The position numbers were made by a program, and so were the translations under genes. Shown piece by piece: positions 1 through 64,000 of a DNA stretch of 64,000 bases (positions are counted from its first letter, which is position 1; each line of letters opens with the position of its first letter). The notes beneath the pieces are model-generated. The model did not search any database. It saw only the letters and a list, made by a program, of their open reading frames with translations, and was not told where the DNA came from. Source of the stretch: Podarcis cretensis (Eukaryota); contig OX638158.1 of assembly GCA_951804945.1 (NCBI GenBank), forward strand, positions 41,044,001 through 41,108,000, read 5' to 3'.

Positions 1-3000
1 TGAGCAAAAGAAAAATAGAACTGCCTGGATAGATGCCTAAGAGAGAAAGTAGAAGCCTAGTACTCACAAGTTTACATCCTCTCCACAAATGCTCTTCACA
101 TCATTGAACTCACACAGCAGATCATCTTCATCCCACATTTCCCCATATTTTCCTCTCTTCTAACCACATTCTGATCCCAATGAAACCCAACAGGGTTTAA
201 ATTATTTGACTGCTGGCAGAGACACATGTTTGAGGATCATGGTAGGCAACATACTCTTTGGTTCATTTCTTTGCCCAAAACGGTGATCTTTGCGATGTGA
301 AGCTAATTGCATCCATCTTCCCTCTCCTTCCTGAACTTTATAACCCCAAGTTATGAAAGCCATGGAAGGACCAGCTCCATCTGCTCTCCCTTGTGTCTTT
401 TCTTGAGTCTGAACTTCTGCAAGCCTTGATTATTCTGGACTCATGAAAACGCACTGACGTGTATGCCAGCAAGCTGGTTGCAGATTCACCGCATCTTGAC
501 AATTTTAGGATGTATTCACCTTTGAATATGCTAGCTGCTGATCTGCCAACAGATGACTGACATAAACATCAGAGCATTCTAGTGAGTGTCAATACTGCAT
601 CACATTTGCATGACTTAAGTCCCTTATGTCCTATATAAAGCAAAGAGGGAGGAACCACAACACTGGAAACAGAAACATAAAGGTATCCCTCAATTGCTGC
701 AATTTAAAAACATGGGAGACTGACCCATAAAATGAAAAACAGTTCAACTGATTGAATACTATAGTTTCCGTGATTTGGGTAGTCAAATGAGAAATTGCTT
801 TAGAAGAGGTAAAATAAACACAATGAGCTTAGGGCAGTGCAATTTTGGGTAATACTCCCCATGAATAGAATAAAAATGTGAGCAATATGGAAAATATGGT
901 TCACATGAGAGGATTTGCAATAAAGTTCCCATTCCTTCCTACTACATCTGCAACAATAAGTGCACTACAATTTCAATACCTTCGACTGAATTTGGCTGGT
1001 GGCGTTCGCGAAAATATAACTATTCTCAGTATTCTTCCTACCTGGTGCCCCTAACAACTTAAGGGCCAAGCTTCAGTTAGCAGTTATCACCTTCTCTTTG
1101 GTACTAACTTGGATGCCGAGCAAAAATTAACAGCTATTTTCCAGGAGGTTTAGCTTTCCTAAGGATCATGTGGGTGAAACACAAAGCTCTTTTACAATCC
1201 TACTAAAAAACCAAAGTCACTGGTAAACCACTTTCCTCAGCTCCCTAGCGCAATATTAAAAGGCCATCCACTTCTCATACAGCAGCAGCGACTGTTTCCA
1301 TCTCCAGCTGTAAAAGCATCCAAATATCACAAAAGGCTGTGCTGGATTAAGACAATGATTAGCTCTCTCAACACTCGACCATAAATTTTCGTCGTAGAGT
1401 AGCACAGCGACATGACAAGAAGTGAGAAACAAAACCTTACCAAATTAATGTTACATTGTGGGGGTGGGAAGAGAAAGGAAACTTGGAAGCTTCTGCCTGA
1501 GATATACATTTCTGTGTTGATTCCATGCAGCTACTGAAGCCAGAGCCACCCGTGTAAGTAATAGGATAATAAAAGGAGCTTTAAAGAGTTCTGCAGGCTT
1601 CCCACAAAAGGTCAATATTTATTTTAATGTGCATAATTAAGCTGAGCAGCAGGCAACCAGTTTTTATTTTAAAGGGATAACTGTCAACTTGCATCTCCCC
1701 CACAGTCAACTTTGATACAAGTGAACACGAAACTTGCAGATTCAGAAAAGATGCTTTTGAGGAGTTCTGTGTATCCTAAGCTATGGTCTCTCGGCATTGC
1801 AACCCATAGGAATTTAACAGAAACACACATTTATCTACACATGCACACAGGCAGCTCAGAAACCAAATATCATATATTTCAGCACAACCCAGCCAGAACT
1901 TTCATACATTTTTTTCTCCCAATAAGGTAGTTATTTCTCGATTTGTCAGCCATTTGCCAGGTCACACAGATATTAGAATATATCCATCGTCCCTCATTAA
2001 CATTTAGTTTATTTGAGAATGAAAAGCTTCATGCTGTAATGAAACTGTTATATCAGTGTAGATTTTCTTCATCTTATTTAAAAATATTCAGAACATGCTG
2101 AAAGGTAAACTAACTACTGAATATAAACTATTTCTTATTTGCCTAAAGTTATGCTTACTAATGGGATAGGGGGCATGAGAACACAGATTGCCAGATATCT
2201 GCTCTGAATACTGTTGCAACAACACCAGCAGCCATGCAAAAATTCACCATTCAGTTGTCAAATCAGTTCACATCACCTAAGACAAAGAAAGTTCAAACCT
2301 TGAAGGGTTTTTTCCCCACTCCAGATATGTCCCTTACAATATTTTAAGATAATCCTTTGGCACTAGACCTTTTCCTGGAATCGTACCAAATACCTTAACA
2401 GGCATAACCAAGAGTGAAAAATGTATGCAAGAGGAGCAACACATTAACACATCTTGAAGAAAATAAGAGCCAAGATCCATAGCACTCACAAATGAAGGTG
2501 TGTGTATCTTAGGTAACTGGGATGTTGAATGCAAGCACAGAATGAACAGATTAAGAGGTATGTAAATATGGTCACCAGTAATGACTAGAAATTTAAGATG
2601 GAGTCTTGATTGTACTCTTACATGCCAACACCAACAGTAATTGCACCTGTTCAACCAGAGAAGCCATGTCTACCAATGGTTAATATAATTAATGTCATGT
2701 AGTTCTATGCCAGCTATAATATGGGACTCTGCAAGCACTAGTACAAAGATAATGTGTTTCTCACCACACCTCTCCATATTACCTGGCATCTCCAGTTTAC
2801 AACTGAAATACAGTATAGATGTATGATTCATACCAGCACAAAGTCATGTGGCAACTTTTCTTTCTTTTTTTTCCAACAGAAAAAGGTTTGCCAGGGTGTC
2901 ACATCAAAAATGAATGTATGCAAGTCCCATTTGCACAGTTTGTCCTAATCATGTAAGGTAGTTTCTAAACTTGCGGCCACGGATGCAATGAATGGTATTA

Positions 3001-6000
3001 GCAGAGGAATGATCCATGCAAGCTGATGAAGCACCTGAGTGGCATTTCCATACATTGCACAACTATGATGTGAAAGACAAAGCCAGGTAGAAGATCCCCC
3101 CCCCCCCGTCAGTCACTACAATATCACCAAAGTACCATACTTTGAGGTGCAGCTGCCTACTACCTTTTGTAAAACACAGTACAGTGTGGAATGCTTAAAT
3201 AGAACAGTTGAGCACAGCTCTTCATAAAAACAGGGGTATTTCACACCATAGCAAAAGACTGGGCATGATTTCTTAGACAGGCATCATTAAAGATGATATC
3301 TTTACTGGGGTCTAGGGGTGGAAGTGGCTGTTCCTAAAAAGAGGCAGCTCTACTAAGCCTGTAATTATTGGGAATTATGGCTTCCGTGCAGCACTGAAAT
3401 AGGCAACCAAAAACAGAGAACCCAAGGATTACAGAATCTTTGGAGCTCTTCTGAACACTAACTTTAGCACAACATAGAAAACAGAGGACTAAATAAGTAT
3501 CTGCAAGGCCAAAGCTATATGAATTACTTCTAGGTGGACTAGCTCTCAAAAGGTCTTTTTACTGCACAATGCAGCATTCGTGTGATACGTAGAATGCCCT
3601 ATCCAAAGAATTCAAAAGAAGATCATGCTAAGGAAAATATTTCACCTTTAAAAGGATTCATGGACCATGTTTAAACACTAACTACGGTCAATTTCAAAAC
3701 AAACCTACCTCAAACCATGGGTTACGAAAATACCTTTGTTTCAAAACTATGCTTAGTGTTAAATCATAAACCTGGATTCAAACAAAACATGAAAACATGT
3801 TTAAGGAAAACAAAGTAAAAGCTTCCAAGTCATGCTTGGCTGCAATCAAGAGGCTGTGGGGAGTAGGCCTGAGGCTCATTACAGCCTGCACACATCATGT
3901 CAAATCATGTGATGGGCAAATGTGGGCATCAAATGCAAGAGATAAACATACCATAAGTAAAGGGAAACTATGGCCGGGTTGACCCAGTGAGCCAAACTAT
4001 GGCTTGCTGCGACTGCATAAACATGTGGGCTCCCAGAAATGAGATGGCAGTCACTTTGCTCCTCCCTACTCATTCTGACTCCTACACCACACTGAGCTAA
4101 GGTTTGTTCTTGGCTACAGTTCATGGTTAGCATGTCAAGCCTAGGTTTGGGCAATGTGTGAAGCCAAATCTTGGCTTAGCTGAGCATGGTAAGGGAACAA
4201 AGAAAACCAGGAGGAAGCAAAGTTGTTGCATGCTCTGCTTAAGGAGCCTGCACGGTCATGGTAAGCCATAGCTTGTCTTGCTGTGTTGTATGAATAACTG
4301 AGGGCCATTAAAGGGGGAACAATGAAAAGCTAGAATGCACATTATTTAAATTTATAGTTTTTTTTTAAAAAGTACTGTATTAGAAAAGCATATGCATGGA
4401 CACTTTCTTTAGACAAACACAAAAATCTTAACATTTTGTCAGTGTTTCCTTTGAAAAGTTGAACACAGAAATTTTGTGCACATTACCCCAATTTTCTGCA
4501 TGTCTTCCTTGAGAAACTTGAAACAAAGTTAGTTCTTTGTGCTGAAGTTTGGCATAATAAGGTACCTTGTTACAAGGTACTATAACTCTTAGAAATTAGT
4601 CCTTGTGTCTCAGAGGGGTATTTATACACAGGTACATCAAACAGAGGTTACCTAGATGCCTTGAGATTTTTTTACAGATCTTGGATATACAATGGAAGAG
4701 GTCATCCTTTGCACCCATCTGTAAGTGTATAGTTCAGAGCCAATTTCTCCTGTTCGGTTAAGTTAGCTCCATTTTTTGCATTATTGTGCCATCTTTGAAT
4801 TCATTCTTCTGCCTCAAAGATTGAATGCCTTGTTAAACATACGGCACTCCACAAGCAAATCTGCACAAGACAGCATTCATCTCTATTTGCCCCCAACTGC
4901 AAGGATCATGCTAATGAACTGATGTATCATTTTTATTGCAACCAAATCAAGGCCCATAACAGGTTCCCATTACTTAAGTTTCCTTCAGCTATGCCCACGG
5001 CCATTTGGCTTAGTCTACCTATAAATCACGGCTTAGCTGGATGATGGCACAGTAGTACACCATTGAGGGTAGCATAACCCTCTCTTTATCCCGCTACTGG
5101 GATGTATTTCAACCATGAGCTGAATCCAACAAGGAAGATCCACCTCCAACACCTGGACGTATTTGTTTACACAGCATCTTTGCTTGAAGGATGTAGTTGT
5201 CTCCTGCATGTGTTCACATAATCCTTCAAAAACCTATTTCAGGTACTGTATAATAATGACCTGACAACTGAAGTTTCATGGTAGTGTTTTTCAAGCTCAG
5301 CTAACTAAAGCTTGTTTAATGGGACTTGAAGAAAATATATTATCCGCCTTAATGAGAATTTATGTAAATCACTGGCAGTGGCTTGTGCAGGATACAGTTA
5401 CCATTAATTATCATTAGCCTTTTTTTGGTTTACTGCCTAATTGTTCCTTTTTCCTAAAACTATTTTCCCTTTATTTTCTATTTTTTCAATTCCCCTCCAA
5501 AAAACCAACCTTCCAAAAGTAAGAGGAATTTCACTTGAAACTAAGCCCCTTGATGCAAATTTAAATTGTCAGATGTAAATGAAGTTATTTCAGTTTTCCA
5601 GTTTGATATTTTTTATTAACATACACAAGTAAATTAAGAGAGAAGCTGAAAGGCCTATGTGTCTAAGAAAATCAGTTTACAGAAATAGGTATGGAGATGG
5701 CTCAAGAAACTATGTCCTGTGCTGTTTTTTTGCTTAAGTTTTATCTTCTATTAAAAATTACAAACCCTGGAGTTTTAATGGTTGAATAGGCTCCTAAGCA
5801 GCTGCTTGCCTGATCATCTACTACAAAAGCAAAGTTGTGCATCCCACATCAACCTGTTTTCTTGAAACTCCCTTTGTCTCTTTTTTGCAAAACAGCATCG
5901 TGGTGGGGTACAAGTTGCAGGGGGATAAATACACAGTGGCGAGGAGGGGGTGGGTGCTTTTCTTTTGCAACTCCCCCACTCCTTGCTTCCAATCCATCCC

Positions 6001-7305
6001 CCCCACCCACCCAAGATGGGATAACAGACCAATGTTCCCATTGCAGTTTCCAACAAAAACCCTCCAAAAACACCCAGCAAGACACTTTTTATAAAAGTGG
6101 AACAGAATTGTCCCCTTTCTCTCCTCTGCACTTAACTGTGTGCACTGAACAGTAAAATATTTGTGGGCTGCCCACTTCTTTGGACATATTTGCAAGTGCA
6201 GACAGTAGAAACTGGATATGTAGTTTGCTTTACACAGAATATTTTAAGGGTATCTTTTGAGGGGAAAGAACAGGAAGCATGATTAACTCTGTGCCTCTGC
6301 GTACAAATTCGGGGATAGATGCAGCTTCACCATTTTTCTCTCCATAAAAGCCAGACACAGGGCCACGGGGGGGGGGGGTGGAATAGTTGTACAGAATGCT
6401 AGAAGCCTTAAGTCATTGTAGTGCAATAACAGAGAATGAGAGAAATAGGGAAGTACAAGGCTTGTGAAGGGATTACAGGCTGACTCTGAAATATATCCTG
6501 ACACTAATTTCATAAAATTGCTTGATTTGATTGATGCGTCATTAACGGACTGTAAGGTATCCACCAACTGCAGTAAGATAAACTAAAAAGAATAATTACA
6601 TCTTCAGTGGGACTCTAGTATTAAGTAATTTTTCCCCCTATTATAAATGGTCATTCTGTATACAACATTCAATACCGTAATAGCGAGGACTGGCTTTCAG
6701 CACTGTAATTTAGTAAATTACAGTTTCTGATTCCTAAAATGCAGATGTATTCCTGCTTAAAGTGGCCCTTTTATTTTAGCTTTTCCCACTGCCATCGAGA
6801 ACATACGATTATAAGGTCCCCACAACAAATCCTACTTTTTGAACCTCCAGTGTTCTATCAGTTTAAAGTATCTAGGATTTTTAAAAAGAAGTTTGCACAT
6901 TGGACGTGAAATAGCTCTAGAAAGTTTCCAAAAGGAGAAAATCATCCCACAATTCTAAGAACACTGGCTTGCACGTAAATCCCATTCATTCATTATGAAA
7001 GTTATTTCCACATCAGTGTATTCATAGTTTTAACCTCAGGGGTTTCCTACATATATAAGGGTATGCTTTGACAGCCGTTTGGTAGTGCAATAAAAGTGTA
7101 GTTGTTCCCAACTTCTCTTTCTCGGGGTTTGGTTTCTCTTGTAGCAATGCCATTTTCTTAATAATAGATGTCTTCTATTTGTAGCTGGGAATTTCTTCCC
7201 CATTTCCAAACAGCATCCATTGTTATTTCAGTTAAGTAGAGAGAAACGAGACCCCTACTCTTCGAAGAGCTGTGTGATGAGTGTTGCTTTATTAATGCTT
7301 TAGAC

Positions 7306-7424
7306 CAGGAATGAGGAGCTGGTGGCCTTCCAGATGTTGCTGGACTACAGCTCCCATCATCCCTGATCACTGCCCATGCTGCCTTAGGCCAATAACATCT
7401 GGAGGCTATAGGTCCCCATCCCTG
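7306..7424. mobile_element. Palindromic hAT MITE
   Basis: CAGG...CCTG termini, CCAGATGTT/AACATCTGG arms, 8-bp TSD CTTTAGAC. Confidence 0.8.
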
Positions 7425-7901
7425 CTTTAGACAAAGAGCATCCTCAGTTCTCCAAGAGTCCCATAATTTCTGGTACTTTTATAGAGGGCTATATATGGCT
7501 TTAAAAGCATGGTGCATTTCCAGAATTGTCATTCACATCTATCATCAATTATTTTTAAACTATTTATCTCAACTATTATATGTGGCTGAATATGACATTG
7601 CTGGCTTTGAGAAGAGTTACAGGTGACTACAGAATTTTCTGAGGGTTAAAATGTGTCTCAGGCACATAAATTCTTTGATCTTATGGGAACACCATTATTC
7701 ATAGACCTCTGCATTTAGGTGCTAGGTAAGCACCTATTACATTTCTTACTGAAACTACCAACTCATTCTGAGGATGTCACTTAAAATAGCAACCCCCAGT
7801 TACTATTTATGAAGTCTTTGAAATGCTACAGTAGTAGCCTTGAAGTAAATGTTACTTCCACTTCAGGCGGATTCTAGGTTAAGGTCTTTAGAAGTCCCCT
7901 C

Positions 7902-7902
<1 letters not shown>

Positions 7903-7940
<38 letters not shown>
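7903..7940. repeat. (AC)n microsatellite
   Basis: Direct reading. Confidence 0.95.
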
Positions 7941-7942
<2 letters not shown>

Positions 7943-10900
7943 CCTGTGTGTGGAAAAAACAAAGGAAATCTGTCATGTCCCTTCAGTTGAGGTTGCTTAC
8001 TTTCCTGTCGGAAAGCATTATTTGGAAAATAATTAGGACTGTCAGTTGTAAACTTCCTTCAAGTCAGTCAAATGATGTCATTTCATATATTTAAACAGAT
8101 GTGGGAATTTCAAAAATCAGGAGCTGGCAAAGGATGGGTGGGAGAGACAGACAGGAAGCAACCAAAGTTGTTATTTTGGAAATCCTTCTGAGAGAAATAC
8201 AACAGTGACTTCCCCTTATCTCAACCCCCAAAAAGCAGATTTAATGTCAGAAACATAGGGCTACCTTATCTGCGCTTCATGAGGACCTATGAAGTTGCCC
8301 AGTACCAAAATAGAGCATATTGTGCAGTTTTGTCTATGTTGACTGGCAATACGGTTTCTTTAGGAAGAAATGGAAGCATTTCCCAGCCCTGCTGTAAATC
8401 ACTGAGGACTGAACTTGAGGCCTTATGCATGCAGGTACCATACCACAAAGGCACAGCTCTTTTATTATGAACCCTTTGTCTTGGTTACTCTGTAAGAAGG
8501 TTTACTTTTTAAATGTATTGTAGGATGCATCAAAATAATTGCACTTCTTGGTTTGAGGGCAATATTGGCAAAGTAGTTAATGTGTTATGATATGTGTTAT
8601 GATCATTACGTGTTACCAGAGACACTATGAATAAATAATAACTGGGTCACTAAATTGGCCTCTTGTAGATCTGAAAAAAGAGGTGCACTGTTGCATTATA
8701 CACCTATGACCAAGGAACATCTACAGACAAAGGGACCATCTGGCTTCCATAAAAATTAACAGCACTTGCTGAAACTTGCCAGCACATACATCAAAGCATC
8801 CCAAAAATAAATGTTTGTCTTCTCTCTTCCCTTTCCTAAATTACTCCTCTGCTTTCACCTTTTAGAGTTAGCCATGAAGCAGGTTTACATCATCCAGAGT
8901 TTAAGAAACCATTTCAAGTTCTACTTGCAAATTAGTTTACAGCACATCAACTTCAGTGGAGACATAATGCTAGGGTTAGCATCAGAAGAAGAAAAAAGAG
9001 GATAATCCACAGGGAGGGGGAGGGGGGACTGTGAGTCCACAACTAACTCCCAATATATTGAGAGAGAGAAAATACATTTTACTCTCATGATGTTCTTTTT
9101 TACAAAATAAAAAATTCTGTTTTTACTGCTTTTTTTATACCATACAATATCAAACACCTTTTACATGGTTGTAACAGAGATCAAAAGACAGAGATTCAGA
9201 TGAATTCAAATACCAAGCCACTTCGGACAAATTCGGAGACAAATTCTGCTGTAAAGGACTAACAACTTCTGCATTTTTTCAAAAAGGAACTTAGCAAATC
9301 TAGATGAACAGTTTCTTACTTTTCTTTAAATATCATCCTAATTCTAAGGGTTTTGAACAACACTGAGGAAGCCTCTGGGCTAATACAAAATCAGTTTTCA
9401 GTAAGGAACAAAACATTGTTTTTGAAATCACCTAAGGTGAGCTTGTTTCTTTAAGGCAAATCTATTTTCAAAATTATATTATACACAGAAGATGTAATAT
9501 TTCTTCAATATGTCCCCTTCAAGGGGTTAATTAATTAATATAGAAAATAAACAGAAAACATGATTTTGCATTTCTTAATGCATTCTTTGGTTAGACTTCT
9601 GTTATGTAAAATAGTACAAAACTTAGTAAAAAGCCATTAAGATAAGTGTGTTCAAATGTGATTTTAAAAATCACAGTGCTGGGCATGGCATCCACTCTTG
9701 ACCAGCAACTGAAAAACAATCAAGCATGGATAAGTCTTCTCTTTCTGTGAATTGGTTGGTGCACTGTTCTGTGCTCAGAATCGCTAAAACATTTTCACAC
9801 ACTTTGCACACTTTTAAAAACATGTTGGGCACTTAAAACACTCAGAAAAGGAAAGACAAAGCTTTTCTTTAAGCAGATGTAGATTGTTGTATAATTGAAG
9901 GCATTTTGCAACTAAGGATAATTCTCTCAGCTCATCAGCTTTTTAGCATTGAGATAGAATCCACATAATAAAGCCCACAGCTCCCAATTAAAAAGGAAAA
10001 TATGAGGGGTTTTTACTATTCCTGGTGTGTAGTTTCATGTGCACTCAAATTTCATCAGTAAAAGCACCTGGGCCTCAGTGTGAATGTCATGACATCCAAA
10101 TTCATGCATGATTTACTTCCTCAGCTAAAGCACTTTCTGTCCAACAAATAATTGGCATACAACATTGACATGGGTGTAAGTAATTTGAAACCTGTTCATG
10201 TATAGCAGCTTGCAAACCAAAGTCCATTTTCATCATATCCTTCCCTACTTTTCTGAGATTTAAAAGAAGGAAAACGCAACTCCCACAGAAACTCTCTTCT
10301 CCATCTTTTAAAATATAACAAAGCAGTGTTTTATTATTACAGCAGAACTTGTTATACACATCATTTGAAAGGTTTCTGTATTTCTGTAGTCAAGAACTAG
10401 TTTTAGTTAACTACCTAGATGTCTCCCCTGCCCAATCAACTAAGCACACAACATTATTATTCTATTCTGAATCCACTCAGTCCAATATTATATGTTGATA
10501 TCTAGGAAATTGTAATGGCGATGAAGGAAGCCCATCAAAGCTAAAAGGAAAGGGCACTAAGAAAACCTTACTTTTCAAGACCACCAGTGTAGTCTTTTGG
10601 TTGGGACCTGATTTCAAAAAGGCACACACTGGTAAACAGTGCCCTAATTAGCATTCCATGTGTGAACAAAGAAACAAGGGTCAGTAGATCCAGGATAGGG
10701 TCAAGTTATCAAAACGCTATGGGACAATACAGAGCCTCTCTCTAAAAGAAGTGGCTCATCCCATGAAACCACACTAAGGTCCCTTAACCTTTTTCTCCCT
10801 CCTTCTCCCCCATTCTCATTTCTAAGAGGAAGAAAAACAAATCACTTCAATGCAGTGCTATTACTAATTGGTAATTATTCTGCTATGAAGACAGCAAGGA

Positions 10901-11422
10901 AAAAAGGGCAAGCTCCACTCACAGGCTGCCCAACAAAAAAAATTAAAAGGACACAATTAGCATACCTAGTTAGGTTGGGCTTCCTTGCTTTCAACGAAAA
11001 GCATGCAAACACGGTCTTACTTTGAATATTGATTATATTGATTCCTGAATTATGCACATCAGAAAGTATCTATACAAGAAAAAAAAATCATTTGAAAAAC
11101 AAATGCAAGTTTTCATGGTGAACAAAACAGCTACAAAATAGTGTTGCATGTACCCCAGTTATCTGAACCGTGAGAATTTCCTGGGGTGTAGCACTAACTA
11201 GGATTTGTGTAAGGTTACAGGAAGCTTGTGACATTTTTGAATTGTTGCGTTTATTTAGAAATATGCAGGTTGAGCAAAGATGGAGGTTCACTCCAACTGA
11301 CGCCTACCCAACATTTTCTGCTCCCAAATCAGATATTCTAGCATCTCTAAGTTGCTTCTAGAACTCCAAAGGGTTTCCAACCCCTGACTCTATCACTCTA
11401 ACTGCTCTTTACATTCAAGCAG

Positions 11423-12345
11423 GTGATCCGGATGACTTCTTAAAACCATTTAATGGGCAGTTAGCAATCACAAGAAATAGAGGTGGTTTGACCTCTCCTC
11501 CATTCCTGGAATCAATAATCACAGATAATGATGTGAAGTGAAAATTCTCTAGAAAATTCTCTGGAGAATATTGTCCACGAACTGTAAATTCTAATGTAAG
11601 AACCAATTTTACAACCCACATTTAAAAAAATCTAGTAAATAATAAGTCAAGCTGTGATATTGCCAGGGGTTTTTTGATCCAGTTACATTACTGAGCATTG
11701 TGTCATTCACCATTGGCAGTTCTGAAATGTGAGCTACAGAAAACATTTTTTTTTTTTTTTTAGTTTTAAATGTGCTATTCATTTAATTTGATGAACATTT
11801 GAATTCATATGTATTTCAACTATATGTAGTAGCCTTTTTTCTATTTTGGTGTGACCTTATTCTTAGCAATTCTATACCCTTGGCCAGTGTGATATTTATT
11901 TATTTTTTTTACAGAAAGTAGCTTTAATGCTTTATACACTGAAAGTACCTAGGCCTATACAATTATGTGTAACAGCATGTGAGGTGGCCTTGATTTAAAC
12001 AGTTGACATTTCTAGAGTTTTATTTAGCGCCAGTAACCGGTTTTTGCAGTGCCATTCAATGGTACAAGGTGCCATTTTCCAGAGACTGACATATAGAAAT
12101 ATATATAATGATAATATATTTAATGTTGATGGCTTATTTTTTATATGTATGCATAGAGGTTTGTTTATCAAGCTGTGTTTTAGTCACCAAAACAGTTATT
12201 AAGTGTTAGAGCTATTAGAAGCACAAGATAGTCTATTACTGAATTTACTTGTATCAAATCTTAACATGCCAATTGTATTTTTTGACTTGTCCTATAACAT
12301 GTGCATGTTCTAATGGAAGAATAAAATATGATTTAACTACTGAGT
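11423..12345 (+). other. Candidate terminal exon/3'UTR of an unidentified + strand transcript
   Basis: Acceptor-like CTCTTTACATTCAAGCAG, then about 900 bp of repeat-free T-rich sequence with ATTTA motifs and a poly-T run, AATAAA at about 12320 and a U/GU-rich downstream region. Confidence 0.4.
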
Positions 12346-13640
12346 TTCCTTATACCAAAGCTTAACATGACAAATACTGGTGCCATCACCTTAGAATGGT
12401 TTAACTTTAACTATAAAACATGGTTTACTTTTTAATTTGATACTTGCAAGTGACAAGTAGGCTTGTGCTTATATATTTTCACTGTGGTTCCTTTGCTAAA
12501 CAAGTTTAAATGAAAATTCTCTAATATTTTCATTAATCGTGAATATTCACCAAAAGATTATTCTCGAGAATTTAACATCACTAATAACAGAGTCATAAAG
12601 GCTTATCCAGGTCAACTTCAATTCTGCAAACACTAGGTCAGATCCTCCAAGTGTCCCTATTTTCCAGGGACAGTCCTAGTCCCAGATTTACAGAAACTGT
12701 CCTTGTTTCTGATTTGATCCTGGAATGTCCCACTTTTCCTTAGCACATCCCTATTTTTATAAAAGAAATGTTGGAGGATATGGCAGGATGTCCCTATTTT
12801 CATTCAATAAATATTGGAAGGTATGGAGTTATGTGACCCCCGAGCCAAGGAGATAGAACCTTTAGAAGACATCTGAATTATCATTATCATTTTATTTGTA
12901 GGCCACCCAGTCACTCTGGGCAGCTCCTAAAAGAATATTAAAAACATGATTGAAACATTTCTCTTCTGTTGTGTTTTTTTAAAAAAGAAAGCCTCAAACT
13001 GGCTTATAAAAATACAAAAAATAAAAACTATCAACAGGAAATACAAAAACGTTTTTTACTATAAAAGTTGAGATGAGCACTAATAAAACAGATAAGGATT
13101 TTTAAAATCATTGTTAGGCTGAAAGATTGTTAGGCTGCTGCCACAAATATCTTAGGGAAAGGAATTCCATAGACAAAGCTCTGTCATTGGTCTCCAAGCA
13201 TCTCACCTCAAAGCACTCTGAGCACTCAGACAAGCCTCCAGTCATGCAATTCAAAAGGTACTATAAAATTCCCTTTTACAACAACAAGGAACAATGAATC
13301 TGAGATGACACCTTCGCAGTGGGGGGAAAACCTGTGCTTGTCTGATGACATTTGTCTGCACTAATTCATTCAAAACTGCAAGGATTAGGTGGCCCTAGTT
13401 ATTCACTGAGGCACAAAAATCGTAAAGCCAAATACCTGCTACTATTTCTTTTGTTAAATCACTTTAAGAAATGCTAGATAAATATTGCACACTTCTTAAC
13501 TGCAGATAGTTCACCATGATCCATAAACTCTAATGTACACAAAGGGACTACAATGTTTTCTGGAACAATGAGCAAACAAGAGCTCCTCCATTCTTCTTAC
13601 TGTTGGAGAATGCTTCATGTTTGCAATGGAGAATTTACAA

Positions 13641-13657
13641 TCTCTCTCTATCTATCT

Positions 13658-13698
<41 letters not shown>
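13641..13698. repeat. Compound (TC/TCTA)n(AC)n microsatellite
   Basis: Direct reading. Confidence 0.95.
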
Positions 13699-13699
<1 letters not shown>

Positions 13700-14884
13700 C
13701 CAAAGAACATAAATCAAGCCCCCTTTATGCGCTGAAGTCCTGCTCAACCGGAACATTGCTAAAGAAAACAACAGCGGTATAAAATACAGTGGCTTCCTAT
13801 TAGCATCTTATGTGTTCCTTAAATAATGTTTTCCAAGTTTTTATTTCTAATTCAGGCTATTTCAGGATGGGTAACAATAAAATGTAATAAAACACATTCA
13901 GCTTCAATAAAATCACAGCTACATTAAATAATTAAGTTTGCATCATAAAAGGCAGTTTTGTGCTTTCAGCTGTTGCAAGGTAGGGGTACATTTCCTTAAA
14001 AGGGTTTCATGTAGCACCCAAGTCAACATACCATTGTCTTTGGAGGGGAGGATCAAACTCTCATGTTCACCATCTATACGGTTAAAACAAATTGCTGAGT
14101 TGGAGAGTGCACCCTTTGTGCTCAGAGGCAACATAAAGCAGCAAGGTGCCTATGATATAAGGCCTGTCCTTTGTACCACTGTAAACATGCTGCCATAGTG
14201 ACAACAGAAAAATGTAAAGATTTAGCAAAGTCTTGAATGCATTGAGATCAGCTTCAGCTTGCTAAGAAGTGTTTTTTGTATCATTCAGGGTTTAGGTTTA
14301 TTAGCTATCAACCAGCTATTATAAACATTAACTGATTTATAAGAGGTCAATGGCTTGGGTCCTCTGATAAGCTAAGTTAAGGAAATTAAAGGAAGGAGAG
14401 TTGCCTGCTCACTCTTTCACCTGCAACTGAGAGTCCCAAAAAGCCTTTTCAGGATGATGCAGAGCCCCGCCTAAATCATTCAGAGGGACTGCTGGAGAAG
14501 AGAGAGAATTATCTAAAATGGCTTGGAGTTAAAGTAAGGAAATTCACAAAAGGAAAAAGTTATCAGTGCCTCGTGTTCCACCCAACATTGTATGGGAGGG
14601 TCCTCAAACATTCCAGAGAGCCTTTGGGGTGGGAGGCTTCATTGGGGAAATGGGGGTAGGAAACCTTACTTCTATGGATTTTGTTAAATTATGTAGAAGC
14701 CATACTGAAGTCTACACAAGCCAGCTTACTAACAGTTAACAAAGTCCTCATTTGATACCACAACTATAATACTCCCACTTTCAAATTTAGTCACAGAAAA
14801 GCAAGAATGCCACTGAACTACAGAATTAGTACAGTTACAGAGATACCCCCGTGTGGACATCCTGTGGGGCTGGGATACATCAGA

Positions 14885-14995
14885 CAAACTGTCTGTGGAC
14901 AAAGGCCGGCTCCCTCGGCCTGAAGAGAGATGAGCACCTCACCCCGTAGTCTCCTTTGACTGGATTTAACCATCCAGGGGTCCTTTATCTTTACC
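14885..14995 (+). mobile_element. 3' tail fragment of a Sauria SINE or its partner LINE
   Basis: GGCTCCCTCGGCC...GAGATGAG...GACTGGA...GGGTCCTTTATCTTTACC resembles 60962-61049. Confidence 0.65.
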
Positions 14996-15563
14996 CCTAT
15001 GTGAGCAATTAACCTGAAATTCTATAAGTATTCGACTCCACCACACACAGACAGACACACCAATTGCACCAAGTGAAATATTTCTTGTCTGATTTTTTTT
15101 CCAGGTCAAAAAGAACCCAACATCTACATAGTGGGTCACGCAGCAAGTTAAAATTGATATCTAATACAGAGTAGTGTTACGGTAGTGGCATACATTTAGC
15201 AATTCTAAGCACCCGGATTCATTCTCCAGGGCAGTTGGTTTGGATCAGCCTCTGGTTGAAGTTTAAACAAATTTGTTGGCCTCTGTTCAGACTCTATAAA
15301 ATAAAGTGTTCCACACCACAAAACCACAAAATGGTTCTGCAAAATCTACCAACGTACAAGAGACTAGCAAGTCAGAGTCAAGTGAATGATAAATATCCAA
15401 CTGCCAACACTCAAATGGAGCAGCAGGGATCTATCGTGTGTGTTTTGAAATGCATTGTAAGTACAGACTTAAAAATCAACATAGACTTTGGGAATCAAAC
15501 AAAACATTATTTTCTAGCTCTCTTCTGCTTTACTTTCTTTCTCTTCAGCAATACCTTCCAAAA

Positions 15564-15644
15564 CCACCACCCCTCCATTTACATCTCTCAAGAAGCTGGC
15601 TTGCCACCACCCCTCCATTTACATCTCTCAAGAAGCTGGCTTGC
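15564..15644. repeat. Perfect 40-bp tandem duplication
   Basis: CCACCACCCCTCCATTTACATCTCTCAAGAAGCTGGCTTG occurs twice in tandem. Confidence 0.95.
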
Positions 15645-17835
15645 AGAACAGGGGAGTCAGTTTAATTGCTGTTTATTGCTGCAGTTAGTCTCATTGTGTA
15701 AGTATGCACTTTGTGCAATAGACTAATATTGACTGCAGTAGTTTTTTTTAAAAAACGCATTTTTAAAAAATTATTTTACCATGTCTGTTTTGCTGGCAGT
15801 ATATTACTTTGTGCAAAGCTTCATGAGCCTAAAAGGTTTATTGCTTCCTAGGCGAACAGAAGTTAAAGTCACAGTTGGACTTTTAATGGTGCATTTTATT
15901 AACAGTCGAATAATAAATTACCCGGAGCCACTTAAAAAAAAAAATTAGATTCACATACATATGGAGAAAGAGAACTTTGAAGCTTTGGTCAAAACTCTCT
16001 GAAAATGTCAAATCAAGTTTGGGATTCCCATGGATGAAACTGTAATTGAGGTTTCCCAGGTAGAAACTAACACTCTTTTATCCTCCCGCCCCCTGTATAC
16101 TGTAGTTGAGAAATCTGCAATAGAAATAATTTTAATAATATTTCTGAAAGAAATACTAACACAGTGTATCAATTTGACATCATAAACCAAGTTATATTAA
16201 AAATGAGCTCAAAATTTATTTCAGCCCATCTCTTGACATATAAGCATTTTAGAGCATCTTAACAATATTTATAGGACTGAACATATACAGGAAACAGACT
16301 ACACTCACATAGTGAGTCAATAATTACCCGTCAACCCCAACCCAAGAGAAAACCAGGAAAGGTGGAGAAATGCTCTACCACTGAGCCACAGTCTATGTCT
16401 TGCGGGCAGAAGGGCTCCAGATTTAAGCTCCAAAGAAGTTTAAACCCCTTTCCGAAACCCTGGAGAGCCACTGCCAGCAAAACTGAGCAAGATGGATCTA
16501 TGATCTGACTCAGTATAAGGAAACTCCCTTTATTCCTAAAGCTAGTTTGTGAAACAGTTGTTCCTAGAAACATATTTTTCCCCACTCTATAGCTTTTAAA
16601 ACCAGTCACTTCATAATTAGATTTTATCAGTTTTGTTTCATCATCACTTGAACCATGAAAACAACATGAAAGTATCCCTCCAAATGGATGCTCACAAGAG
16701 TTGAAATGGACCATAGCGAAGGGGAAGGAAATGGATGGAAGAGTTTGCTTGTTGAAACAGGAACAACACTAAAGAGATTGTTAGTCCCCATCACATTCTT
16801 AGATTTTCCAGGTTACACGATCTACTGTACCCATAGCTGAGGTAGCTCCACAATGCCAATGGGCTTGATGATATAAAAACTAAGAGTCTGCAAGGTTTAG
16901 AGTGGGCTAATGGCACACAGAAAAGACTGTTTAATTAGTATTTGTTCAAGACTGTTAGCAATGACTTGCTTAGACCAAGGAACTCTACTGGAGCCAGACA
17001 TTTTATGGGACTTATCTTGATCAAGCACCCTCTGGCCATCTCCCTTGGTAATATAGACTATGGTGTTTCCACAGGCATTATCCTCAGTTTAAGATCCCAG
17101 ACGGCAACTAAAGAGGCATGGGCATTGTTGTTACTGTCTCTCCTAAGGCTAATTCAGCAGTGAAAAGATAATTAAAATATAGGAGATTATGGGCTGTATC
17201 CAACTAAGTCATACTCAGAGTAGGCCTACTCAAATCAAATCCGATGGAGAAGATCTTTTTCATCTTTTAATGCTTGCAACAGCTGTATGTATATTCATTT
17301 CAAATCAGAAGTAGTCAAAGTTGAAGGTACTTTGAAATAGCATAGAATCAGCTCTGCTTGCTATCCTCAGTTACTGAGCCTGGTTCACATGCAAGGCTGT
17401 TTCAAAGTCTACAGGAAGTGGCTCTGTAGAGAGAGATGCATATAGCTAAGGGCTGTTTGGATCAACTACATTATATTCTTTTCTTTTTACCAAGGGGGGA
17501 GTAGTTTCAGAATGTGTAACATTGACCCACATGAGCTTTAATTTGGAGGGAAAAAATACAGTATCTGAAAGAACCCATAGAATAAAATAGTGGCATGTGA
17601 GATTTATGAAAATCATTAAATTTGGTTAAATAGATTCTACAGTTCCAGCTACTATCAGGAACAGAATACAAATACAAGGCTGACTGTCAGTGGAATCTCA
17701 ATCTGCGATGCAGAGACAGAAGCCAAAGTAGAGCTGTCACCATCCTTGAGGTTTGCTTAGAGCAGTCTTTGCTGACCTGGTGCTCTCAAGATATTTGAGG
17801 CAGTAAATCCCACTAGCCCCAACTAGCATGGTCAT

Positions 17836-18285
17836 AAGGTCCATATAGTTAAAGCTATGGTTTTCCCAGTAGTGATGTATGGAAATGAGAGCTGGACCGT
17901 AAAGAAGGCTGATCGCCAAAGAATTGATGCTTTTGAATTATGGTGCTCGAGGAGACTCTTGAGAGTCCCATGGACTGCAAGAAGATCAAACGTATCCATT
18001 CTTAAGGAAATCAGCCCTGAGTGCTCACTGGAAGGACAGATCCTGAAGCTGAGGCTCTAATGCTTTGGCCACTTTATGCGAAGAGAAGACTCCCTGGAAG
18101 ACCCTGAAGTTGGGAAAGATTGAGGGCACAAGGAGAAGGGGACGACAGAAGACGAGATGGTTGGACAGTGTTCTCAAAGCTACCAGCATGAGTTTGACCA
18201 AACTGTGGGAGGCAGTGGAAGACAGGAGTGCCTGGTGTGCTCTGGTCCATGGGGTCATGAAGAGTCGGACACGACTAAAAACAAC
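17836..18285 (+). mobile_element. 5'-truncated BovB/RTE LINE 3' end
   Basis: Decayed ORF (VFPVVMYGNESWTVKKADRQRIDAFELWC...RWLD), GAGTCGGACACGACT terminus with a CAA-like tail; 11-bp TSD AGCATGGTCAT at 17825-17835 and 18286-18296. Confidence 0.92.
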
Positions 18286-18817
18286 AGCATGGTCATGCTG
18301 GCTGGGCCTGATGGGAATTGTAGTCCAAAACATTTGGATGGCACAAATTAGGAAGCAGGTGGCTTACAGTTAGCTCAAGCTATGCATCTTGATGTAACCA
18401 TTCTGACCAGGGTAACAATGTACATCTAGTGGCTACAAGAGGAAATTTTGCCACGTTGTTACACAAGGACAAAAAGAAAATTAAAAAAAACTGTTTCAGA
18501 AATAATTTTCCTCCCTAAGATGCAAAGAGGCAAAGATGCCTCCCCTCCCCGCCTTCTCAGATCACACTCGATTTCAACAGCCATTTTCCTTCAGGGTGCT
18601 TGGCCACAATGTGCCAAGAGTTTTCAGGGGGTAGAGGAAATTTAACATGTACCCTAATTTTGGCACTATAGTTACCCTATAATTCTTCCAAATGAAAGTG
18701 CCATGAGAACTCTGATTGTACGATAGCTGCCATCTTATAATTGCTTACTGGCGAGAGGCGTAGGATAACAAAATCTCCTTCTTTCTTATAACCTCTTGAA
18801 GGCTGAAAGAGGATCTT

Positions 18818-18821
<4 letters not shown>

Positions 18822-18853
<32 letters not shown>
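18822..18853. repeat. (TC)n microsatellite
   Basis: Direct reading. Confidence 0.95.
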
Positions 18854-18856
<3 letters not shown>

Positions 18857-19989
18857 CTTATTCAAGGACTAGAAAGCCCAGCAGATTCCAGCATCAGAAT
18901 TGGTACCACTTGATGCCAGCTGCCTTTTCCTGCCCATTTCATGCCACAAAAAGCACACAGCTCTGAACAAGCAAATTCAGCAAGCTCATCAATGCCAGCA
19001 TTTTGTTACTGTTAATAAATGGACATGTGAAGAAAGACTGGGGCTAGTAATTTTCCCAGCTGTTAATGAAAGCACTAGAAGTCACTCAGAATAACTAAGA
19101 ATAAGAACATTCTGTGCATGACACATCCTTTTCCTTACGAGTGTTAGTAGACAGTACATATCAACAGGTCTCACACCTCTGCAATCTTTCCCATAGAAAC
19201 TCTCAACAGGAGGAAGGTAACAAGGACAATCCCATTTCACATTTTAGAGGGCTGCTGTTAAAAGTGAAATACATTCCTGCGGACTTTATTTCGTCAAAGA
19301 AGGTTTTTTTTAAAAAAAATATCTCTCAACTGTGTACTGATTGGCCTTCATCATACCCTTTTCTATTACTGAACTCTTTTTTAAAATGCAGTACACAAAC
19401 ACCTCATTATAGCATGCAAATTCTCTCCTTGCCAACCTCATTAGAGATGGTGCACTGTATTAAAATAAAGCTCTTCTCCCTGCTTCCTAAATGAAGAGGA
19501 TTAAAATAATCCAACAAAGAAAGGGAACAGCATTAGAACTAGAGACTGAACCATCTAGAATCACTTTTGCCATACATCAAACTAAGACCACATTTTGCCA
19601 CGCTACGAACACTTCTTAATAAGACTGTTTTGCAAATCAAAGATAGGCAGAAATATTCTAAGTCTATTTTACCTCTTAATGTTCCCACAGTCAAACTAAA
19701 TGCCTAAGGTTTTTTAGCATTAAAAATGAAGTGGTATCAAGAATATACAACCAGTTATTCCTCAATTTTGAAAGTACTGATTAGAGAGCTACCTATTGTG
19801 CAGATGACACTCTTATCTGACTTCATAGATCAGATGAGTGGAAAATAATCAATTGTGCATGACAGGAATTGTTGCCATATGACAGCACTTTTAAGCAAAG
19901 TTTACCTACCTATTCTGTTCTGCTCCTTTCAGAATCTAAGAGGCATATGCACAGCAAACCTGAAGATAACATTATGAGAGACATATATC

Positions 19990-20244
19990 ATTTATTATTC
20001 TATTATCACATTCCTATCCCAACTTTTCTCCAAGGAGCTCAATGCAGTGTATCCACTTCTCCTACTTTCCCACTTTATCCTCACAACAAACCTGTGAGGT
20101 AGGTGAGGATGAGAGGTAATGAGAGACTGTGACTGACCCCAGGTTGCCCAGTGGACTTTATGTAATGGACAGGGATGGGGACAGTGGACTGGGATGTGAA
20201 CCCTGGTTTCCCAGATCCAGCACTCTAACCACTATGTGACACTG
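19990..20244 (-). mobile_element. MIR-like CORE-SINE relic
   Basis: TTATCCTCACAACAAACCTGTGAGGTAGG core and a CTCTAACCACTA tRNA-head remnant. Confidence 0.6.
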
Positions 20245-20320
20245 TTGAATGTATGAGCAGGCGAATGAACACCAAAAGGCTCCATGCCTACATAAATTTA
20301 AAATTGGGAAACTGGCATCA

Positions 20321-20585
20321 TTGTTGTTGTTTAGTCATTTAGTTGTGTCCGACTCTTCATGACCCCATGGACCAGAGCACGCCAGGCACTCCTGTCTTTC
20401 ACTGCCTCCTGCAGTTTGGTCAAACTCATGCTGGTAGCTTCAAGATCACTGTCCAACCATCTCGTCCTCTGTCGTCCCTTTCTCCTTGTGCCCTCCATCT
20501 TTCCCAACATCAGGGTCTTTTCCAGAGAGTCTTCTCTTCTCAGGATGTGGCCAAAGTATTGTAGCCTCAGCTTCAGGATCTGTCC
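20321..20585 (-). mobile_element. 5'-truncated BovB/RTE LINE 3' end
   Basis: Minus frame ILKLRLQYFGHILRREDSLEKTLMLGKMEG...RWLD; (CAA)n tail; homologous to 18035-18285. Confidence 0.92.
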
Positions 20586-20735
20586 AATCAATTGCTAAAA
20601 CTAGATATGTATACATATCTTTTAACTATTGCATCCTCATTGCAAAGTAAGACACCCCCACTTTAAATAGGTTGTTCAGGTTTTTTCTGAACAAGCAGAG
20701 TCACAGACTTGAATCTTCACTAAGGTATCCTACAG

Positions 20736-20871
20736 CAGGCTTCCTCAACCTCGGCCCTCCAGATGTTTTGAGACTACAATCCCCATCATCCCTGACCACT
20801 GGTCCTGCTAGCTAGGGATCATGGGAGTTGTAGGCCAAAAACATCTGGAGGGCCGAGGTTGAGGAAGCCTG
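20736..20871. mobile_element. Palindromic hAT MITE (136 bp)
   Basis: Near-perfect long TIRs CAGGCTTCCTCAACCTCGGCCCTCCAGATGTTTT; TSD TCCTACAG/TCCGACAG. Confidence 0.88.
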
Positions 20872-21039
20872 TCCGACAGTCATGCAGCAACATGAGAAGC
20901 TGCCTCAGAGAACTACAATTCCCAGTGCCCTTACCAAACTACAGCACCCATAATTATTTGGAGGGAGTCCTGTGCTTTAAATGCACATCAGGTGTGCTTT
21001 ATATGTATGCCATGGCTCTGCCCTTATCCCGAGTCAGAC

Positions 21040-21201
21040 AACTGCTCCATCTAGCTCAGTACTGTCTATTCAGACTGACAGTAGCTCTCCAGAGTTTTAG
21101 GCAGGGAATATTTCCCAGCTCTACCTGGAGGTGCCGGGATTTGAGCCTGCGAGTTTCTGCATACAAAGCAGATGCTCCACCACTGAGCTACAGCCCTTCC
21201 C
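21040..21201 (-). mobile_element. tRNA-derived SINE relic
   Basis: Minus strand GGGAAGGGCTGTAGCTCAGTGG...CAGGCTCAAATCCCGGCA (A and B boxes); a related body fragment lies at about 16400-16530. Confidence 0.6.
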
Positions 21202-21516
21202 AAATGATTGATTACTGGAGGACCATGGATTAATAGCAACGTCAAAAGCATCCCTGAGCTGCTCCAGGAAAACAGCCAACAGACTGCGCTGCTATTTTCC
21301 CACCACTCTTTTCAAACAAGGTATTCTGGAATTCTGTAGGAGTGCTAGTGGCCTCTCTGGATTCTAAGGCATAGAAATCAGAGTACAAAACATCTGCAGT
21401 GGAACTGTTATGTAGGCTGTAAGCATAGCTAAGGAGCATGGCTTTTCTTCAAAGTGTGAGTGTGGATAAATCTGTTCTTTGCATGCTTGGCATTAGGGCT
21501 TGGCAGTATTGATATA

Positions 21517-21784
21517 CAGTCTTACCTTGGGCTATAGACGCTTCAGGTTACGTGTTTTTTTGGGGGGGGTATGGACCCGCCAAAACCCGGAAGTACCGGA
21601 ACGGGTTACTTCCAGGTTTCGGGGGTCGCACATGCGCAGAAACACTAAAATTGTGCCTTGTGCATGCACAGAAGTGCTGAATCGCAACCCGTGCATGCGC
21701 AGACGCGCAGCTGCGGATTGCGAATGCTGCAGGTTGCGAACTTGCATCCCGCACTGATCATGTTTGCAACCCGAGCGTCCACTG
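21517..21784. mobile_element. Tigger/pogo-like MITE
   Basis: TA|CAGT...CACTG|TA termini; internal CCGGAAGT/ACTTCC and TGCGCA palindromic motifs; CpG-rich. Confidence 0.75.
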
Positions 21785-24139
21785 TATTGTCCAAAGCTGG
21801 TTTGAAGTCCATATTGTGATACCGGAGAGAGGAAAGGGAGGGAAGTTCTGTTTTGTTGCATAAGTGGAAATTCTTGCACTAACAGAACTCCTTCATTGGA
21901 TGACACTCCTATAATTAGTACATGCAAGCTCAGTTTGCAAGTTAAACACAATACGCATGTCTGACGCTGCTTGGAAGGCTTTTTCTGCATCACAGGTGGT
22001 TCACATGGCACACTTAGCATGTGGGACTCACTGGTCTTCTGCAATGCATGGAGAGCCCCCATCACAGTTTCCAACAATGGCAACTGAGGATGGTGTGAAG
22101 AGCTGGTCTCTGTTGCTCCAGGTGGAGAGCATGTTTCATGAGTTACGGGCACAGCATGCAGCAGCTGCCACTTGGATACTTTCAGCGTGGCTTTTGTTAT
22201 GCCCTCACAGTGACATGGAGCACGCAAAAAACCCAGCAGTGCCCAGCCGCTATCTAGAGGCACGTCCCGGTTTCCCTTACCCTAAGCATTCAATCAAAAC
22301 AAAGCAGAAACCTCTCTTTGAAAGTTTGGGACAGACACGTGGGCATTTCACATCAATTATGAATCCTCTTCAGAGCCAAGCCAAACCAAAGGCCACCTTT
22401 AAAATTATGCACATGATCACCCCCTCATTTCTGTTCACACCACAGAAGCAGGAAGCAGTGCTAGGCTTTCTGCTGCATTTAGAAGTGGTTAAGCTTCAAT
22501 TCTTCACTAGTGACAAGACAAAATAATATGCCCCCACCAAGACTATTTGAGGTTTCGCGTAGTGTGTGCCAAACATCCAGTTTGTAGCTGCATCTGAAAA
22601 CCCCAGAAAAGCCCTGAGAGAGAGAAGCTAAGCCAAGTCTCTTTACACCAAAGCAAACAAAAGGCCAACTAAGCCAAAACATTATAGAAGATTAACTTCT
22701 AGTTTTATTGTTACTGAATCACATCACCCTCAGCCCATAACACTATTATTGCTATTTTACCAAGGTGGCATTGAAATATAGGAAACTTCTTTTCTAGCTT
22801 TAGTCTATTAATCGCTAATTCTTATCACTGAAGCTGGGTAAAAAAAAGAGAGAGTTACATGCAATTCCTCCAACGAACCTATTCAGACTATACATCTTAT
22901 CGTATCTCTTGCCAAAAATTAACCCCCAAAAATGTACTTTTATAGAAAAGGAAACAAGAGAAGATTTGTCTCTGGCCTCCTGATACTGAAAGAACAGCTG
23001 TGAAATGCTAATTGTTTAAAGTCCAACACACAGCTTCTATTACAGTCAGTGGAAAAGAGCATTAGATAATGTGAACTCCATACAAACTAGTGTAGATAAT
23101 GGGAAACTGTTTACAGTTATGAAATTTTTCCAGTGGTCCAACGTTAAAGACTTCATTTAGTTTTTGTATCAGTTCTTTTACCAGCTATTAGTGCTCATAA
23201 GGTTTAAACAAAAGTGCTCTAGGAGCAAGGCGAAGCTGCAAAGAGCAAACTTAAAACAGAGGAACAACTTTACCAAAAGCTTACTAGAATTACAAACAGC
23301 TTAAAATAGTATCAGCACATAACCACAGAGTAGTTTAAAGTAGATCTGCAGTTGATCCATAATGTGCAGTCTTAAACCCTTTCATTCAGAAGTCGTTCTG
23401 AGTTCAAATAGAACTCGGCACACAGTAAGGCTGTGTGTATCCACTATACCTTTAAAGCACATTCGAAGCACACTCTTTCCCTAAAAGAATTCTGGGTACT
23501 GCAGTTAAAGGTTACTTGGAATTGTAACTCTGCGAGAGGTGAACTACAGTGCCCAGAATTCTTTGCAGGAAAGAAGGTGTATTGAATGTGTTTTAGAGTT
23601 ACAGTGTGTATAAATGTGTTAAAACATCTTGAAACAAAATACTGGGAAGTTCCAATAGCACCATGTATTCAGCAAATCCAGAAACAATTTTCACAGGAAG
23701 AAGCTACGGGACAAAAACTGGAGAATGTCTAGAAAGAGCAACAGTCCTAAGGAACTGATGCAAATGCAAAGGGGGTGGCTTAATTTATTTCATTTAAAAA
23801 TATTTATACACCACTTTTCTGGGCAAAACAGCTTACAATAAAAACTAAAAATATAAAAACATCACTGTGAATAAAAGCAGAGACTTTAAATAAAACCCAA
23901 TTTCTAAAATCCCTTCTCCTCCCCCACAAATTTGGCCTGTTCTTCCCCTCAAAACATAGTATGTAATAAAATAAACTATTTAAAGCAAAGGAACCATATA
24001 TAATGCAATTATATTTCTTTGCAAACCAACTAGTTTTACAAGCTTTTGTTTCCAGTTTCCAGGATTTCACATCTCTAGACACTCCACTCTATTTTTTCAT
24101 AACATCTAGATCAAGCCAGACCGGGCCAGGCAGGACGTA

Positions 24140-24985
24140 GCCTGGACGCAACAGGAATTGATAAGGGAAAATAAGTTGAGCTTGAATCCTGGCAAGATGG
24201 AGACACTGTGGGTGTCTGAGAAATTGGTCTGTTTCCTGTCCTGGGCGAAGTAGGTATGGAGTCTGGGGTTGCTTCTGGACGCAGCTCTGTCACTGGAGGA
24301 TGTGGTAGCCTTGGTGTCTAGAAGCACCGTTGTACCAGCTGCCAGTGGTGAGAGAGCTATAGCTTTTATGGGAGTAGGAGAGCATGGCTACAGAAGTTCA
24401 GACACCGGTGACTTCCAGGTTCGATCACTGCAATGTGCTCTGTGTGGGGCTTCCTTTGAGCTTGAACCAGAAGCAGGAATGAGGTTCTGTCAGCATATAA
24501 CACTTTGGCTCAGATATGTCCACTGGTTGCCTATTTGCTACTGAGCCAAGTACAAGTTGTTGCTATTAATATATCAAGCCATTTAAAGCTTGGGACCAGT
24601 TTAGTTGTGGGATTGCCACAAGCACTTCAATCTGTAGAACTGGTACTCTTCAGGTGTCACACAGTACTCATTCGGCACTTGTAAGAAAACCATTTTTTGA
24701 ATGCCAAAGCATCTCCCAACCAATTGACATGAGGAAGGTGCCTTCACAACACTCTTTTTGCTGCCTGATTAAAACATTTTTATTTCACAAACCTATCCTG
24801 ACACATAGGTGCTGAAGTGTTTTGATATTTTAGTTTAAAAAAACTACTATTCACTTTAATCATATTTTCAATATTTTAAAACCCTGTTCCATGAACAATT
24901 TTTAACGTTCTATTTTATAAACTGCTTAGAGTTTGTTTTCACAATCAGGTGGTATCTAAAATTTTGCTAGATAATAAAAAACAAA
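24140..24985 (+). mobile_element. Decayed L2 LINE ORF2 C-terminal fragment
   Basis: Frameshifted motifs NKLSLNPGKME, SRFDHCNVL-GLP, HITLWLRYVHWLPI and KYKLLLLIYQA. Confidence 0.75.
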
Positions 24986-25975
24986 TAATGTCAAAGCATC
25001 ACCGCCAATTATTAGCTGCTCTGGGCTACACTTTGTAAGAGCCATCTTGCAGAAGACATGCACCCTGCCCTTTTTCTTCCCAACATGTGAAGTGTTTTCA
25101 AGATGAGCAGCGGCAAAACTGAAATAAAATCTGAGCGCAAAGTTTTAAAATGTCGCAGAAAGAAACTGAGCAGTCAATCTTCACTTTTCCTCTGGGAAAC
25201 TTCGAGCACACAGTTCACCATAACTCTTTAAGTGTGAACCCTATAAAGTTTGCCTCTGGGAATGCTGGTAATAAAGGCAATTCCATGCTGGGAGGAAATT
25301 GCATCATAGGGTTTCACCTCCACTCCAGCCCCACTTTGGCACAACCTCCCTCATCAGCCTTGCAGAAGCCTCATCAGATCAGGTTTTGCAGGCTCTCCTC
25401 ATCTTCGAGTCCAAAGGCAGGGGAACATGCCCATTTTCCCCGCTCACCTATTATTTTTCATTTTAAGAGGCATATCAAAGACTACTCTCTGACACTTAAT
25501 CACTTAGGGAAGGGAGGAGAGAATGAAATATGGCAGTGTAGAAAAAGAATCCCTTTAGAAGGCTTCAAAAGGTACAAGAAGAATTGCTGATACAGGCCAA
25601 CTGTCAGACAACTGCAATGCAGAAGATGTGGAACATTCATAATTTTATCTCTTTTCTGTAATTACTACACAACAAACCAACTCTCTCATTCAGTTAATAC
25701 CTCAGAAAAATATATCAAAGTCAGGAATTCTGCTGGCCGGCAATATACAGTTCAGTGGTTTCAGTTATTTCCCAAAATATTGCCGTGTTTTGTAGCAAGT
25801 GATTAAACGTTCACCCTTCAATAGACAAGAGTTTACATATTCAAACTCGCATTCATGAGAAACATATAGCTGCAATTACCGTATTTTTTGCACCATAACA
25901 CTCACTTTTTTCCTCCTAGAAAGTAAGTAAGAAAGTAATGTCTGTGCGTGTTATGGAGGGAATGCCTACGGGTGG

Positions 25976-26385
25976 TGTCAGGGAACTGCCATCGGAAGGA
26001 CAGGTGGTGAGAAGGCTTCAGGAGAATAGGAGAGACAATTCTTCAGCAGAAGAGGGAACCAGTAGGGGGAGTGCGGGAGCTCCAAAGGAAAGGGAGTCGG
26101 AGGGGAGGCTCTGGGATACTTCCAGTGAGAACAGCGAGGAGGTATCAGAACAGCTTTTAAGGACCCCCACCCCCCGCCGGAAACTGTCACGCAGGGAATC
26201 CAGGAGGCGCATGTCCGTGAAACAGCTTTTATGTTGGAAACGTTTCCGCAAACGCCCACTGTCAGATTCTACCAGCGACTGACGGAGCCATGCTGAAGGG
26301 CTCCGCTCAAGGCAGGGTTTCACTACACTGAGTGAGCTCTGAGGGATCCAGCTTCAACGCACAAGCAGCTCATCATCCCACCACA
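25976..26385 (+). repeat. 5' LTR (410 bp)
   Basis: Begins TGTCAGGGAAC, ends CCCACCACA; same sequence as 31077-31486 (offset 5101; the antisense ORF translations of both copies are identical). Confidence 0.97.
26227..26268 (+). promoter_or_regulatory. Predicted LTR core promoter/TSS (TATA-like TTTTATG about 30 bp upstream of the predicted +1 near 26258)
   Basis: The self-primer must be the 5' end of the transcript; TATA-like box spacing and a CCACT initiator-like context agree. Confidence 0.55.
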
Positions 26386-26387
26386 GC

Positions 26388-26398
26388 AATCTGACAGT
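26388..26398 (+). promoter_or_regulatory. Self-priming primer-binding site (Tf1-type)
   Basis: AATCTGACAGT, 2 nt after the 5' LTR, is the exact reverse complement of LTR bases 26258-26268 (ACTGTCAGATT); there is no TGG tRNA-type PBS. Confidence 0.85.
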
Positions 26399-26430
26399 CC
26401 CTGAAAGCAGCTTGTGCAAAGAGAGGCATC

Positions 26431-27445
26431 ATGAGCAACCCAGCCGGAGCCGGAGATGGGGGAGCAGCTGCAGCCGGTCCTAGCCTGGAAGAAAGGTACA
26501 GGATGTTGGAGGTACAGTTAGCTCTGCAAACGGCGAGGCTGGAGGAGAGGAGGGCTCATGATGCAGAAAAGGGGAAAGCCGCCCAGCTCTCGAGGAAAGT
26601 GCCAGGACTGGTGCAGAAGTTTGGGGGTGATCCCAGGAATTATCAAGCCTTCAGGACAGAGATGCAATATGCCCTCAATCTGCAGTTTGATGATTTTCCT
26701 GATGAGGATTCGAGGGTTGCTTATGTGATTGGGCATCTCGAAGGCGGGGCCAAAGATTGGGTGAGGCCACTAATGGCAGCCAATAATGAAGCCCTAAGGG
26801 ACACAAGGAAGTTTTTTCGCGCCATGGATCTGATGTTTTCCAGCGAGATTGAGCAGGGAGTGGCGCGCAGGCAGTTAATGGCGTGTAAACAAGGGAACCG
26901 ATCTGTCCGTGAGTACTGGACTGAGTTCACCATGTTGATCCATAAATTAGGATGGGATTTGTCAGCGGAACCGATACAAATGCTGTTCGAAGAAGGACTA
27001 TCTTCGGCAGTGAAAGACGAACTTTCCCGGGGGCCCAGGGCGGAGTCTATGGACCATCTGACTAAATCAGCGCTGGCCATAGGATCACGCCAGGAGGCCA
27101 GAGCCTTGGAGAAGCGGGAAGGGAAAGGGGAGCGTTGGAGGGATTTCCGCATTCCAGAGATGCCAGAGCAGCCTTCTCTGCCAGCAGAGCCGATGGAAAT
27201 CGGAACAGCGCGCGCGCGCGCAATTTCAAACCCCAGTGAAAGGGCGGAAGAAGGAGGGAAAAGGCGCCAAGAAATGTTTTCTCTGCCAACAGCCAGGTCA
27301 TTTTGCCAGAGTTTGTCCGCAAAGAAAGGAATGGCAAGGAATGGCGGGAGCTGTTGGGGAGGAGGGAGAAGGAGCTAAGGAGCAAGTAAAAGCCAACGCC
27401 TGGCTGCCACCGACGGGGCACAGCAGCCAGGCCAAGGAACAGTAA
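26431..27445 (+). CDS. gag: Gag (retrotransposon capsid domain plus CCHC zinc knuckle), interrupted by a frame break near 27208-27235
   Basis: ORF 26431-27378 encodes capsid motifs (KFGGDP...FPDEDSRVAYVIGHLEGGAKDW; MHR-like KQGNRSVREYWTEF) and EPMEIG. The CX2CX4HX4C knuckle CFLCQQPGHFARVC lies in the +1 frame (27236-27445). Confidence 0.9.
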
Positions 27446-30400
27446 ATGTGCCCACGCCAGAACCCCCAAGACCAGCTCTTGTAATAGAGGTATTGCTGGA
27501 GCTGGCAAACGGACACCCACTAAAAGTGAAGGCGCTATTAGACTCAGGCAGCTCCTGCAACTTTATGAGTAAGGAGTTTGCAGCCGCCCATCAGATACAG
27601 ACCATTCCTTTAAAAAATCCCCTGCAGGTGACCACGATTGATGGGAGGGCTCTGTTGGGGGGAGAAGTAGACCAGCAGACTGTCCCCATGACAATGAGGG
27701 TAGCAAGACACACGGAACGGATAGCGTTTAATATAGCCACGTTGGGAGGAGCGCCCGTCATTTTGGGGATGAGCTGGCTAGCGCTGCATGATCCGCTTGT
27801 GGGATGGCATCAGAGAGTGGTTTCCTTTGGGTCAGCACATTGTATGGGACACTGCACAGAAAAAGGGGGCCAAGTAGGCACTCAGGCCACGTTAGCAAAG
27901 ATAGAAGCAATGGATCAAGGTAGGGTACCACGACAATATGCAGATTTTGCCGACGTCTTCAGCGAAAGGGAAGCAGATAAACTACCCCCGCACAGACCCT
28001 TTGACTGCCAAATCAACTTACTTCCAGGAGCGCAATTGCCAGTGGGCAAGGTGTATGCAATGTCTGACAGAGAGATGCAGGAGCTAAGGGAGTTTATTGA
28101 CAAAAACCTCAAGCGTGGGTTCATCAGGGAGTCACGAGCGGTGGGGGGTAGCCCAGTGTTCTTTGTAGACAAAAAAAACTCGGACAAACCGAGATTAATT
28201 GTGGATTTCAGGGCCCTAAACGCAGTGTCCGAACCCGTGAGCTTCCCTATGCCCAGAATCGATGACATTCTGACCCGGGTGAGAAAAGGGAAGATTTTTA
28301 CCAAGCTGGACCTGAGGGGGGCGTATAACCTGATACGTATGAGAAAGGGAGATGAGTGGAAAACCACTATGTTCACCCCCTTGGGGGCATTTGAGTACTG
28401 CGTTATGCCTTTCGGCCTCCAGGCGGGTTCAGCAGTATTTCAATCATTCATGAATCACGTACTAGGACCATTGCTGTACAAGAACTGCGCTGCGTTCTTG
28501 GACGATGTACTGGTGTACTCAGAGGATGAAGAGCAGCATGTGCGAGATGTACGAGAAGTACTGAGCAAACTGCAAGAAAACCAGCTGTGGGTGAAACTGG
28601 AGAAGTGTCAGTTTCACACCAGGGAGGTGGAATTCCTTGGGTACCGGTTGTCGGACAAGGGGCTGGCCATGGATCCTAGCAAGGTGCAAGCGGTGCTGGA
28701 ATGGAGGCCACCGAAAACTAAGAAAGATGTGCAGAGGTTTTTGGGGTTCGGAAACTTCTATCGGAAGTTCATCAAGAACTTCGCCCATTTAACAGCCCCC
28801 ATCACGGATTGTCTCAGCAGTAAGAAGAAATTTGTCTGGACGGAAGAAGCGCAGCGAGCTTTCGAAAGTTTAAAGAGGGCGTTTGCTTCGGAAGAACAAC
28901 TCTTACAGGTGGATCTGCAGCAGCCGATGAGGGTGGAAACCGACGCGTCTGACAGAGCGGTGGGCGCCGTGCTCCTGCAGCCAGGAGCGAATACGTCGGA
29001 ATGGAGGCCGTGTGCCTTCTTCTCGAGGAAATTGAACAAGTCTGAGAGGAATTATACAGTGTACGACAGAGAATTACTCGCTGTCCACGAAGCATTCAAG
29101 AGATGGAGACACCTGTTGATTGGGGCGCAACACAAGGTTCAAGTGCGGACAGACCACAAAAATCTAGAATACTGGAGAACAGCCCGAGTATTGAACCAGA
29201 GACAAGTAAGATGGGCGCAAGAGTTCTCCAAGTTCAATTTTGAAATTCGCTACGTACCAGGGGCTGAGAATGTCAGGGCGGACGCTCTCTCCAGAAAACC
29301 TGAGTACTTGGAGGGGGAAGGAGGGGCGGAAGAAAGACATATCATCTCAGAGGACCACTGGGTTTGTGGGGCGGCATTGGTGGGGCAAAGAGAACTGGTA
29401 GAGGGTATTGAAAACGATGAATATGCCCAAGAGAAACTTAGGGAACTCAGGGAGACAGGTGAGAACGCAGGGGGGTTTGAGGAAAAGAACGGAAAACTAT
29501 ATTACAAAGGGGCGCTCTACATACCAGGTGGGGAACTAAGAGGGCGGGTGCTTAAACAGTTGCATGACAGCCCCACGGCGGGGCACTTCGGGCAGCACAA
29601 GACCATGTGGTTGGTTACCAGGGAGTTTTGGTGGCCCAAGGTGCGGGAAGACGTGCGGGAGTATGTCAGGGGATGCGACAGGTGCCAAAGAGCAAAGGGA
29701 GAGAGGTTGGCGCCAGCAGGGTTATTAGAACCATTACCCACCCCAGAAAGGCCATGGGAGATGGTATCCATAGACTTCATGACCGATCTACCGAGATCCA
29801 AAGGGAAAACCGCGGTCATGGTGGTGGTAGATCTACTAACTAAGATGTGCCACTTTATAGCTTGTTCACATGCAGTGACAGCGGAAGAAACCGCAAGGTT
29901 GTTTGTGGAGCACATTTTTAGGTTGCATGGCGCCCCCTTGATGGTTTTGAGCGACAGAGGAAAACAATTTACTTCTAGGTTCTGGAGGAAACTAATGAGC
30001 ATGTTGCATGTGGAGGTAAGTTTTTCCACCGCCAGGCACCCAGAAACAAATGGGCAAGCAGAAAGGGCAAACGGGGTTTTGCAACAATATCTGAGGTGTT
30101 ATGTAAAGGACAGAGAAACTGATTGGGTAGACTGGTTACCTCTGGCAGAATTTGCCTACAACAACGCGGAGAACGTGTCCACAGGGATGAGTCCCTTTCT
30201 AGCCAATTATGGGTGTCATCCTCGGGCGTTTCCAGGAGAGGGCGGGGGAAGGTGGAGTGTACCTGCAGCGGAAAATTTTGTTGAAGAGATGGAAGCGATC
30301 CACCGTCAGCTCCAACTCAACTTAGAGAAAGCCAAAGAAGAATATAAGAAGCAAGCAGACAGAAATAGGAGGGAAGGCGAAACCATAAGGGTGGGTAACC

Positions 30401-31383
30401 GGGTGTGGCTCTCCACCCAAGGACTGCCGTTCAAGGGAGGGTGTAAGAAATTGAGACCCAAACGGTTGGGACCCTTTGAGGTCATACAGCAGGTCAACCC
30501 AGTAGCATTCAAACTCCGATTGCCCAGTCACATGAAATTGCACCCAGTATTTCACAGGTCATTACTGTCGCCATACAGAGAGGGGTGTGAGTGGGGGGAA
30601 CATGAGAGGGAGGTCACCCGGACACCCGTCATAGAAGAGAGAGAACGCAACATGGATGTGGCAGGGATCATTGATTCCAGATGGAAGGGGAATCAGGTGG
30701 AATACTTGGTAGAATGGGAGGGGGAGGAAGAGTCAGAAAACACATGGGTACCGGCAGAGGAAGTCAAAGACGAGATTTTAATAGAAACGTTTCATCGGCG
30801 TTTCCCAAGGAAACCACAACCAGTGGCAAGGTTTAGGAGGGAACACTTCGGGACTACAGATGAGGAAGGGGAGTTTGAAGGGTTCCCAGAGTCGGGAGTG
30901 GAGGTGGAAACAGATTCCGACGAAGGAGAGGAAGAGGGGGAAAGAGGCGGAAGGCCGTGGTTAGAAGTGTTTGAATCCTCGGAGGATGAGGGGAGTTCCT
31001 TCCAGGGATTTCCGTCCTCGCCGCCAGTAAGAGAAGAGGCGGGAGGGGGTGAAGGGGGCCCTGGGGGGGAGGTGGATGTCAGGGAACTGCCATCGGAAGG
31101 ACAGGTGGTGAGAAGGCTTCAGGAGAATAGGAGAGACAATTCTTCAGCAGAAGAGGGAACCAGTAGGGGGAGTGCGGGAGCTCCAAAGGAAAGGGAGTCG
31201 GAGGGGAGGCTCTGGGATACTTCCAGTGAGAACAGCGAGGAGGTATCAGAACAGCTTTTAAGGACCCCCACCCCCCGCCGGAAACTGTCACGCAGGGAAT
31301 CCAGGAGGCGCATGTCCGTGAAACAGCTTTTATGTTGGAAACGTTTCCGCAAACGCCCACTGTCAGATTCTACCAGCGACTGA
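27379..31383 (+). CDS. pol: Pol polyprotein: aspartic protease, RT, RNase H, integrase, chromodomain and long C-terminal tail; probably made as a Gag-Pol fusion by -1 frameshift
   Basis: Open frame from 27379 with no stop. Motifs: LLDSG (27541), AFLDDVLVY (28495), VETDASD/DRELLAV/TDHKNL/ADALSR, HHCC (HDSPTAGH...CDRC), D-D-E (SIDF, LSDRG, QAERAN), GPF, and chromodomain YLVEWEG...NTWVP (about 30652-30807). Confidence 0.96.
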   Translation, partial: GASKSQRLAATDGAQQPGQGTVNVPTPEPPRPALVIEVLLELANGHPLKVKALLDSGSSCNFMSKEFAAAHQIQTIPLKNPLQVTTIDGRALLGGEVDQQTVPMTMRVARHTERIAFNIATLGGAPVILGMSWLALHDPLVGWHQRVVSFGSAHCMGHCTEKGGQVGTQATLAKIEAMDQGRVPRQYADFADVFSEREADKLPPHRPFDCQINLLPGAQLPVGKVYAMSDREMQELREFIDKNLKRGFIRESRAVGGSPVFFVDKKNSDKPRLIVDFRALNAVSEPVSFPMPRIDDILTRVRKGKIFTKLDLRGAYNLIRMRKGDEWKTTMFTPLGAFEYCVMPFGLQAGSAVFQSFMNHVLGPLLYKNCAAFLDDVLVYSEDEEQHVRDVREVLSKLQENQLWVKLEKCQFHTREVEFLGYRLSDKGLAMDPSKVQAVLEWRPPKTKKDVQRFLGFGNFYRKFIKNFAHLTAPITDCLSSKKKFVWTEEAQRAFESLKRAFASEEQLLQVDLQQPMRVETDASDRAVGAVLLQPGANTSEWRPCAFFSRKLNKSERNYTVYDRELLAVHEAFKRWRHLLIGAQHKVQVRTDHKNLEYWRTARVLNQRQVRWAQEFSKFNFEIRYVPGAENVRADALSRKPEYLEGEGGAEERHIISEDHWVCGAALVGQRELVEGIENDEYAQEKLRELRETGENAGGFEEKNGKLYYKGALYIPGGELRGRVLKQLHDSPTAGHFGQHKTMWLVTREFWWPKVREDVREYVRGCDRCQRAKGERLAPAGLLEPLPTPERPWEMVSIDFMTDLPRSKGKTAVMVVVDLLTKMCHFIACSHAVTAEETARLFVEHIFRLHGAPLMVLSDRGKQFTSRFWRKLMSMLHVEVSFSTARHPETNGQAERANGVLQQYLRCYVKDRETDWVDWLPLAEFAYNNAENVSTGMSPFLANYGCHPRAFPGEGGGRWSVPAAENFVEEMEAIHRQLQLNLEKAKEEYKKQADRNRREGETIRVGNRVWLSTQGLPFKGGCKKLRPKRLGPFEVIQQVNPVAFKLRLPSHMKLHPVFHRSLLSPYREGCEWGEHEREVTRTPVIEERERNMDVAGIIDSRWKGNQVEYLVEWEGEEESENTWVPAEEVKDEILIETFHRRFPRKPQPVARFRREHFGTTDEEGEFEGFPESGVEVETDSDEGEEEGERGGRPWLEVFESSEDEGSSFQGFPSSPPVREEAGGGEGGPGGEVDVRELPSEGQVVRRLQENRRDNSSAEEGTSRGSAGAPKERESEGRLWDTSSENSEEVSEQLLRTPTPRRKLSRRESRRRMSVKQLLCWKRFRKRPLSDSTSD
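27385..27453 (+). promoter_or_regulatory. Programmed -1 frameshift signal: H-type pseudoknot
   Basis: Stem 1 GCCTGGCTGC (27398-27407)/GCAGCCAGGC (27423-27432); stem 2 GGGCACA (27416-27422)/TGTGCCC (27447-27453); lies in the overlap where pol is -1 relative to the zinc-knuckle frame. Confidence 0.75.
31063..31076 (+). other. Polypurine tract
   Basis: GGGGGGGAGGTGGA immediately 5' of the 3' LTR. Confidence 0.8.
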
Positions 31384-31486
31384 CGGAGCCATGCTGAAGG
31401 GCTCCGCTCAAGGCAGGGTTTCACTACACTGAGTGAGCTCTGAGGGATCCAGCTTCAACGCACAAGCAGCTCATCATCCCACCACA
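31077..31486 (+). repeat. 3' LTR (410 bp), overlapped by the last 101 codons of pol
   Basis: Direct repeat of the 5' LTR, followed by the GGTGG TSD. Confidence 0.97.
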
Positions 31487-33261
31487 GGTGGCATGCCTAC
31501 GGATTTTCCTCCTCTAAAAACTACATGCGTGTTATGGTCGGGTGCGTGTTATAGAGCGAAAAATACGGTAATTCTTTGTTAGACAAACCATTCTGAAGCT
31601 GTTGAGTAAACAAAAGCAATTTATACTTGTTGCTTCTGAAGCTGCATATTACTCAATAGTGTAGGGAAATAGTGTTTCTTAGTTGTGTTGTATTGGAAAC
31701 TTATGTTGCAAAGTCTGTGAGAAGAGCTGAGTTTGGTTTGGAAAGGGGGGGGAAGGGGATTAATTTCTGTTTGTCACACAAAATGTTAAAAAGCACGGGA
31801 GGTTTTAAGAGAAGCAAGTTGGTAATACACTTAACAACATACTACAGGTAGATCTGTTAGCAGCCTTTAGGCACAGATAATTATATCTGGATGCATGATA
31901 CTGGGTACTCAGATAGGTAGTTATGAGTAAAAGCCATACGCTTTTAAATTACTACCTAGTATTCCCACAAAGGAGATGCCAAGTTGACTACTTATCATAA
32001 TGGGCTCTTGGTCAAACAAAGTATACCATTTTGAAAATAGCAAATTATTGAAGGCAATGGTTTGCTCACAGCACTGGCAATAAAGTTATTATTTGTACCA
32101 GGAGCAGAGCATTAGGCACAAATACTTAGAGCTAACAAGAATGAAAACAATGAGAGGCTACTATACTCTTGCACTAATCCTACATCTGCCTTTCCATAAG
32201 TCAGATAATAATAAAAAAAAAATACGTAGCTTCAACACCATAAAAATAAGCTGTGGGTGTCAAAAATATTGAAGATCAATATTTTCCTCCTTGAAACTGT
32301 CAAAGTATACTAAAACACATTTTTCTAAACATATGCTTTGCCCAGTATATAGCACTGTCAAAGTGTCTAGACTGCGGTTTCTCAGTAACCCAGATTTAGA
32401 TTAGATTCATATCATCATTTAGCACTTTTTTCTGCCAGGAATAGAAATGAAACTCCACTTGAGTTTTTGCTCTTATCCTGTCAGTGTACTACTAAGCATC
32501 GATTCCAAGTTTCTCTTCATCATAAGCCATTCCAAGCTTATCCTTCTGCGTGAAAGAATAACCTGCTCCTTTACAGATTGTGTCAAAGGATCTCCTGATA
32601 TGGTAGCAGATAGTTGGTTATTTTCATTTTCAGTTTTACAAAGCCAGAGACATACAACATTCATTTATCCTTCCAATCAAGGCCACTTAGCACTTTTAAA
32701 AGCTTAGAAGAGTAGAAATGTGGCACATTGTATTAATCAGAAAAGCTAAATCTACTGACTATTCCATTTCCTCAACATCAAATCTAAGGAAGAATATGAT
32801 TATCTTAGCTTTCTGGTCATGAAAGCATTCTTTTTTTAAGTCTAAGTTATGTGTGACAATAAATATTTCAGAAAACAATATATTGCATTTTAGGGTGACT
32901 CTCTTAAAAGTCTGCTTACAGCAATTAATATTTATAAGATTTCTTACCCACCTTCCACCATAATGTCCCAGGGTGGGTTACAACAAGAGAATATACCATT
33001 ATAAAAACAAGTAATACCATTATCATTTAAAGCACATAAATAAGATAGCGAACAGAAATTAAACAAAGAACTAGCAAATTAACCAAAGTATTAGCAAATA
33101 AGCCAAATAATTTCACCAGTAAAAAGTTAACGAATAATTTTAAATGTTTTTAAGAACTGCTGTATGTACCACCTGGATCATGGAGTCCAAACATGTGGGG
33201 CCACCATCAAAAAGCCCCTGATACCTACCAACCTGATGGTTCTTCCTTAATGGTGGGTAAA

Positions 33262-33745
33262 ACAGAATCACAAAACTGTAAAGTTGGAAGGGACCCCAGG
33301 GCCATCTAGTCCAGGGGTAGGCAACCTAAGGCCCGGGGGCCGAATGTGGCCCAATTGTCTTCTCAATCTGGCCCGCGGACAGTTCGGGAATCAGCATGTT
33401 TTTACATTAGTAGAATGTGTCCTTTTATTTAAAATGCATCTCTGGGTTATTTGTGGGGCATGCCTGGTGTTTTTACATGAGTAGAATGTGTGATTTTATT
33501 TAAAATGCATCTCTGGGTTATTTGTGGGGCATAGGAATTTGTTCATTTTTTATTTATTTTTCAAAATATAGTCCGGCCCCCCATATGGTCTGAGGAACGG
33601 TGGACCGGCCCACGGCTGAAAAAGGTTGCTGACCCCTGATCTAGTCCAACCCCCTGCAAAGCGGGAATCCTGCCCACAGTCATCCCTGGGTAGGCTCGAA
33701 CCACCAACTTTCTGGTTAAAATCCAGATGCACTGACCTATTGCAT
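33262..33745 (-). mobile_element. tRNA-derived SINE with a CR1-type 3' tail, interrupted by the hAT element
   Basis: The minus strand has a GGTTCGAGCC B box (about 33693-33702) and GGACTAGATG...CCCTTCCAAC...TTCT CR1 3'-end motifs. Confidence 0.7.
33312..33638. mobile_element. Non-autonomous hAT (Charlie/OposCharlie1-like) element with an internal tandem duplication of about 65-70 bp
   Basis: TIRs CAGGGGTAGGCAACCT / AGGTTGCTGACCCCTG; 8-bp TSD ATCTAGTC (33304-33311, 33639-33646). The family name is from recall of the subterminal sequence. Confidence 0.85.
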
Positions 33746-33767
33746 CGCACCTCTGAAGCTGATCTTA

Positions 33768-34131
33768 AAAGGTAAAGGTAAAGGTACCCCTGCCCGTACG
33801 GGCCAGTCTTGACAGACTCTGGGGTTGTGCGCCCATCTCACTCAAGAGGCCAGGGGCCAGCGCTGTCCGGAGACACTTCCGGGTCACGTGGCCAGCGTGA
33901 CATCGCTGCTCTGGCTAGCCAGAGCCGCACACGGAAACGCCGTTTACCTTCCCGCTATTAAGCGGTCCCTATTTATCTACTTGCACCCGGAGGTGCTTTC
34001 GAACTGCTAGGTTGGCAGGCGCTGGGACCGAGCAGCGGGAGCACACCCCGCCGCAGGGATTCGAACCGCCGACCTTTCGATCGGCAAGCCCTAGGCGCTG
34101 AGGCTTTAACCCACAGCGCCACCTGCGTCCC
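33768..34131 (-). mobile_element. Sauria SINE (full length)
   Basis: tRNA-like head with A box and GGTTCGAATCC B box on the minus strand, (ACCTTT)n tail, 14-bp TSD TGAAGCTGATCTTA (33754-33767, 34133-34146). Confidence 0.92.
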
Positions 34132-34480
34132 TTGAAGCTGATCTTAGAGCCTGGCAAATCTACAAGTAGCACAGACCCAAACCATCTGAAGTTTTTAAAA
34201 GTCAAAATCAGCACCTTAAATTAAGAGAGGATCCTACTGTGTCAGAGCTCTGATGAAGGAAGAAAGAGGCACTAGTAAAAAGTAGCTTTTTTGCACATTC
34301 AAGGCCTAGTAGTTAGCCTGACTGCCACTTCAGGGCTGCCACTCCCAGTAAAAGGAAGCCTGCCACCCTCTTCTAAAGAGCACATGTAAATTAGGGGCAG
34401 AGAGTTCAAAGGAAAAATGTTGTTTAAGATCATTTTAGCAAAAGACGGGAGTCAAGTTGGGAGCCCCTCATCCCTTAGAC

Positions 34481-34616
34481 CAGGCACCCCCAAACTCACC
34501 CCTTCAGATGTTTTGGGACTACAACTCCCATCATCCCTAGATGACAGGACCAGTGGTCAGGGGTGATGGGAGTTGTAGTCCCAAAACATCTAGAGGACCA
34601 AGTTTGCCTATGCCTG
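34481..34616. mobile_element. Palindromic hAT MITE (136 bp)
   Basis: Same family as 20736; TSD CCTTAGAC on both sides. Confidence 0.88.
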
Positions 34617-35393
34617 CCTTAGACAGAGCTTCTAGACAGACAGCCTCCTGGAGGCCTTCATAAGAAAATATATTTCCCAGCTTTCCTACTGATTCAATCA
34701 AGAATGTAGTTAGCAACCTTGTCTCCTTGCCACAAGCCGTTAAGGTGAAGACACCTAACTGATGTAATCAATTCAAAACTATTTATAAACTTTTAAAAAG
34801 AGAAACTAAGTATTTTTTAAAAAAAATCATACAAAAGAATCGCATCGAATTCCACAACATCAGAAGCAGAGAATCCCATGCTTCTTTGAAATATTACAAA
34901 ACAAAACAGATATAAAAAGCCTTGAAGCAATATACAGAGTTGAGAATTCATCATTACAAAGTCATTACTATAAAGCATTTAGATAGACAGTCTCTGGGGC
35001 AAGGAGCCGTTTACAGTTTCTGTAATTCATCTAGTGAATATATCTCTTCTTAGGCACAATAATAATTTGTTAGAAGGCAAAAATGTTCCTACATTGGATG
35101 GCTATGGCCTTCTATATGTGAAAAAAAAAATGTAAAAATACTACCAACACTGGAACATCAACTCCACTGTATCCACAGATGTAAAATTTGAATTGAAGAT
35201 GCACCAGCCAGCAAATCTTCTAGTAGTTGGTAGAGTTCTTGCTCTATACATATCATTTATCAGCACATTAGGCAGGACTAATCACAGTGCAGAGGTGGAG
35301 ATTTCTTGCCTTTAAATACAAGAAAGCCCCACTGTCAGTTTTACTATTTGTGGCAATAAATTTTTGAGACATTATTGCAGCTGTTTCTATAGA

Positions 35394-35852
35394 AAGTGGG
35401 TACCTTGGTTTACAACCATAATCCATTCCGGAGGCCCTTTGTAAACCAAAACAGAGTGTAACCCAAGGCGTGCTTTCACCAATGGGGCCTCCAAAAAAAA
35501 TCTGTTCGTAATCCAAAAAAAATGGGTTGTAATCCAAAAAAAGGTTGCAAACTGGGACACACACTTTCAGGTTCGACATGTTTGTACAGTGGTAACTCAG
35601 GTTAAGTACTTAACCTGAAACTGTTCTTAACCTGAAGCACCATTTTAGCTAATGGGGCCTCCTGCTGCCGCCGTGCCGCTGGAGCCCGATTTCTGTTCTT
35701 ATCCTGAGGCAAAGTTCTTAACCTGAAGCACTATTTCTAGGATAGCGGAGTGTGTAACCTGAAGCTTATGTAACCTGAAGCGTATGTAACCCTGTACCAC
35801 TGTAATCCAAAATGTATGCAAACCAAGACATATGTAAACCAAGGTACCACTG
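35394..35852. mobile_element. Tigger/pogo-like MITE containing a second MITE (35587-35802)
   Basis: Outer AGTGGGTACCTTGGTTTAC / GTAAACCAAGGTACCACTG|TA; inner TA|CAGTGGTA...TACCACTG|TA. Confidence 0.8.
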
Positions 35853-38172
35853 TATATACATCTTAAGTAAATCACTGGTCTTCACTTATACTTGAGAGTA
35901 ACTGGCTCTGTCCAGATGTGTCCCTGCTCCCCCCAAAAAGCTCCCAGTGGGAGAATCCCCGAAACAGGACAAGACCCCACAGGCAGCTCCAGCCTCAAAG
36001 GTCGGTGCAAAGGCTCATGGGATTGCTAGATGCTGTTTTTGCCCTTTTTTTAGTCACTTCCAGGTTCGTGGCAATGCCTGTGTTCGCAATCGTGTACATA
36101 CTGAACGTGCGTAAAAAAAAAGGTTGTTTTCTCTTGTCCTCAGAACAGCGTTTTTAATTTTTTAAAAAAGTAGCTTTGCTCTCAGGGATAGCAGCAAACA
36201 TCCAAGAGCTGTCAGTTTCAAAGACCCGGCAGTGTCTTCCAAGACAGAAGACAACCTGCAGCCTGCGTTGTTTAAATGAACCAAACACCTGCTGAAATGA
36301 AGGGGGAAATCTGGAGCTCTGGAAATTTATGACTGTGAGAGGTGAGGAGTTTTCGTAATGCCACCATGCTAGAGATGGTAGAACACCACGAGGGCATATG
36401 ATATATATATATATATATATGCTTAAGTAGCTCTCCTGGGAGTACAATGTATTAGTTGCATCTCAAATGCTGATCTGGCTCATTGTAAATGCTTACAATC
36501 AGCTGAGGAAAGTGTGAGATTAGCTATAAAAAGTAAAAGGAGAACAGAAAGTTACAGAAAGCAGTAGCAGGCTCTTGGTCTGAGCACAGATTACTGAAGC
36601 ACACAATTTTATCAACATTATCAAGGAGCATATGAAGCAATGGGGTGTCATCAAATATCTGCCTGCTGTTTCCAGCCCCCGATTCCTGCCTTGCAAGCCC
36701 AGACACCAGTAAAACCAACCACCCTGGAAAGAAAGTGGAAGGGGGGAGAATTTGCTGCCACCACATTTTCTACCAGCTGAGACAGGGCCCAACAGCTCCT
36801 CCCTCCATCCCTTTGGCTGTGCAGCCAGGAGTTCATGAACTTTCAGCTCCACTTTAAACTAACTGCTAGTCTACTTAAGCATTATGTTCAAATGCCAGAC
36901 AAACAGCAGTTAACTAAGTAAGTTGAAATAAGTCAAGCTCAAACCATAGTTTATTGAGGTGGCTTGTTTCAACTCACGATGATTAAGATTAACCACAGTT
37001 TAGGGTTTAGGTGCAACACAAAAAAACTGTGGTGACTTAGAATGGAAGCAAAAGCTAGCAATCTTCTCTTTATAGGTCTGTTGCAGGGTAAGAGGGGAAG
37101 GGGCATAGCAATAAATTGTTTAACACTGTATCCAAACAAGGCCTCGGGCTTCACTCTTCTCTGTCTTGATTCTCAAGGTATAAATCAAGGATTTTAGTTC
37201 CCAATATTGTATGTGATTTTTTTTGTACAGGCTGACACGAACACCCAAAAACAGATTAGGAAATTAGCAAAAGCAGATTCAGAGCAAAATTTCCATGAGA
37301 ATTTACTTATTACAGAAATGAAAATGGTAAAAAGATTCCATACCTAGATTTTGGTAAAGTAATGCAGCCTTTTAAAATATTGGTTTTCAAGGTCGCCCAT
37401 TGCGGGTCCAAAACAGCTGTGACCAATAATCTCCTAATGACTGGTCGGAAGGGAAGCCTCTTGCAACTTCATGAAGCATATAATTGGATGCGAGAATTGA
37501 AAGCATATATAAGCATCCTACAAAGTCAACAGAACAACTCTGAGTCCATCCAGTCATCTCAGGTGAGGCCTGTAATTTAATTTGCTCATTTGGCATTCTG
37601 TTTGTTGGGAATGTAATAACACAGTAGGGTATTGGAATTAAAGTTGGTACACATGTTGAGGACACAGATTGTTATTTAAAACATTTATATCTTGCCTTGA
37701 GCAAAGCTTCCAAGGTAACCAGGTAAAGTATTAAAAACAAAGCATAAAAAAATCTATCCTCAGAGGCCAGCTTGACTTCTATCCAAGATTTCAAAGGGAG
37801 AAGAAAAACAAGAAAATACAATGTGATATTTTTTTAAAGACTGAAACAGAGGAGTTGAAATTGGTACATGCAGAACATTCTATGTTTCAAGTACAGACCA
37901 ATCTCAAATCGTGCAGTAATTTTCAACAATGACAGAAAAGATGAGGCAGGCCACAGTGGGATACTGAGGACTGAGATAGAGGAGTGAAAGCTGGTGGGAA
38001 CACTGAGCAAGGCAACAGAATGCTCCATTATTGCCTGACGCCTGCACCCTGACCTCTCTCTCTTGTTTTCAGAGGTACACTGCGGGTTCATTTCCAGCTA
38101 CTCCACGTTGCCTTAGTTTTCTATACACACAAGCAAGTTTGAACACAGCATTTTTGTATACAATGCAGCCAA

Positions 38173-38258
38173 TATGACCTGCATCTCCAAAGTTTAAATT
38201 GATTCCTTAAACTATACTGTTTAAGGAATCAATTTAAACTTTGGAGATGCAGGTCATA
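38173..38258. repeat. Perfect inverted repeat, 40-bp arms, 6-nt spacer
   Basis: 38173-38212 is the exact reverse complement of 38219-38258. Confidence 0.95.
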
Positions 38259-39849
38259 AGGACATTGCTTAGAACATTGATGGCATTTTAAAATGTGGCT
38301 AGAGAAAAATAAGCATAGGAAGTAGTGAGGGACAAATGCCTGTTAACCTAGAAGTAGAGCTGAACTTTGCAGAATCACGGCATTCTGAGCCGTCATTACT
38401 GCAACTACACGTGGCCCATCCTGACCTACAATTCAGGCCAGCTGCTGTGATTTAGAGATAGAAACTGCCTTAGCTCTGTGCAGCCTACACTCAACACATT
38501 GCAAACACAGGACATAAACACAGCAGTTCTATAGCTTACAGTGCACTTTATATGAAGTGTTGTTCTGCCTCACCTCTTTTTGCATGTGCATGTGGGAATG
38601 CCCCTCCATTTGAATCATATATTGCTACTAATTATGAGCTTCTTCTGCAAATTATCAGCATCCTACCCCCCCCCCCCTTTAGAAAAACCTAAAGTGGCTT
38701 AATGTTTGACGCATGAACTTTCCCATGATGTTGCTTGGTGATTGTAGTGAAGGGACCAACAGCAAGTTGTACAACTTGCTATGTGTCAAAGCTCCCCAAC
38801 TCCTTGGCCCTTGAATGGCTGTTGCAGTTCTCACCGCCATCTGGCTTCCAATGCGTACCAAAGGTGCACATGCTCCATTTCCATCTAACTTCCACCTCCC
38901 TTCCTGTGTGAAAGCAGAGCTTAGTTCTGGGAAGCAATAGCAAAGATTTTTAGTAAGCAAGAATCCTGAAGGTAAGTGGTGGGACTTGAAGAGGAAATCC
39001 ACTCTCCCCACCTGGGATACTAAGAGACAAAGAGAAACAGGTTTTTCGCACAGGGCAACAGCAGCAACCAGCCTTACTGGCCTGACCTCTCAATACTGAT
39101 CAGTTGTGTATGGTCAACTACGTAAGTATTTGATACCTTTGCCAGCACTTTCCTGCTCTTTCTCCAAAGGAGATCGAATGAACTATACTTTTTTTAAAAA
39201 AAAAAAAGCTTCGCAAGAAAGCCTCACCCTGGATAATTAGGGGCATGAATTTTGTACATGGTGCTCAAACAAATATTGGCTTTGTACTTATCTATGCGTT
39301 CATAAAACTTGATACATCGGATTACCTCTATTTCACACGCAAGCAAAACTGTTAACAAACAGTAAGGTCAGTGTCACATACTCCAAATATTTGTTCTGTC
39401 TGCTCATCTGTGAGGTAGTTTAATAAAAGTTTCAATGTATCAAAGCTTAGCATGGCAAAGCTTATACATGGCAACTGAAACAGTTGCTGACCTAGGCCAC
39501 TGTCGCAATTTTATGGGTTCACAGCAGCAGAAGACTTTTCGTTTTCATTGTGTAACAAAGACAACCTCGAGAAAATGGAGAAAAAGAATCCTTACTATTT
39601 ATGAAAGGCAGGAAGATATTACCAAGTTCCTTGCCAAAAATTTAATCCTTTAGTTTAGATGACCTATTCTACATTTTATTATGTAACCTATTTCTAGTTG
39701 AAGAAAGACAGCAACTTTTTCTTTTCAGTCGGTTGGCTGCTAAATTTGTATCCTGTCTGCGTGCTAAATGATGCCTTAGGCAGCCACCAGTAATACAAAT
39801 TCAAAAGAATAAAATATAGGCAGTGACCATTTTACGTCCGTTCAATGTA

Positions 39850-40194
39850 CAGTGGTGCCTCGCAAGACGAAAAGAATCCGTTCCGCAATTCTCTTCGTCT
39901 AGCGGTTTTTTCGTCTTGCGAAGCAAGCCCATTGATGGCTTAGCGGATTAGCGCTATTAGCGGCTCAGTGGCTTTTAGCGGCTTATCAGCTTAGCGGATC
40001 AGCTGATAAGCGGCTTAGCAGCTTAGAAAAAGGGGGGGGGAAGGGGAAAAAAGTCGGAAAAACTCGCAAGACATTTTGTCTTGCGAAGCAAGCCCATAGG
40101 GAAATTCGTTTTGCGAAGCGCCTCCAAAACGGAAAACCCTTTCGTCTAGCAGGTTTTCCGTCTTGCGAGGCGTTCGTCTTGCGGGGCACCACTG
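39850..40194. mobile_element. Young Tigger/pogo-like MITE
   Basis: TA|CAGTGGTGCCTCGCAAGACGAA ... TTCGTCTTGCGGGGCACCACTG|TA; CpG-rich, with internal TTAGCGG and TTCGTCT repeats. Confidence 0.88.
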
Positions 40195-40783
40195 TACATG
40201 CAACTGTGCACATGCACATCACAGCAACGCAAAAGGGGCCAGAAAGAGGAGCAGGGCAGGGGAGCCTTACATGCACTCTGCCGATGTGCATGGGGCTCAG
40301 GAATGCAACCCACACACAAAACAGTCATTGACTGTATAAGTAAAAAGGCATAAGGGTATTAAAACAAACAAACAAAACCCTTGCTATTAACTTCTTAAAA
40401 CCCACACAACTTCATACAGGAAAGTGATGTCTTTCAGGCAACCTGGCCCCATCATGTAGGGCTTTTTGATCATAATAAGCACTCTGACTTATGTATGAAA
40501 CAGACCCACATCTGCTGAAGCTGCTGTGACATATGGGTCACATGTTCCATATAAGCGTTCCTGGTCAATTTTTCTGGCTGCAGCATCACCAAGCGCCATT
40601 CCTGTTCTTCAAAGCCAAGTGTGGTCAATTACAATTCCAAACAAATTTCAGGATATCTCAAGAATGGCAAAATTTTCCAGAAGCTGTGAGCTGGTGAAGT
40701 ATTCAGCACCACATGCCAAAATCAGACATGCTCTGTGGTTCTCCTACCCACTCCATCTAGCAATCTTGTGCAAAACCTTGTAT

Positions 40784-40919
40784 CAGGCATAGGCAAATTT
40801 GGTCCTCCAGATGTTTTTGGCCCACAACTCCGATGATCCCTAGCTAACAGGACCAGTGGTCAGGGATGATGGGAAGTGCAGTCCCAAAACATCTGGAGGG
40901 CCGAGTTTGCCTATGCCTG
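40784..40919. mobile_element. Palindromic hAT MITE (136 bp)
   Basis: TIR CAGGCATAGGCAAA; TSD CCTTGTAT/TCTTGTAT. Confidence 0.88.
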
Positions 40920-42737
40920 TCTTGTATCTTGATAGAGAGGTAAATATTGCCTGCCCAATTGGCCTGAACAGAACACACATCAGGGGTTGTAGTTCAAAAC
41001 ATCTATAGGGCACCACGTTGCAGTGGGCTGCTGTAAGTCTAGAAGGCCGTATAGATGGATCTGTAGTTCAAAACATATGAAGCCACCAGGTTAGGGTAAT
41101 CTGACTAGGAGAACGTATGGGTAGATTTGTTCCAAGTCAGTGGGGGAAACAGCTGGAATAAGTTGTGACAGGATGACTGATCTGCGGAGCTTCTACCATG
41201 GCACTCTCAAATAGTCTGGTACACCACAGTAGTGCAGAAGAATAGGAAAACAAATGCTACATTTGCTTTCTGGCAAACACCTGAGTAGATGCTTAGCTTC
41301 CAACCAGTTTTTCCCAAAGAAAGCAAGGGTCAGAAATCAAGCAATACAGATTTTTCCAGCTCCCAAGAACTATTCATCTAAAAAAAAAAAAAACCTATTT
41401 ATTTTTTTAAAAAATCAGCCAAAAGAGGCATTAAGACAGGAAAAATCTGAATAAAAAACAGATTCCATCCCACCTGTTTTGGTGTTCTGCCCAAGGGCAT
41501 TTCTTCAGTAAGCTATCTACACAACAGGAGGAAGGTGAGGCAAAAAGTCTGTGTGCCTTATCCTCCTCAAATCTCCAGTATTAAGCACCTTCCAACTCCT
41601 CTTCAGCCATGTGAGAAATCTATACACAGTTCCAAAAAAACCATTAGGCTCACACAGACTCTGCTGAATTTGCGTGCAAATTCAGCAAACTCGATATAAA
41701 ACGGATCATGTTTACAGGGAGAAAAATGATTAAATTACTTAGCAGAAGCACTAGCATGGGAGCCTGGTTTTATAAGGATAACAATGAGGTTATCTGGAAG
41801 CATTAGTACAGTACTGCAGTAAGGGAAGAAAGAAACCATGCACAGCACAAGGAAGACATCTACAAATATTACTGTGTTCCTGGTTGGGAATGAGTATTCA
41901 ATAGTCACATCCTTTTTCTCAATTTGAAACAGAAGAAAGTTCATTACCCACTAGATTCCTTTCCAAATTAAAAACCTTTTTACAAAATAGGTTAAATAAT
42001 TTGAATCCATGTTCCAGTATTATTTCTCAGGCTCTTCACTCCCCCACTAAGCTTTTTTTCTTGTTCAAAATCCACAAATTAGGTCGTCCCCCCCATTACA
42101 CAATTTTTCCTAAGAATTAAGATTTGATTTCTTTTCAATGTTCCAAGCTACTTCAGAAAACAGAATAGGGAAGGAAAGGAACCAAGAAATGAACCTAACT
42201 GTGCTACCACACACCACATCTAGCCCAGTGAAAATGAAAGAACACAGCCCCACAAGATTCACCTCATCCATGTGCTCCTTTGCTGGCAGTCTACTGTTTT
42301 AACCAACACAGGCTGCAACCCTATACCAAATTACCTAGGAGCAACTCCCATGGAACTGAATGGGTCTTTCTTATGAGTAGACATGTACAGAGTTGCCCTG
42401 TTGAGCCCCATCCCACAAATGCTCAGTGCAACCTCAAAAGTATGGTTACTGTTTTCGTCAATGAGTGCATCACTCAACACACAAGTAAAGTAAGCACTTC
42501 TTTGTTTTTTCCAAGCCAGGTGCATTTTTCTTGTTTGTAGGGCATCTTAATAGAACTAACTTTGCAGGTTAGGGTTTTTTTTCCCCCAGGTACTGAAAAG
42601 AGTGGGTACACGACTTGGATGTGTACCGTGAGTGGATTCACTGCTGCTGCTTGAGGCTGAGGTGGCCTTGGTGGCACGGAGTGCTTTCCATCAATACCCG
42701 GCTGCAACCCTATCTGGACAGGGATAGTCTAATTTCT

Positions 42738-42955
42738 ACAAAATAAAAAAATTCCTTCCAGTAGCACCTTAAAGACCAACTAAGTTAGTTCTAGGTATGA
42801 GCTTTTGTGTGCATGCACACTTCTTCAGATACACACATGCACACGAAAGCTCATACCTAGAACTAACTTAGTTGGTCTTTAAGGTGCTACTGGAAGGAAT
42901 TTTTTTATTTTGTTTTGACTATGGCAGACCAACACGGCTACCTATCTGTAACTGG
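42738..42955. mobile_element. Penelope-like element (PLE) terminal-repeat fragment in inverted (foldback) configuration
   Basis: 78-bp inverted arms (42738-42815 and 42836-42913, one mismatch), hammerhead core, and 12-bp flanking duplication AGTCTAATTTCT (42726-42737, 42956-42967). Confidence 0.8.
42795..42832 (-). ncRNA. Minimal type I hammerhead ribozyme motif (core G mutated)
   Basis: The minus strand reads GTAT-CTGAAGA-A-GTGTGCATGCACAC-AAAA-GCTC-ATAC; the other arm keeps the intact CACGAAAGCTCATAC half. Confidence 0.72.
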
Positions 42956-45900
42956 AGTCTAATTTCTGTTGTTTATGCTTTGGTAACCTATAGGCAAGGT
43001 AACAACATGCCTCTGAAGATGGTTCAGAAACTTCAGCAGGTTTCTTCAGCTGATTTCTGCATGGATTTCTTTTTCCAAAGAAGTTTGCATATTAATACAG
43101 GGCTGGACAGATTTAGGGATAACTTAAGTAGCAAAGATTAAAAAACAGATTCTTTCACCCACTCCTACCTTTGAGTTACATTCAGCAGAGATCTGCATTG
43201 CTCTTAACCATCTAACCATTTACTTCAGTGCTTCTGTTTTAGACTTCCTGACAACCACCATGCCTTGGCAGCTGTGCAGCACCACAGTAATCCAATTTGA
43301 TTATTAAAATTTGAGCTCTTTGCTGCATACAAGCCAAGGTACTTTCATCAACATTCTGTCTGAGAGGTCAAATTGGAAATCCCAATCAAATCGATGACAA
43401 TAATCACCTTGACCTATGGACGTTTTTCCAAAGAAACGTCAGAAGACAGACCTGCAAGCAAATCAGGCATGAACTGAAATAGCACCAGAGTGCAGAGCAT
43501 ATTAGCTAGTCCAACAGCACCACCTTTGAAATAGCTCTTTGCATTTTTAAACAGCCTTCCTCCTTCACATCCCCAAGCAAACTGTGACAGAAAGATGAGA
43601 GGAGAGAGGCAGGAGAGGAAGATGGCTCATGAGAAAATGCATGAAAAGGATGAGCGTCAAGTTGGAATACAACTTATTTTACAAAGCACATCATGCTTCA
43701 AAGAGAAAGACCACTTTGCGATTGTTATTGCTGGTGTGCTGGCTGCATTTTCCCTACTGGAAGAAAATTAGGGACACATGCTAACAAACTCACGATTGTA
43801 AAAGCTATCCATCTGAATGAGTTTTGTTTCAAAGCACTAGGAGCAGGAAACACCAAGCAAACCAAAGTAAAATGAAGCTGTTCTTTCTCACTTAAACAAG
43901 TGGAGCATCAGGTTGTAACCACATCCATCTGCATTCACTCTGTAGCGACACTAATCTTTTACAGGCAGACAAGTTACAGGCACTCGGCTACAGTTTAACT
44001 GTACAGCAAATACAGCTTAAATTGCAAAGATTCCTGTCCTTCATAAAACATCATGCTGGTACAATTCTTCAGACTATGAAGAATTTCCTCTGGGATTTTA
44101 TCCAAAACAAGAAACAAAAAAATTCAATGGAACATTGCAAAAAGTTAACACTTTATTTAGGGAGGGCAGCACAAGCAATGTGGGATGATGAGCACCAATT
44201 ATTTCAAGAAAACAAATGTGGTGGTATTCTAACATGTTATCCTGCTCTAGGGTAATCAGATTCAACTCAAAATTATTCACAAAGGGATGACTCAATTTGC
44301 TACTAACAAATCTTATTCACAAGCTTCCCACCCAAGTATTTTCTCTCACTCTTACAAGTATTATAATTGCTTATTTCATTACAGTGCTTAATTTGTTTTT
44401 CAAGAGGACATTTCAGAGGCTTCAAGCAATCTTCCAGCGTAACACTTCACTGCTAGAGCTTAATGTCCCACTGTCTATACCAAAGTTTCTCACACAAACC
44501 AGATGAAAAAGGCTTGTTAGAAAATTCCTTCCCATGACTCTCATTTCTTTGGCACTCTCTGTATGCTAGACTAGACAATATAAGACTACGTTCGGGGTGG
44601 GGGGGGGGGAGACCACCTCTCAGAGAACATAGAATTTTCATCAAAGTCAACTATTTGATCAAATCTCCCCAAAAATGACTTGAGAATTGTATTGCCAATG
44701 CTATTAATGTTTAATCATCTTTTTGTCTTTGACTTTTGCCTTACCCAAATCAATGAACACCATTACATTGTTTAAAGTGGGAAATATATTGCAATATATT
44801 GAAGCTCTCGTGTTCAATACCAAACTCTACAATTATTTTGTCAGCATATACCACAGGCAACTCTCCACTTGTGCAGAATCACACACACTAGGAACCCGGA
44901 AATGGGGAGCACCCTGGAGAGTCCTAATGGATCACAAGGAGACGCTCTCCAAAGCCGAAAGAGGCTGGTCTGGTTGGTTATCATAAGCTAATCCCAGGAA
45001 TTTCCATGTTTTGTGCAGTTTAATCAAACCTTCATTAATTCTAACCTGCTAATTCTTCCAAAATCTGTAACATTATGTTAATTTTAACATGGGAAATAAG
45101 GACAAGTTGCAAGCTACTGACTTTATTGTGTAAAAATGGATTAAAATTTCAGACGAGGTTCATGCTAGTTCTCCTTTCCCCCTCCTCTCATGTTTCCCAA
45201 GTTGCATGGAATCCTAGAGCTAATCTAGTTTGCTAGAATAATCAGATACACAAGTATTATTGACTTTCGGAGCACTGGAGCAAGCAAATCAAAGTAGGTC
45301 AAGCAAATTATCAGCTGCCTTGCCGACAAAGATTTACAAAGTATGCAATGTATGCAAACCATATTTTGAAGGTATAGTATGGGAAAAACCCATGGAAAAT
45401 ATGATTTGGCAAATGTTCCACTTTTACAATATTCTCATCTAGTAGGCCACCAGCAGCTTTGTTTCATGAAAACTATTCACATGCAAATTTCTTGGGTGCA
45501 ACTGTGGTGGAACAGAAAGCTGCTTGTGATGGGGACCACTCCTTCCTGGTACAAAGGTCCTTTCCTCCAAGTTCTCCATTCAGTGCTGATAACACAGAGT
45601 TTCTCTGTGCTGGGCATGTGAGAACAACCCTGCTTCTCTCCAACTTCCCTGGCCAGGCTGGAACTTGTCCTTCAAAGAGGGGTGACAAGATGGTAGTGCT
45701 GGTTAGCAGGGGGGTTGCTATTTCATGTTATTTTGAAAAATCAATAAAATGTTGTTTTTAAGAAAAGAAATAAAAAGGAGAACAGCAAAGTATGCCTCTC
45801 TCAATGCCCTGTCCAAAACCTAGCACAAAGTGAGAGACCATCTTCACTCCACTCGGTGTGTTAGGTGGAAGTTGTCAGTATCAACCACAAACAGCTTATT

Positions 45901-46421
45901 ATTAACCAAATTTACAGTGCACCTTGGTGTGAATGGGTAATTCACAGAGCTTCATAAGCCAAATGAACCCACATTGGGTGTCTAAAGTTCCTTCCCACCA
46001 GGCTCTCAGCTATTCACCCAGTGCCTAAGCAGTACTCAGAACAGGAGGTTCTTATAAGCTTCATATAAAGATATGTGTTGTCCCACAGGCTACTCTCACA
46101 AAGAATGCATGAAAGGTGCATACTACGGACCTAGAGGGGAACAGGACCACTTCATACCCTATTCTAGTGAGACCCAAATATTTATCCCATTAAATATAAT
46201 GGTTGGGCATTAAGAGGTGATAGGAGGGGAGGAGCAAGAGCTCTATAACCAATCCTATGCAGATCCTTTCCAGTATTTACAGAACTACCTAAACAGGAAC
46301 AAGATTGACAATGCTTATTTTGAATTATCAAATCTCACAAGGGTGAGCTACAGCAAAATGTTGCAGTGTGGAATACTCCTGTTCAGTCTTCCAGTCAATC
46401 GTAATTACAGGATACTGTGTT

Positions 46422-46475
<54 letters not shown>
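46422..46475. repeat. Compound (TC)n(AC)n microsatellite
   Basis: Direct reading. Confidence 0.95.
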
Positions 46476-49400
46476 CAGCCAGCATTCTGTGTGCCCAGAG
46501 CATGCTCAGTCCTCAATGGGTCATTGGGGAGAGGGGAATTTCTGCTTAGGTGCTTCTACCTTAAAATGTTTGTACTTGTGTAACTCTCACCACCCCCACT
46601 CCAAGAATTCTGGTGCTGCTCCATCTTGTTCATTTGTGGTACCATTTTGCCTACATAAGGAGCAACCCTCGGAGAAGCAAGTTTGCTATTCATTAATACT
46701 GCACAGCCTTTGCCAGCCTGGTGCTGTGTTGACTGGGGCTGTTGGACGTAGTTCTCCAAATCATCTGGAGGGCAGATATGATGGCAGCAGGCATAAAACA
46801 AGAACAAAAAAGCCTCAATTAAACCTTCAGCTGTGGAGGAATTTGGGGGTTACAATTAAGCATATTTCTTTCAGTGTACTTTCTGTAAGAAACATCATAG
46901 GATTCCCAAAGGGTCTCCAATGACTGGCACAGATCTAGTGAAGTTCAGCGATTTAACAACATGGGTCATCTTCAAACAGTTGATGTGTGCATATATAACA
47001 TTGTTCTTAAATATTGCACTTAATCATATGTTACACAGCTTGTTTCATCACAGAAAGTAACTCTCTTACTGACATGATAGGTTCCCTCTTGACAGCATTT
47101 TTACATTAGGAAACATTTAGACTTCCATATATCTGACTTGTGTTCTGCAATGTCAGAGGGATGCATCACACTTCCTATTATAGTGCCATTAACACTGGCG
47201 ATGTTTGAGAAGTACAAGACGACAGATTCATACTCTGGCAGGATCGCAATCTAAAATTTTACAGTGTCAAACAGCAGAGGAAGGAAAAGGAAATGAGGTG
47301 AAACAGACAATATATGCATTTATTTCAGTTGCATCACATAGACTTGTTAACAGTAGGTCAAAGAGTTAAAGGTGTTGCCACCTTCATAGAAAAGGTGAGT
47401 TTCGAGGAGTGATTTGAAGGAAGTAAAACAGGTAGGACCATGTTTTATTGTTTTAAAATGTAAAGCATCAGGAGAAGAAGTGGTAGAAGTGGTGCGAAGG
47501 GTACTAAAGCTCTCCCTGTGACTTTCCATATTTCACAAATGCAAGGCATCCCATGGCTTTACAGTCAAGTGAGAAAGCATCTTCTCTTTTCACAGACTTT
47601 TAAAGGATCAAATGTCCTAGTTTACTATCCACTGCTTAGGAAGCACAAGAATGACAGTTAAATTACAGTGTGATCCTATATAGTACATGTCTGCTTAGAC
47701 GTAAGTCCTGTTGAGCTCAAATGGTTCCTTACTCCAAGGTCAGAGTGTACAAGCAACCCTAGAACTTTAACAACTTCTTAAAACTACTTTATATATTTCA
47801 GCTTTCCTTATAGGGCTACTATCCTCAGGATTACAGAGCACATTCAATATAATTATTATCCATAGCTTTTAAAAGCAACTTCCAGGCTTCCCCTAAGGCC
47901 TAATACAGTTATCCAACAATCCTCTATGCCTGGAGAAACAGCATGCCACCTATACCACCCAATGGGAGCAATATAAAATGCTCTTAGAAGCAGGCTTCAG
48001 TGGTGATTGAAATATGACTTGTGTACAACTTTGCTAATGTCCTTGAGATGCCGTGGCAAAAGCTTCACTTTGTTTTATTTCCAGCTCTGCTTAGAAATGT
48101 GTCAAACACTATATAAAACTTATGGCCAGCCTCCCCTCTCCCAAAGTGAATGCCAACACAGATACGGAGTTCCTGGTTAGAAACATTTTTAAAGGCCCTC
48201 AAGTGCTGTAGTGTAAACTACCCTTCGCTTCAAATTTTTGCAAATAAACACGCTTGAAATAGAGAAACTTATACTTCCCTAAAGCTTCCCATGAAAGTAT
48301 TATGTCATTATGTTTATTTATACAGATTATTTTTGAAGATATCAAATGTACCAGGCTAACCCACTCTTCTACCACTTGATTATATTTGTTAAATACGGTT
48401 GCAACAATTTGCAGCCTTACTTTCCTATAACTGACAATGGCAATGAGATCCCAAAGCCAGATTTTGCTGGGCTTGCTTTGTCACAAGCCCTGGCTGTGGT
48501 CTGCGGTATACCCCACAAGAGATTCCCTAAATACAGACAGACTTTGTTGTTCTTCTGCAGAATGAAACTGCTTAAATAAAACTGGCCAAGGGTTAGCTCC
48601 CTCTATTCAAGTGCAGCACAGTAAATTCCGTTCTACGCCCCAGGTTGCTGCTGCCTTTTGTCCCCATCTCACACCACAGGTTCAGCTAATGCAGTTTTCA
48701 CTATGACCCAAACAAGCCAAGGCTTTATCTCTACCTGAAGGTCAGCAACAGCTTTATGAGTCATCACAGTAACTGGGGCTACTAACAGCAACTGCTGCCA
48801 AAATGCTGGTGTGGACCCAATACCTAACACTCACACACCCCAAAGTGTATAACTTGTTGCACTACCTCTATAATTCATACCTCTATGATTCTAAGAGTCA
48901 CACAAAAGTTATTTGATATTCAAGAACCAATGCAACAAAAATTCTGGGCTTCCTAAGTAGCCCAAATGAGAAATACACCTATTGTCACCTATTAATTCCA
49001 CAGGTGTTGCTAATCTCTCACCGATATTCATAGAATCTTCAGCCCACAAAAGTGTGGTTCCATCACTTGAAAATTGTTATAGTGCAATGTTGTCAATGCT
49101 GTTGCTGCCTAATCAGAAGCAAGTCTTGTTGAGTTCAGTAGGGCTCAGCCCAATTAGTTAGAAGGCTTTTGTGACTCTTACTGGGTCTATGCAGCAGAAG
49201 GAAGTGGGAATGAGCAGCTCATCTTCTTAACACCTCAGAGTGCAAGTGGAGGCCAAGGCATACCATTTTTAATGCCTTTCCTCATTAAAAAATAAAGATG
49301 CAATTTTAAAAAAACTGGATCTATATGGAGTGCCAGTTGGAGATACCAACTTTTCAGCCAGCCATTTAGCTGTTCCTTCTATTTGTGTGAGCAAATATTA

Positions 49401-50482
49401 TTAGCAGGTGGTGATATTTTTCCTCTATGCTGTCAAGACCTGTCCCTGGTGATTAAAAAAGGCTAGAGTGGGAAATTTAGGCCACAAGCTTCCTGGTCAG
49501 ATAAGGAGCCCTGGTTAAAGAGCAGCAGAAACTCTGGAAAAAATTTTTTGTCCTGTGGTAGCTGCCTGGGATAATACTGCCATTTATGAAAGTAGAAAAT
49601 GTGCGATATTAGAATCACACACACCCTAGAGCCTGCCTGGCACAAGAGCAGGATATCTAGGGCTCTTTACTGATGTCTGTGTTAATACTGGCAGCAGTCC
49701 CAGGATATCTGCAGTATTAACGTAGGGAGGTCTTCTTGTACGGGCTTAAGGGCTTCCTGTGCTGGCATCAAGAAGACTTATAAATTACTCAGCACTTATT
49801 ATGCACTGTCAAGAAATTAGACTAGGACAAAGCATGCCTAACCATAGGCTGCCGTCTAAATTGTTACAGTTTGCAAATGAAGGGACTTGTTTGCATCAGA
49901 GCCTTTGTAACACTTTTCCTTTAGAAGCTGCTGGATACTAGCTTTCAGCCTTTTAAAAGAAACCCTAGCAACTAGCATTTTAGGAATCAGTAAGGAGGAG
50001 GGCAAGCGTTAAAGAAAGCATAATTTACAAGAAACTGCAACTGTAGCATTTTAAGCATTTATTTTTTTTCTAAGCCATTATTTGCATGTAACGATTTGCA
50101 TTGTCACACAAATATTGTCAAACTGCAGCAGGGCTGGTTGCTAACCACTACAAATGCAATGTTAATTTACATTTCACATAGCCTTTCAAATACTGAAAGC
50201 CCTGCTTATCTAAATCTTGTGGGATTAAGCAAGCTTTAATTTACACTGTTCTTTCTAGCCAAGATATATGAAACCGTAAGATGACTTTCAGACACTTTAT
50301 ATGCTTTTTTTAAAAAAAGCATGTACAGTGTGAAGGAGACTGGGAAATGCTATGTGCGACAATGATCTCTTTACGGGGGGGGGGGGTGACAGACAGATTT
50401 AAATGGGTGTAAGAATGGGCGTAAGAAAATGTGGCTAGGATTTCACTTTATCTGATGGGGAACTAAACTATACAAGCTAGTG

Positions 50483-50671
50483 CAGAGCTTTCCAAACTGA
50501 GTGTGTCGAATGAAGTGTAGGTGTGTCGCACGAGCGCTCCCCATGCTCCTCCAGGGGCTGGAAAGAGGTTAGTTTAACTCCCCTTTTGCTAGTAAAACTG
50601 AATTACTGTGTTGGCAAAATGATGCATGTCTAAAAAGTGTGTCACCAACATGAAAAGTCTGGAAAGGTCTG
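50483..50671. mobile_element. Non-autonomous hAT element
   Basis: TIR CAGAGCTTTCCAAACT / AGTCTGGAAAGGTCTG; 8-bp TSD AGCTAGTG. Confidence 0.85.
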
Positions 50672-51160
50672 AGCTAGTGTATAAAAACCAAGAATCAATA
50701 TAAAGACAAAGCATACATTCAGACTTCAGTAGTCATTTAGTGTGTTCTTGTGACCCAATGTCTGTGCCTATGTCTATATGTACGCTGCTCAACTCTTCAT
50801 TTGTGAAACATAATGGTATGAGAGGTGTTCACACATTATTATTCAACAAGTGTACAATCTGTGTACCTAGGTAACCAAGTATTTGAGGGGTACGCTCATA
50901 CAGTTATTTACATGTAACGATCAGTGAGCATACAGCTCCCAGTATATACACATTTGATGCCAGCAAAAAAGAAAATGGCCTCAATGACACAAATTTTGCT
51001 GTTGAAGCAATCCCCTTTTATGGCAACAAGGCAAGGAATGCTGGGTCTGTTATACTTCCTAAAACAGTTTCCTATTAAGGTTTACCTTTTCGTTTTTCCT
51101 GCAGTGTCTAAATTCTTTAAACTCAAACACAAACTTTTAAAATCTGAAGGCAGACCTATT

Positions 51161-51300
51161 TAGGGAAGTTTTTAGGAAAGTTTAGGGAAGTTTTTAATAT
51201 TTAATGCTGTATTGTTTTTAACACTTGATCAGAAGCCGCCCAGAGTGGCTGGGGAAACTCAGCCAGATGGGCAGGGTATAAATAGTAAATTATTACGGTA

Positions 51301-51354
<54 letters not shown>
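51161..51354 (+). mobile_element. L2-type 3' tail followed by an (ATT)n microsatellite
   Basis: AAGCCGCCCAGAGTGG...GATGGGCAGGGTATAAAT, then ATT repeats at 51308-51353. Confidence 0.65.
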
Positions 51355-52877
51355 TAAAATGAAAAAAACAACTTCTGTAACTATTATAACTATTCAAACA
51401 TTGTGAAGGGTGTTGGTGCAGTCTGGTTGGCAATTACCCATAGCAAGACCTTCTCAGTAGTGGCTCCAGATTTATGGAATGCTTTCCCATTTGAGGTGCA
51501 TCTGTCCCCCATGTATAATAATTTTTAAGCATTCATGTTCACCCAGGCATTTGGTGGCAGAAATATACTGGTCCTGGCAACAATATATCTATGAGGAACT
51601 GTTGTGGTTTTTACTTAACTAGATTTCAGCCCTTCCAACCAAAGGACTGGCAAACCAAAGCAGCAAACTAATGCAAACATTAGAAAAACAAGCATGAAAA
51701 GAGTTCAGCCTGGCCTGTTACCTGACATACTAGCATTCTATCTGTAGGATTTTCTCCCCTATGAAACAAAAAGGATGAAGTTTACACCACCCCAAAAAAT
51801 AGCTATTCCAGTCACTTTTGCTAAACATACATCCTGAATTCAAACTTTTTCTACCAATACACATGCCAAGCAATTTTGACAACAAGACTGCATATAAACA
51901 AACAAAAATATTCTACATACATCATTCACACCATTTTCCAAGAAAGCAAACTAGAGATATTCTCTTTTTTTCTGCAGACTGAAGTCAGCCGCTTCATCCT
52001 CAATGATTCTGTGAACTTTAAAAAAGATGAATAATGTATGACTGTGCCTTAAATCACAATCTGAGTCAGGTATATGTGCCTGAGTATATAAACATGTTGC
52101 CCAAGAAGTCCTTATCAACAGAAACATGTTATGCCAGCAGTGAGGTGATGCTACTACACTGGCACAGATTCAAGGTTACGTGTGAAGACTTCTGGAAGTC
52201 AGAAAGATCTTGAAGAATTTCATCATAAAGTCATAATGTTATGCACCTATTACACCACTGGTACCCTCCATAATGTAGGACTCCAACTCCCATCAGTCCC
52301 AGCCAGCATAGCCAATGGTTGGGATTATGGGAGTTGTATTAAAACAACATTTGGAAGTCCCTTGTATTACAGGGACGTTTTAATGACACAATGCTCACAT
52401 TGGTGTAACCAGGATTTATGTTGGGGGTGGCAGAACCTTAGTTATTTTTATTGATTTACTTGATTGCGGGGGTGGGACAGATGCCTCCTGCCCCCACCCC
52501 TGGCTACGTCCATGTCCATGGTTTGATATCCCTCAGACAGGTAGGAAGAGAAAGAGCAACAGCAACAAATGGACATGATGAAACATTCAGGTTTCATGCT
52601 CCGCGTTGCTTCTAAATATTCAAACTTCAGCATTTTATCTTGAAGATTCCTTAAATAGATTATGTCTTAGGTCAAAATTTATCACCTCACCCCGTATAAC
52701 CTTAAGAAGACCCTTCAAAGACAGAAAATAATCCTGAACTAATAAAGTACTCAAACCCCAAAGTAATATCACTGCAAGTTCAATGGAGCCAGAATTTATA
52801 AGGCCTTGAAGAAGCCATTATTTCCAGTTCTTATAGCTGTACAGGTACTGATTTTTCCATGTCCAAAACCATATACA

Positions 52878-53012
52878 GGCCTGCCGCCGCCGCGCAATTT
52901 CTGTTCTCAACCTGAAGCAAAGTTCTTAACCCGAGGTACTATTACTGGGTTAGCGGAATCTGTAACCTGAAGTGTATGTAACCTGAAGCATATGTAACCC
53001 AAGGTACCACTG
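52878..53012. mobile_element. Partial Tigger/pogo-like MITE (one end)
   Basis: Homologous to 35657-35802; ends GGTACCACTG|TA. Confidence 0.75.
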
Positions 53013-54770
53013 TACCGCAGCAGACACAATTATACACACATGGCATACTTCTTAGTGAACAAAAGTTCTAACGCTGCACCTCTTCATAGAGATGATTAAA
53101 AGATAAATTTGTGAGACACTCACAAAGTTACCTTTGAAATAAGCAAAATTTAAAATCACTCAAGATTAATTTAACCCCATTTAAGATCAAAACCTATTTC
53201 ATACTTTCAAAGTGGCAGGGGGGGGGGAGAGGACTTAGCGAATCAGTGGAGATGGGCAGAATATTGCACAAGACTTGCATGCACTTGGTTCTGTATAGAT
53301 TTTGTCTTGAGAGCGGGGAGGAAAGTCATTTTATTGTTAAAGGATAATTTTTGGAATTAAAATATTTCTCCTACAAGTCCCTTTTGCTATTACACAAGTA
53401 TGTTTCAGTCAATGCCGTGTATAAAGGAGACATTCTCACCAAGCAGCTATCAGTTCAATCATTTCGAAGTGGTGCCTGCCAATAAATGTCTTCAAAAGGT
53501 CGGCAAACCTGCACCATCAACATGTGAAAGAGAATGCAAATGGCATGTACAATTTTAGAAAAGATGAGTGTACCTGTGCAATGCTACTGAAGCAGCAGAG
53601 ATCTTTTCCACTCCTCAAAATAACCTCCTCAGATCTCCTTCAGCAAATATTTTCTACATGGCCCAAGCTGCATTTCTCTGTCTTTATCTCTGATTCACTT
53701 TCACTCTGACACACAACAACATCTTTAACTTCAGTTCTGCCTTTTCTTAGCTTCTAAGTGCTCCCTGAGCAAGGAAGAACTTTACTTAAATATTACGTGC
53801 AACATCTATTCCGCTACTGCTAGACTAGGTTTGAAATTGTAATACAATAATAGTAATGGCTACAAATGCTTTCTCTCCCTTTAACAAAACATATTTTCCA
53901 ATGAGCTAATCCTAGTATTTATCAGGCTATATAGCTCACTGTGGGGTTGAAAAGAAACTCAATTATCTCACATCTCTCCACCACAGGGTAAGCCTTTGAC
54001 AAAACCACTGCTAAGGAAGTACCCTGCAAAGGCACACGACATTTCTATGTACTTAATCTCATTAAAAGCCTTACTTCTTTGCACTTTTTATGCCTCAAAA
54101 TATCATTTAGAAGCCACAACTGATGTCGTGATACAAAATTATGAGCATACCTACATTGAGAGTCATTGTCAAAGTAAGGTCTTTATCAGGAGTTGGGAAC
54201 AGGTTTAATCCAGTGGGCTGAATCCTGAGCTGCACCACCCACCCCAGGGCCATTCTGACAGGTTAGTATGGTGATTCAACTGTCAATCACCTGATGCCAC
54301 TAAGAGGTCAGGTAACCCAACTTCAAAGTAAAGATTGGGGAGTGCACTTGCAATATTTTCATTTCTTCCTTTTCAGCTGCACTTGAACTCAATCTGGGCT
54401 GCAAAGGAAGATGAAAGCAGGAATCGGCCGCACTAGAAAAGCCTTAAGAATTATTATTATTAATTATAGATATCATAGTCAAGAAGGAGAATGAAAAGAC
54501 TGCCATACTGATTGGCTGGGTTTTGGGCAGTGCCTATATCAAGCTTTCCACATTTGGTGGGGAGGGGACTTTCAGAATAAGAAGTACAATATGTCCATCA
54601 ACTGTAGTTGGCATGACAATACTACATAACTTCAAGTTACAAAGCTATTTTAAAAAGCAACTGAAGTCCTAGTGGTGCAGTAATAAAACTGTTAACACAT
54701 TTGCAAAGCTAAGCAGGGTCTGGTCCAGTTTCAAATTGTTATGTTGAGATACAACGCAGGAGCACTGAAG

Positions 54771-54822
54771 GGTCTTGGACTAGATGACCCTCAGGGTCCC
54801 TTCCAACTCTACAATTCTATCA
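54771..54822 (+). mobile_element. CR1 3'-end fragment
   Basis: TTGGACTAGATGACCCTCAGGGTCCCTTCCAACTCTACAATTCTAT. Confidence 0.7.
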
Positions 54823-57800
54823 ATTATCAATTATTATAAATTTGTGAATTGCCCTTAATCTGAAGATCCCAGGGCAGTTCAAAACAGAAAAATAGAAAAG
54901 GAGAATACAAACCAATGACCCCCACAACATATTTAAAAATCCATAGAGCATTAATCAGCTGGTTGAAAAGAAACAGGGTTGAAGGACAGGATAATAGGAA
55001 AATAAACAAAAAGAACACAGATTGCAGTATGTAATTCGATGCACAGAGTTAACCAGGCGAGGAAAGCAGTTCAGCCCTTGCCACAGTGACAATTCTGAAT
55101 ACAATGTAATAACGTAGGAACATTATATTACAATAAAGCAAAACTCCACCCTCAATGCTGGGAGACTGGTCCTCAAATCACAGGAGTCCTCCAGGAGAGG
55201 TTTGAAGAAGAGCTTGTGAATTACACTCCTGTCTAGGGCCCTTAAATATCACTACAAGAATAGGGGGGGTGTATACATACATAATGTAGCCATGCAGAAC
55301 TTCAATGAAGGAGTATCAGATTACAGTAGTTGGAAAAGTAAACACCTGCTTCAGCTAAACATTGCAGAGACAGGAAAATCTTGGACAGCAACATTTAAAA
55401 TTTTAGTCCTCATCTACATGCTGGACCAGTGGATTTAACTTTTTAAAATGCAAAACAGTATAAATAATTATATCCATCCACACAGGAAGGGGGGAAATGT
55501 GTGTCCTGTCAGTTGATTTAACACACAACCAGCTTTATTAGCAGACTTTTTTTTTAACCCAATCTCATTTTTCTTAAACCTAAAGTTTCCACTGTTAAAA
55601 AGAACACAACAGAACAATGTCCCAATCCCACATTCAGATCTTCAGAAATCTTTAAAACCACTGAAACCCGTTAACGTCAAAGGAGCTTGGATAAGAATGC
55701 AAAATGAGGCAAGCATTTCAGGCAAAGCAGATAGTAAGAGAATTGCAATTATATGGTGGGAAAGGCCATGAAAGCCTAGCGTGAATCTACTGAAAGGCAA
55801 GTGCACTTGCACTTTGAACAAAACAACTTCTGTGTCCTATTTTTACTAATGCATTTCTTTCCAACGAAAGCAAAAAGCATCAGTAATAATGTCACAGTCA
55901 AGCATTCCAAAGTTACAAATCCTAAACAACTGACCAATGCCATAATTACACTGGACAGTGAAATTCTCTTCCACAGACAGAGGAAAGGAAGTGCAAGGTT
56001 ACAAAACAAGTTCCTGAACTTTGTGCTAAAATCTTCTTCAGAGAACCAAAATTCCACATACTCCTTTCTCCACTCCTCTTCACTACTGTCAAGGGACGAC
56101 TGTCCCAAGTGTTTGTTGCCTAGTTGTGGGTCAAATACGCCAAACAGCAGCAGCAAGGCAGGTAGTCTTTATTCTTGATCAAGAATGGTGTCTTACCAAC
56201 CTCACGGTTCAGGCAAGAGCCCAGAGCACCCAACATTCACATTTTTTCATTCATTTACTTAACATACCAGCTGTTACAGTGGTTACATGTTTATTCATGC
56301 TCCCCCAATCATATCTACCCAGCAAGAGCAGTTTTAACTTTTTGCCATAGTTTCAAGCTTCTCCCATTTCCATTGTCTCCAAACTACTGGTGTTCCAGAC
56401 GGTTATCACATCCCACTGACTTCACCCCTCTGAAAGTAACTTCCATGGAAATCAAGAACAAAAATGAGTCTTGCAGCTGCTTGATGTCTTAACATTTTTA
56501 CTGTTGTATAGACTATATAAATAAATATTTGGGTTTTGCTATAAGGCTACCCCTCTGAAATTTAATTCACTAGTCCTATCACAAGCCAACTCAGCTTCAC
56601 TAGATTAACTCCCTTACACGGTGGGCAGTGTTTGAAACTCCCACTATTCTAGGTGCATTTTGCAATGGGGAATTTCATTAGCAAGAGCAGTTTCTGAGCT
56701 CTGGGAGCAGTACTGCGCCTAAGATTTCAGATTAAAACTGCAGAGTGGCTCTACTCCCTGTCACATGTGGCCTCCAACTGATTTTCCCCATAGGTGAATA
56801 GCCTTTCACAAGAAAAAACGGTTTAGGCAACATTTGGAAAGGTTGGAAATCTCCTCAGAGGTCAGCCATCATATTTCAGTGGTTGTTAGTGGACTGAGAG
56901 CCAGTGCTCACATGCCCTCAACTGAAATATTTAGTATCCCAGGAAGCTGCTACAAAACTGAACCTTCCCCCCCCCCAAGATGTCTGGTGTCCTTTAAAGG
57001 GTGAGGGACCCTTAAGTGGCAAAGAGGTACACAAACCTCCTCTCTCATGCATGCCTTAAGAACACCAAGAGCTTGATGTACAGAAATAAGGAGGAGACCA
57101 AACAGAGAGAAAAACATCACTACCTGCTAATATATTTACCCACTGATCAACAAGCTGTCAGAAGAACCAGCTCAATTTTCTCCTTAAAAAAAAGGGGGGA
57201 ATACATGTATAAGCAAGGATGGAGAAACTATAGCCGTCCAGGTATTCCTCACCATTGGCTAGCTCCCAACATTCGTGGCCATTGGCCATGCAGGATTTCA
57301 GCTGGTAGAAGGTGAAGTCCAACAACATCTAGAGAACCACAAGTTCCCCACTCCTAGCATAGAGGATCTCCTGTTACTAGAGACATAAAATGTCATAGTT
57401 AATATAACATTAGCCTCCTTAGTTACAGAAGATATTAACATTCAGGTAGTGTTCACACATCACACACCATATGTAATTATTTGCTGTGAAAGAACAGCCT
57501 CCTACTTTGCTCCAACCCTAGCACGAGCAACAAACCTTGCTCCATTATTCAGCATTCTTTCTGAACCAGAAACTGTGGTATGTTCAGGGGAAAGAAGCAA
57601 ATCATGATTCCCAAGTCAAATGTAATGCTGCCAGGGATCATGGTTTGTTGCTCCTTATCACTGTAGGAAAGGAGCAAAACATGAGTGATGTCCACATTCA
57701 CTGTAAACCATTAAATATAAAATACTTTATATAAGTATGTCTCTAGCAGGCAGCAAATATGGAAATCAAGGTCATTGGTAAAACAAAGGCAAGTGATGTG

Positions 57801-60709
57801 CTGCTCAAAAGTACCATTCAAGTCCTTGCTTTGAAAATTCAGCCCTGAATAGAAGAAAACAGGCCTTGGTCAGCTAAACCAATTTCAATATATAACATTT
57901 TTAAAAAAGAAGACAACAGGAGGTGCTAATCTCCAAGGGACTAACTGCTATTTAAAATTGGCAACCCATTTCTAAAATGCTAGCATCAAGTGCGCCAGAT
58001 ACTTTAATAAAGCAACCATGTTAATTTTTGCAATGGCAATTTACATATGCTTCTATAAGCATGTAATTATCTCCACTCAAATTGAAAAAGATGGTCCAGG
58101 CAGAGAATTCAGTATTATCTAGATACTTAAAGCAGAACAGAAGTCATAAGCATAGGTCGTCCTAACCACAACCACAAAGATCTATGCTAGGTTTTAAGCA
58201 TCACTGGCCACTCATAAGCCTGAAATACATTCTAGCTAACCAGAGTCAAAGTTCAACATCTCCTTTGTCTAACAACAGCTCCATGAATAGAGAAGGAATC
58301 TTGCAGGCCAGCCCAGTTGTCTGTTAGAAATGTTTTGTACTCCCATGTGGAAAATCCTGGTTCAATTACCTGTCAGTCCTTGCTTCAAGGACCAGCTGGT
58401 TTGGGAGACTTTCTGATGCAGCCTTCGTGGCTCTTGGGAAGGAGGAGGGTTACAAGTAATTCAGCAATTACTTTACAAAAGTCTTAGGGGAGTTCTACCA
58501 AGAGAATTCAACATCTGATTCACTCTTGTCTGACAGAAGGAAAGGCAAAAATATTGACCTTCAGAGTTTACGGTAAGTAGTGTGTCCTGTGATTCATTAA
58601 CATTATGGCTGGTCTTTAAACAAACATTCTAAGACATAATGCTGATTTGCAAGGCATCCTGCTGCATGAAAACATGTCATTATTATGATGAACATTTGAC
58701 AAGACAAAAAATATTGTCATACGGCACTCTGCCAAAATGAATAGCTTACCTGATGTAAAGTAACACATTTATGGTAAGAAAAGACTGCTTGTCTTGAAAA
58801 GGGAATCAGAAACGTTATACTGCATTAACTCGGAATCCCATCTTCAAAATCCATTTTCTCTATTTTTTTCAGAGTTCCTCAGCAACAAAAAAAGCACTAC
58901 AAGTATCACCTTCCAAGGAAGAATACATTAAAAACTATGTGAGCACAATATCTAGCAAAGTATATAAAATAACAATTCTATTTAAATTCCCCTTCCACTC
59001 TTTAGACCACCATCAAAGCAACGTTATCTGTAAAATATCACTTGGGTACAAAAGTTACCATGTTGAACCAAACTTTGAGCAATGTGCTGAAAGGCAAGAG
59101 CCTTGCATGGCTTTCTGTCAACATGACAACCTGCCTACACAATCTGTTCAGCCCTTTTGAAAAGAGATACGAAGAATTCACATGGTCAGTCATGCGAAAG
59201 AGGAGACACAAAGAGTTCAAAGGTTGCTAAACCTTAATGGTCAACAAGACCACCATAAACAGTCAAGGAGTGTTGCAAACTAGCTTGTGGATCCAGAAGG
59301 TTAGTGACTAAGAATTATGCACATCCAGTAAATATTTAAATTCAAAGTTGTGTATTTCATGGTTTTTCAAGTAAATAGTATTTTTATAGTTAAAAATACA
59401 GAAGTTCGTGACTAACCATAACAAAGCCACTTGTTTCAGTTACAAACCCTTGCTCAGAGAGACCTGCTACTTCAGCCACCAGTAACTCTTAGACAGCACA
59501 TTGGAACATTTAAAAGAAGAAAAGCTAGGTAACAAGGAAATGAAGAAGTAATGAAGCACACAACTCCAATCCCTGTGTGAAGAGGCTATTTCCAGCAACC
59601 ATTCTTCTTGGAAAATTCATGCACTCAAATAAAGGTTAATACACTAGCAACTCTATCAATACGAGAGCATAAATCGTATAAATACAAATCCTTTGGTGTA
59701 TTGCTTCAACCAGCTTATCAAGCGATAAAGTCTACAAGATATTCAAGTCTGCAATTCTAACGCATTTACTAAGACCTAAGCCCCACTGGAGACAGGTCTC
59801 TAATAATGCCTCACATCACAGCTATTTAAAATACATGCGGTAAAGATAGAGCTGTAGCACATGTGCACCTCAATACTGAATACAACTGCCGCAGTTCAGA
59901 GCCCTCTCCTCCTTGCTGGGCAACACTTTGCTTTTTAAACTGTGAAGAGCTTAAAGAGCTGTTTGGGGGCTTACCGTGACAATATTGTTAGCAAAGCCAG
60001 CTGCACATATTTGTCCGCCTCTGCAATCAGCATTGCTTATTATGACCAGCTGAGCATGGTCTGGGTACAATAGCAGCTCACACTTTGAGAAGGGTGCAGC
60101 TAGCACACTAGGCTCACCTGAACTACAGTTTGACTTAAGACAAACTTCACTTGAATGTGCATTTCACATACAACTCATCAGCAGATATCTGAGCAAAGCA
60201 CAAACTGAATCCTGGGTAGCACTCGGTTTTCATGTCAGCCACTTGGATTAAATAGGATTTTAATCATACCACTGCATTTTCCAGCATGTTTATACAAGTA
60301 GACAAGAACAAACCTCACATTATTAGCTCTTAGAACTCAACAGTTACAGCTGTAGGGTATGAGTGGAACCGTTATGCTTTTTTGTTCCTTTATCATCCTC
60401 CAATACATAAATTGGAACAAGAGAATTGGCACCTCCCTTTAAACAAGGTCTTCTGCAAATATCGCCTAAGGCAGGTGTCCCACTCTATATACCCACCTGG
60501 TTTCTATAGCTTATTGTAATACTTCATTTCATGGCAAACTCTTACACTACTTCTTGTACTTTTCTTCCCAATGTCAATTTATCTCTAATTTTATTGGATG
60601 TATGCCTCCATGCATCCCATTGGGGTCATGCTCAAAAATTTGGCGATGTCTGAGCTCTGATCAGAGGCAAGATACAAAACAGTTTTTGCATAGGAATACT
60701 TACTTGCTA

Positions 60710-61049
60710 GGGACGCGGGTGGCGCTGTGGATTAAACCACAGAGCCTAGGACTTGTCAATCAGAAGGTCGGTGGTTCGAATCCCCACGACGGGGTGAGCT
60801 CCCGTTGCTCAGTCCCTGCTCCTGCCAACCTAGCAGTTTGAAAGCACACCTCAAAGTGCAAGTAGAAAAATAGGTACAGCTCCAGCGGGAAGGTAAACGG
60901 CATTTCCAGTTCTCCAGAAGCGGCTTAGTCATACTGGCCACATGACCCAGAAGCTGTACGCTGGCTCCCTCAACCAGTAAAGCGAGATGAGTGCCGCAAC
61001 CCCAGAGTCAGCCACGACTGGACCTAATGGTCAAGGGTCCCTTTACCTT
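60710..61049 (+). mobile_element. Sauria SINE (full length)
   Basis: GGGACGCGGGTGGCGCTGTGG head, GGTTCGAATCC B box, CCTTTACCTTT tail, 12-bp TSD TACTTACTTGCT (60697-60708, 61050-61061). Confidence 0.92.
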
Positions 61050-61666
61050 TACTTACTTGCTGGTAAAAGTGCCACCCTTCCTATAAGGAACCCAGCACTC
61101 AATTGTCCTTTAAGATGAAAGGTCAAATGTAATAACATGGGGCAGGATTTACCAGCAAGCCCAAAAGAAGAAGGCCTGCACATGAACTTCTGCTTGCACA
61201 ATGTGGTTTTAAACCCCTCCTCCCACTTCATGCTCTTTGAAATTAGCTTGGGGTGTGTGTCAGAAGACACCCCCCTTCAGAACACCACATGGGGGGCGGA
61301 GATGGGGACTCATTCCTCCTGTCAAGCCGCAATGCTTGCACAGGTGGAATGTTCATGATAGTGCAAAATTTAATTCAACCCAGGGAAATCCTGTAATGAA
61401 GACACAGTATCCACACCATTACATACATCTACAGAAATGATACAGTGAGTTGTATTAAACCAAATTCTACTCAGAGTAGATCCACAGGAATTAATGACTC
61501 TAATTTGTCCATTAATTTCAATGCGTCTACTCAGGGTAGAACTAAAAGTAAATGCCACCCATTAAGTTTTTAAAAACCATAAGAATTAAGAGATAGATGG
61601 CTATCTATTGTTCTCTGGTTCTTACACTCTTTCTTCCATTGTATGTATTGGATCAGTTGTCAGATA

Positions 61667-61908
61667 CAGTGGTACCTTGGTTCTCAAACTTAATCCATTC
61701 CAGGAGTCCGTCCAACTCCCGAAACCATTCGAAAACCAAGGCGCGGCTTCCAATTGGCTGCAGGAGCTTCCTGCACTCAAGCGAAAGCCGTGCCAAACAT
61801 TCGGCTTCTGAGAAACATATGCAAACCGGAACACTTACTTCCGGGTTTATAGCTTTGGGGAGCCAATTTGTTCGGGAGCCAAGCCGTTCAAGTACCAAGA
61901 TACCACTG
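61667..61908. mobile_element. Tigger/pogo-like MITE
   Basis: TA|CAGTGGTACCTTGG ... CCAAGATACCACTG|TA. Confidence 0.85.
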
Positions 61909-61965
61909 TAATGTCTTTTTGTGGCACGACAAAGAGAGGAACTGAGCAATAGCATACTAAGCTTA

Positions 61966-62310
61966 AAAAGGTAAAGGACCCCTGACAGTTAAATCCAGTT
62001 GTGAACAACTCTGGGGCTGCAGAGCTCATCTTGCTTTACTGGCCAAGGGAGCCGACGTTTGTCTGCAGACAGTTTTTCCGTGTCATATGGCCAGCATGAC
62101 TAAGCCACTTCTGGCGAAATGCCATTTACCTTCCCACTGGAGTGGTACCTATTTATCTACTTGCACTTTGACGTGCTTTCAAACTGCTAGGTTGGCAGGA
62201 GCTGGGACCGAGCAACAGGAGCTCACCTTGTTGTGGGGATTTGAACTGGCGACCTTCCGATCGGCAAGCCCTAGGCTCAGTGGTTTAGACCACAGCGCCA
62301 CCCACACCCC
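61966..62310 (-). mobile_element. Sauria SINE (full length)
   Basis: Homologous to the other two copies; flanked by TACTAAGCTTA TSD-like repeats. Confidence 0.9.
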
Positions 62311-64000
62311 TGTTACTAAGCTTGTACTAAGCTTACAAAATTTTAATCGGGATAATCACGGCATATAATGTACCATTTAAATTTTTTAGTAAGAATTGTT
62401 TCTTAAATCTCTAGAACCAAGCTCAGGTGATAGATTAACACATTTCTTTACACTTTTTTAAAAATTATGAGGTTCTATGCAAACTGTATCATTAAACTGA
62501 TCTAATAAAAATGTGCTTCATAATTACTTGATAGCCTTTAAGAAAGTTATGGTGTGACGTGTAGCCAAACTTTGTGAAAACAGCAATATTTACCTTTTCA
62601 TGCAAGTCATCTTGAAGTTGCTTTAATTAGCACTACAAAAATGACGTTTAACTGGTCTCTTCTAACCGATGAATTAGTTGACTAAATGTAAATGTATCTA
62701 CATCTCACCGAAACCCCAGTGTGTCTTCTAATGAAACAGGATAAAATGAAATAATTTATACCCAAGTAAAAAAAAATACTGTTAAAAGAAATATTTTTCT
62801 TTCTTCAAACTCCACTACAGATTAAAATTTGGTCCCAACTGAATACTAACTTAACTGGCCAATTTATAAAGCCAATAAATCACTTGAGCAACTTAAAAAT
62901 AGCATCTGATACATATTTGCCTGCAGTGAAGTGCTTTCACACATTTCAAAAGACAGCAAAATAGAAAAACAATGCCTCATACTTTTCTCTCTCTTTCTTT
63001 TCCTAACTTGTTAAAAAGAAAATACAAGCATTTCTTTAAAAGTGAGGTGCATGCATGAGATACCTTTGAAACATTACAGAAGTAGTGAAAAAATGACACA
63101 CCATCTCTGGGAACTTGTGAAAGCACTCAGAAATGTGGTAAGTGAAGTTGCAGAATGAAAAATCAATGCCCATGATTGCAGAAACTAAGTTTCAAAGACA
63201 TAAGTTTTGTAAGAAAAGTTTATCATGCAAGGTTAAAGGGTAATATAATGCTTTCCTTAGAGTGTGCAGCTTGTTGAGCATTTGAGTGTATACTGGAATG
63301 CAGTACTTCAGTGGATCTGCATGGGTGTTTTTAGATTATCGCTGCAATTATTTATGATTGCCAGTATCCTAAGACACCAAATCTTACACAGCAACAATCA
63401 CTTTTATACAAATCACCCATATATCTCAACTTAAATAATGACCTGCCAACTATTTCAAATTTTTAAAAGTTTTCAAAGTATGGTAGTTCAACTGATGCAG
63501 TAGGCATCTTTAACAACCATGATGAACACACAATTCTAAGAGAATGTACACTAAATTTTCCCTTGCCATTTTGCTTCCAAGTGGGAACAAACTCACCTCT
63601 TGCCAGACCTCACTTTCCCTTTCTCCCATATATCAAGCCTTTGAAAATACTGCCACATTCCCCCCCCCTCTGTATTTAACATGTCCCATTATCTTTGGTC
63701 ACTCCTTTAATCTTTGCAGATGACTCAGAATATGTGGAATTTTAGAACTACAGAAGGCGGCATGGGGAGGGGGGCACTGGCTACGCAATGATTACTAAAC
63801 CCCATATGCATTTCTCAGGAACAGAGAGGTGCTTTTCTCTGTATCATATCTTTGAATTGGCAGTCCTTAGTTTCATGTTTCAGCAACTGGACCGGTCATA
63901 TGGATACAAGCAAGTATTTATTTTCCCCTCTTGCCATGCCTTCATCCATTCTTCCCACATACATTGTGTATGTCAGATCTTTTCAAACTCCTCTTTAAAC

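Follow-up and report, generated by a model that had tools for sequence, protein, structure and literature searches.

A lizard Tf1/sushi-type chromovirus whose pol frame continues under purifying selection through the polypurine tract into the 3' LTR and ends in a candidate import or docking signal

The window analysed here, a 64,000-nucleotide stretch of Podarcis cretensis DNA (GCA_951804945.1, contig OX638158.1, positions 41,044,001 to 41,108,000 of the forward strand), contains a full-length LTR retrotransposon at 25976-31486, with two identical 410-bp LTRs (25976-26385 and 31077-31486) and the target-site duplication GGTGG on both sides. The element is a young Tf1/sushi-type chromovirus of a lacertid lizard, its LTRs being identical; its closest named proteins come from Podarcis muralis and, beyond lacertids, from fish and from fungal Tf2-type sequences. 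It is inserted in a short inverted-repeat DNA element, and none of the 104 open reading frames of at least 75 aa outside the retrotransposon had a Pfam match, so that a host gene around the insertion was not found. The features of the locus, in window coordinates, are as follows.

25879..31568, no strand: short inverted-repeat DNA element hosting the retrotransposon, about 175 bp without the insert, TA-flanked
25971..25975 (left) and 31487-31491 (right), no strand: target-site duplication GGTGG
25976..26385, plus strand: 5' LTR, 410 bp, TG...CA, same sequence as the 3' LTR
26260..26268, plus strand: self-primer, 9-nt complement of the PBS, covarying with the PBS in four variants
26386..26396, plus strand: primer-binding site (PBS) of the self-priming type
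26431..27445, plus strand: gag, capsid and CCHC knuckle (Pfam Retrotrans_gag, Ty3_capsid)
27379..31383, plus strand: pol ORF, 1334 aa, PR-RT-RNaseH-IN-SH3-chromodomain-tail, with an SH3 of Tf2 type
30658..30801, plus strand: chromodomain (Pfam Chromo; alignments)
30832..30885, plus strand: TIM-like motif 1, aa 1152-1169, predicted helix, 8-residue acidic linker, FEGF
30958..31011, plus strand: TIM-like motif 2, aa 1194-1211, W-x3-F, 9-residue acidic Ser-rich linker, FQGF
31063..31076, plus strand: polypurine tract (PPT), in-frame, from the sequence, position and phase identical in relatives
31077..31486, plus strand: 3' LTR
31078..31260, plus strand: LTR-coded linker, aa 1234-1294, Ser/Glu-rich, predicted disordered (low pLDDT), omega 0.32
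31261..31383, plus strand: LTR-coded conserved end, aa 1295-1334 and stop, omega 0.073 (codon table, model, NLS pattern)

By analogy with Tf1, the self-primer at 26260..26268 is the predicted 5' end of the RNA and start of R, and the last 7 codons of the LTR-coded end fall within this predicted R. In the gag of the window copy a private frameshift separates the capsid from the zinc knuckle; of 12 other young copies, 11 encode both without a change of frame and have pol in the -1 frame, and we infer that Gag-Pol is made by a programmed -1 frameshift relative to the gag knuckle. Inspection of the gag-pol junction (27370-27445) showed no textbook slippery heptamer, and the junction segment, together with a downstream stem-loop-like inverted repeat, is near-invariant among subfamilies. 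No AATAAA follows the stop in this LTR (31384-31486); the LTR of the sister family described below has one. Elsewhere in the window, long inverted repeats at 18034-20585 (182 nt at 93% and a further 66 nt, separated by about 2.1 kb) probably belong to a DNA transposon, a tRNA-Thr(TGT)-like gene on the minus strand at 21126-21197 (ARAGORN) is possibly a SINE head, and short palindromic elements lie at 20728-20875, 34473-34620, 40776-40923 and 42738-42913; three of these are related to one another, each having 58-nt arms separated by 20 nt, and the other is a near-perfect 78-nt palindrome.

An earlier note on this DNA had described a pol frame running through the PPT into the 3' LTR, and the coordinates bear this out. 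From 27379 onwards the frame has no stop until the TGA at 31381-31383. The third base of its codon 1233 is the first base of the 3' LTR; the 101 codons that come next lie wholly in the LTR (31078-31380), and the stop occupies LTR positions 305-307, about 305 bp inside the 410-bp LTR. Since pol crosses both the PPT and 101 LTR codons, all of the predicted U3 is coding, and the basic peptide singled out in that note is found at aa 1298-1327. When the 303 LTR-coded bases were shuffled 20,000 times, a mere 1.0% of the resulting sequences were free of stops; the extension of the frame beyond chance is confirmed, and selection tests reject neutrality. Reading pol past the PPT had also been presented as unusual: the extension itself stands but seems less rare than that, as fish relatives, judged from protein, appear to pass a PPT-like motif and several non-CRM beet chromoviruses extend into the LTR (PMC3605345).

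A search of the 1.5-Gb lizard genome, in which 40 of 2372 candidate places were scored, returned 30 loci, one of them the window, and none of the 29 other young copies had a stop or indel in the LTR-coded part. A diverged set of 30 copies with 72-81% nucleotide identity gave, with the window copy, 31 sequences in five subfamilies. The LTR-coded frame was intact in 28 of these 30 copies, the two exceptions being private indels; indels shared among them were multiples of 3 before the stop, and after it five shared indels of 1-2 nt occurred. All copy sets, these and those described below, were picked as best matches, a choice that favours intact copies. A two-ratio codon model of the 31 sequences, in which the long branch of the window copy was counted among the shared branches, gave a shared-branch omega of 0.21 for the LTR-coded part (p 1e-19 against 1), 0.32 for its first 61 codons and 0.073 for the last 40 (p 3e-16), compared with 0.053 for RT; terminal-branch values were 0.72 and 1.32, as expected post-insertion, and the other two plus-strand frames gave 1.9 and 3.0. 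NG86 comparison between subfamilies put dN/dS at 0.22 over the LTR-coded part and at 0.11 over its last 40 codons, with 1.20 and 1.84 in the other plus-strand frames. Across the last 40 codons, variation is about eight times higher at third than at second positions (0.32 vs 0.04), and Arg codons alternate between CGN and AGR, and Leu codons between CTT and CTC and between TTA and CTA. Older families with 51-56% tail identity enter the LTR in the same phase, read 100-109 LTR codons and have the same end, and their in-ORF indels common to at least six copies were multiples of three in 4 of 4 cases. Across 95 loci, counted once known duplicate fetches, loci of host genes and the sister family had been set aside and with one locus perhaps counted twice, 72 were open from the first FxGF motif to LLCW and 23 were broken; most breaks between motif 1 and LLCW occurred in single copies, and two 1-nt deletions were each found in three copies that do not form a clade. 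These results show strong purifying selection at the protein level on the LTR-coded part, with phase and stop kept across families; the outcome that the earlier note had named as refuting its reading, early stops or frameshifts after the chromodomain or an LTR without frame-preserving constraint, was not observed in the diverged families. Length changes in the first 61 LTR-coded residues come as whole codons, the behaviour of a flexible linker.

The coding LTR also carries a signal that acts in RNA. A self-primer had been placed within it, and covariation with the PBS in four variants demonstrates that it is real: the sequence at 31361-31369 pairs with the PBS (26386-26396) at 9/9 in the window copy, and among the 29 diverged copies whose PBS can be read 26 match as well, which adds two further variants; a fourth was found elsewhere. 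The residue that it encodes (Ser, Thr or Ala) follows RNA pairing with the PBS, self-priming is known for the Tf1/sushi group (PMC6317226, text accessible in part), and the distance from self-primer to stop is about 20 nt in families with 410-bp and with 784-bp LTRs alike, the whole predicted U3 being coding in both. The TATA-like box fared differently. TTTTATG is indeed present in the window copy at 31328-31334, over Leu-Leu-Cys codons and about 30 nt upstream of the self-primer, but it is not conserved as DNA in relatives; because it changes at silent positions and one relative (L119) reads CTT CTT TGC and has no box, the protein is kept and the box is not. The description of the LTR as a dual-coding promoter is a deduction from position and is not supported. 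A TATA box as the cause of LLxW conservation was likewise rejected, since the DNA varies (CTT/CTC, TTA/CTA; CTT CTT in L119). Divergence at four-fold sites is 0.29 in U3 and 0.38 in the internal region (95% interval for this difference -0.19 to +0.02), so silent-site constraint in U3 is at most weak. Contigs from two possibly-RNA runs of one sample contained no joints, starts or ends for the element.

Comparison with relatives indicates how far back the extension reaches. In a sister family (P0010-like, about 53% pol identity), pol passes through the PPT in that phase too and continues for 218 codons within a 784-bp LTR; it ends in a basic patch with S-x3-LLxW, the pattern R..L..R..R...S...LL.W is common to both families, and the single FxGF of the sister family has a non-acidic context. 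A search with a profile against 1.84 billion representatives yielded P0196, a protein that combines W-x3-F, an acidic linker and FLGF with a basic-patch end KGLLCWKRR, and one viper and one amphisbaenian protein continue about 85-105 residues beyond a PPT-like motif to basic-patch ends. A loosely defined PPT-like GG-x-V motif was present in 32 of 149 parsed hits; nine parsed hits have an SPE(Y/F)-like stretch as their terminus, which in most cases comes 15-25 residues beyond a glycine-rich segment, and six of the nine carry names from Labeo and Hemibagrus. Fish relatives thus appear to run 15-25 residues past the PPT-like motif, the LTR boundaries of all these proteins being deduced from protein. 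Short read-through therefore probably goes far back in vertebrate chromoviruses. The long conserved tail is a squamate elaboration, whose likely origin would be a fish-like short read-through followed by in-frame growth of U3. A profile of the final 48 residues retrieved only six proteins, five named from Podarcis and one a sister-family copy. We also observed that a Podarcis P4-ATPase gene model (P0192) ends in the LTR-coded peptide, through LTR exonisation or as an annotation artefact.

The conserved end is built of a basic patch, a predicted helix with the order S/G-V-K-E/Q-L-L-C-W and a second basic patch, and 15 of its 40 residues are K or R. The bipartite nuclear localization signal (NLS) pattern consists of two basic residues, ten of any kind and at least three basic residues in five. 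It matches at aa 1309-1326, the sole occurrence in the 1334-aa Pol, and fits 73 of 79 distinct C-termini; it fits neither the three C-termini of the sister family nor P0196, all of which retain LLxW. The suggestion that the basic tail is an NLS is therefore plausible, Pol having its sole bipartite hit there, but it does not carry over to the sister family and P0196, and an Arg-rich stretch matches NLS patterns easily. Because the sister family and P0196 keep LLxW without the bipartite pattern, the hydrophobic helix is the most deeply conserved element, and its conservation is not explained by import alone. AlphaFold modelled the chromodomain with confidence and the tail as disordered, and placed helices at aa 1149-1157 and, with low confidence, at aa 1314-1323 (VKQLLCWKRF). 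The tail had no match among solved structures and no Pfam family at the cut-off, the last 56 residues of a homologue gave no usable Atlas hit, and a fold search returned chromodomains only, none at E <= 0.001.

From these observations we lean towards a reading in which Pol reads the PPT and predicted U3 and the selected last 40 residues are, on balance, likely to serve as an import or docking signal of the integrase. The product would be a Gag-Pol frameshift protein, with the tail presumably remaining on the integrase, although the tail may instead be cut from it by the protease. Importin-alpha would read the basic/LLCW/basic end as a bipartite NLS, the conserved hydrophobic spacer (the LLCW helix) may dock a host protein, as in Ty1, and the end of the tail would carry the pre-integration complex into the nucleus.

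The earlier note had paired the basic tail with FxGF motifs; two are present, but they lie upstream of the PPT and outside the LTR. Each TIM-like unit comprises hydrophobic anchors, an acidic Ser/Thr linker (8-9 and 9-10 residues) and FxGF, and omega is 0.32 for the stretch that holds the two. FxGF, with variable x, is retained in 29 of 30 distinct motif-1 variants and is invariant in both motifs in 9/9 aligned copies, the tandem pair being conserved across lizard families; the strict form D/E-x-E-x-FxGF occurs in 16 of 30 motif-1 variants but not in the window copy, and motif 2 has no central E. In the AlphaFold model the predicted motif-1 helix (aa 1149-1157) runs on from the end of the chromodomain and motif 2 is non-helical. 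TND-interacting motifs consist of a helix, an acidic linker of 8-16 residues and an optional FxGF; every known LEDGF/HRP2 partner carries FxGF, and lentiviral integrases alone are given as viral mimics in the accessible part of that source (PMC9987994). A consensus of D/ExExFxGF is stated in the portion available of PMC8022399. The two motifs resemble LEDGF/HRP2-binding motifs and may form a candidate tether to host chromatin proteins: the TND/IBD of LEDGF or HRP2 would be the binding partner of the helix-acidic-FxGF pair, and the lizard genome encodes two proteins with a LEDGF domain. An alignment-free complex prediction of the lacertid LEDGF IBD (P0073, 400-488) with both FxGF motifs (P0001, 1146-1216) scored 0.09 against a mark of 0.34 and has no weight either way.

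The chromodomain next to these motifs is itself altered. Its first and third aromatic cage residues are replaced by M and E; position 1 is non-aromatic and position 3 is E in 9/9 aligned copies, and all three cage aromatics are present in the chromodomain of a fish homologue. Position 3 was checked against HP1, and the first position is one that we take partly from HP1, besides the alignment with the fish homologue. Group I chromodomains have three cage aromatics, and the lizard domain is not of that kind. Such cage loss defines group II chromodomains, found at that date in plants only according to the accessible text of PMC3605345. The sister-family chromodomain (L076) also has no central Trp. 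With two of the three methyl-lysine cage residues lost, the FxGF tether could stand in for the chromodomain. A broader reading, in which a disordered tail with tandem TIM mimics directed at LEDGF/HRP2 replaces chromodomain targeting, all of U3 codes the linker and the import or docking motif, and the sister family amasses in telomeric arrays, is in our opinion tentative and less likely than not.

The two families differ in where they are found. The best 150 hits of the sister family divide into 46 located no more than 150 kb from a chromosome end, 50 on small contigs, 43 interior ones and 11 that could not be placed; none of 76 hits of the window family lies at a chromosome end, its copies being scattered over the chromosomes, and centromere-like clustering was not seen for these 76 copies, centromere positions not being mapped. 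As an observation in its own right, the sister gypsy family is very young, with 784-bp LTRs and a 1556-codon pol frame, and occurs inside (TTAGGG)n arrays: telomeric arrays were found at 8 of 12 loci examined, and sister loci include L067-L070, L072-L075, L078 and L079 (e.g. G000:C8:5000-14500 and G000:C7:94593000-94602500). The sister family is possibly a telomere-preferring vertebrate LTR element that uses other insertion sites too.

This distribution bears on the main rival to the import or docking reading, namely that the LTR-coded end acts mainly in chromatin targeting as a counterpart of the CR motif, its Arg-rich helix and LLxW binding the nucleosome, DNA or a chromatin protein and setting the insertion site, with import secondary. 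The CR motif of CRM group A is likewise encoded in the 3' LTR and linked to centromere targeting, families without the bipartite spacing still retain LLxW, the chromodomain cage is degenerate, and different tails go with different distributions (ends in 46 of the 150 best sister hits against 0/76). However, the LLxW end is common to both families despite those distributions, which implicates the parts that they do not share; the end has no similarity to a known chromatin-binding domain in Pfam, solved structures or the Atlas, and the window family displays no visible centromere-like clustering. We consider this alternative rather unlikely, albeit the strongest of the rivals. Still less probable is a role within the particle or the protein, where the basic end would bind RNA or cDNA, or fold onto the acidic FxGF linkers and mask them until they are phosphorylated. 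The charges would suit such a contact (26 D/E among the 83 residues that precede the LTR, 15 K/R among the last 40), and the tail has many S/T-x-x-D/E sites, but Gag already supplies a CCHC knuckle, a tail-tail contact is absent from the model (at low confidence), and the near-invariant K-x-L-L-C-W-x-x-F suggests a specific partner rather than charge alone. Finally, incidental read-through, with LTR DNA or RNA signals causing the conservation, is effectively excluded: RNA pairing does dictate the self-primer codon, U3 four-fold sites are slightly less diverged, and a purine-rich sequence stays open by chance in about 1% of cases, but the excess of third- over second-position changes in the last 40 codons, the Arg and Leu codon switches and an omega below 1 (p 1e-19) all speak against it.

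The import or docking reading, and the element as a whole, can be set beside known systems. Within the literature covered, which was seen in part and lay mostly outside subscription journals and Repbase/Dfam, a vertebrate element with such a layout was not found, and neither were FxGF motifs in a gypsy integrase nor a telomere-associated lizard gypsy. Within that literature, the layout otherwise belongs to plant chromoviruses, and the lizard element offers a clean, measurable case in a vertebrate retrotransposon of U3 evolving as coding sequence, with a 40-residue motif that is under RT-like constraint and amenable to peptide tests. In addition, two related, recently active families with unlike tails and distributions provide a natural comparison for target choice set by the tail.

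The nearest system is that of the Tf1/sushi chromoviruses (GyDB V-clade: sushi-ichi, Amn-ichi/ni/san), which are alike in PR-RT-RH-IN, the Tf2-type SH3 and the C-terminal chromodomain, and which share the self-priming PBS and 5-bp target-site duplication with the lizard element (PMC6317226, accessible portion). The lizard element differs from them in a post-chromodomain tail of about 190 residues, 101 codons of it in the LTR, and in its degenerate aromatic cage. The plant CRM precedent that the earlier note had invoked for extension of pol into the 3' LTR is correct according to the literature on the CR motif, and an ORF into the 3' LTR is common to CRM group A and the lizard element. In CRM group A, however, the CR motif replaces the chromodomain and lies downstream of the PPT, whereas the lizard chromodomain is kept upstream of the PPT; the host is a vertebrate, priming is by self-primer and centromere-like clustering is not seen. 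Because its chromodomain lies upstream of the PPT and it is self-priming, the lizard element is not a CRM. Ty1 integrase has a C-terminal bipartite NLS whose linker binds AC40 (PMC7459421, accessible text), a short C-terminal segment combining import and docking for which the lizard end is a possible parallel, although Ty1 belongs to the Copia superfamily and the lizard segment is LTR-coded with a partner that is only postulated. The IBD-binding motifs of the TIM/LEDGF type (MLL1, JPO2, PogZ, IWS1, JIL-1) present the same order of helix, 8-9-residue acidic Ser/Thr linker and FxGF, in tandem in the lizard, where they sit in a retrotransposon integrase tail, adhere to the strict consensus in 16 of 30 variants and resemble the host motifs by sequence. 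Lentiviral integrases contact the same host domain via a folded surface. Should the FxGF motifs prove to bind LEDGF/HRP2, the lizard retrotransposon would have converged on the integration cofactor of lentiviruses, the host factor used by HIV integrase, through imitation of a linear motif of the host itself.

What the first reader, a model, noticed from the sequence alone, without database searches (positions are those of the whole stretch)
30829..31011. Retrotransposon integrase tail carries two tandem LEDGF/TND-binding-like FxGF motifs (possible host-motif mimicry for integration targeting)
Seen: right after the chromodomain, Pol encodes RFRREHF-GTTDEEGE-FEGF (FEGF at 30874-30885) and WLEVF-ESSEDEGSS-FQGF (FQGF at 31000-31011), separated by an acidic linker. 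Both have the same layout: a putative short helix ending in Phe, an acidic Ser/Thr spacer with CK2-type sites, then F-x-G-F. Established: this is the layout of integrase-binding-domain motifs / TND-interacting motifs (TIMs). JPO2/CDCA7L, IWS1, MLL1/KMT2A and POGZ use such motifs to bind the IBD of LEDGF/p75 and HRP2 and other TFIIS N-terminal domains, with affinity raised by CK2 phosphorylation. Lentiviral integrase uses the same LEDGF domain through a different surface. Inference: this gypsy lineage may have evolved a bivalent TIM to tether its intasome to LEDGF/HRP2 or elongation-factor TNDs and so integrate into transcribed (H3K36me) gene bodies. I know of no description of this for an LTR retrotransposon. 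Caveat: neither motif has the Glu at -2 of the strict (D/E)xExFxGF consensus.
Basis: partly seen in the sequence, partly recalled or inferred. Interest (0 to 1): 0.9.

Follow-up and report, generated by a model that had tools for sequence, protein, structure and literature searches.

The report
Conserved FxGF motifs in lizard integrase tail
A young lizard gypsy-type retrotransposon carries, just after its integrase chromodomain, two conserved helix / acidic linker / F-x-G-F motifs built like the host peptides that dock onto the chromatin reader LEDGF, so it may copy a host motif to choose where it inserts; binding itself is untested.

Summary
Pol (27448-31383) of an LTR element with identical LTRs encodes FEGF (30874-30885) and FQGF (31000-31011) in a disordered acidic tail after the chromodomain.

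The motifs look selected, not accidental:
- Two F.GF occur in 0.07% of tail shuffles.
- In seven lineages of one integrase clade (99% support), only 10 of 78 internal-tail columns are invariant. Five of them are W1171, F1175, F1185, G1187 and F1188, the helix anchors and FxGF of unit 2.
- The most distant lineage that keeps unit 2 matches 10/18 residues there but 2/24 in the spacer.
- A sister family keeps unit 1 with identical spacing.
- No tail of at least 25 aa outside the clade has the motif.
- Differences seen in contigs from other organisms are 15/24 synonymous, against 27% expected.

Both units fit the published TND-interacting motif: helix, 8-9 residue acidic Ser/Thr linker with CK2-type sites, then FxGF.

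Two additions. The clade's chromodomain lacks the first and third aromatic cage residues. Pol also reads through the polypurine tract into U3.

Binding to LEDGF/HRP2 and any gene-body insertion bias are untested. I found no prior description in the literature searched.

The parts
25976..26385 (+). 5' LTR (410 nt, TG...CA), flanked by the 5-bp target-site duplication GGTGG at 25971-25975
   Evidence: Direct repeat, 100% identical to 31077-31486. Flanks read.
26258..26268 (+). 11-nt stretch in the LTR complementary to the stretch just after the LTR (26388-26398): a Tf1-type self-priming pair. It marks the likely U3/R border.
   Evidence: Exact reverse-complement match found. There is no TGG-type tRNA primer site after the LTR.
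26431..27378 (+). gag ORF (315 aa), ending in a TAA that is in frame with pol
   Evidence: Pfam Retrotrans_gag and Ty3_capsid. Sequence read.
27448..31383 (+). pol ORF: protease, RT, RNase H, integrase (zinc finger, core, SH3), chromodomain, 193-aa tail
30658..30801 (+). Chromodomain (aa 1071-1118). It lacks the first (Met) and third (Glu) aromatic cage residues, so it is type II-like.
   Evidence: Pfam PF00385, E 8e-10. Cage positions compared with 77 chromovirus chromodomains. Type I/II definition from PMC3059260.
30823..30849 (+). Unit 1 helix, aa 1126-1134 (VARFRREHF)
   Evidence: AlphaFold2 helix, 10-residue block mean pLDDT 84 falling to 62. F1129 and F1134 are kept in the sister family P0011 at the same spacing.
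30850..30873 (+). Unit 1 linker, aa 1135-1142 (GTTDEEGE, 8 residues). T1136 and T1137 are followed by Asp/Glu at +3 (CK2-type).
   Evidence: TTD[DE]E is invariant in the seven rows win, P0001-3, P0009, P0161 and P0162.
30874..30885 (+). Unit 1 FEGF, aa 1143-1146
   Evidence: Relatives read LEGF, MEGF, FVGF, FEGF and FQGF. It is lost in P0007 and reads FEEF in the truncated P0161.
30886..30957 (+). Acidic spacer between the units, aa 1147-1170, poorly conserved and with indels
   Evidence: 2-8 of 24 residues identical between the window and P0007, P0162 and P0009.
30958..30972 (+). Unit 2 anchor W-L-E-V-F, aa 1171-1175
   Evidence: W1171 and F1175 are invariant in 7 lineages. AlphaFold2 gives only a 3-residue helix at low confidence.
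30973..30999 (+). Unit 2 linker, aa 1176-1184 (ESSEDEGSS, 9 residues). S1177 and S1178 are CK2-type sites.
31000..31011 (+). Unit 2 FQGF, aa 1185-1188
   Evidence: F, G and F are invariant in 7 lineages, while the x position reads Q, R or L. The only listed nucleotide difference in these codons changes x from Q to R.
31030..31076 (+). Purine-rich stretch ending at the LTR border (polypurine tract), lying inside the Pol reading frame
   Evidence: The peptide it encodes (GGEGGPGGEVDV) is the best-conserved part of the tail, as expected for a cis-acting site.
31077..31486 (+). 3' LTR, with target-site duplication GGTGG at 31487-31491
31077..31383 (+). LTR-encoded end of Pol (102 codons through U3 into the start of R), including a predicted helix VKQLLCWKR (31318-31344)
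   Evidence: The frame is open only in this phase. The same end is kept in P0001, P0003 and P0009, and LLCWKR is also in P0007. 6 of 9 listed differences are synonymous, and there is an in-frame 3-nt deletion in another organism. Helix.

Best explanation
The element is a young Ty3/gypsy chromovirus of a lacertid lizard. Its integrase ends in a long disordered tail. The tail carries two related short linear motifs, each built as W/F-containing helix, then an 8-9 residue acidic Ser/Thr linker, then F-x-G-F. Selection maintains both. The most likely function is mimicry of host TND-interacting motifs (the LEDGF/HRP2 IBD-binding type). On this reading the tail, probably after CK2 phosphorylation of the linkers, docks the integrase or intasome onto LEDGF/HRP2, or another TFIIS-N-terminal-domain protein, on transcribed chromatin. 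Two units would give bivalent binding. The chromodomain has lost two of its three aromatic cage residues in exactly this clade, which fits a shift of targeting from the chromodomain to the tail. Shown here: the motifs, their conservation, coding constraint on the tail, predicted disorder and helices, and the degenerate cage. Inferred: the partner, the role of phosphorylation and any effect on integration sites.
For: - Motif presence and rarity.
- Conservation: in 7 lineages only 10 of 78 internal-tail columns are invariant. Four belong to the FPxKPxP end of the chromodomain region, one is G1145 of unit 1, and five are W1171, F1175, F1185, G1187 and F1188.
- Window versus P0007: 10/18 identical in the unit 2 block, against 2/24 in the spacer and 2/18 in the unit 1 block.
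- The sister family P0011/P0155/P0156 keeps aromatic helix, 8-residue linker and FQGF at the same distance from the chromodomain.
- All motif-bearing sequences form one clade on an integrase tree built without the chromodomain and tail (99% SH-like support).
- No tail of at least 25 aa outside the clade has F.GF.
- Coding constraint: 15 of 24 listed differences in contigs of other organisms are synonymous, against 27% expected (p = 3e-4). None falls in an F, G or F codon.
- AlphaFold2: a disordered tail with a helix at aa 1126-1134 and a short one at 1173-1175.
- Fit to the published definition: obligate helix with F/V/L/I anchors, acidic linker of 8-16 residues rich in D/E, G and S/T that CK2 phosphorylates, and an FxGF that is essential for LEDGF and HRP2 partners (PMC9987994).
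- The FxGF/LEDGF-domain interaction is conserved as far as Drosophila (JIL-1/JASPer, PMC6877644).
- The aromatic cage is degenerate only in this clade plus two other sequences.
Against: - No binding test of any kind was possible.
- The window copy lacks Glu at -2 of the strict (D/E)xExFxGF consensus in both units.
- The unit 2 helix is predicted only weakly.
- Unit 1 is lost in P0007, and the first Phe is Leu or Met in three subfamilies.
- The P0011 family linker is Ser/Thr-rich but not acidic.
- All named relatives come from one lizard genus, and the two unnamed contigs have no organism on record, so the phylogenetic depth is that of one transposon clade.
- Cage loss and tail gain coincide on a single branch, so that is one event, not a replicated correlation.
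- Type II chromodomains in plants can still localise elements, so a degenerate cage does not show loss of function (PMC3059260).
- Acidic-aromatic peptides can also bind other partners such as histones.
Confidence: 0.45

Rival explanations
1. The motifs are real, selected short linear motifs but bind something other than a TND. Candidates are histones (acidic-aromatic anchor peptides of the kind histone chaperones use), another host nuclear factor, or a surface of the element's own integrase or Gag (regulation or assembly).
For: The conservation and coding constraint show function but not the partner. The tail is very acidic, with aromatic anchors. W-x-x-x-F plus an acidic run is not unique to TIMs (own knowledge).
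Against: The full three-part layout, with the published linker length and an FxGF kept with a free x position, is specific to the LEDGF/HRP2-type TIM. AlphaFold2 of chromodomain plus tail shows no confident docking of either FxGF on the chromodomain (10-residue block mean pLDDT 43-54 there).
Confidence: 0.33
2. There is no specific function. The FxGF strings are inherited by recent common descent in a low-complexity acidic tail, and their apparent conservation is chance.
For: All relatives belong to one clade. Short motifs arise easily in disordered regions. The finding was picked after the fact from a large scan.
Against: The tail outside the motifs has diverged to about 10% identity with indels, while W, F, F, G and F stay fixed. 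There is an excess of synonymous differences. Shuffle probability is 6.5e-4. The x position varies freely while F, G and F do not.
Confidence: 0.17
3. The conservation reflects a nucleic-acid constraint near the polypurine tract (a cis-acting RNA or DNA signal), not the peptide.
For: The motifs lie 65-200 nt upstream of the PPT and LTR border. The PPT-encoded peptide and the self-primer-encoded C-terminus are indeed conserved for cis reasons.
Against: Synonymous changes occur inside and next to the motif blocks (30873, 30981, 31014, 31020). The middle codon of FxGF changes at its second base (Q/R/L). Leu, Met and Phe alternate at one position. This is a protein-level pattern.
Confidence: 0.05

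Closest known systems
TND-interacting motifs / LEDGF IBD-binding motifs of host proteins (KMT2A/MLL1, JPO2/CDCA7L, IWS1, POGZ, MED1, ASK, DPF3a; Drosophila JIL-1)
   Same: A disordered region with a short helix bearing hydrophobic anchors, an acidic Ser/Thr/Gly linker of 8-9 residues carrying CK2-type sites, then FxGF. Two units lie in series, as in JPO2 and ASK (PMC9987994; PMC6877644).
   Different: The motif is carried by a retrotransposon integrase, not a cellular transcription factor. The window copy lacks Glu at -2. Binding is not shown.
Lentiviral integrase / LEDGF p75 tethering
   Same: The proposed outcome is the same: an integrase tethered through the LEDGF IBD to H3K36me-marked transcribed chromatin.
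   Different: Lentiviral integrase binds the IBD through its folded catalytic-core dimer interface (own knowledge). Here a linear motif in the C-terminal tail would occupy the groove used by cellular partners.
Integrase C-terminal peptide tethers: Ty5 targeting domain/Sir4, MLV integrase tail/BET ET domain, Ty1 integrase/AC40 (PMC7459421), HTLV-1 integrase/PP2A-B56 (bioRxiv 10.64898/2026.05.01.722153)
   Same: A short peptide in the disordered end of integrase that copies a host docking motif and decides the integration site. Ty5 is also switched by phosphorylation (own knowledge; for Ty1 and HTLV-1).
   Different: A different motif class and a different predicted partner. None of these uses a TIM.
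POGZ, a pogo-transposase-derived host protein that binds the LEDGF IBD
   Same: An FxGF-type motif attached to a transposase-derived DDE domain. This shows that mobile-element proteins can carry the motif (titles and abstracts; own knowledge).
   Different: POGZ is a domesticated DNA-transposon gene. No active element and no LTR retrotransposon has been reported with the motif in the literature searched.
Plant CRM group A chromoviruses
   Same: [quoted passage not shown] Plant chromoviruses also have cage-less (type II) chromodomains (PMC3059260).
   Different: Those are plant elements, the CR motif is unrelated in sequence, and the target is centromeric.

Membership tests
TND-interacting motif (TIM), LEDGF/HRP2 IBD-binding subtype | Lies in an intrinsically disordered region | tested here: met
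   AlphaFold2 with 11 aligned sequences: 10-residue block mean pLDDT stays below 60 from about aa 1141 to the end of the tail, with no tertiary packing.
TND-interacting motif (TIM), LEDGF/HRP2 IBD-binding subtype | Obligate short alpha-helix with F/V/L/I anchor residues upstream of the linker | tested here: inconclusive
   Unit 1: a helix is predicted at aa 1126-1134 (block mean pLDDT 84 falling to 62). Unit 2: only 3 helical residues at low confidence, although W1171 and F1175 are invariant.
TND-interacting motif (TIM), LEDGF/HRP2 IBD-binding subtype | Acidic, Gly/Ser/Thr-rich linker of 8-16 residues | tested here: met
   The linkers are 8 residues (GTTDEEGE) and 9 residues (ESSEDEGSS). Length range from PMC9987994.
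TND-interacting motif (TIM), LEDGF/HRP2 IBD-binding subtype | FxGF motif (essential for all known LEDGF/HRP2 partners) | tested here: met
   FEGF and FQGF are present. In unit 2, F, G and F are invariant in 7 lineages.
TND-interacting motif (TIM), LEDGF/HRP2 IBD-binding subtype | Strict consensus (D/E)-x-E-x-F-x-G-F | tested here: not met
   The window copy has Gly (unit 1) and Ser (unit 2) at -2. Relatives P0009 and P0162 meet it in unit 1, and P0001 and P0003 meet it with Leu in place of the first Phe. The consensus is as quoted in the finding and recalled; the source paper was not held.
TND-interacting motif (TIM), LEDGF/HRP2 IBD-binding subtype | CK2-type phosphorylation sites in the linker | tested here: met
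   At sequence level only: T1136, T1137, S1177 and S1178 each have Asp/Glu at +3 and are conserved as [ST][ST]-acidic. Phosphorylation itself was not tested.
TND-interacting motif (TIM), LEDGF/HRP2 IBD-binding subtype | Physical, Phe-dependent binding to a TFIIS N-terminal domain | not testable with these tools
No TND sequence was available, so no job was sent.
Chromovirus (Ty3/gypsy with integrase chromodomain) | PR-RT-RNase H-IN order with a chromodomain at the integrase C-terminus, LTRs and a target-site duplication | tested here: met
   Pfam domains. Identical 410-nt LTRs and a 5-bp duplication.
Type I (canonical) chromovirus chromodomain | Three aromatic cage residues (HP1 Y24/W45/Y48 positions) | tested here: not met
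   The window has Met, Trp and Glu at these positions. Among 77 related chromodomains, 62 have an aromatic first residue and 64 an aromatic or His third residue. The FxGF clade has E or T at the third, and the P0011 family also has R at the second. HP1 numbering is from memory.

The most novel reading that the evidence does not exclude
A vertebrate LTR retrotransposon clade has replaced methyl-lysine reading by its chromodomain with mimicry of a host transcription-elongation docking motif. A bivalent, CK2-switchable TIM in the integrase tail binds the LEDGF/HRP2 IBD and steers integration into H3K36-methylated gene bodies. This would be convergent with lentiviruses but would use the groove that cellular partners use.
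Probability: 0.35. Interest if true: 0.85.

Novelty: new variant of a known kind. Interest (0 to 1): 0.7.

Why it matters
Integrases are known to pick their sites by docking on host chromatin proteins, and lentiviruses use LEDGF. If a retrotransposon reaches the same reader by copying the linear motif of LEDGF's cellular partners, three things follow.
- It would be a second, independent route to the same tether.
- It would be a natural example of host-motif mimicry by a transposon.
- It would show a chromovirus changing its target from heterochromatin-type marks to transcribed chromatin.

It would also extend the TND/TIM interaction network to mobile elements. The idea is directly testable with peptides and with insertion maps of lacertid genomes, where the family is young and abundant.

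Tried and rejected
Contig differences from read laying were used instead. That list is truncated and mixes paralogous copies.
- The three homologous-protein searches found few relatives, nearly all from Podarcis muralis. The exhaustive representative search added two unnamed contig-derived proteins and the P0011 family.
- phmmer of the internal tail against PDB chains gave only a chance acidic match to BOP1 (E 0.59).
- ESM Atlas gave no usable hit.
- Three source papers on the motif (PMC6065015, PMC8943916, 10.1038/ncomms8968) are not held, so known TIM sequences could not be aligned. The review PMC9987994 was used.
- Pfam on five flanking ORFs found nothing, so whether this insertion lies in a gene cannot be said.
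- A first tree attempt with a mixture model was killed by the memory limit. The FastTree run was used.
- I considered the idea that the open frame is only a by-product of T-poor sequence and rejected it. The other two frames carry several stops, and differences are biased to synonymous sites.
Full report
**1. What is there**

The finding lies inside a complete LTR retrotransposon at 25976-31486.
- Two 410-nt LTRs (25976-26385 and 31077-31486) are 100% identical. They start with TG, end with CA, and are flanked by a 5-bp duplication, GGTGG.
- Between them lie a gag ORF (26431-27378; Retrotrans_gag, Ty3 capsid) and a pol ORF (27448-31383).
- Pol carries protease, reverse transcriptase, RNase H, the integrase zinc finger, core and SH3 domains, and a chromodomain at aa 1071-1118.
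- It is therefore a chromovirus of the Ty3/gypsy group.
- Its closest database relatives are polyproteins of the wall lizard Podarcis muralis.
- Only one copy is in the window.

**2. The observation**

- After the chromodomain come RFRREHF-GTTDEEGE-FEGF (FEGF at 30874-30885) and, 42 residues on, PWLEVF-ESSEDEGSS-FQGF (FQGF at 31000-31011).
- Two or more F.GF occur in 0.065% of shuffles of the 193-aa tail and 0.43% of shuffles of its 91-aa internal part.
- In 160,427 residues of other gypsy polyproteins collected here, F.GF in an acidic context occurs once.

- The motifs sit just upstream of the polypurine tract.
- Pol then reads on for 102 codons through U3.
- It stops about 25 nt after the 11-nt stretch (31359-31369 in the 3' LTR) whose complement forms a Tf1-type self-priming site after the 5' LTR.
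- The other two frames of this region are closed by several stops.

**3. Is the tail a real protein segment?**

- Relatives P0001, P0003 and P0009 keep the same frame to the same end.
- Logan contigs from four other (coded) organisms were laid on 30568-31486. Of the 24 listed differences inside the tail, 15 are synonymous, against 27% expected (binomial p = 3e-4).
- Split by part, that is 9 of 15 in the internal part and 6 of 9 in the U3-encoded part.
- One listed indel there is an in-frame 3-nt deletion.
- Caveats: the table is truncated (20 rows not shown), contigs of a multi-copy family mix paralogues, and two differences share a codon.
- With these limits, the tail looks protein-coding and constrained, including the part inside the LTR.
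- A precedent exists in plants: CRM group A chromoviruses encode their putative targeting motif in the 3' LTR (PMC3059260).

**4. Are the motifs conserved?**

- The exhaustive search with the integrase-to-end segment and the word-based searches gave these relatives with tails: P0001-3, P0161 and P0162 (Podarcis), P0009 (Logan contig), P0007 (ENA contig), and the family P0011/P0155/P0156 (Podarcis).
- On a tree of the integrase without chromodomain and tail, win, P0002, P0003, P0007 and P0011 form one clade with 99% SH-like support. Path lengths from the window copy are 0.62 (P0007) and 0.96 (P0011) changes per site.
- In the alignment, seven lineages share only 10 invariant columns among the 78 internal-tail columns.
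  - Four are the FPxKPxP end of the chromodomain region.
  - One is G1145 of unit 1.
  - Five are W1171, F1175, F1185, G1187 and F1188, which are the two helix anchors and the F, G, F of unit 2.
- Against P0007, the window copy is 10/18 identical in the unit 2 block but 2/24 in the spacer, 2/18 in the unit 1 block and 1/10 after the motif.
- The x of FxGF varies (E/V in unit 1; Q/R/L in unit 2).
- Unit 1 is kept in seven rows, with F, L or M at the first position. One truncated copy, P0161, reads FEEF. Unit 1 is lost in P0007.
- In the P0011 family unit 1 is present with the same spacing from the chromodomain (aromatic helix, 8-residue Ser/Thr linker, FQGF), followed by an acidic stretch and LSGF.
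- The two units resemble each other most clearly in P0009 (9 of 21 identical in register), which suggests an internal duplication.
- No tail of 25 residues or more outside the clade contains [FLIMVWY].GF near the chromodomain.
- No listed nucleotide difference falls in an F, G or F codon of either motif. The only one inside a motif turns Q1186 into R.

**5. Structure**

- AlphaFold2 on the chromodomain plus tail with 10 relatives gives a confident chromodomain.
- It gives a helix at aa 1126-1134 (VARFRREHF; 10-residue block mean pLDDT 84 falling to 62).
- It gives a 3-residue helical turn at aa 1173-1175 (low confidence) and a helix at aa 1291-1299 (VKQLLCWKR).
- The rest is predicted disordered.
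- Neither FxGF docks confidently on the chromodomain.

**6. Comparison with the known motif**

The review of the TFIIS N-terminal domain (PMC9987994) defines TIMs in three parts.
- An obligate helix that anchors through F/V/L/I.
- An acidic linker of 8-16 residues, rich in D/E, Gly and Ser/Thr, that CK2 phosphorylates.
- An FxGF that is optional in general but present and essential in all known LEDGF and HRP2 partners.

Several proteins carry two or three TIMs in series. The FxGF/LEDGF-domain contact is conserved in Drosophila (JIL-1/JASPer, PMC6877644).

Both units here fit.
- The linkers are 8 and 9 residues.
- T1136, T1137, S1177 and S1178 have an acidic residue at +3.
- FxGF is present.
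- The strict (D/E)xExFxGF form is not met by the window copy, but it is met in unit 1 of P0009 and P0162.
- Membership in the functional sense, meaning binding a TND, could not be tested.

**7. An added observation: the chromodomain**

- At the three aromatic cage positions (HP1 Y24, W45, Y48; numbering from memory), 77 related chromovirus chromodomains mostly have Y/F/W, W and Y/F.
- The window copy has Met, Trp and Glu.
- All members of the FxGF clade have E or T at the third position, and the P0011 family also has Arg at the second.
- This is the type II pattern described for plant chromoviruses (PMC3059260).
- Loss of the cage and gain of the tail map to the same branch, so this counts as one event. 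It fits a move of the targeting function to the tail but does not prove it.

**8. Mechanism proposed, and rivals**

- Most likely (about 0.45): the tail mimics host TIMs and tethers the integrase to LEDGF/HRP2 or another TND protein on transcribed chromatin, with CK2 phosphorylation raising affinity and two units giving avidity.
- Rival (about 0.33): a selected motif with another partner, such as histones, another nuclear factor, or the element's own proteins.
- Rival (about 0.17): no specific function.
- Rival (about 0.05): a nucleic-acid constraint.
- The last two are disfavoured by the pattern of fixed key residues against a free x, a diverged spacer and the synonymous excess.

**9. Novelty**

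- Full-text searches for LEDGF/retrotransposon/FxGF, TND/TIM/integrase, LEDGF/PogZ/transposase, LTR retrotransposon/short linear motif/tethering, and FxGF alone found no description of such a motif in an LTR retrotransposon.
- The library lacks most subscription journals, so this is not proof of absence.
- The kind of thing is known: a peptide tether in the integrase tail (Ty5, MLV, Ty1, HTLV-1).
- The motif class and the predicted partner would be new for a retrotransposon.

**10. Limits**

- Complex prediction was not used, for lack of an admissible TND sequence.
- Other first-stage notes on this genome report the same motif in other copies, the U3-encoded tail and the self-priming site. These are not independent evidence. 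The last two were checked here on this copy.

Noticed in passing
window 26258-26268 and 26388-26398: An 11-nt stretch just after the 5' LTR is the exact reverse complement of an LTR stretch. This looks like Tf1-type self-priming, and there is no tRNA-type primer site. It places the U3/R border near 26258.
   Followed up: partly
window 31077-31383: Pol reads through the polypurine tract and all of U3 and stops early in R. The U3-encoded peptide is conserved, shows mostly synonymous differences, and contains a predicted helix, VKQLLCWKR, followed by a basic patch. The last residues (PLSDS) are encoded by the self-primer, so their conservation may be a cis effect.
   Followed up: partly
window 30658-30801: The chromodomain lacks the first and third aromatic cage residues (Met and Glu). 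This is a type II-like chromodomain in a vertebrate chromovirus, and the pattern is shared only by the FxGF-tail clade and two other sequences (P0020, P0114).
   Followed up: partly
window 27376-27378: A single TAA, in frame, separates gag from pol, and the 69 nt after it are open in the same frame. I did not resolve whether this is programmed readthrough or a break in this copy.
   Followed up: no
window 25850-25975 and 31487-31581: The insertion site lies inside another repeat. Both flanks share short stretches (ATGCCTACGG, GCGTGTTATGG), and CGTATTTTTCGG on the left is mirrored by CGAAAAATACGG on the right.
   Followed up: no
P0004: A Podarcis muralis gene model named vomeronasal type-2 receptor 26-like contains an integrase fragment about 80% identical to this element. 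It is probably a chimeric annotation or an exonised copy.
   Followed up: no
P0008, P0010: Two very long polyproteins from the green alga Haematococcus lacustris are among the best-scoring matches to the lizard integrase (40-41% identity), ahead of amphibian and fish chromoviruses.
   Followed up: no
window 30812-31041 and 30895-31033, run X13: In one organism where the family is very abundant, rare contigs skip 228 nt (in frame, removing both motifs) or 137 nt of the internal tail. These are minor deletion variants.
   Followed up: no
runs X8, X9: Two small runs guessed to be RNA from the main host organism hold about a third of the sampled words of the chromodomain-tail-LTR stretch, which hints at expression.
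   Followed up: no
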